Shown here: piece after piece, positions 1-31,242 of the stretch | Layout of the letters: each line of letters opens with the position of its first letter | How positions within the stretch are numbered: the first letter of the stretch is position 1 | Source: a virus | Virus record (IMG/VR): IMGVR_UViG_3300038365_000206 | Coordinates: 1 to 31,242 of that record | Strand: one strand, 5' to 3' | Length of the DNA: 31,242 bases | Notes under the pieces: model-generated | What the model was told of the DNA's origin: nothing | Database searches by the model: none | Seen by the model: the letters and a program-made list of their open reading frames with translations, nothing else | Made by a program: the position numbers and the translations under genes

Positions 1-2718
1 TTAGATCCCCTCCTTGAATGCTACTTTCTGAATAATACACCCTGCTGAGGTTGTGAAATCATAATCCCCACGAAGAACCGGCCAAAAACTGTTCAAAGTT
101 ACTTTTGAAGTGTAATCTATGCCATCATTGCTTTTAATTGTCCTGTCATCACAATCAATTGTTAAATTCATTCCGGCACTGAATTCATTGTTTATTGTAA
201 GTGATTGTCCTGTTATTTGGTCGTAGAGCTGTATTGATCCGCCGGTTGTGAGTACGGTTATTGTTGGTCTGACACTTGTTAATCCATCATTACTTCCAAG
301 GGCACCGGTTATCTTTGTGTCTGTAAATCCAATACCCTCGGGTATGGTGAATTTTGCTTTGCAGGTATATGTTGCAATGTCTAGGTCTGTTGTGATCTCT
401 CCATCCAGGACCACGTTGTAACTTCTTGTTGGATCCCAATCAAATTTCAGAGTTTTAGGTATGGGTAGTCCAAGGTCGTTTACTTCATTAGATAAAAATT
501 TTGTAGCTGCTATCAGCTTTTCTTGTGCTTCCTCAACTGTATCACCCCAAAGTCTGAATTCCAGGGTTATACTTTTCGATTCAAGGTTGTATTGTGTGAT
601 AAGTTCTCCTTGACTATTTGAAATATCCAAGGTTGATATTTTTGCAGATATTCCCTCGTTTTTGTCGGAACTTGATTTTAGCATTATATCGTAGTTTCGG
701 CTGTGTTCACCGTTGAGCGTGAAGCCTTCGGATGCTCCTGTAACATCATGTTGACTGTAAAGTACAAATTGGATGTTTTTAAGCTGTACTTCCTGTGTAT
801 CATTTGCAGTGTTTTGTATTCTGAATGTAACTGTTATGTTGTTTAAATCAATGTTATCTCGTTTTAAACCCCAAAGATTATTTAAACCACCCACTGTAAC
901 GCTGTTCTTGGTTGGGTCAAGGATTACACTTTTTTCTGCGGATTCTGTGCCTGTTGTAAGTGTAACAGTTAAAATTAGTTCAGCAGTGCAAATATACGGA
1001 AATATAACTCCTAATCCTTTAATTATAAGGTTCACATCTTTTTCTCGGCCTGAAAAGTTAAAAGATGATAAAGTAATCTCCTTGGAAGTGCCACCAGAAG
1101 AGATTGCAATTGTTGCATAATCAGAATCTGTTTTCAAATCACGTGGAACGTCAGGTAATGCCCCTTTAGTTTCATAAGCTGTCTTTGCTTTTTGTATTGC
1201 AAATTTCAAGAAATCAACACTTGTATTTGCTGGTGCTAACTCTTTGTATTGTCCATAAACCCTGATTTTTTGTGTTCCTGCAGCGTTATATGTGAAATAC
1301 ACATAGCATCGTTCATAAATATTAACATGGTTTGGACGTGTACCAAGGAACTCTGTTGTCTCATTATTCACTGTTTGTAATAGTGCAAGTTTGTAGTTCT
1401 TATATCCATTGTAGATTGTATTTATAGATTGGTTTACGCGGATATTATATGATAATATGTATGCTTCGCCGTCATTGAGGTAATTCAGAATCTCTGGGGG
1501 TATTGATACTTCCGAATAATAACAATCTGTTATGCTTGCTGAAACGATTGTAATATTCTTCGTTAATGTGTTTGTCTCGTCTATTGTGATTGTTTGAGTA
1601 TAATCCCCTGGTGTAACTGCTGTTAAAACAAGTGTTAATGTTGCTGTTTTGTTTGTGAATGCTGCAGCCCAAACACCATTATTATATGTGCCGTTTCCAG
1701 AGCTTGAAACCAACGTGAAACCTGAAGGAATTGGTATGTTCACGTTTGAAGTGTTTACAAGGTCACTATCAACCTTAACAGTCACATGATAAGTTAAATT
1801 TTGCTCTTCTGTAACATTTGAAGGTAAATCAGATGAAAGTGTGTAATTTGGACTGGTTACTGTTGTTGTTCTACTTATTGAAGTTCCATACTCATCTACG
1901 GTTGCTGTAACTAACTGATTACCTATGGCAGTTGCTTTAAGTGTTAATTCAATTTCTGCAGTGTAATTACTATTTATTATTGCATTCCATTTACCAGTGC
2001 TACTGTTATAAGTTCCATCGCTGCCAGATTGACTTACATAAGTCAAACCAGTTGGTAAATTAATAGAAATTGGTACTGTGTCGGTGTGTGGTGTCTTGTT
2101 TGTGTTAATAATTTTTAATTTACAAGTTATTCCCCCACCAAGACCACAAGGGGTTTCTAATTCAGATTGAAGTGTATAAGCTGGTTCATCATAATCAACA
2201 ATCAATGCAAGGTAATCAACAAACATTCTACCAGCATTACTTTTACTTGCATTCCTTGCAGGGTTATATAAAACCCAAAAACCGGACTCGTTTAATGATG
2301 CAGGAGTTACACCGGGCACTGCTGAAGCTGCAAAAACAACATTGCGAACGGTCCTGTTTACAGGTACACTATTCCAGTTTATGCCCCAGTCAGAGCCGGG
2401 AAGTGCGATCCAAATTGAAGGGATGTTGGGAACATTGGTTGTACCCCATGATGCACTTCTAACGTATGCTTCCCATTCCACGATTAGTTTGTTGATCTGA
2501 GAGTTTTTAGGGATATTAAATCCAAAGCCCGAACCTCGAAGTTCTCCAGGTTTTGATTGCACGCCTCCGAGTTTTGCAATTTCATTTGTGTAAGCATCAG
2601 TATCATCATCTGCTTCAACCCAGTAGGGACTGTTCCAGTCCGTCTCAGTTATAACACCATTTACTGTGTTTGGTCGTTCTACGGCCACGCTGGTTGGATA
2701 TTTTTTTACCTGTGTCAT
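1..2718 (-). CDS. Distal-tail (Dit)-like tail/baseplate protein with N-terminal beta-sandwich domains and two DUF11-like repeats
   Basis: Lies two genes downstream of the tape measure gene. The C-terminal ~240 aa resemble a siphovirus tail domain (GFTLNGEHS...SKSITLEFRL...LKFDWDPTRSY...RPTITV...LTIDCDDRTI). Two repeats of the pattern LPxGxTxVSxSGxxGTYN..G.W resemble DUF11. Stop TAA is at positions 1-3. Confidence 0.7.
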   Translation of the reverse strand: MTQVKKYPTSVAVERPNTVNGVITETDWNSPYWVEADDDTDAYTNEIAKLGGVQSKPGELRGSGFGFNIPKNSQINKLIVEWEAYVRSASWGTTNVPNIPSIWIALPGSDWGINWNSVPVNRTVRNVVFAASAVPGVTPASLNESGFWVLYNPARNASKSNAGRMFVDYLALIVDYDEPAYTLQSELETPCGLGGGITCKLKIINTNKTPHTDTVPISINLPTGLTYVSQSGSDGTYNSSTGKWNAIINSNYTAEIELTLKATAIGNQLVTATVDEYGTSISRTTTVTSPNYTLSSDLPSNVTEEQNLTYHVTVKVDSDLVNTSNVNIPIPSGFTLVSSSGNGTYNNGVWAAAFTNKTATLTLVLTAVTPGDYTQTITIDETNTLTKNITIVSASITDCYYSEVSIPPEILNYLNDGEAYILSYNIRVNQSINTIYNGYKNYKLALLQTVNNETTEFLGTRPNHVNIYERCYVYFTYNAAGTQKIRVYGQYKELAPANTSVDFLKFAIQKAKTAYETKGALPDVPRDLKTDSDYATIAISSGGTSKEITLSSFNFSGREKDVNLIIKGLGVIFPYICTAELILTVTLTTGTESAEKSVILDPTKNSVTVGGLNNLWGLKRDNIDLNNITVTFRIQNTANDTQEVQLKNIQFVLYSQHDVTGASEGFTLNGEHSRNYDIMLKSSSDKNEGISAKISTLDISNSQGELITQYNLESKSITLEFRLWGDTVEEAQEKLIAATKFLSNEVNDLGLPIPKTLKFDWDPTRSYNVVLDGEITTDLDIATYTCKAKFTIPEGIGFTDTKITGALGSNDGLTSVRPTITVLTTGGSIQLYDQITGQSLTINNEFSAGMNLTIDCDDRTIKSNDGIDYTSKVTLNSFWPVLRGDYDFTTSAGCIIQKVAFKEGI

Positions 2719-2722
2719 GTTA

Positions 2723-3367
2723 TCATGCCTCTGCGTAACTCATTTTAAGTGATGTTGCAGCGAAGTCAACACTTACAACTTCAGAACCAGTTATACCCTC
2801 AAAGCCCTCGGTTGTGCCATCTTTACCAGTGTTTTTAATTGCATCTGCTGCGAGGTTTGCACCTGATCGGGCCGTATCTCCCTTGTTAATGTACACATTG
2901 TTTACTTTGATTGTTGCAACCTGTGCTGTTGTGGTTATTATTGAAAAGAACATATATCCTGTTGTAGTTGCAGTAGAGGCATAATCTATTCTCTGCCAAG
3001 TATTTGAGAGTGTAATCACATTTGAAATTAATGTTTGCTGTGTAACACTGTTCGTGTTTATCTCTGTTATTTGCAGTTTAACTGTTCCAGAACCTTTTAA
3101 GTACAAACTATGCCATATTTTGTCATTTGCAACTGTATTAAGTAGTTTCTTGAAAGTTGATTGTTCAGTTACACCCTCACCAGTAGAAGATCCGGGGGTT
3201 GTGCAAAGTATGCAAGAATCCCCAGATGGAAATGTATCCGATGATGCGACTTGGGAAACAGTTGCCAAACTCAGACTCCACAAACTTTGATCCATGAGTT
3301 CGTCACCAACAACATTTCCGTCAACACTAACACGGCCAGTTGGGGCCTGGAATTCTTCAACACTCAT
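2723..3367 (-). CDS. Virion tail-associated protein with a carbohydrate-binding-module-like jelly-roll
   Basis: Between tape measure and Dit-like genes. SLYLKGSGTVKLQI...LSNTWQRIDY pattern resembles CBM4/9-like folds. GGAGG RBS present. Confidence 0.5.
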   Translation of the reverse strand: MSVEEFQAPTGRVSVDGNVVGDELMDQSLWSLSLATVSQVASSDTFPSGDSCILCTTPGSSTGEGVTEQSTFKKLLNTVANDKIWHSLYLKGSGTVKLQITEINTNSVTQQTLISNVITLSNTWQRIDYASTATTTGYMFFSIITTTAQVATIKVNNVYINKGDTARSGANLAADAIKNTGKDGTTEGFEGITGSEVVSVDFAATSLKMSYAEA

Positions 3368-3373
3368 CTTTTT

Positions 3374-6300
3374 TTATCCTCCTCGTGATCTCTGCTTTCT
3401 TAACGTTCCCTTTGCTAACTCTGACTTCAAAGCATCCTGAAACGTGCTGTTCTTAACAATGGCTTTTAAGAGGTCTGAATCGTTTATAACAGATTTAAGT
3501 GCAGCCAGTAATGTGTCCTGGTCAATATTGTCAGGTACACCTTCAAGTTTAAGGTTTAAGTTTAAATCAAGAGCCTCTTTAACCGTTAAAGTGTCCAATG
3601 TCTCTGTTGGATTGGAACTTCCCAAGTCCACAGAGGGCACTGGTCCTGCATGCACTTTAGGTGATGACCAACCGTAACCGTGCTGGAATGCAGTTGTATC
3701 AAAGACTTTTCCAGCAATAACCGCCCAAACATGTCCAATATTACCCCAATAACCATGAGCCATATAACCTGAAAGACCAAAAGCCCTGGCTAAAGCCAAC
3801 ATGATAAGGGCACCATCATAACAGTTAAACGCTCCTGAATTCAACGCTGCAGCTGGTGAACCGTAACGACTGTTCCAATAAAATGAGTACCTTGTAGCTC
3901 CGATCAATCTGGATGCAATTGTACTGAAAGCACCCATGTTGCCGGTTAATGGGAATGTGCTGTTTTTGAAGTTTGCAGCTGTTAAACCAAGACTGCCTAG
4001 ATCTCCAAAATTAGGAACGTAACCATTGACGGAGTTCATTATGGCAGTGATCCATGTGCTGCTTTGATCCCAATCACCCGCATAACAACCATCTTCATCC
4101 AGACAAGGAATTGAAGGTAAAGTGTCCAGGATCCTGAGTTGATCATCTCCATGATCACCGGTGGGTCCAGGTCCTGCAAAGTGTGGACCAGTAATACTTG
4201 GGATTCGGATCCTTCCAGGACCAGCAAAACCAGGACCAGGTCCTGCAAGAAGTAGTGCAGGATTACGGATTTTACGATAAAATATTGAAATATTGCCCTG
4301 TAAATGTGAAACTTGACTGGAAACGTTGCTGTTAATATTGCTTGCTGCATTTACCAGGCTGTCACGCATATTATTCCATGAGGACTTGACAGCTGTCATG
4401 TCTGATGCGGTTTTACTTTGAAGATTGTTTAGGGTGTCTATGGTTTTTGTTTGTATTTGACTGTAACCAGCCGTGTTATTTGATACTATGTTGTTGAGTG
4501 TGGTTGCCATGTTGTTTTTCATGGCTTCCAGGCTGGTTTTCTGTGTGTTTACAAGGTTTGTCCAGGTTGATGTGCTTGTTGTTTTCAGTGCATTGTAACT
4601 TGTTGTTGCCTTTGCCAGGCTTGCAGTTACCATTGCTGTTGCACTTTGGGTTTGTGCTTGTATGTTCCCCGTGTTTAGACTGTTGGTGGCTTGTGTTGCT
4701 GTGTCTGTGGCATTTGTGGCGGCGGTTACTGCAGTGTTTGCTGTGGATACAACTGTTGAACCCATACTGTTAGGAATGTTTACCTGTGGTTCTGCTTTCC
4801 TCCAATTTACACTTGCAAGGTCATCTGCAACGTTTTGAAATTCATCTGGCAATTCTCTTGCTTTATCAATGATAGCATCCATGGCCTTTTCAAGATATGA
4901 AGGTGAATGAATACCTAATCCAGCTTTGAAACCTTCCCAAATATTTGATGCCATCTTGACAGCTGCATTGTAAGCATCACCACCAAAACTAGTGATTTTA
5001 TTGATAACATTCCACAATACTTGTCCAACACGGCCAGGAAGGCTTGTTATATTGCTTATGAATCCATTTACAAGGTTTCTACCGGCCTGTTCAGCGTAAG
5101 CTTTAATAGCACGAGCATAATTTTGGACTTGTTGTATTGCATAGTTTAAGTAGAGCCACATTGCATGAGGTAAATTTGCAATGAAATTTATCACATTATT
5201 TACGAAGTTTATGCCTGCTTCTCGTGCATATTCAGCAATAAACCTTGACCACATTAAAACATAATTTATTGAGTTATTCAACCATATCCAGAGACGCCCA
5301 GGAAGTGATACAATCCAATTTAGGAAGTTAGTAACAAGGGTTAAACCAGCATTTGAAGCCCAAATTCCAGTTTGCACAACCCAATTTACAAGGTTTGTAA
5401 GGATCTGAATACCATATTTCACAAGATTACCTAAAAGTAATCCGAAGAAATAAGCAATCCTTTCAAGTATTGTGCCACCATGAGCATTTGCTTGTGCAAT
5501 TAAAGTACTGAAAAAATTGGTAATTGGTGCCAACAAGGATCCAAGGAAGCCTAATAAACGTCCAGGAAGTGATGCTAAAGTTGCAAATATTCCTAGAACT
5601 GCAGATCCAACACCAGAGATGAAGCTTCCAATTGCTGAGAGAACACTATTAAATGCATTTCCCACATTTACAAATGTAGTATAAACGATCTGACATGCGT
5701 GTACTATGCTGTTCCAAGCTTCTGTTAACCTGGCTAATATGGCTTGGCCCATTTCTCCAAGGTTATTCCACCAACCAAGAGCTTTTCCAATCTCATATAT
5801 TGCCGCTACCGCCGCGATGATTGCAATAACCACAAGTACAAATGGGTTTGCAAGGAGACTTGCACCTCCCAGAAGCCCAAAGAAACCTTTAAATAAACTG
5901 ATTGCAGTACCAAGTGGACCTGCGATAAGGCCAATAGACCCAACAACAAGCATAATAACAGAGGCAACAATAGCTATTTTTGAAGCTAAACCACCCGTTT
6001 TATCATCAAATGAAATCCAAGCTGAAAGAATGTCTTTAATGTAAGGTAAAATAAAAGAACCCATCTGTGTGAGTATCTGCTGAATTGAACCTTTTACAAC
6101 TTCTAATTCATTTGCAGTTGTAACATATTGACTATAACCATCATAACCTTCCGCAGCAAGTGCTTTCTGTAAAGCAACAATACGATCTTGTACTGTTGCT
6201 TGGTTTTTCATTGTGCCTAACTGGTTTTTAAGGATAGAATCCTGTTCTAAACCTGTTGTGTTACCAGTTAGAAGGTAATCTTTAAGGTCTCGTTGTGTTT

Positions 6301-7105
6301 CTATTGACTCTTTACCCATTGCAGTTGATGCAGCCATGTAATCTGCAGCTGCAATAGCCATCTGGTTTAAGACATCTACATTATCAATTCCTGCCTTATA
6401 AGCTGCACCTGAAAGTAATTGGTTCATGAATGTATCGTCACCAGGTACAGCTGCAACTATATTTTGTATACTTGCTTGTACCTGTGAAGCCTCGGAACCG
6501 AAACGCCTCATGAGGAGTGTTGCGTTTGACTCTGCATTCATTGCACCTTCAAAAGCTGTTTGCACAATACTAAACAAGCCAAAACCCGCAACAACCCCAC
6601 TTATCGCCCCATTAACACTATCAGTTGCTTGAGAAATCTCTTTTAACTTCGTCACTGCGGTTGTGGCAGCACTTGAAGCCGCACTTGCAACTTTACTGAA
6701 AGCATTACTTAACGTTGAACCTACAGTTCCAGCCACATTAGAAGCCGCTTCTTTTATAGTACTTAACCGGGCACTTATAGCACTTGACGCAGAACTCGCT
6801 GTTTCTGTAACACGATTTACAGATGATGCTAAGGCACTATTGCTGTTTATAACGTTTGTTACTGTCTGTTTTATTGATTCATAGCCTCTTTGTATTGCAT
6901 TGAATGTGCTTGAACTACGTGATCCACTCTGTTCCATGGAGGTTGTGAGGCCTTGCACACTTGTTTTTGCTGTTTCTATTGCGGTTTTAGCAGATTTTGC
7001 ACCATTTTCAATGCCTGTTTTTGTCTTGTTGAATGTGTTTCCAACTTTCTCTGCAACTGCAGATGCTTCATCAATTGCTTTGAGTATGATCTCCATTGTT
7101 GCCAT
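3374..7105 (-). CDS. Tail tape measure protein with a C-terminal transglutaminase-like (Cys-His-Asp) peptidase domain
   Basis: 1243 aa, Ala/Ser/Thr-rich helical repeats with a central hydrophobic segment, downstream of the tail chaperone. FNCYDGA...GHVWA...FDTT triad near the C-terminus. Confidence 0.9.
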   Translation of the reverse strand: MATMEIILKAIDEASAVAEKVGNTFNKTKTGIENGAKSAKTAIETAKTSVQGLTTSMEQSGSRSSSTFNAIQRGYESIKQTVTNVINSNSALASSVNRVTETASSASSAISARLSTIKEAASNVAGTVGSTLSNAFSKVASAASSAATTAVTKLKEISQATDSVNGAISGVVAGFGLFSIVQTAFEGAMNAESNATLLMRRFGSEASQVQASIQNIVAAVPGDDTFMNQLLSGAAYKAGIDNVDVLNQMAIAAADYMAASTAMGKESIETQRDLKDYLLTGNTTGLEQDSILKNQLGTMKNQATVQDRIVALQKALAAEGYDGYSQYVTTANELEVVKGSIQQILTQMGSFILPYIKDILSAWISFDDKTGGLASKIAIVASVIMLVVGSIGLIAGPLGTAISLFKGFFGLLGGASLLANPFVLVVIAIIAAVAAIYEIGKALGWWNNLGEMGQAILARLTEAWNSIVHACQIVYTTFVNVGNAFNSVLSAIGSFISGVGSAVLGIFATLASLPGRLLGFLGSLLAPITNFFSTLIAQANAHGGTILERIAYFFGLLLGNLVKYGIQILTNLVNWVVQTGIWASNAGLTLVTNFLNWIVSLPGRLWIWLNNSINYVLMWSRFIAEYAREAGINFVNNVINFIANLPHAMWLYLNYAIQQVQNYARAIKAYAEQAGRNLVNGFISNITSLPGRVGQVLWNVINKITSFGGDAYNAAVKMASNIWEGFKAGLGIHSPSYLEKAMDAIIDKARELPDEFQNVADDLASVNWRKAEPQVNIPNSMGSTVVSTANTAVTAATNATDTATQATNSLNTGNIQAQTQSATAMVTASLAKATTSYNALKTTSTSTWTNLVNTQKTSLEAMKNNMATTLNNIVSNNTAGYSQIQTKTIDTLNNLQSKTASDMTAVKSSWNNMRDSLVNAASNINSNVSSQVSHLQGNISIFYRKIRNPALLLAGPGPGFAGPGRIRIPSITGPHFAGPGPTGDHGDDQLRILDTLPSIPCLDEDGCYAGDWDQSSTWITAIMNSVNGYVPNFGDLGSLGLTAANFKNSTFPLTGNMGAFSTIASRLIGATRYSFYWNSRYGSPAAALNSGAFNCYDGALIMLALARAFGLSGYMAHGYWGNIGHVWAVIAGKVFDTTAFQHGYGWSSPKVHAGPVPSVDLGSSNPTETLDTLTVKEALDLNLNLKLEGVPDNIDQDTLLAALKSVINDSDLLKAIVKNSTFQDALKSELAKGTLRKQRSRGG

Positions 7106-7146
7106 AGATCCTCACAACCCCTTCATAAAAATTAGTAAAAAAAGCA

Positions 7147-7299
7147 TTAATCTGTTTTATTCATTTCTTTAAGTATTTTAGCTTGACCTAACACCACAAA
7201 ACCAGCTTGTACAGGTGTTAAATCCGCTTGTGTTGATGCTAGCTTGTAACCGAAGTAATCAAGCTGGCTCATCATCTGCCCTTCCGGTGTCCCCAAGAA
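7147..7299 (-). CDS. +1-frame extension of the tail assembly chaperone (GT-like product), missed by the ORF track
   Basis: Frame is open from TTC (7297-7299) to TAA (7147-7149): F-LGTPEGQMMSQLDYFGYKLASTQADLTPVQAGFVVLGQAKILKEMNKTD. It overlaps the chaperone 3' end and fills the gap before the tape measure gene. Confidence 0.75.
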   Translation of the reverse strand, partial: FLGTPEGQMMSQLDYFGYKLASTQADLTPVQAGFVVLGQAKILKEMNKTD

Positions 7300-7720
7300 A
7301 GGCTTCTATTTCACTTTCTTTTGTATCAATTCCACTTATTTCCTGTACTTTCCCGTATATTTCATCAATTGCTTTTTGTGGAAGTTTTTTAACATCTTCC
7401 TCGGTCCATTTATCATTGTTACAGTCAAGGGCTAGTACTATGGCTTTTACTTGGCTGGTGTAACTTGATTTGGATTGTTTGGCAACATTGAACTTCAAAG
7501 TTCCAAGACTACCAAGGATGGCTGCAGGATTTCTTTTTGCTTTTGATGCCATTTTAGGGCTTACTTCAATATCCCCTAATCCTGCCTGTTCTATTTCAGC
7601 AAGTTTCTGCCATTCACCACTTGATAAAGGCCTTATCATGAGTGTTCCTTCTAGTGCTTTGATTTCAACTTCTTGTGAATTGTTTATACCGTTTAAAATG
7701 TCTGCTTTGCTTAGTGCCAT
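7259..7720 (-). CDS. Tail assembly chaperone (G-like)
   Basis: Position between tail tube and tape measure genes; GGAGG RBS; overlapping alternative-frame extension at the 3' end. Confidence 0.8.
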   Translation of the reverse strand: MALSKADILNGINNSQEVEIKALEGTLMIRPLSSGEWQKLAEIEQAGLGDIEVSPKMASKAKRNPAAILGSLGTLKFNVAKQSKSSYTSQVKAIVLALDCNNDKWTEEDVKKLPQKAIDEIYGKVQEISGIDTKESEIEAFLGDTGRADDEPA

Positions 7721-7729
7721 GTTAAAATA

Positions 7730-7767
7730 TCCTCCTAAAAAAGTTTTTTTAAAAAAATAAGAAAAAA
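7730..7767 (-). terminator. Probable archaeal oligo-U terminator/attenuator after the tail tube gene
   Basis: Several T6-T7 runs on the minus strand directly after the tail tube stop codon. Confidence 0.45.
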
Positions 7768-8808
7768 TTAGACTGCTGCTTTGATTTCTGGTTGGTTATT
7801 TAAGAGTTTCACATAAATATCCGTCAATATTTTAGTTGTACCATCATTAAGGGTGACTTCTTTCTTAGCACAAGCTTTTAGGGTGCATTTAAGATTCATT
7901 GAATCTGCACCTTTAGCTTCATATTCCCCTTCAATGGTGCAGCTTGGGAAGGTCATTTCCATCAGGTCTTGTGAGTCATCGTAGGGATCAAAGGTTAGTT
8001 TTGCAGGCATTTCGTAGAGTGTCATTTGTGGTTCAAGTGCGGTTTTACTTCCATACTCCGCGGCCTTAATAAGGTCAAGTGTTGCAGGTTCCATGCTTGA
8101 TTCTATCTCGAATGTTGAATCTCTCTTGTTGGCCTGTGCTTTTGCTTGCATAAACCGTGAACCGATACCTATGGCATCATCAGTTTTGATGTTATTCTTG
8201 ATTTGAACATTTGCAGATGAAACAATACCCGCAGGGATCGCATTATCCAACAGGAGTGAAGCTTCATAGAAAACAAGTGGTGTGGCTCCCGGAAGCATTT
8301 TTGCGTTAATATCCGTCAAGGATGGTACGGATGCAATCATTGTGTCCTTTTTAGCAGCCATATCCGTGTCCGCGGTAATATAATCATCTTTGATCTCTAT
8401 TTTCATGGAATCCATGAGAATACCAGTTATTACCTTGGTGAACTGGTCAAAAGTTCCCCAACCTGTGAATGAAGGTAAAAGCTTGTTGTTTGATCCCCAA
8501 AACTCATGAACATTTGGAGCCTTATCTGCACCTGCTGTGAACTTATAACCTCCCAGCAAACCTTTAAGGTAATGACCTATACGTTTAAGGTCAATTACAT
8601 GAGTATTTGAGGGTTTAGGCACATACGGCCCGGGTCTTACTGTTGTAGGTGCTCTACTCATCCCACTATCCAAGGTTAATGGATCTCCATCTTGTTTGAT
8701 CTTCTGTGATTTAACCTCCTGATACCAGTCAGGAGCTGTTTGGGCTACTCCCCAATTTGCTTCCTCTGCAAGTCCAAAGACTCGATTTAATTCCATTGTA
8801 TCTGACAT
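7768..8808 (-). CDS. Major tail tube protein
   Basis: 346 aa. N-terminal RVFGLAEEANWG motif is typical of siphovirus tail tubes; position precedes the chaperone. Confidence 0.8.
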   Translation of the reverse strand: MSDTMELNRVFGLAEEANWGVAQTAPDWYQEVKSQKIKQDGDPLTLDSGMSRAPTTVRPGPYVPKPSNTHVIDLKRIGHYLKGLLGGYKFTAGADKAPNVHEFWGSNNKLLPSFTGWGTFDQFTKVITGILMDSMKIEIKDDYITADTDMAAKKDTMIASVPSLTDINAKMLPGATPLVFYEASLLLDNAIPAGIVSSANVQIKNNIKTDDAIGIGSRFMQAKAQANKRDSTFEIESSMEPATLDLIKAAEYGSKTALEPQMTLYEMPAKLTFDPYDDSQDLMEMTFPSCTIEGEYEAKGADSMNLKCTLKACAKKEVTLNDGTTKILTDIYVKLLNNQPEIKAAV

Positions 8809-8820
8809 AATTTTCCTCCT

Positions 8821-9288
8821 CTAAAATTGTTCTACTACCCTGTAAACTGCAGTTATTGTGCACATTGAAGCGAAAAGCTTATTATCCGGCCGTTCTACAG
8901 GTGACGGATCAAATCCTTTACTTTTTATTCTTTGAAGCCATTCACGGGGCCAATCTGAGTTTTGTCTGCGATGTTTGATTATTGCTTGTCTGGCACGTAT
9001 TGAAAGGTTTCTTGATAGTTTTGTGCCTTGTTCTGGTTTGTTAGTGGTGATTAAGCCCATGATGTTGACTTGTTGTTCCCAGATCTCTGTCATGGTGGCT
9101 TCCTCTGTCATATCTGCCTGGTCTAACATGATCCAGATTGTGGGTGGTTTAAAACCGTTTTCTGTCACTTCACCTGTTATTACCTGTTTAACTTCACTGA
9201 GAAGGCCGTCTGTTTTGATTTCACTTTCCACCCATGCTTTGAGGGTGTCTTCTAGTGCGTCTTGTGCTTCAAGTAAATTGTAACTCAT
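8821..9288 (-). CDS. Tail terminator/completion protein
   Basis: Size (155 aa) and position immediately before the tail tube gene; KPPTIWIMLD motif. Confidence 0.6.
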   Translation of the reverse strand: MSYNLLEAQDALEDTLKAWVESEIKTDGLLSEVKQVITGEVTENGFKPPTIWIMLDQADMTEEATMTEIWEQQVNIMGLITTNKPEQGTKLSRNLSIRARQAIIKHRRQNSDWPREWLQRIKSKGFDPSPVERPDNKLFASMCTITAVYRVVEQF

Positions 9289-9734
9289 AGGATCGCCTTC
9301 GCTTCGAGAACTGCACGGTTCATGAATTCTTGTACTCGTGTTGATTCTTGTTGCATGCTTTTTTCCACGAACTTTTGACCTTTTTGACCTTTAACACTTC
9401 TTAAACACCACATGCGGCCTTTCCATTCAAAACGTAAGAACCGGGCATGTACTGGTACGATTCGTGTGGCGTGAGGGCCGTATATTCCGGTTCCATCATT
9501 AACCCATTTCAGGTATTTGGCTCCGATGTACTCGAATAGGTAAGGCCCTCGTGGAATCATTTCAATGCTGCCTTGAAGCTTTCCACCACCAGACTCCTTA
9601 TTTACTGGTGCATTTTTCCTTAATTTGGCTTTCAGGTCTGTTGCAGTGTATTTAACACCTTTTTGAACAGTTTCACGGGTGACTTCACCAAGTTTATGGT
9701 TTATCTTCACTGTCACACTGTAAGGTTCTGCCAT
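9285..9734 (-). CDS. HK97 gp10-like neck/tail-completion protein
   Basis: Basic protein with APV...GKLQGSI...YLKWVNDGTG...VKGQKGQKFVEKS pattern; position in the head-tail cluster. Confidence 0.7.
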   Translation of the reverse strand: MAEPYSVTVKINHKLGEVTRETVQKGVKYTATDLKAKLRKNAPVNKESGGGKLQGSIEMIPRGPYLFEYIGAKYLKWVNDGTGIYGPHATRIVPVHARFLRFEWKGRMWCLRSVKGQKGQKFVEKSMQQESTRVQEFMNRAVLEAKAIL

Positions 9735-9753
9735 CTAAGAAAAGCCCCCATAT

Positions 9754-10200
9754 TTAGAAATCTAGACTGTTAGTGTCTTCAGGCTTACTAACTACCATTA
9801 TACCCAATGTTGGGGTTCTGGTGGGTGATTTATTATCCACATAGGGTTCTAAATCACTTTTAAGGTCATCTGTAAAAATAGCACTACTAGTTAATTGTAC
9901 TTTCCATTCATTCACACGTATAAGTGGTGTGTCACGGCGGGTAACTGCTTGACCTGCCATGTTAGCGGCCATCCTGAGACTTACACTTTCAACAGTTCCC
10001 GGGACCGCTTCATCATCATCTCCAAATGTTTGATGACAATAAGAATCAATAATATCCTTAATCTGCACAAGCCACTTAACAACCAATGCATTTAAAGCCT
10101 TTGCAGGGTCTGATTCATCTTCAAGGTTCACATTTTCTGGTTTAAGTCCTGCGAATTGGATCACATCTGCAGGTGTGGAATAATAAGTAGGAGAGGTCAT
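9754..10200 (-). CDS. Head-tail adaptor/connector protein
   Basis: First gene after the capsid gene; YSTPADV...IIDSYC...VPGTVESVSLRMAAN pattern. Confidence 0.7.
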   Translation of the reverse strand: MTSPTYYSTPADVIQFAGLKPENVNLEDESDPAKALNALVVKWLVQIKDIIDSYCHQTFGDDDEAVPGTVESVSLRMAANMAGQAVTRRDTPLIRVNEWKVQLTSSAIFTDDLKSDLEPYVDNKSPTRTPTLGIMVVSKPEDTNSLDF

Positions 10201-10222
10201 AATCTTTTAAACCTCCCCTGTT

Positions 10223-11212
10223 TTAGCTGGATGGTTTTTCAGTTTCAGGGAATGCTACAACCACAGCTTTTTCATTCTCATAGTCTGCATCGGCCTCAAG
10301 GGTGATAATCCAATCAGTCTTACGCTCCCTTGCAATCCTATCAGGTTCAACTGTGATCTCATGGAATATACCATAACAAAGGTTAGCAGGGTTAACAAGC
10401 ATAGCTGCTGTACCTACGGTTGTTTTACCTTCTGTATCCTCTAAAACTGGAGCATATTTAAGGACTATTCCTTTATAAACTGGTGTCCAATCGGTTGTTA
10501 GAGCTATATCTCCAGCTCCGGTACTTCTAGCAATTACATAATCCCTGTAAGCATCAAGAATATCCCATGGGACATAAAAACGCATTTGCGAAAGGTTTCC
10601 AAGGTATTCTTTTGGGTAAGCTTTAAGCATTGCATCTAACATTTTTTCGACTTTGGTACCGTCAAAGTCACTGTTATCTGTTGAGGATCCGCTTGATTTT
10701 TTACCGTATAATTTGATTCCTGCGCTTTTTATCCAACCATCAGTTAAACTTAAGATGCTTGTATTTGCGAATTTGCTTTTATCTGCCCACATACAGAAGG
10801 CTTCAAGATCCAATCCTGAAGCATTGGTAAACATTGCTATAAGGGTGTTCTGGAAGTTTTCCCTCTCAATGGTCCTTCTTAAAGTGGTGTCATAGATACC
10901 AGTTGCACCACCCAGTTCTTGAGCCTGTAATGTATTCTGGTGGAATGATGCTTTCTGATCATTTGATATGGCGGTTCCCTCTTTTGCAGGGTAAAGGAAC
11001 CTTCCAGAAAAGCCTACGCGATCTATGTTCTGTTGCTGTGTTTGCATCTCAATAAAACGTGCTTCATTTAGAACAGTTTTGTCCTTTGTTGCTTCAACTA
11101 CATATTTACTGTAATATGCAGGCTGTAAAACACTGCTTCCTACATCTGCTTGTGTTATTGCTTTTTTAGCTGTTGCAATTACTTCTAACATGTCCATGTT
11201 ACTTACTGCCAT
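10223..11212 (-). CDS. Major capsid protein (HK97 fold)
   Basis: 329 aa after the protease; C-terminal LVNPANLCYGIFHEITVEPDR...DWIITLEADADY pattern; GGAGG RBS. Confidence 0.9.
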   Translation of the reverse strand: MAVSNMDMLEVIATAKKAITQADVGSSVLQPAYYSKYVVEATKDKTVLNEARFIEMQTQQQNIDRVGFSGRFLYPAKEGTAISNDQKASFHQNTLQAQELGGATGIYDTTLRRTIERENFQNTLIAMFTNASGLDLEAFCMWADKSKFANTSILSLTDGWIKSAGIKLYGKKSSGSSTDNSDFDGTKVEKMLDAMLKAYPKEYLGNLSQMRFYVPWDILDAYRDYVIARSTGAGDIALTTDWTPVYKGIVLKYAPVLEDTEGKTTVGTAAMLVNPANLCYGIFHEITVEPDRIARERKTDWIITLEADADYENEKAVVVAFPETEKPSS

Positions 11213-11230
11213 ATTTTTATTCCTCCTAAT

Positions 11231-12301
11231 TTAATTCTTTAATATTTTTACTCCAAGTGCATCCCTTCCGGTTGCCTCGTAAACGCTTTTAACTGCGGGT
11301 TGTGGGTTGTTTTTGCCAGTGTCATTGTTTGTTAGGGATTTAGTCCCTGCCTGCTGGGTTCCATCATCATTGTTTTCTTCATCACTTTTGCCTGCTCCAC
11401 TGTTTGTGAGTTTAGCCCCACAGGAAGGGCAGAATTTTGCATCTGATGGACAGGTTGCCTTACATTTAGGGCATTTTTGGGTATCTGCCTTTTCTGATTT
11501 GCCTTCAAGTTCCTTTAGACGTGCATCAAATGGTTCAATTGCTTTCTGAACTGCGTTTGTCACATCATCCACAGTTAATCCATCTTTTTCCTTTTTACTT
11601 CCTTCATCTGTCACGGTTTCATCTCCTTTGGGTTTTGTATCGTTTTTAGAGTCCAAATTAAGTAAATTATTAAGAATGTCACGTGCTTTGGTTAGTGAGC
11701 TCTTGTTATCTTTTGAAAGTGTTCTTCCTGCCTTTTGGCTGGGTGTTTCTGGTGGTGTGCTCTTAACACTACAAAAGGTTGCATCATAAACACAAGGTGA
11801 TTCTACAATACTTATTGTGTATCCTACGGGATTTTCCAGGTCTTTTATTAGAACTCTTTCTTTATTCATGGATTTTATTGTCTTTTCTGTTGCTAATTTG
11901 TCAGCTATATCTTTAGATAAGGCTGTTAAGCTGAATCCTGTGTAAACGCCTTTTTTAACATTGTCCCAGGTGTCATTGTCAGTAACATGTAATGTTGCCA
12001 TCCATGTTCCTGTGGGATACTCTTTTTCCTCCCCTTGAACATTTTTCAGGGTCATAGGTTCCCTTAATTGCCATGATTCCACAACATTACCGACGTCTTG
12101 GCCTGTTTCAAAGTAATCATGTTGTTTGTCCACGATCTGGTGTTTTGCCATGAATTCTTGGCTTATCTGTTTAATTTCTTCAGTTGTGAGTTCTTTCTCT
12201 CCTCTGCAAGCATCACAGTCTTTGTAGTTAGGTATGAGTACGGGGGCTGTGATGAGCTGTTCTTCATCGTTTTTAATGCTTATCATGCTTTTTACTGTCA
12301 A
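11231..12301 (-). CDS. XkdF-like prohead protease fused to a scaffold region containing a double zinc ribbon
   Basis: LITAPVLIP...DKQH...VVESW...GTWMATLHV...VKKGVYTGFSL motifs; CPKC-x10-CPSC in the charged C-terminal tail; TTG start with GGAGGTGA RBS. Confidence 0.8.
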   Translation of the reverse strand: MTVKSMISIKNDEEQLITAPVLIPNYKDCDACRGEKELTTEEIKQISQEFMAKHQIVDKQHDYFETGQDVGNVVESWQLREPMTLKNVQGEEKEYPTGTWMATLHVTDNDTWDNVKKGVYTGFSLTALSKDIADKLATEKTIKSMNKERVLIKDLENPVGYTISIVESPCVYDATFCSVKSTPPETPSQKAGRTLSKDNKSSLTKARDILNNLLNLDSKNDTKPKGDETVTDEGSKKEKDGLTVDDVTNAVQKAIEPFDARLKELEGKSEKADTQKCPKCKATCPSDAKFCPSCGAKLTNSGAGKSDEENNDDGTQQAGTKSLTNNDTGKNNPQPAVKSVYEATGRDALGVKILKN

Positions 12302-12396
12302 ATAATTTCACCTCCAACTTTTTTTTTAAATCATAACTTAAAAATGGCAAAAGGGTATAACTTATTAAATTAGAATATTACCCAGGGGGGCAGGTC

Positions 12397-12708
12397 ATGT
12401 TAGATTATATGGAATACACAATACAACAAAATTCTTTAGACTCTATAGTCGTGAATTTGGTTTTCAAAGATCCATCTAAAAACAATGCTGATAAAAAGGA
12501 TTTAAAACAATTTTTAGACGAATTTTCGAGTTTAGACTCTGAAATAATTGATCTTGATGTACAATGTGAGAGCCTTTGCAAACTCTGTTTAAAAGTGCGT
12601 TATCCCATGGAATACTGGTCTAATTTGGATGAAAATACAAAACAAAAAGTTATATTAAGTTATTCACATGAATTCCAGGAAGCTTACAACCAACAATTTC
12701 CCGATTAA
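12397..12708 (+). CDS. Hypothetical acidic protein; moron-like insertion on the opposite strand of the head operon
   Basis: Only substantial plus-strand ORF in the structural module. AT-rich, fills the intergenic gap, has an upstream AT-rich promoter-like tract, and overlaps the MuF stop by 4 nt. Confidence 0.65.
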   Translation: MLDYMEYTIQQNSLDSIVVNLVFKDPSKNNADKKDLKQFLDEFSSLDSEIIDLDVQCESLCKLCLKVRYPMEYWSNLDENTKQKVILSYSHEFQEAYNQQFPD

Positions 12709-13655
12709 TTTTCAGGTCGCTGCCATGCCTTGGGTGGTTCAACCTGTTCCACTGTACCATAAGGCATACCCGTTGCATCCTCAAAGTGTGGGATCTGCAC
12801 CAAATCACCAGGATAAAAATTAGTTAAAAGTGGCGGAGCCATATAACCAAGAGGCATAATAAACGGTACTAAAGTACAACGACAATTAATCCATTCCTTT
12901 ATAGGGCCGGCACGGTCTCCAGGGAATTTTAACCCGTTGCTGAAGGTTGCACCAACTGCGGTGATTTGGCCGTGCATGTGTCGGTGACTGTCACGTACTC
13001 TTCCATCTTCAGAGGACCACCATTGATGATAAGTAACTCCAGCTTCCTGTTCTGTTAGGTAGGATCCCTTGTTTTGTGCACCGAGGATCTCAGTGGTTGC
13101 AACCCGTCGGAGTTCATGGGTTTTCATGTTTGTGAACTCAGATCGAAGATTATCTGCAGCTTCTCTCATCCCTATGCCTTCTTTGTAGGAGTTTGAGAGG
13201 TTTTCCATAACATTACCACGCAAACGGCTCAGAGTGTTCTGGGAGGCCTTGAAGATCTGATCTTTCAAGCTATTGTAAATTACATCACTAAAACCTCCAG
13301 GTGTAATGCGGACCTGCATTTTGAATGGTAGCATGGATTGTGTTCCTAAACGTCCTGTGTCCATGGCTACTTTAGTTCGCTGGTAAATGGTTTGGCTGTA
13401 GTTTTCAAGTGCCAGGTCAAAATTAGAAATTACACTGTTTATCTCAGCCCATGCACGATCCACCTCACCATAATCAAGTAGACTTTGTATGGTGGTTCTT
13501 TGGGCTTCATTGAAGAGTTTAATCAGGTCCTGTGATAATCCAAATTCCAGGTTCATTATGGATTCAAAGCTTGCCTTTAATGCGACGTATTGCATTCGTG
13601 AAGCCTTGACCCTTTCCGCCATCTCCAAGGCCGTCATGCTTAACTGCGATGTCAT
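12705..13655 (-). CDS. MuF / SPP1 gp7-like minor head protein
   Basis: RRVATTE...HQWWSSEDGRVRDSH...LKFPGD...INCRC motifs; follows the portal gene. Exact start is uncertain (several in-frame ATGs). Confidence 0.85.
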   Translation of the reverse strand: MTSQLSMTALEMAERVKASRMQYVALKASFESIMNLEFGLSQDLIKLFNEAQRTTIQSLLDYGEVDRAWAEINSVISNFDLALENYSQTIYQRTKVAMDTGRLGTQSMLPFKMQVRITPGGFSDVIYNSLKDQIFKASQNTLSRLRGNVMENLSNSYKEGIGMREAADNLRSEFTNMKTHELRRVATTEILGAQNKGSYLTEQEAGVTYHQWWSSEDGRVRDSHRHMHGQITAVGATFSNGLKFPGDRAGPIKEWINCRCTLVPFIMPLGYMAPPLLTNFYPGDLVQIPHFEDATGMPYGTVEQVEPPKAWQRPEN

Positions 13656-15138
13656 TTAATCCATCCTCCAAGCTTTTCAGAACATTATCAACCGCAGGAA
13701 CAGGTATCTGCTTAGACTGTGGACTGCTTAATTGGCTTACAGGAACCCCATTCATATAATAATCATCCATTAAAGGATCAGTACTTCTTTCAAGATTAAA
13801 ACGCTCACTAAAATACTCTATACCCTGATTAGGTGTCATCATAGCATTACTAATGAGTTTCACTGCACTATCAACATCCAGAGCAACATCCCGTATGTCA
13901 CCTTCTTGGATACCAAAGGTCCAATCCATGATGTTAAAGCCTTGATTTATCACGTAATAAGTGATGGCATTGCAGATTTGGCTTTGTATTGGGTTGATTA
14001 CTCCCATTTTGTAGATCTTTGTGGATTCTTCACTGTTACTACCGCCAAGGCTTCCTGTTTCATTGATTCCTATCCGGTAGGGTGGTACTTTATGAGCATG
14101 TATGATTTCATCTCGGTTGTCCTTCCTGAACAATCTGAAACTGGCTTCTTTGGTGTCTGTTGCAAGTGGTTTGAGTTCCACGTTAACTTTACCTTCACCA
14201 CTAATACTGGGTATTGTGAGGACCAGGGTTGAGTAGGGATCCTGCATCAACTTCTGCATATTGGATTGGATCTGGCCTTTGAGGGTTTTATCAAAGTTAT
14301 AATTTGGATCATCTTCTTCCAGGTCATTGGTTTGGAAGTCACCCGTTATGATAACTGCAAAGGCCGGTACACCATAATTATCAAAGAAAGCCACATTATA
14401 CTTTAATCTTGCCCTATCACCGTAAATGGCCCCAATGGCTGGTATTATTGGTGGTAGGCCGTAGAATGTGGATCTTGGTGTGTACCTTTTAATCCAGATT
14501 ACTTCATCACCTCGGACATCTTTGGGTAAGGATCCGTATGGTGCAAGGTCTCCTGTGTCTTTATTAACGTCTTTTCCTGTTCCGGCTCGGACAAACCAGA
14601 CTTTATTTGCACCAATTTGTTGTAAAATCCGTATTCCATCACTATGTCGCCTTAACGTGTAGGATGGTATGTGTGCCAGGTTGTCAGGTGGTGTTTTACT
14701 CCGGCCTTCCTTGATAATCTCAATAGCACCATAACCCACTGTTTGACGGTCATTAACACTCTGATTAATGATCTGCGTAACACTAGGATGGATACTATCA
14801 AAGAAAGCTGTGAGCTTGTTTTTATTGGTTTGTGTGCCTTTACGGTCCTTAGCAGGCATCAAAGTATAACCCAAACCAGCCACATCAGTTGCCACAGCCT
14901 CACAACAAGAAGCATGATACGTGTTCAACTCAGGCAGGTTCGTCAACCAAACCGGATTATAAAGCGGTTGAAGTAAATAATCCGCCTTATACATCCCCTC
15001 AAAAGAATCATTTAACTGTTTACTGTCTGTGGCTTCATCGGTTTTGAGTGCATACTTCATGAGTGTGCTGTCTTTAACCACAAGGCCTGTATCAGTAACA
15101 TACGCATAAGGCCTACGCTTAGAATTGTTATCTGTCAT
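13564..15138 (-). CDS. Portal protein (PBSX/HK97-like)
   Basis: Follows terL; FYGLPPIIPAIGAI, FFDNYGVPAFAVII and AHKVPPYRIG motifs. Confidence 0.9.
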   Translation of the reverse strand: MTDNNSKRRPYAYVTDTGLVVKDSTLMKYALKTDEATDSKQLNDSFEGMYKADYLLQPLYNPVWLTNLPELNTYHASCCEAVATDVAGLGYTLMPAKDRKGTQTNKNKLTAFFDSIHPSVTQIINQSVNDRQTVGYGAIEIIKEGRSKTPPDNLAHIPSYTLRRHSDGIRILQQIGANKVWFVRAGTGKDVNKDTGDLAPYGSLPKDVRGDEVIWIKRYTPRSTFYGLPPIIPAIGAIYGDRARLKYNVAFFDNYGVPAFAVIITGDFQTNDLEEDDPNYNFDKTLKGQIQSNMQKLMQDPYSTLVLTIPSISGEGKVNVELKPLATDTKEASFRLFRKDNRDEIIHAHKVPPYRIGINETGSLGGSNSEESTKIYKMGVINPIQSQICNAITYYVINQGFNIMDWTFGIQEGDIRDVALDVDSAVKLISNAMMTPNQGIEYFSERFNLERSTDPLMDDYYMNGVPVSQLSSPQSKQIPVPAVDNVLKSLEDGLNDIAVKHDGLGDGGKGQGFTNAIRRIKGKL

Positions 15139-15184
15139 AGATATGAACTCCTTAAAATAGAATAGTAAAAAATAGAAACTTTAA

Positions 15185-16666
15185 TTAGACGTTTACGCTT
15201 GCTCGTGGTCTTAAATTAATAATAGCACCAGAAGCAGCATCAACCTGATCCTTCCAATGACCATGAGGAAACTTAACAAGCTCCGTGACAAAATCATCAG
15301 TCCAATACTCATCTAAAACATGGATAAAACCACCTTCCGCCTTAATTTCCAGGTGTTCAGCTCTCATTTCTTTACTCATTCGGACTCTATCCGGCCTGAA
15401 TACATAACCAGATAATCCTTCAGTGTATGCTGCTACCTGGAATTTACCGGATTGTGCACCTTCCTGTTCCATTACAACTCGAACATTCCGTCCATCTGCC
15501 TTTGCTGTTCTTTGTACAAGGGCTTTTACTTTAAATGGACTTAATTGTTTTCTTATAACATTTAAAAGGTAATAGTTTTCAAATCCGGGTCTCATTCCAC
15601 GTTCACGGCCCCAAAGTTCTCCCACTGTGTATGCGGATTGTTTGTTGTCTTCGTGGTCTGTACCTGCAAGGTCCCAGTATCGTAGGAAATCCAGTTTATT
15701 CAGGGGTATATCCTGTTTTTTAACTTTTTTGAACCATTTTTCCTTGAACATTTCACCTTCACGGTCTTGAGGATCTCCTTGTTCTACCGCGTTGAATCTG
15801 AAGGTTCCCATGGTCTTTTTGAGTCGTAAAGCTTTGGCTTTATTGACTCGTGCAGGCCATAATGGTTCTCCCTTTGCTCTGCCAAGAATGTCATTTTCCT
15901 CTGCAAGTAAAGGAAGGTTTAAAACAACCCATGTATCTTCTGGTATGGATCCGCCGTTTCTTAAGATTTGAAGTGCTTCACTGGCGTTTATGTGTGGTTC
16001 TGCTTTGAGTATTTGACCTGCAAGGTCCATAACATCAAGACGTTGTGCAATGTACACCATTGAACCGGGCATACCATCGAACAAGTCACGTTCAACCCTT
16101 TGTAATGCTACGTTAAGGTACCATTCCCAGATTTTGGCTTGGTAGGTTGGTGAACTGGCTTCTGCGGGGTTTTTGTGTGGGTCATCTATGATGAAGAGGT
16201 TGGCACCTTCACCCATAATTGGGCCGCCAGCTCCACCAGTGATTAATCCACCTTTATGGTCTGTTATATCCCATTTATGGCTTGCTTTACTATCATTCCG
16301 GATTAAAACATCCGATAGGAACATGTCAGTTCCATAGGTTTGTAGTAGATCCCGTGTTTCACGGCCCCATTTAGCTGCAAAGCCTGCACCATAACTGGTT
16401 AGAATAGCTCTTTTTTCAAGGAAAGTACCAAGGTACCATGAAAGAAAGTATTTAGAAATTAATTCACTTTTACCATGCCTTGGAGGCATGAATATCATTA
16501 AACGATTAAGCTTACCTTGAACAAGATAAATAAGAAACTCAATAACAAGAACAAGATGTGGTAAAGGCTTCCAACGTTTATGGCTTGCTTCAATAGCAAA
16601 TGTTCCAGGACCATAAGGCATTTCACGATTTAATGTCCTCTTTTTTGCTAATGGCACGTAAAACAC
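15185..16666 (-). CDS. terL: Terminase large subunit (real start probably the ATG at 16621, MPYGP)
   Basis: Walker A PPRHGKS, Walker B LFIIDDPHK, RNase H-like nuclease RYWDLA...DQVDA. Confidence 0.95.
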   Translation of the reverse strand: MFYVPLAKKRTLNREMPYGPGTFAIEASHKRWKPLPHLVLVIEFLIYLVQGKLNRLMIFMPPRHGKSELISKYFLSWYLGTFLEKRAILTSYGAGFAAKWGRETRDLLQTYGTDMFLSDVLIRNDSKASHKWDITDHKGGLITGGAGGPIMGEGANLFIIDDPHKNPAEASSPTYQAKIWEWYLNVALQRVERDLFDGMPGSMVYIAQRLDVMDLAGQILKAEPHINASEALQILRNGGSIPEDTWVVLNLPLLAEENDILGRAKGEPLWPARVNKAKALRLKKTMGTFRFNAVEQGDPQDREGEMFKEKWFKKVKKQDIPLNKLDFLRYWDLAGTDHEDNKQSAYTVGELWGRERGMRPGFENYYLLNVIRKQLSPFKVKALVQRTAKADGRNVRVVMEQEGAQSGKFQVAAYTEGLSGYVFRPDRVRMSKEMRAEHLEIKAEGGFIHVLDEYWTDDFVTELVKFPHGHWKDQVDAASGAIINLRPRASVNV

Positions 16667-17216
16667 CTAATTCTTGATTTTTAAATTTGTCTGTGCCAAG
16701 CATTTCTATTGTGTGCTTGTATCTCTGCTCTGCATCAACCTCAAACTTGCCTAAGGATTCACCTTGTGCAGTTTTAACAACATCTTGTGCAGATTTCAGG
16801 GCATCACCTGCCATTTTGAGATGATAAGGATTTAAAAACGATGCTTTACCCAGGTTTAGATTTATCCATTCACTTACAAGTTTACGTAGGTTTTCCCCAC
16901 TTCGTTCAAAATCAGTGTCACTTTGAACAATGGTTTCAGCATCGTAGTTTGCAGCTTCATCTTCTTCTTGTGGATCCATTCCGGTGGGTGTATGACATTT
17001 TTTTTCTTGGACTTTTTTTGTCACGTTGAGTTTGTATCTTTTTCTTTGTTCTGTCCATTTTTCTTCGGATGCTTTGTTTCGTATGGTTCCTGCGGATGGT
17101 GGATATAGTTCTGCTAGGCGATCGTAGGTTGGGTAGTGTTTTAGTCCGTCGTTTTCGGTTCTTCCGCGGATGTAATCTTTTTTGATGGCGTCCCAGTTGG
17201 TGGCTTTTTTTGTCAT
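16623..17216 (-). CDS. terS: Terminase small subunit
   Basis: Immediately upstream of terL; N-terminal WDAIKKDY...HTH (TYDRLAELY...TIRNKASEEKW); GGTGA RBS. Confidence 0.75.
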   Translation of the reverse strand: MTKKATNWDAIKKDYIRGRTENDGLKHYPTYDRLAELYPPSAGTIRNKASEEKWTEQRKRYKLNVTKKVQEKKCHTPTGMDPQEEDEAANYDAETIVQSDTDFERSGENLRKLVSEWINLNLGKASFLNPYHLKMAGDALKSAQDVVKTAQGESLGKFEVDAEQRYKHTIEMLGTDKFKNQELGVLRAISKKEDIKS

Positions 17217-17260
17217 TTTTTGTCACCTGTGAATGTCATTTTTTGTCATGTGGATTGTCA
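17211..17260. repeat. Five TGTCA motifs separated by T-tracts at 10-13 bp spacing across the terS start
   Basis: TGTCA at 17211, 17221, 17234, 17244 and 17256; TGTCATTTTTTGTCA occurs twice. Confidence 0.75.
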
Positions 17261-17629
17261 TTTTAGTCGTAGGTAGATGAAAACGTAAGCCAGAATTATT
17301 GATGAGACTATATTTACAGCTGCACTGAAGAGTATTAATATTCGTCGTGTTTTATTCGCATTATTCTTTCCTTTTTCCTCATTTTTACCCTGTTCTTTGT
17401 TCATATATCCCATGATTTTGTCTAATTTCCCGTCAATGCTTTGAATCTCGTCTTTGAGGGTTTTATTCATATCTTGAATATATGTGACAAGAAGGTTGTG
17501 TGCGGGGCAGACTTTGGCTGGTAAGTTTTGGTCTATCTCTGTGAGTATGTTGTTGGGGCTTATGGTTTCTGCTTTTATCTGCACGTCTGCTGCTTTGTTT
17601 AGGTTGTGTGATTCATCGTATAATGGCAT
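17258..17629 (-). CDS. Coiled-coil protein with a single C-terminal transmembrane helix
   Basis: Hydrophobic ILILFSAAVNIVSSIILAYVFIYL segment flanked by basic residues. Confidence 0.7.
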   Translation of the reverse strand: MPLYDESHNLNKAADVQIKAETISPNNILTEIDQNLPAKVCPAHNLLVTYIQDMNKTLKDEIQSIDGKLDKIMGYMNKEQGKNEEKGKNNANKTRRILILFSAAVNIVSSIILAYVFIYLRLK

Positions 17630-17658
17630 ATTAATCGCCCCACAATTTGATTATAGTT

Positions 17659-18066
17659 TTAGTTGGTTTTTGTTCCATCAACAGTTGTAGTGCTCTTTGC
17701 AGTCACAGCATCAGCAATTGCATTAATACTATCCTGTGACAACTTTATTTCCTGCACTTGTACCGTGTTGGTTGGTTCTTTTGATGTTTCTTTACCACTT
17801 GTGTCTGCTGCCAGGTCACTTATGTCATTGTTCACTTCATCCGCGGTTTCCTCCGGTGCTGCTGCAGTTGTTGCATTTTCTGAAACATCTGTTGATGTTG
17901 TGCTTGATAGCTTGTTACTTGCAACAGGTACACCTATAGCAGTACCCACAACCATTAAACCGGCTATTGCCATGTCTTGGTTTTTCATTGCAATTCCTGC
18001 AATGGATACAGCCCCTGCGATGATTACACCGATGAGGGTTATGTCTTTAGTTGTTACATCCATCAT
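17659..18066 (-). CDS. Membrane protein with two N-terminal TM helices and an acidic low-complexity tail (holin-like candidate)
   Basis: Two hydrophobic stretches in the first 50 aa; AAGGAGGA RBS. Confidence 0.65.
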   Translation of the reverse strand: MMDVTTKDITLIGVIIAGAVSIAGIAMKNQDMAIAGLMVVGTAIGVPVASNKLSSTTSTDVSENATTAAAPEETADEVNNDISDLAADTSGKETSKEPTNTVQVQEIKLSQDSINAIADAVTAKSTTTVDGTKTN

Positions 18067-18097
18067 TTATTCCTCCTTTTCAAGTTTTTTAAAAGAA

Positions 18098-18169
18098 TAT
18101 TCCTGCCACGAGTCGAACGTGGATCCCCGGATCCAAAGTCCAGGAGGCGTACCATTACCCCACAGGAAT
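18098..18169 (-). tRNA. tRNA-Gln (anticodon UUG), virus-encoded, no encoded CCA
   Basis: Cloverleaf: ATTCCTG/CAGGAAT acceptor (A1-U72, typical of archaeal tRNA-Gln), D stem GGGT/GCCT, anticodon stem CTGGA/TCCGG with loop CT-TTG-GA, T arm CCACG-TTCGACT-CGTGG, discriminator A. Confidence 0.95.
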
Positions 18170-18179
18170 TAAAGTAAAT

Positions 18180-18198
18180 TGTACGAGATTTTCGTACA
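18180..18198. promoter_or_regulatory. Inverted repeat TGTACGA-N5-TCGTACA just upstream of the tRNA and late operon
   Basis: Perfect 7-bp inverted repeat next to a T8 run, 10 nt upstream of the tRNA 5' end. Confidence 0.45.
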
Positions 18199-18287
18199 GT
18201 TAAAAAAAAGAAGTATACAAGAAATTCTGTAGGTTGAAAATGGTAAATTGGCAGAAAAACCATCCTCACCTATACTATACAACGTAG

Positions 18288-18995
18288 TCAAATTATTAAA
18301 TCGTCAAGAGCATTAAGTCTTCGCTCTATAACCCTATATCCTTGTTTATTAAGACCAACCGAGACAAAAGGTTCTCTATTATAACGTAATTCTTTCACTC
18401 TGTTCTGTTTCACAAGTACATATCGACAGATCCCTGCAATAATTGCATCAGTATTCAGCCTACGGTGGAAGTTTCGTAGGTTATGGGTGCGTACTATTTC
18501 ACGTACTATTTCACGCTGTTGTTTTGTCATCATTAGTTGATTACTTATCCTGTCAATTTCAAGTATTTTCTGTGCTTTTCGCCAGTCTTTCATGTCCGTG
18601 TGATTTATAACTGGTTTTCCAGCCCGTTTTAAGGCTTCTTTTTCATCATGTGTTGTTTTAGATCCTTTATTGATTTTATCGGTGCTACGGTTTTTCATGA
18701 GTTCCTGGTCTGGCAATGCAGGTGCACGGTCTGAAATTACCAAACCGCATTGTTTGCAGACAGTTTCACCACGCCATGAATCAGTCGCTTTTACAGGGTA
18801 ATGGCATTCTGGGCATTCTCCGAGTTGGGAGTGTTCAACGTGCCATTTACGACCATTATATTCCTTTTTAGTTTTAAGTAGCTCACGATTCTTCAAGAAC
18901 AAATCATGCTTAGCATTTGGAAAGGGAGACTTTGCAAAGAATGTTTCATAATCAAAGTTTTCAGGTTTAGTTTGAGCATTTGTTTCTGATTTTAT
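18288..18995 (-). CDS. TFIIB/TFB-like protein (Zn ribbon plus a single cyclin-like repeat); track start is TTG at 18902, likely start is ATA at 18995
   Basis: CPEC-x15-GETVCKQCGLVI is a classic TFIIB zinc ribbon, followed by a helical cyclin-like domain. The frame is open upstream to 19046, with a GTGGTG RBS-like motif 5 nt before the ATA. Confidence 0.75.
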   Translation of the reverse strand: MKSETNAQTKPENFDYETFFAKSPFPNAKHDLFLKNRELLKTKKEYNGRKWHVEHSQLGECPECHYPVKATDSWRGETVCKQCGLVISDRAPALPDQELMKNRSTDKINKGSKTTHDEKEALKRAGKPVINHTDMKDWRKAQKILEIDRISNQLMMTKQQREIVREIVRTHNLRNFHRRLNTDAIIAGICRYVLVKQNRVKELRYNREPFVSVGLNKQGYRVIERRLNALDDLII

Positions 18996-19303
18996 TTTAC
19001 CACCACTTTCAGAGGGAATTCTAATGTTTGAAGTTTGGGGAGTGTTCTATAATAAAATATATACACTTAAGATGCTTATTAATCTTTCGGTAATATTATA
19101 AGTAAAAAACAACAAAAATAAAAAGTTTAGAACAATATTACAAGAAAAGTTTTATATACAACAACAATTTGATTAAATGACTGTGAGTAGGTTCACTTTT
19201 TTAACTTATTCATGTTATGTCTACACAGGAAAGGAAGTAACCTCTTTTTAAAAGGTTTTTTACTTCCTTTCCATTTTTTTTTACAATCCATTTTTTTTAA
19301 AAG

Positions 19304-19564
19304 ATGATTCTCATGGATAACAATATGGAAAAATACATGAACAGAACAAGCTATGATTCAATTAAAAGGAACATAAACAAAGAAATAAGGAACAAAATAG
19401 ACAAAGAAACCTTTACATTCGGTAAAAGTATTAAAACCATCAACAAAATCCTCAGATCTATAGCTAAGGATGATTTAGCAGATGCAATGCTAAAAGACAT
19501 AGAAAAAATCGTAAAACAAAAAGACAAATCCAACGAATGGAAAGGAAAAATCATAAACCTATAA
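19304..19564 (+). CDS. Hypothetical basic helical protein
   Basis: 86-aa ORF with Lys/Ile-rich composition in an otherwise non-coding AT-rich region; no family recognised. Confidence 0.5.
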   Translation: MILMDNNMEKYMNRTSYDSIKRNINKEIRNKIDKETFTFGKSIKTINKILRSIAKDDLADAMLKDIEKIVKQKDKSNEWKGKIINL

Positions 19565-19806
19565 AAAAAAACCCTTTTTCCCACTTTTATTTTAAAAATG
19601 TCAACCTAAAAAAACTTCATAACATTAACTAAACTTTTAAAAGATAAAAAAAAGGGTACTGCAAACAATTATTTAAAAATTTAGGATAAAAAAATGTAAG
19701 ACCTGTAAAAAAAAAAGATCTAAAACAGTGATATTTTAAAAAAAAATTGTATTTAAAAATTCCTGGTTCTTTCTTATAAATGTCTTTTATTTAATTGAAA
19801 TGGATC

Positions 19807-20277
19807 TCATTTTTTGATATATCTTTCTTTGATAAATTTCCAATTTCCAATATCTTCTTTAGATATATCTCCTGATGTAAAAGCTAATTCTGTTTCAACA
19901 GCAATCTCTTCTAACTTGTTTTCATCAATTTTAAGCAATTTTGCCCCTTCAATCAACTCTTCTTGTGGGCAACGTCCCACATCCCTATAATATCCAAATA
20001 TTTTACGCCAAGTCCTGTTTTCATTTGAATTACTCATGTCTTGTCCTTGAATTTCACTTAATCTCTTGTATAATGCTGCTAATTCCAATTTGATGTTTTT
20101 TATTTCATCTTCCTTAGTCTTTATTAAGAATTTCAATTGGTCTTCATCTTTATTTCTGGTTTGTAAAACTATCCTACTGGTTTCTTCAAAGAATTTGTTT
20201 AAGTTTGGAATATCTTTTTTCATTTCTTGGAGGATATCTTCATCTACTTTCAGAGAGATCTGTGTTTTTTCACCCAT
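19807..20277 (-). CDS. Ribbon-helix-helix (CopG/CcdA-like) DNA-binding protein with coiled coil; paralog of 20760-21257
   Basis: N-terminal alternating beta-strand TQISLKVD followed by two helices. Confidence 0.7.
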   Translation of the reverse strand: MGEKTQISLKVDEDILQEMKKDIPNLNKFFEETSRIVLQTRNKDEDQLKFLIKTKEDEIKNIKLELAALYKRLSEIQGQDMSNSNENRTWRKIFGYYRDVGRCPQEELIEGAKLLKIDENKLEEIAVETELAFTSGDISKEDIGNWKFIKERYIKK

Positions 20278-20405
20278 TTATAGCACCATAAATAAATAAA
20301 ATATTAATCCTCTTTAATTTTTCTGAAAAGTTTTTTTACATTTCTTACATTTCAAACCTTTTTTAGTTCTTTTCAGTTCAGATCCACACAGTGGAAAAAA
20401 ACAAT

Positions 20406-20759
20406 TTAATCATCAGGATCTGCCCTATGTTCTAAGAGTTTTTTCTGTATATTCTCCAGTATTGGTTTAAAAAAATTTATTTCTTCTTTTCGTCCAGTTA
20501 ATTTAACTTTAAGAAAATTATCCACTATTTTAATGGTTTGGGAATAAGTATTTGGGGGATAATTTCCTTTAATCCTTGTTTCCAGTTGATATTTAAACTC
20601 ATCCGCTAACTCAAAGTTTCCATCTGATTCAAGGGATCTATGGACTGATCCAACATTTCTTCCCAAGATATACGTATTTTTTTTAACTTTTTGGATTAAA
20701 TCATCATCTAACCATTCTCTTACAGTAGTCCATTTCATGTTGTGTAATCTGCCATCCAT
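20406..20759 (-). CDS. Hypothetical protein
   Basis: Start directly follows the upstream stop codon (TAA-ATG); normal composition. Confidence 0.65.
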   Translation of the reverse strand: MDGRLHNMKWTTVREWLDDDLIQKVKKNTYILGRNVGSVHRSLESDGNFELADEFKYQLETRIKGNYPPNTYSQTIKIVDNFLKVKLTGRKEEINFFKPILENIQKKLLEHRADPDD

Positions 20760-21257
20760 TTAAAAGACTCCTTCATTATTTACATAATCATAATGTTCTT
20801 TTACAAAATCCCAATTACGAACATTCTCAATAAGTGCACCTTGACATCCAAGTTCACGAGTCACCTCTTTAATAATCTTTTTAAGAGTGTTCTCATCCAC
20901 ATCAAGCTTTTTAGTTGCTTCATCAATGTTTCGGTCTATGAAAACCATTTGTTCCCTGTAATCTATGAGCACTTTACGCCAAATATTATTTTGAGCTTGC
21001 ACGTCTGTTGTACCTGCAATGTTGTTTAATTGTGCTTGCAAAACACTTATTTCTGATTCAAGTTGCATTATTTGTTGTTGTTTTGAGATTATATCCTGCC
21101 TTATCTGTAACTCATCTTTGTTTTGAGATGCCAAATGTGCTTTAAGCGTTTCTTCAACAGTTTTGCTTAAATTTGGTATTTCTTCTTTTGCTTCTCTCAG
21201 GATATTTTCATCAATTGTTAAAGTTGTCCTTACTTTTTTACCCATTTCCCTCACCAA
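20760..21257 (-). CDS. Ribbon-helix-helix (CopG/CcdA-like) DNA-binding protein with coiled coil
   Basis: VRTTLTIDENILREAK...NLSKTVEETLK RHH pattern; GGTGAGG RBS-like motif. Confidence 0.75.
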   Translation of the reverse strand: MVREMGKKVRTTLTIDENILREAKEEIPNLSKTVEETLKAHLASQNKDELQIRQDIISKQQQIMQLESEISVLQAQLNNIAGTTDVQAQNNIWRKVLIDYREQMVFIDRNIDEATKKLDVDENTLKKIIKEVTRELGCQGALIENVRNWDFVKEHYDYVNNEGVF

Positions 21258-21264
21258 AATGTAG

Positions 21265-21391
21265 GTATATGCATAAATTATGCACCAGTATGTTTAATAC
21301 TTTTTTAACTTTAAAGTATGCAGTCAAAAAACAAGTGCCCCCCTTATCTGAAAAAATCATGCATACTGTATGTATATGCATAAATTATGCA
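21265..21391. repeat. Two identical 20-bp repeats with a palindromic core TGCATAA-A-TTATGCA, plus a degenerate third copy
   Basis: gtatatgcataaattatgca at 21265-21284 and 21372-21391; tgcatac-t-gtatgta at 21360-21374. Confidence 0.85.
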
Positions 21392-21428
21392 TGATCTTCA
21401 AAAAATTCTCTCTATACAATTTTTTTGG

Positions 21429-23426
21429 TTAACATTCACTAGCACTTTTAATATTACTGAAAGCTTCTTTGTACAACCTATCAGCACCAACACCATCAAC
21501 CTCACAATGAACCTTAATTTCATCTTTAATGTCCGAAATAACCTGGGGAGGCAAATTAAGACCATATAATTCAGAATAACCTTTAATGATCTTTTCAGCT
21601 TTTAAAACAATATTGATTTCATTACTGCTTTTAACACCCCTAATTTCCCCTGCCATGTCCGGTTCAAGTCCAATAGTTTTTAAAGCTTTACTGAATACAT
21701 CAATTGCTTCTTCTGCATCTTTTTCATCTACAAAATCTCTAAGCTCAACCTTGGCACGTGCAACACTTAACCGGCTTATTGCTTCAAGATCCCTTGGGGT
21801 TATCGGTTTACTATCAGGATTTTCTGCTGCTGCCTGCCTGGTGCTTACATAGAAATCAACAATTTTAGCCTTTGCAACTTCGCTTAATTCTGGTTTTATC
21901 TCACTTTTAGCATAAGCGATGTATTTCTTAAGGGTTTCAGGACTTAATCGTTCATTTCCATCTTCTTTCAAGTCATGGCTTAAAATCCTGTCCGCTAATT
22001 CTTTATCCTTGTTTATTTCTATTTTGTCTGCCATTGCATAAACAAGGTCAAAACGCGATAATGTGCTTTCTGGGATATTTATTTGGTCTTTAATACCTTT
22101 GTATGCATCAAACTTTGAATACTTGGGGTTTGCAGCTGCAAGAATTGAAGTTCTTGAACTCATTGTTTGCACAAGGCCGGCCTTTGCAGTTGTAACAGAT
22201 AACTGTTCCATGGGTTCATTAAGGCTTTTCATAGTCTTCTTGCTTAACTTGTCGAACTCATCTATACAAAGTATCCCTGAATCTGCCAGTACAATTGCCC
22301 CTGCTTCCATAGCCCATTTCCCGGTTAGTTCATCTTTTACTGCACTTGCTGTGAGTCCAACTTCGGTGGATCCTGTACCTGACACATTGATTCCTTTTGG
22401 TGCCATGCTTGCAACTTCACGTATCATCTTAGATTTACCAATACCAGGATCACCAATTAACAAAATATGGATAACCCACCGATCAGAGTCAACAGAATCA
22501 TCCTCTGGCTTGTTGCCTTCAAAAAGTTGCAAAACAATTCCTGCTTTAACATCATGGTATCCATGGATGCTTGGTGAAATTGAGTTGATAAAAGTCTCAA
22601 AAATATCCTCCTTTTTAGAGAGGTCCCTTATCATTTCAACATCACCATCTGAAAGGTCAACATCTTCAAAACTGGAATTTTGGGGCGTGATATTATGTAT
22701 TTTAATTAAAAACTTCCATTCCTTCGCTTTTTCATCATATACCACGTCAAAATATCCTGTGACATCTACAACATCACCCGGTTTAATTGTTTGTTGAGGC
22801 CCTGCAAGATCCCCCTCCATATATGCCATGAATTCCCTTGTTGCCCCAAATTTCCGCAACTCAAGAGGTTCTTCAAGTTTCACGTAACGGTAATCAATAA
22901 ATTCACTTCTTTCAGGGATTACTCTAAAGGAACGGCCTCCACAGGCTCTGCAGATTCCAGGTTCTGAAATTACAGCCTCTCCTTTTTGTTCCATACTGAT
23001 TAGTTCACAGCATGATCTGCATTCAAACATGGCATTTTTAATGTGTGCTTTAATTGGCGTGATGTTTTTAACCATAGCTACAACTGATATAAATTGACCA
23101 ATATGTTCTGTGTCTAAATCTTTAAGTAATGCAGTGTAGGAGACATCATCCAAACGTATTGAAAGACGACTTTTACTATTTTCATTGAGGATGATTTCCC
23201 CAGCATTCAATATACTATGAACTTGATCAATGAGGGAAACGTGGATATATGCCTTGCAAAACTCGTTTAATTCATGGAAATCAACATGCAATGCTGCGGG
23301 TGATTCTGATTTTTTTAATTCTTTAATTTCATCTTCATGATAATTTTTTAAAAAAATGGTCATTGCTTCTTTTGGACTTAATATTTTTTCCTTTATCCCT
23401 TGTGATGCTATGGTTTCTGTGATCAA
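21429..23426 (-). CDS. mcm: MCM replicative helicase
   Basis: Zn finger CRSC/CRAC, Walker A GDPGIGKS, Walker B LCIDEFDK, AAANP, Arg finger SRFD, sensor ITPRDLE. Confidence 0.97.
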   Translation of the reverse strand: MITETIASQGIKEKILSPKEAMTIFLKNYHEDEIKELKKSESPAALHVDFHELNEFCKAYIHVSLIDQVHSILNAGEIILNENSKSRLSIRLDDVSYTALLKDLDTEHIGQFISVVAMVKNITPIKAHIKNAMFECRSCCELISMEQKGEAVISEPGICRACGGRSFRVIPERSEFIDYRYVKLEEPLELRKFGATREFMAYMEGDLAGPQQTIKPGDVVDVTGYFDVVYDEKAKEWKFLIKIHNITPQNSSFEDVDLSDGDVEMIRDLSKKEDIFETFINSISPSIHGYHDVKAGIVLQLFEGNKPEDDSVDSDRWVIHILLIGDPGIGKSKMIREVASMAPKGINVSGTGSTEVGLTASAVKDELTGKWAMEAGAIVLADSGILCIDEFDKLSKKTMKSLNEPMEQLSVTTAKAGLVQTMSSRTSILAAANPKYSKFDAYKGIKDQINIPESTLSRFDLVYAMADKIEINKDKELADRILSHDLKEDGNERLSPETLKKYIAYAKSEIKPELSEVAKAKIVDFYVSTRQAAAENPDSKPITPRDLEAISRLSVARAKVELRDFVDEKDAEEAIDVFSKALKTIGLEPDMAGEIRGVKSSNEINIVLKAEKIIKGYSELYGLNLPPQVISDIKDEIKVHCEVDGVGADRLYKEAFSNIKSASEC

Positions 23427-24079
23427 TTCACCCCCTGAAAGGCTTTAATAATTTTTTCTGCGTATTTTTCACCAATCCCATCTATACCTAACAACTCATT
23501 TTGGTCTATTTCACATAATTCCTTGATTGAAAACCGATCTGCAACAGCTTCAGCCCGTACAGGACCTACATTTGAAATTTGACTGATCATCCTAGCTGTC
23601 AAACTCATGTTACTGGAGTCAATGTTGATGTGTTGTAGTGGCTTTTTCTCATTGTATTTGTAGATTAGCCGTTCCACCTGCACCCAGAAAAGCTTCTCGT
23701 TGTCGTAGGGGATGATCCGCATGTCCTTGTGTTCATTGATGCTTGCCAAGATTCCACACCAGATCCTCGGTGTCACCCACCAGAAATAAGGATCCTCTGT
23801 TATCTCAGTATAACCACCTTGAATGAAGAAATAACAGTGCGTACCATACGTGTTGGCATATTCTGCCATTTTAACACATTGATTTTCAAATCGTTTGTCA
23901 ATAATGGATGATAATAAGTCCTTATTGGTTTTGCGTTCTATACCTATTTTTGCGTTGTTTCCTATTAGAACATCAAATACTGGTAGTTGGACAATTTTAA
24001 TATCCGGATATTGTTTTTTAGCTTCTCTTTGGAGGGTTAAGGGTTCTCGATTGTCCAGGAAGATTGGATATTCATTTAT
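23423..24079 (-). CDS. ERCC4/XPF (Hef-like) structure-specific nuclease with tandem HhH motifs, 218 aa; the track shows only the last 148 aa
   Basis: In-frame upstream extension INEYPIFLDNREP...QLPVFDVLIG...IGIERKTNKDLLSSIIDKRFENQ supplies the ERCC4 catalytic motifs. C-terminal SNVGPVRA and GIDGIGEKYA are HhH motifs. The only start available is ATA, after a GGAGGGG RBS. Confidence 0.85.
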   Translation of the reverse strand: MNEYPIFLDNREPLTLQREAKKQYPDIKIVQLPVFDVLIGNNAKIGIERKTNKDLLSSIIDKRFENQCVKMAEYANTYGTHCYFFIQGGYTEITEDPYFWWVTPRIWCGILASINEHKDMRIIPYDNEKLFWVQVERLIYKYNEKKPLQHINIDSSNMSLTARMISQISNVGPVRAEAVADRFSIKELCEIDQNELLGIDGIGEKYAEKIIKAFQGVN

Positions 24080-24090
24080 TTAAACCCCTC

Positions 24091-24342
24091 CTAGAAAAAT
24101 GTGAAATTAAACTGATCAGGCATCTTATATTTTTGAGGAATTATTCCGTTTTCTTTGAGAACCTTTTCAATGTACTCTGCATCTTCCTTTTTCCAAGAAA
24201 ATATCATGTAAAGGTCTGCATTTTCATCTACAAGTTTTCTAAGTTCTTCTGATTCCTTTTTACCCAATCTATGACTTTTTAATTGTTCCTTCTTGTTTCG
24301 TAATTCATTGATTCTTTTAAGATGTTCTGGCATTTCGGACAA
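24091..24342 (-). CDS. Hypothetical protein
   Basis: TTG start with AAGGTGA RBS; tightly packed in the early operon. Confidence 0.7.
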   Translation of the reverse strand: MSEMPEHLKRINELRNKKEQLKSHRLGKKESEELRKLVDENADLYMIFSWKKEDAEYIEKVLKENGIIPQKYKMPDQFNFTFF

Positions 24343-24489
24343 TTAGATCACCTTTGCATCTGCTTTCTCCAGGGTGTTAAGTTCGCCCCTGCACCTCCAG
24401 CATAAACCGCCGTTTAATAATAATTCCTGTTTTGTGAATGTCCTGTTGCAATGTTTGCAATGCCCTCTAGCTTCAAAAAGTGCATCCAT
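24343..24489 (-). CDS. 48-aa zinc-finger microprotein (CKHC...CWRC), not in the track
   Basis: AAGGTGA RBS; MDALFEARGHCKHCNRTFTKQELLLNGGLCWRCRGELNTLEKADAKVI; stop abuts the next start. Confidence 0.75.
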   Translation of the reverse strand: MDALFEARGHCKHCNRTFTKQELLLNGGLCWRCRGELNTLEKADAKVI

Positions 24490-24558
24490 AATTATTCACC
24501 TTCCATTTTTGTTGTTAGCGTTCGCTAAGACTTTGAAAAAATGTTAAAAAAATAGGAT

Positions 24559-25305
24559 TTATTTTGCTAAAACGCCAAGGTCCTTTTGAACCTTTTTGAG
24601 TTGTATCTTGTTTATTAAGCCTTCTTCTTGACGTGTCTTTGCCAGGGACACGATATTTCCAGTATTCACAACTTTATTGCCTTGTTTTAGGGTGTGGATT
24701 AGTGCTTTTACTGTTGGGTTTTTTTGTGCAGCTGCATCGAAACTTGATCCTCCACCAGTCATGTCCATGGTTTCAGGTTCTCCAGGTTCATCCTCTTCTT
24801 TCTTTGAAGCTTTTGGTTGAGATGCTTTGGGTTGTCTTTTTTGTCGTTTCTGCTGCTTTTGAGGTTGTATTTTGGCTGGTGTTTTGGTTTTCTCTTTGTT
24901 TCCTGATGCAATGTTTGCATCATCATCATCTTCACTGCTAATTCCAAGGAATGTGGCTAATTGGTACCGGCGGCCGTAGGTGATTGCTGATCCAAGTTTT
25001 TGAGGGGTTTCTTTACCGTGTTTATCTTTTTCAGGTTTTAAAACAAGTTTACCTGATTCTAATGATTCACCGCTGGTGTGGAAGAGGATTGTTTTTACGT
25101 AAACATTGCCATCTTCACAGGTTCCAGTGTCTTGTATAAGTGCAAGACCCTGTTTTGATAATAAGGGCCGTACAAGGTTCAGGATTTCAGGTAAAGGGGC
25201 ATATTTACTATGGAAAAAGGGGTTTGTGGCTGAATTTGGTGGGTTTGTGATTTCTTTTTGAAATTCCACTAGGGATCCTATGAGGTTTGTTTTTTCTGCC
25301 ATCAT
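24559..25305 (-). CDS. erf: ERF-family single-strand annealing protein
   Basis: NPFFHSKYAPLPEILNLVRPLLSKQGL and QKLGSAITYGRRYQL...EDDDDAN ERF motifs. Confidence 0.92.
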   Translation of the reverse strand: MMAEKTNLIGSLVEFQKEITNPPNSATNPFFHSKYAPLPEILNLVRPLLSKQGLALIQDTGTCEDGNVYVKTILFHTSGESLESGKLVLKPEKDKHGKETPQKLGSAITYGRRYQLATFLGISSEDDDDANIASGNKEKTKTPAKIQPQKQQKRQKRQPKASQPKASKKEEDEPGEPETMDMTGGGSSFDAAAQKNPTVKALIHTLKQGNKVVNTGNIVSLAKTRQEEGLINKIQLKKVQKDLGVLAK

Positions 25306-25802
25306 TGATCCCTCACTTCAACACGTGTAACTCGTAGCGTATTGTAAAGTATGTCACCATTATGCTCTTTTACACGGATACTCATGCTTTTTAGACTGTT
25401 GATGTAATTTTGTAGTTCCTTGAAGCTGATTGTATACACATTGTTGATGCCGGATGTTCCAGGTTCGTTGAGTTCTTCAATTGAATCAATAATGTCATAA
25501 GCCACGCTGTTTTTCCAAACTGTGATTTCATCTTTCAGGTTTTTGAGATTCACACGTGCTTTAAGTTTTTCTTTGGTTTCATGGTTGTTGATGTAGAGGT
25601 TGGCACTGTACTTCTTGATGGTTTTGTTTGGGTCGTTGTAGTCTTGGAATTCGTTCTCGTAAACTTCAGTTAAGAAGGGTTCACCTGTGAATGTTGATTT
25701 GTCTTCCAGGTCATTCAAGAGGAATTCCTCATAGTTCCTGGTGTCTATTTTGCTCGTGTCAACTTCCTTGGTAGTTTTAGTTAAAGTCTTAAATACTCCC
25801 AT
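25302..25802 (-). CDS. Hypothetical beta-rich protein (possible ssDNA-binding partner of ERF)
   Basis: Translationally coupled to erf; function inferred from context only. Confidence 0.6.
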   Translation of the reverse strand: MGVFKTLTKTTKEVDTSKIDTRNYEEFLLNDLEDKSTFTGEPFLTEVYENEFQDYNDPNKTIKKYSANLYINNHETKEKLKARVNLKNLKDEITVWKNSVAYDIIDSIEELNEPGTSGINNVYTISFKELQNYINSLKSMSIRVKEHNGDILYNTLRVTRVEVRDQ

Positions 25803-25804
25803 GT

Positions 25805-26233
25805 TTAAACCTCCGTGGCCGCTTCATTCCTTGCAGCTATTTCAAGTCTTATTAATAATCTGTAATTTTCAAGTTCATCACATGCAATTTCATAATCTAC
25901 CCTCTGAGCATCCACTTCAACCTGTTTTATTTTAATCTTTTTCTCTCGTTTCTGGATTTCAGGGTCTTTATTAACATAAGCGTCACGTTTTTTCTGATTT
26001 GTAATTCCTTTAGCTTCAAAATCTGTTTTTAAAAGTAAATCCTGTTTATCAAGATTTAAAAGTTCTTTTTCAGTTTTTAATTGTGCTTCAAACTTCTTTA
26101 AATCATGTTTAATGTTATATTTCTGTTCTGTAAGGTTTCTTAGACTTACAACTGTTTCTTTATCTGTAAATTTAGTGTAATTCACATAATATGCTGGTTT
26201 AATTTTAATCTGTTTTTTTCCATTTTCAACCAA
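25805..26233 (-). CDS. Coiled-coil protein, loosely UvsY-like
   Basis: Heptad-rich; RDAYVNKDPEI motif; TTG start with GAGGTGA RBS. The UvsY resemblance is weak. Confidence 0.6.
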   Translation of the reverse strand: MVENGKKQIKIKPAYYVNYTKFTDKETVVSLRNLTEQKYNIKHDLKKFEAQLKTEKELLNLDKQDLLLKTDFEAKGITNQKKRDAYVNKDPEIQKREKKIKIKQVEVDAQRVDYEIACDELENYRLLIRLEIAARNEAATEV

Positions 26234-26243
26234 TTAAATCACC

Positions 26244-26396
26244 TCATAAAGCATGGTATGGTAATGTTTCAACAATCGTGGCCTGTATCCCAATAATTAG
26301 GCAAGTTAAAATAATTAAAAGAAATACCAGAAGGGGGATTAAGGGTTCTATTTTCTCCCATCGTGACTGTTTTGTAGGGTAAAGTGTTTGACTCAT
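26244..26396 (-). CDS. 50-aa single-pass membrane microprotein, not in the track
   Basis: GAGGTG RBS; MSQTLYPTKQSRWEKIEPLIPLLVFLLIILTCLIIGIQATIVETLPYHAL. Confidence 0.7.
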   Translation of the reverse strand: MSQTLYPTKQSRWEKIEPLIPLLVFLLIILTCLIIGIQATIVETLPYHAL

Positions 26397-26399
26397 GGT

Positions 26400-26507
26400 T
26401 CACACCTCAAAGTCATCACAATCATTGGGGTTGCACTGATCATCATGCTGGATGGCCCAGAACTTTTTACACTTGCAAACACCGTCTTTATTTCTACATT
26501 TCTTCAT
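26400..26507 (-). CDS. 35-aa Cys-rich microprotein, not in the track
   Basis: GAGG RBS; start overlaps the upstream stop; MKKCRNKDGVCKCKKFWAIQHDDQCNPNDCDDFEV. Confidence 0.6.
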   Translation of the reverse strand: MKKCRNKDGVCKCKKFWAIQHDDQCNPNDCDDFEV

Positions 26508-26773
26508 CAGTACTCGCCTCCAAGCATTTCATATTCCATCCGTTGATCTTCCAAACTGTCAGGTTCCTCCTCAACAACTTCAAAATTATTAGCCACCGCA
26601 ATGCCATTTTTTGGGAATTTAACAGTTGCTTCAACATCTTTACCTTCTTTTAAAGCCTGTTCAATCTCCTCTGGTTTTATTTTGCGAGTGTTGATTTTAC
26701 AGTTCCAGACACTGCCATCATGTCTTAAAAGCCCTAATTGTTCGCCTTGAACATATTTTACTCTAAAACTCAT
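26507..26773 (-). CDS. Hypothetical small beta-rich protein
   Basis: Coupled to neighbours by overlapping start/stop codons. Confidence 0.65.
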   Translation of the reverse strand: MSFRVKYVQGEQLGLLRHDGSVWNCKINTRKIKPEEIEQALKEGKDVEATVKFPKNGIAVANNFEVVEEEPDSLEDQRMEYEMLGGEY

Positions 26774-26967
26774 TTTCCAGCCTCCATTGCGACTTTTTCA
26801 ACTACTTCCTGGATCCTGTGATAATATTTCTTGGCAACGGGATCCATCTCCACGATCTGTTCGTAGTGTTCTCTGCAGAGGTAGGGGAATGTTTCACCTA
26901 AAAATTCGCCTTCTGTCTGGTATTCTGCCTGTTTTTCACAAATACTGCATTTCATTGGCTTATTCAC
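26770..26967 (-). CDS. Small zinc-finger protein (CSIC...CREH)
   Basis: GAGGTGA RBS; CxxC and CxxH ligand pairs. Confidence 0.7.
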   Translation of the reverse strand: MNKPMKCSICEKQAEYQTEGEFLGETFPYLCREHYEQIVEMDPVAKKYYHRIQEVVEKVAMEAGK

Positions 26968-27001
26968 CTCGTAAACTTTTCAAAAAAGTTTAATCAAAAG
27001 T

Positions 27002-27208
27002 TTAATCCTTCACAGCTTCATTAAAAAACTTCTTTTGAGATTTTAAGACTTCTCGAATCTTCGTAACTCCCAGTTTTGTATCATTTTGAATATACAAAAC
27101 CATAATTTCCGTGTTAATCCCTGATTTTTCCAAGCTTTCCAAAGAAGTCCTTATTTTTCGTATGTCTTCTGCCATTTTCTCAAAAGTTGATTTTTCTTCT
27201 TTTTCCAT
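27002..27208 (-). CDS. 68-aa hypothetical helical protein (start revised from 27316 to the ATG at 27208)
   Basis: GAGGTGAAAAC-ATG GAA AAA. The longer track start overlaps another RBS-led ORF. Confidence 0.7.
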   Translation of the reverse strand: MEKEEKSTFEKMAEDIRKIRTSLESLEKSGINTEIMVLYIQNDTKLGVTKIREVLKSQKKFFNEAVKD

Positions 27209-27212
27209 GTTT

Positions 27213-27323
27213 TCACCTCGTAAATTTGCATTTGCCATACTCACAAAATTCACATTCACCATAGCAACCGAGTGCGTCCTCTTCTTCTTGGTATTCTTCC
27301 CAATCTGGTCTTTCACAACTCAT
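27213..27323 (-). CDS. 36-aa acidic Cys-rich microprotein (CxxxCxxCxxxxC), not in the track
   Basis: GAGGTGAAAAC RBS; MSCERPDWEEYQEEEDALGCYGECEFCEYGKCKFTR. Confidence 0.7.
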   Translation of the reverse strand: MSCERPDWEEYQEEEDALGCYGECEFCEYGKCKFTR

Positions 27324-27368
27324 GTTTTCACCTCTCAAAAATTCCTCAAGGTCAAATGACTAAAAAAA

Positions 27369-27424
27369 TGGACAAGGTGGGACTTGAACCCACAACATCC
27401 TATATCCAGCTTCGATGCTTGCCC
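27369..27424 (-). ncRNA. 56-nt mini tRNA-like RNA with a G3-U70 pair and A73, lacking a canonical anticodon arm
   Basis: Acceptor GGGCAAG/CTTGTCC, T arm GTGGG-TTCAAGT-CCCAC, discriminator A, then a T7 run; only 24 nt between the acceptor 5' strand and the T arm. Confidence 0.8.
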
Positions 27425-27427
27425 AAA

Positions 27428-27587
27428 TGGCTTGTGCAGGATTCGAACCTGCAAAGGTACATGATCCTTGATTTTTGCGTGGTGCATCTGCCTCGTGACA
27501 GGATGTCACCCGCTCATTTTTGTAACTAAATAATAGGTTTAAAGTGTAAATATCAAGGAACAAACCTTTATTCCAATAATACAAGCC
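27428..27587 (-). ncRNA. 160-nt tRNA-like RNA with a long structured insert in place of the anticodon loop
   Basis: Perfect acceptor GGCTTGT/ACAAGCC, T arm GCAGG-TTCGAAT-CCTGC, discriminator A; long-range stems AAAGGT/ACCTTT and TCCTTGAT/ATCAAGGA. Confidence 0.8.
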
Positions 27588-27615
27588 CAAAAACTAAAAT
27601 AAAAAAAAGTTTAAG

Positions 27616-28365
27616 TTAAAATTCTGCCAATGTACGCTGATCAGGACTTAACTTAATCAACTCAACAACCCGTTTATCTTTGTAGAAATAGGCAAGAGCA
27701 AACTCATACAACATCTTTGCTGATAATTCATGCTGTTTAAGATATGCGGAATTACTGATCCCTGCCTTCTTTGCAAGTTCTGGTATTAAGAAACCAGTTT
27801 CACCTGCAAACAAGAAATAAAGCTTTTCATATAAGAATGGAGTGCCGACTTTATCACGTTTCGCCACATCATTCAAGAGATTTGCAAGTTTAGCCCGGTA
27901 AGACTCATTTTGAACCCTTGCAAGTTCCTCGGGTTGAACACCAGTGATTTTCTTAATGTTCTCCATCATGCCTTGCAATAATTCCTGCGTGACTCTGTTC
28001 TTACTCTGAATTTCATACCTCCCTGTCTTCCGGATTGAAGGTAAAACCTCATCTGTAACCCATGCCACAAATGTTTGAGCTTCTGGTTTTCTAGATTTAA
28101 ATATAAGTTGATATAAACCAGATTCAGTTATCCAAATCCCCATATCACCTTTTTTTAGTTTTAAACTAAATTTTTTATTTCTGCTGAGTTCTCGTACATT
28201 GATTCTTTGTTTGTCATTCATTTCACTGACATAACCCCTTACTGTGTTTTCACCAATATTTAAACAAGTTCCAACGCTTAAAGGGTTAAACAATGGTTCG
28301 CCGTTGAGTTCGACACATTCAAGATTTTCATTGTTCTTAAATTCAAATTTCATGATTTCACTCAC
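27616..28365 (-). CDS. Bro-N domain protein (antirepressor-like)
   Basis: ELNGEPLF...WITESGLYQLIFKSRKPEAQTFVAWVTDEVLPSIRKTGRY Bro-N signature; GTG start with AAGGAG RBS. Confidence 0.92.
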   Translation of the reverse strand: MSEIMKFEFKNNENLECVELNGEPLFNPLSVGTCLNIGENTVRGYVSEMNDKQRINVRELSRNKKFSLKLKKGDMGIWITESGLYQLIFKSRKPEAQTFVAWVTDEVLPSIRKTGRYEIQSKNRVTQELLQGMMENIKKITGVQPEELARVQNESYRAKLANLLNDVAKRDKVGTPFLYEKLYFLFAGETGFLIPELAKKAGISNSAYLKQHELSAKMLYEFALAYFYKDKRVVELIKLSPDQRTLAEF

Positions 28366-28543
28366 GTTTTTTCATCTCCTTTTGGTTCTCTTCAATGGGT
28401 TAAAACAACACCCTAAAGAAACTGAGACCAAATGAGAAATTTACGATCTTAATAAAACCAAAGAATAAAATAGCAAATTTTAAATAATCCCACTAAAGAA
28501 ATACAGACTTGAAATAAACTAATTAACCAACGAGGTGGAATGA

Positions 28544-28972
28544 ATGAACAAAAAGATTGTCGGCGGAGTAGTGATCCTTGTCCTGCTTGTAATTATAATA
28601 GCAGCCGCAAGTTCTGGTTCGGGTTCAAACACCCAATCACAACCGCCACTAAACGTGTCAAACATATCTGTAACAAGCCAAGGCTACGGCATGTATAGTG
28701 TAAATACTAAAGTGGTTCCTAACAAAGATTTCAGCTATCTTGAAATGGCAGTTATATTTTATGATTCTGATGGTGCCGTTGTAGGTACTTCCCCTGTAGC
28801 TTGGAATGTTGACAATGCTAAACAAGGACAGACTTATAAAGTTCAGGGAACAGCTACTGCAAATACAGGAACTTTACCTAAGAAGGCTAGTGTGTTCTTC
28901 TTTGATTCTGTGTTCAGTGGTGGTGACACGTCTTCAGCTATTTGGGCTCAAAACGTGACATTAAAAGGTTAA
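28544..28972 (+). CDS. Membrane-anchored extracellular Ig-like (FxLYD-like) protein; superinfection-exclusion candidate
   Basis: N-terminal signal/TM helix, Ser/Gly linker, YLEMAVIFYDSDGAVVG motif; GAGGTGG RBS. Confidence 0.7.
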   Translation: MNKKIVGGVVILVLLVIIIAAASSGSGSNTQSQPPLNVSNISVTSQGYGMYSVNTKVVPNKDFSYLEMAVIFYDSDGAVVGTSPVAWNVDNAKQGQTYKVQGTATANTGTLPKKASVFFFDSVFSGGDTSSAIWAQNVTLKG

Positions 28973-29096
28973 ATTTTCTTTTTTATTCTTTTTTTGATTA
29001 AAAAATTCTTGTTTCTTGCGGTAGGTTCTTATCCGCTGTTCGTGTTTCAATACGTGCATCACACCAACGATTTTTCCTTCCGAGGTGATCACAATT

Positions 29097-29172
29097 AACT
29101 ACACCAAATAGTGTAGTTTTTTCTACACCTTAGTATACACCAAGGAGTATATATATTTTTCTACACTATTTT
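29097..29172. promoter_or_regulatory. TACAC operator-like array upstream of the AbrB-type gene
   Basis: Inverted repeat AACTACAC-N6-GTGTAGTT (29097-29118) plus TACAC(C/T) at 29124, 29136 and 29162. Confidence 0.6.
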
Positions 29173-29246
29173 GTGATGAAAAAAAGGTAAAATTATATAT
29201 GGTATAAAAGGAAAAATTAAATATGTGAAAAACTATAGGGGGGATT

Positions 29247-29432
29247 ATGATATTTGAATACAAAAGTAAAATAGGAAAAGGCGATAAAAAGGGTGTTTCA
29301 TCCAGAACAATAATCCCCAAGGGCATAATCAAAATTTTGGGGGTAGATTTTGGTGATGACATCATTTGGAAAGCAGATGTGAGCGATAAAGGTGTAACCG
29401 TCACAGTCAAACCAGTCAAAAAAGAGAAATGA
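29247..29432 (+). CDS. AbrB/SpoVT/MazE-type DNA-binding protein
   Basis: SSRTIIPKGIIKILGVDFGDDIIW swapped-hairpin signature; GGGGGGA RBS and upstream TATA-like tracts. Confidence 0.85.
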   Translation: MIFEYKSKIGKGDKKGVSSRTIIPKGIIKILGVDFGDDIIWKADVSDKGVTVTVKPVKKEK

Positions 29433-29550
29433 TACATACGAGAAGATATGAATGAAAAAAAGCACTCTTTCCTTAATTCTAATTTTACACTATTTTCTAA
29501 AAAGTCCTGAATACCGGAAAATATATACCTTACACTAACTAAGATCATGA

Positions 29551-29625
29551 TGGCGATGCCTCCGTGGCGTTGTCAAGGGGCATGGGATGAAAGTTGGAGC
29601 TCGACTCCCATGTTCCCCCTTTTTT
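29551..29625 (+). ncRNA. Candidate two-hairpin GC-rich small RNA with upstream TATA box and oligo-U terminator
   Basis: Hairpin 1 TGGCGATGCC/GGCGTTGTCA; hairpin 2 GGGG-CATGGG...CCCATG-TT-CCCC with an inner AGTTG/CGACT stem; T6 at 29620; GAAAATATATA at 29517-29527. Confidence 0.6.
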
Positions 29626-29742
29626 AACAGTATCTGCACTGTTTAATTACATTTTAACATGCATAAAAAAAGAGTAAGAGCATCTGATAAGAAATAGAAA
29701 AAGTTTAATTGTACAATAAGAATATTGTCCGGAATGTGTTAT

Positions 29743-30228
29743 TCATAAACCTAAAAGCTGCTGTTTCTTCAAGTTATATTCTTCCTCCGTGATCGCACCC
29801 ATGTCCTTTAATTCTGCAAGCTTTTTCAGTTCATCTAAAGAACTATAACATGAATCATTAGAATTAGTTTGAGCTTTATCTACTTTGTTGCGTATAATAT
29901 CATAAAAATCTTTTAAACGTTTATCTAAACTTCTAAAAGAATATTCAAGGCTTGAAAGGTATATTTGGATGCTAGGATAAGAAAGAAATCTACCCGCGTC
30001 AAAATCTGCACTTGTAATACTATCATAACGGATGTTTTTAGTACCTCTATCTTTACCACGGAAATAACTTTTTTTATGGATAATTAACTCTTTTTCACCT
30101 ATTTCAAGGATTCCTTTAATATATGTTTGAGTATTACCTAAACTAGCCCTCCCAGGCATTGTTTCATAAAACTCAACATCCAAATGAGGATTTGTTATTA
30201 CAGGTTCTTCTGTCTTTTTTCCAAACAT
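29743..30228 (-). CDS. PH-like domain plus C-terminal SHOCT domain protein
   Basis: SLDELKKLAELKDMGAITEEEYNLKKQQLL is a SHOCT signature; position next to the integrase. Confidence 0.85.
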   Translation of the reverse strand: MFGKKTEEPVITNPHLDVEFYETMPGRASLGNTQTYIKGILEIGEKELIIHKKSYFRGKDRGTKNIRYDSITSADFDAGRFLSYPSIQIYLSSLEYSFRSLDKRLKDFYDIIRNKVDKAQTNSNDSCYSSLDELKKLAELKDMGAITEEEYNLKKQQLLGL

Positions 30229-30270
30229 TCTATTATCACCAGTTACTGGAATGGTTATTTTTATTATTTA

Positions 30271-31242
30271 TTATTTGCTTTTATCCAATCCTTTCAGCTC
30301 TTTATGTAACTGTAATTCCTCTTCAACAGATTTTAATCTATCTAAGATGTCCTCATATTCCCTGCTGTGAATGTCTTTAATCTCTGTTTTCTCTAAACTT
30401 AGATCAGGTAATGCTTTCATATACTCCTTTTTAACTGCCAAAATGTCTGGTTTAAAGTAGGCCCCAGTCACGGGGTTTAATTTATGTCCAAGCAACCAGT
30501 CCGTGATTATTTGTTGAAGTCCGTTCTTTTGGAGTGTTGTTGCGAAGAACTTACGTAGGTTGTGGGATCTGAAGAAACGTAGCCGGCCCTGAGAGCCAAA
30601 ACCGCATTTATCGTTGATCCGCCTAAATTCTGTTCCAAGGATATTGTTTTTGATTAGGTTATATTTTCCATCGTTATAGTTCATGAAAAGTATATCGTCC
30701 TGGCGTTTAGGGTATGTTCCTTTGTAATCTCGTTGGTGTAGGTAATTGATGATTGCATGTGTGCTTTCAGGACTGCTAAACGTGAAATATGGCATTCTGG
30801 TTTTGTATCGTTTAATCTTCCAGGTGGGAATTAACTCGTATTCTGACTTTTTTGTCAGTAACGTGTCCAGTTCCCCTATATTGATTAACTCTTTTTCACC
30901 AATTTCTAATGCTAATGATTTTAAGAAGTCCTTAAAGGTTAAATGAGTTACTTCTGCAGCACCCATGCCGGAACTGCTCATTAATAGAATGATTGCTTTG
31001 TACTTCAGGTTCGCAAATCCAAGGGCTTTCTTGATGTGATCTTTGTTCATCATGTTGTCGGTTGTGATGAGGATCTGTTCATCATTCCTGATCGGCACGG
31101 TCTTGGGTAGTTCGATTTCAAATTCACGATAAAAAGTTCTGATCTCAGTAATTGTTTTTTTGACGTAAAGGGGGGAATAGTTCTGACTGTTCATATATTC
31201 AGTGTAATCAAGTAGGTCTAACTTTATTTGTCTTTCCCTCAT
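30271..31242 (-). CDS. int: Tyrosine recombinase/integrase (may extend 5' beyond the window)
   Basis: KAIILLMSSSGMGAAE, KRYK, SHNLRKFF (H-x-x-R), LLGH and GAYF (catalytic Tyr). Confidence 0.9.
   Translation of the reverse strand: MRERQIKLDLLDYTEYMNSQNYSPLYVKKTITEIRTFYREFEIELPKTVPIRNDEQILITTDNMMNKDHIKKALGFANLKYKAIILLMSSSGMGAAEVTHLTFKDFLKSLALEIGEKELINIGELDTLLTKKSEYELIPTWKIKRYKTRMPYFTFSSPESTHAIINYLHQRDYKGTYPKRQDDILFMNYNDGKYNLIKNNILGTEFRRINDKCGFGSQGRLRFFRSHNLRKFFATTLQKNGLQQIITDWLLGHKLNPVTGAYFKPDILAVKKEYMKALPDLSLEKTEIKDIHSREYEDILDRLKSVEEELQLHKELKGLDKSK

What the first reader, a model, noticed from the sequence alone, without database searches (positions are those of the whole stretch)
27369..27424. 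56-nt anticodon-less mini-tRNA with the alanine identity pair G3-U70, 3 nt downstream of the 160-nt RNA
Seen: acceptor GGGCAAG/CTTGTCC with a G-U wobble exactly at pair 3, discriminator A73, a canonical T arm (27377-27393), then a T7 terminator-like run. Only TTT separates it from the upstream element. The 24-nt core can be drawn with the same skeleton as the large RNA (2-nt linker, weak 3-bp D stem with 4-nt loop, 4-bp stem, single T, T arm), but capped by a 3-nt loop (AGG). Established: G3-U70 plus A73 is sufficient for AlaRS to charge minihelices and tmRNA without an anticodon. Inference: a chargeable but non-decoding tRNA mimic co-processed with its partner by RNase P/Z. The pair may be an undescribed two-component viral RNA system, for example anti-defence, an aminoacyl donor, or a translation-stress modulator. 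mascRNA is a size analogy only.
Basis: partly seen in the sequence, partly recalled or inferred. Interest (0 to 1): 0.85.

Follow-up and report, generated by a model that had tools for sequence, protein, structure and literature searches.

The report
Anticodon-less alanine-type mini-tRNA gene
A virus of methane-producing archaea carries a 56-base gene shaped like an alanine tRNA with its anticodon arm removed; it is an optional cassette that is letter-for-letter identical in three otherwise diverged relatives, and similar mini-tRNAs occur in many phages, but its job is unknown.

Summary
On the minus strand, 27424..27369 has a 7-bp acceptor stem with G3-U70, discriminator A73 and a textbook T arm. 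It has a D-loop-like AGCUGGAUA, no anticodon arm and no encoded CCA. UUU lies before it and T7 after it. Rfam's tRNA model aligns it end to end but below threshold; ARAGORN misses it.

In related Methanobacteriales-type viruses the neighbouring 160-nt RNA is conserved, with 10 compensatory pairs. The mini-tRNA is optional. It is present in three sequence contexts and absent from four, always at the same spot in the T-tract after the large RNA. Where present it is 56/56 identical, although the adjacent RNA differs by 15.6%. It therefore behaves as a discrete, recently shared or strongly constrained cassette, not half of an obligate RNA pair. No sequence variant exists, so conservation of G3-U70 cannot be tested.

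Non-alanine minis also exist, and I found no alanine-specific excess.

The closest described things are the tRNA-like-domain-only tmRNA of phage DS6A and synthetic alanine minihelices. It fails the tmRNA tests, and archaea lack SmpB. This scan noted similar phage minis before. No expression data were available.

The parts
27369..27424 (-). 56-nt anticodon-arm-less tRNA-like gene (the mini-tRNA)
   Evidence: Sequence reading. Rfam tRNA global alignment at 24.3 bits. Identical copies in L348, L002, L354, L355 and L356.
27418..27424 (-). Acceptor 5' strand GGGCAAG; G3 at 27422
   Evidence: Pairs with 27370-27376. Pair probabilities 0.54-0.99.
27394..27417 (-). 24-nt core. It folds as hairpin CAUC/GAUG with the loop GAAGCUGGAUAUAG, or as C8 A9 plus a weak D arm with D loop AGCUGGAUA, then A26 and UGUU. 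It takes the place of the D arm, anticodon arm and variable loop.
   Evidence: The same layout (hairpin with a CUGGA-type loop plus a short linker) recurs in phage minis.
27377..27393 (-). T arm GTGGG-TTCAAGT-CCCAC
   Evidence: Stem pair probabilities 0.98-1.0.
27369..27376 (-). Acceptor 3' strand CTTGTCC (U70 at 27372) and discriminator A73 (27369); CCA is not encoded
   Evidence: The virus's own tRNA-Gln also lacks an encoded CCA.
27362..27368 (-). T7 run, probably the archaeal oligo-T terminator
   Evidence: T6 stands at the same place in L354-356.
27425..27427 (-). TTT spacer between the large RNA and the mini. Together with the T7 it is what remains of the single T5-T8 tract found in relatives without the mini.
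   Evidence: Alignment A1.
27428..27587 (-). Conserved 160-nt tRNA-like RNA upstream: acceptor stem, T arm and a long arm in place of the anticodon arm, with C3-G70. It is a neighbour of the mini, not an obligate partner.
   Evidence: MFE z = -4.73. RNAalifold on 6 lineages gives 44 pairs, 10 of them with compensatory changes.
27350..27361 (-). Small hairpin AGTCATTTGACC downstream of the T7. It is homologous to GGTCTATTG(G/A)CC, which directly follows the large RNA's T-tract in L005 and L346.
   Evidence: It marks the mini as an insertion/deletion unit inside the T-tract.

Best explanation
This is a real, tRNA-derived small-RNA gene: an alanine-type tRNA that keeps the acceptor stem, T arm and a D-loop-like element but has no anticodon arm.

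It is an accessory cassette in a group of tailed viruses of pseudomurein-walled methanogens. It sits inside the oligo-T tract that otherwise ends the conserved 160-nt RNA gene.

Most likely mechanism (inferred):
1. The archaeal polymerase reads through the 3-U spacer and stops at the T7, giving a tandem precursor.
2. RNase Z and RNase P release the 56-mer.
3. The host CCA-adding enzyme completes it.
4. AlaRS charges it through G3-U70/A73 without needing an anticodon.

It cannot decode. It would therefore act away from codon reading, as a decoy or sponge for a host factor that handles tRNA acceptor ends or the tRNA elbow, or as a non-ribosomal alanine carrier.

Shown here: the anatomy, the tRNA ancestry, the presence/absence polymorphism, the perfect identity across diverged backgrounds, and the existence of similar minis in many viruses.

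Inferred: transcription, processing, charging and the cellular target.
For: **Anatomy and tRNA-model match.**

**Discrete unit.** In alignment A1 the mini is present in the window and L354 and absent from L352, L006, L005 and L346. The gap falls exactly between the large RNA's ...AAGCCA-T(n) and the downstream hairpin.

**Identity against diverged flanks.**
- Window versus L354: the large RNA differs by 19 substitutions plus 6 gap columns in 160 (15.6%).
- The downstream flank differs by 17 substitutions plus 7 gap columns in 62.
- The mini is 56/56 identical, P about 7e-5 at equal divergence.
- Identical copies occur in contigs from several samples.
- A 98% strain (X3) lists no difference in the mini.
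- A 300-nt contig in X7 carries large RNA plus mini between different flanks on both sides.

**Viral context for processing.** The viral tRNA-Gln also lacks an encoded CCA, so the virus already relies on host tRNA maturation.

**Similar minis elsewhere.**
- Several lie 1-9 nt from neighbouring tRNAs in arrays of 10-32 tRNAs: L010, L037, L079, L090 and L093.
- Nine encode CCA, among them L010, L079, L090 and L093.
- Structural constraint shows in mini families. L038 versus L145 keep G3-U70 while three T-stem pairs change on both sides. L148 versus L216 show a compensatory change in the core hairpin.

**Literature.**
- An archaeal AlaRS charges minihelices in a G3:U70-specific way (PMC11392972).
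- A tRNA-like-domain-only tmRNA from phage DS6A inhibits tmRNA, perhaps by titrating SmpB (PMC4131195, PMC11915505).
Against: - No RNA evidence of any kind.
- No sequence variant of this mini exists, so there is no covariation and no test of G3-U70 conservation.
- Perfect identity could reflect recent recombinational spread rather than selection.
- It is dispensable. Four related lineages lack it, including one whose large RNA differs from the window's by only 4 substitutions and 1 gap (L352).
- The core departs from canonical tRNA: C8 instead of U8, U10 instead of G10, and a D stem with only 3 of 4 pairs.
- Across viruses, minis are not demonstrably enriched for alanine identity. There were 31 G3-U70 sites against 8 G3-C70 sites, but full-length tRNAs with those acceptor ends stand at about 3:1 (6 against 2) in an independent set.
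- Of 12 minis found without regard to the acceptor, only 1 has G3-U70.
- No viral protein suggests a partner that uses aminoacyl-tRNA.
Confidence: 0.5

Rival explanations
1. It is a non-functional remnant: a tRNA-Ala gene, captured from a host or another virus, that lost its anticodon arm by an internal deletion. It persists and spreads only by hitch-hiking during recombination between related viruses.
For: - It is optional: absent from 4 of 7 contexts.
- It has non-canonical C8 and U10 and a weak D stem.
- It scores below the Rfam gathering threshold.
- Minis with other acceptor types occur at roughly 1% of tRNA genes in viral loci, with no clear alanine excess, as expected if some are decay products.
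- The virus encodes an ERF-type annealing protein, which could drive short-homology exchange.
Against: - The deletion would have to be exact, leaving a perfect 7-bp acceptor stem, a perfect T arm and a GG-containing loop.
- There is no drift at all in 56 nt, while both flanks differ by 15% or more.
- The identical block ends exactly at the RNA's borders on both sides, which is odd for hitch-hiking.
- Other mini families show compensatory changes.
- Many phage minis keep an encoded CCA and tight array spacing.
Confidence: 0.3
2. It is a cis-acting processing or boundary element. Like mascRNA behind MALAT1, it recruits RNase P/Z to define the 3' end of the 160-nt RNA or the 5' boundary of the early operon. 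The released mini would then be a by-product.
For: - It lies 3 nt after the large RNA and about 45 nt before the first early gene, whose ATG is at 27323.
- With the mini present, the T-tract after the large RNA shrinks to TTT, so the large RNA's 3' end must come from processing.
Against: - The large RNA has its own tRNA-like acceptor end, so RNase Z could trim it without help.
- Relatives end the large RNA at a plain T5-T8 tract.
- A mere cleavage signal would not need G3-U70 or A73.
- The Rfam mascRNA model scores 13.2 bits against a threshold of 42.5.
Confidence: 0.12
3. It is one half of an obligate two-RNA system with the 160-nt RNA.
For: - In all three contexts found, the mini sits directly behind the large RNA.
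- Both RNAs are tRNA-like and lack an anticodon.
Against: - The large RNA is conserved without the mini in L005, L006, L346/347 and L352/353.
- The large RNA diverges by 15.6% while the mini stays identical, so there is no co-variation.
- There is no unusual intermolecular pairing.
Confidence: 0.05
4. It is an integration-site remnant (attP or att fragment of a host tRNA gene), or a tRNA-like-domain-only tmRNA acting through SmpB.
For: - Integrases often target tRNA genes and leave tRNA fragments (PMC9897764).
- The lysogeny module lies within 3 kb.
- DS6A-type RNAs share the G3-U70 acceptor, the T arm and the lack of an anticodon arm (PMC4131195).
Against: - It has both acceptor strands with an internal gap, not a contiguous gene end.
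- There is no second copy or half-copy in the window or in the 16.6 kb of L348.
- The Pei-integrase intergenic region of L348 holds no tRNA fragment.
- It is polymorphic between near-identical viruses.
- The tmRNA models fail: RF02544 gives no hit at E<=10, RF00023 gives only 6.2 bits on the other RNA's T arm, and ARAGORN -m finds nothing.
- tmRNA-SmpB has not been found in archaea (PMC4131195).
Confidence: 0.03

Closest known systems
Alanine minihelix / microhelix substrates of AlaRS (synthetic; Francklyn and Schimmel 1989 as cited in PMC9976931; archaeal case PMC11392972)
   Same: Acceptor stem with G3-U70 and A73 stacked on a T arm, with no anticodon. This is the feature set reported as sufficient for alanylation, including by an archaeal AlaRS.
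   Different: This one is a natural gene and keeps a 24-nt D-loop-like core, so it probably forms a tRNA elbow. CCA is not encoded. Charging has not been tested.
tRNA-like-domain-only (CDS-less) tmRNA: mycobacteriophage DS6A, jakobid mitochondria, Mallomonadaceae plastids (PMC4131195, PMC11915505)
   Same: A short, virus- or organelle-encoded, alanine-type tRNA mimic without an anticodon arm or a message. The DS6A form is proposed to act by titrating a tRNA-mimic-binding protein.
   Different: - No detectable homology to tmRNA models.
- The host is an archaeon, where tmRNA-SmpB is not known.
- It has a D-stem-like hairpin rather than tmRNA's open D loop.
Canonical tRNA-Ala (Rfam RF00005)
   Same: A GGGC... 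acceptor with G3-U70, C4-G69 and A73, a TTCAAGT T loop and a D loop AGCUGGAUA. Its length equals a 73-nt tRNA minus 17 nt.
   Different: The anticodon arm is absent, positions 8 and 10 are C8 and U10, the score of 24.3 bits is below the 29-bit threshold, and it cannot decode.
Anticodon-less minis in phage tRNA arrays (found here; also noted earlier in this scan, e1-1943703 and e1-5354834). I found no paper describing them.
   Same: 50-64 nt, with a 7-bp acceptor, a hairpin whose loop is often of the CUGGA type, a short linker and a T arm. L010 has the very same acceptor, GGGCAAG/CTTGTCC.
   Different: The phage examples usually sit inside large tRNA arrays and often encode CCA. This one stands behind a single tRNA-like RNA in a small temperate-type archaeal virus and has only a 2-nt linker. 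Homology to any of them is not shown.
mascRNA behind MALAT1 (Rfam RF01684)
   Same: A small tRNA-like RNA cut from the 3' side of a larger non-coding RNA by RNase P/Z.
   Different: mascRNA is eukaryotic. The model scores 13.2 bits against 42.5. The resemblance is in size and position only.

Membership tests
Canonical tRNA (RF00005) | 7-bp acceptor stem plus discriminator | tested here: met
   GGGCAAG/CTTGTCC plus A73.
Canonical tRNA (RF00005) | T arm with a T-psi-C type loop | tested here: met
   GTGGG-TTCAAGT-CCCAC.
Canonical tRNA (RF00005) | D arm with G18 G19 | tested here: inconclusive
   A D-loop-like AGCUGGAUA is present. The D stem has only 3 of 4 pairs, or folds instead as the alternative CAUC/GAUG hairpin. 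C8 and U10 are atypical.
Canonical tRNA (RF00005) | Anticodon arm | tested here: not met
   Only 24 nt lie between the acceptor and the T arm. The Rfam alignment skips the arm and ARAGORN finds nothing.
Canonical tRNA (RF00005) | Score at or above the Rfam gathering threshold | tested here: not met
   24.3 bits against 29.
AlaRS substrates (tRNA-Ala identity set) | G3-U70 wobble pair and A73 | tested here: met
   G at 27422, U at 27372 and A at 27369.
AlaRS substrates (tRNA-Ala identity set) | 3' CCA end | not testable with these tools
   Not encoded: T7 follows A73. It would need the host CCA-adding enzyme, as does the viral tRNA-Gln.
AlaRS substrates (tRNA-Ala identity set) | Actual alanylation that depends on G3-U70 | not testable with these tools
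   This needs a biochemical assay. The precedent is PMC11392972.
AlaRS substrates (tRNA-Ala identity set) | Conservation of G3-U70 among homologs | tested here: inconclusive
   All copies found are identical, so there is no variation to judge.
TLD-only tmRNA (DS6A type, mt-tmRNA RF02544) | Alanine-type acceptor plus T arm, with no anticodon arm and no tag reading frame | tested here: met
TLD-only tmRNA (DS6A type, mt-tmRNA RF02544) | Detectable homology to tmRNA models | tested here: not met
   RF02544 gives no match at E<=10. RF00023 does not hit the mini. ARAGORN -m finds nothing.
TLD-only tmRNA (DS6A type, mt-tmRNA RF02544) | An SmpB partner in the host | not testable with these tools
   No host genome is at hand. 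The virus is of archaeal type: MCM, a TFIIB zinc ribbon and a Pei-like lysin. tmRNA-SmpB has not been identified in archaea (PMC4131195).
att-site tRNA fragment | A contiguous copy of one end of a tRNA gene, repeated at the element's borders | tested here: not met
   Both acceptor strands are present with an internal gap. There is a single copy in the window and in L348.
mascRNA-menRNA (RF01684) | Match to the family model | tested here: not met
   13.2 bits against 42.5, E = 5.8.

The most novel reading that the evidence does not exclude
The mini-tRNA is a self-contained, horizontally exchanged effector cassette of archaeal viruses. It would be an alanine-charged tRNA mimic that never decodes and works independently of tmRNA/SmpB. 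For example, it could neutralise a host defence or toxin that recognises tRNA acceptor ends or the tRNA elbow, or it could divert AlaRS, aEF1A or the CCA-adding enzyme. It would then belong to a wider, undescribed class of non-decoding mini-tRNAs that viruses of both bacteria and archaea carry next to their tRNA genes.
Probability: 0.15. Interest if true: 0.85.

Novelty: new variant of a known kind. Interest (0 to 1): 0.6.

Why it matters
Alanine-type tRNA mimics without an anticodon are known mainly as synthetic AlaRS substrates and as rare tRNA-like-domain-only tmRNAs thought to act through SmpB. An intact natural example in an archaeal virus, whose host has no tmRNA-SmpB system, would need a different mode of action.

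It behaves as a discrete cassette that is identical in diverged genomes, and look-alikes sit in many phage tRNA arrays. Together these suggest that viruses use non-decoding mini-tRNAs more widely than annotation shows, because standard tRNA finders miss them.

The case is directly testable. Natural virus variants with and without the cassette exist, and the biochemical assays (RNase P/Z, CCA addition, AlaRS with a U70C control) are standard.

Tried and rejected
- ARAGORN, at default, intron, low-threshold and mitochondrial settings, does not call the mini. At low threshold it draws the large RNA as 'tRNA-Ala(tgc) with an 80-nt intron' at a non-canonical site, which I do not credit.
- Rfam at gathering thresholds finds nothing in the window.
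- GenBank phages: only a 35-nt T-arm-like hit, in ANMV-1.
- Single-protein locus searches with the flanking genes returned only the near-identical contig.
- A pattern for the large RNA's core gave only the near-identical contig in viral contigs. In genome contigs and metagenome contigs it gave only chance hits, none alignable by blastn.
- No RNA holder was listed among public runs, so expression could not be addressed.
- Mini-to-large-RNA duplex energy is not unusual.
- A D-loop-anchored scan (AGCTGG...T arm) meant to sample minis without fixing the acceptor gave only 2 minis, both with G3-U70. That is too few to conclude anything.
- The 31-against-8 excess of G3-U70 over G3-C70 minis is matched by the base rate of full-length tRNAs, so I dropped the claim of alanine-specific enrichment.
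- Homologs of a protein upstream of the module in L355 led to unrelated contexts without the RNAs.
- Pfam and PHROGs scans of the viral proteins found no enzyme that handles aminoacyl-tRNA.
- Literature searches for natural anticodon-less mini-tRNAs in phages or archaeal viruses found nothing beyond TLD-only tmRNA.

Full report
**What is there**

The finding lies on the minus strand, as do almost all genes of the window. Read 5' to 3', positions 27424..27369 run as follows:
- GGGCAAG, the acceptor 5' strand.
- A 24-nt core.
- GTGGG-TTCAAGT-CCCAC, the T arm.
- CTTGTCC, the acceptor 3' strand.
- A, the discriminator.

Pair 3-70 is G-U. Only TTT separates the element from the 3' end of the 160-nt RNA (27587..27428). 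Seven T follow it, then a small hairpin, then the ribosome-binding site and ATG (27323) of the first early gene. CCA is not encoded. The virus's own tRNA-Gln (18169..18098) does not encode it either.

**Is it more than chance**

- The Rfam tRNA model aligns the 56-mer from model position 1 to 71. It skips most of the D arm and the anticodon arm and scores 24.3 bits. E is 0.005 against all families on 281 nt and 1.4e-4 for the record. The gathering score is 29.
- ARAGORN misses it at every setting tried.
- A 5-bp stem with a TTCRANN loop occurs five times on both strands of the window. Three of these are the tRNA-Gln, the large RNA and this element.
- Acceptor and T stems have high pair probabilities. 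The overall MFE z-score is only -1.46, as expected for so short an RNA.

**The core**

- The lowest-energy fold, at -17.7 kcal/mol, extends the acceptor 5' strand directly into a 4-bp hairpin, CAUC/GAUG. Its 14-nt loop contains CUGGA. UU then links it to the T arm.
- A canonical numbering also fits: C8 A9, D stem UCGA/UAGG with 3 of 4 pairs, D loop AGCUGGAUA, A26, UGUU. The element then has exactly the length of a 73-nt tRNA without its 17-nt anticodon arm.

**The virus**

- The window encodes an MCM helicase, an ERF annealing protein, portal, terminase, tail proteins, a Bro-N protein and an integrase.
- It also has a protein with a TFIIB zinc ribbon.
- A longer, near-identical contig (L348) adds a lysin next to the integrase. 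The lysin has a peptidoglycan-binding domain and a transglutaminase-like core, with a weak match to the pseudomurein endoisopeptidase family.
- Together these point to a tailed virus of pseudomurein-walled methanogens. I could not name the host.

**Relatives**

Homologs of the Bro-N protein and of a 65-aa early protein led to contigs from other samples. Alignment A1 and the contig layout give seven contexts.

With the mini:
1. The window, L348, L002 and a 98% strain in run X3.
2. A 300-nt contig in run X7. Its large RNA and mini differ from the window at 4 positions, but both flanks are different.
3. L354, L355 and L356, from three samples.

Without the mini:
4. L352/L353.
5. L006.
6. L005.
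7. L346/L347.

All seven keep the large RNA. On six of them, RNAalifold predicts 44 pairs, 10 with compensatory changes, including the T stem. The neighbour is therefore a genuine structured RNA.

The mini always occupies the same spot. Where it is absent, the large RNA is followed by a single T5-T8 tract and a hairpin. Where it is present, the tract is split into TTT and T6-T7 with the 56 nt between them.

**Identity across diverged backgrounds**

- Between the window and L354, the large RNA differs at 19 substitutions plus 6 gap columns out of 160 (15.6%).
- The downstream flank is a different hairpin type, with 17 substitutions and 7 gaps in 62 columns.
- The mini is 56/56 identical. At equal divergence the chance of that is about 7e-5.
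- The last 28 nt of the large RNA already differ at 7 positions, so the identical block starts and ends at the borders of the mini itself.
- Conversely, L352 has a large RNA only 4 substitutions and 1 gap away from the window's, yet lacks the mini.

Presence therefore does not follow the tree of the neighbouring RNA. The mini has either been moved or lost several times, or it is kept under very strong constraint. It is not needed for the large RNA to persist.

**A wider class**

- A pattern for the same acceptor found a 54-nt mini with GGGCAAG/CTTGTCC and an encoded CCA. It lies 5 and 7 nt from its neighbours in a 23-tRNA array of a 169-kb viral contig (L010). The same pattern found a full-length tRNA-Ala with that acceptor (L012).
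Among 118 sites it gave 31 sites (26 unique sequences) of 50-64 nt that have all seven acceptor pairs and are not inside an ARAGORN tRNA. About 4 are expected by chance.
- Many sit 1-9 nt from tRNAs in arrays of up to 32 genes, and nine encode CCA.
- Their common layout is an acceptor, a hairpin often with a CUGGA-type loop, a 2-12-nt linker and a T arm. Some have a fully canonical D arm (L017, L040).
- Two families show structural constraint. L038 and L145 keep G3-U70 while three T-stem pairs change on both sides. L148 and L216 differ by a compensatory change in the core hairpin.

**Is alanine identity the point**

I tested this and could not show it.
- The control pattern with G3-C70 gave 8 minis among 119 sites.
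- In an independent set of loci, full-length tRNAs with the two kinds of acceptor ends stand at 6 to 2. The 31-to-8 ratio is therefore about what the parent pool predicts.
- In 3.3 Mb of fetched viral DNA, 12 minis were found without regard to the acceptor, and only one has G3-U70. Others include tandem 53-nt minis with a G3-C70 acceptor and C73 (L190, L220).

Anticodon-less minis are thus a broader viral phenomenon. The alanine type is one common form of it.

**Comparison with what is known**

- I found no paper describing natural anticodon-less mini-tRNAs in phage arrays or archaeal viruses.
- The closest described entities are CDS-less tmRNAs: the form in mycobacteriophage DS6A that is 'little more than the TLD', and reduced organelle forms. 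A similar molecule inhibits tmRNA, perhaps by titrating SmpB (PMC4131195; PMC11915505).
- The present element fails the homology tests for tmRNA. tmRNA-SmpB has not been identified in archaea (PMC4131195). It may work like such a mimic, but it is not a member of that family.
- For charging, a G3:U70-specific alanylation of acceptor/T-arm minihelices by an archaeal AlaRS is reported (PMC11392972).
- Earlier notes of this scan describe similar phage minis and larger alanine-type RNAs with inserts. They gave me the lead to the DS6A literature, which I then read myself.

**Other readings**

- Integration-site remnant: unlikely. The element has both acceptor strands, is single-copy in the window and in L348, and the lysin-integrase intergenic region holds no tRNA fragment.
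- Pure processing signal: unnecessary. The large RNA has its own tRNA-like end, and relatives end it at a plain T-tract.
- Pseudogene: this is the main rival. The element is optional and its core is atypical. Against it stand the exact preservation of every helix, the absence of any drift, and the fact that the identical block coincides with the RNA's borders.

**Verdict**

The idea of an obligate two-RNA system is not supported.

My best reading, at about even odds, is a functional accessory mini-tRNA cassette. At about one in three it is an intact-looking but functionless remnant.

Noticed in passing
window 27428-27587 (-); L354:1035-1188, L352:271-429, L006:3799-3953, L005:3587-3738, L346:1464-1604: The 160-nt tRNA-like RNA is conserved in six lineages. 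RNAalifold predicts 44 pairs, 10 with compensatory changes. It has an acceptor, a T arm and a long two-part arm in place of the anticodon arm, with C3-G70 and so no alanine mark. Its acceptor pair 7-66 switches from U-A to A-U in L354.
   Followed up: partly
L010:5611-5664, L090 (- strand 3367-3421), L093:2611-2664, L037 (- strand 1985-2043), L079:10164-10222: These are 54-59-nt anticodon-less minis with G3-U70 and A73, most with an encoded CCA. They lie 4-9 nt from neighbouring tRNA genes in phage arrays of 10-32 tRNAs, and ARAGORN does not call them.
   Followed up: partly
L190:349-401 and 484-536; L220 (- strand) 5386-5438 and 5521-5573: Tandem pairs of 53-nt minis with a GCGGGTG acceptor, G3-C70 and C73. 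The copies differ in the core but keep both stems, so non-alanine minis exist too.
   Followed up: no
L348:5900-8019: The near-identical 36-kb contig places a Pei-like lysin (peptidoglycan-binding domain plus transglutaminase core) directly before the integrase. The window therefore lacks about 5 kb (a tail protein, a 163-aa gene and the lysin) and is cut inside the integrase gene. The 'provirus' label does not show integration.
   Followed up: partly
L354:1000-1034, L355:676-703, L006:3770-3798: In contexts where the RNA module is not preceded by the Bro-N gene, an AT-rich palindrome (AAGCTTTT..AAAAGCTT type) sits directly upstream of the large RNA. It could be a terminator or a promoter element.
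   Followed up: no
window 27213-27323 (-): The first open frame after the RNAs is a 36-aa cysteine-rich peptide with a strong ribosome-binding site. Along with the next 68-aa frame, it is absent from L354, L352 and L006, where the 65-aa zinc-finger-like gene follows the RNA module directly.
   Followed up: no
L398 (- strand) 6235-6302: A 68-nt tRNA-like element with G3-U70 and A73 and an odd, duplicated-looking D region (AGTGGCTGAGCTGG). ARAGORN does not call it.
   Followed up: no
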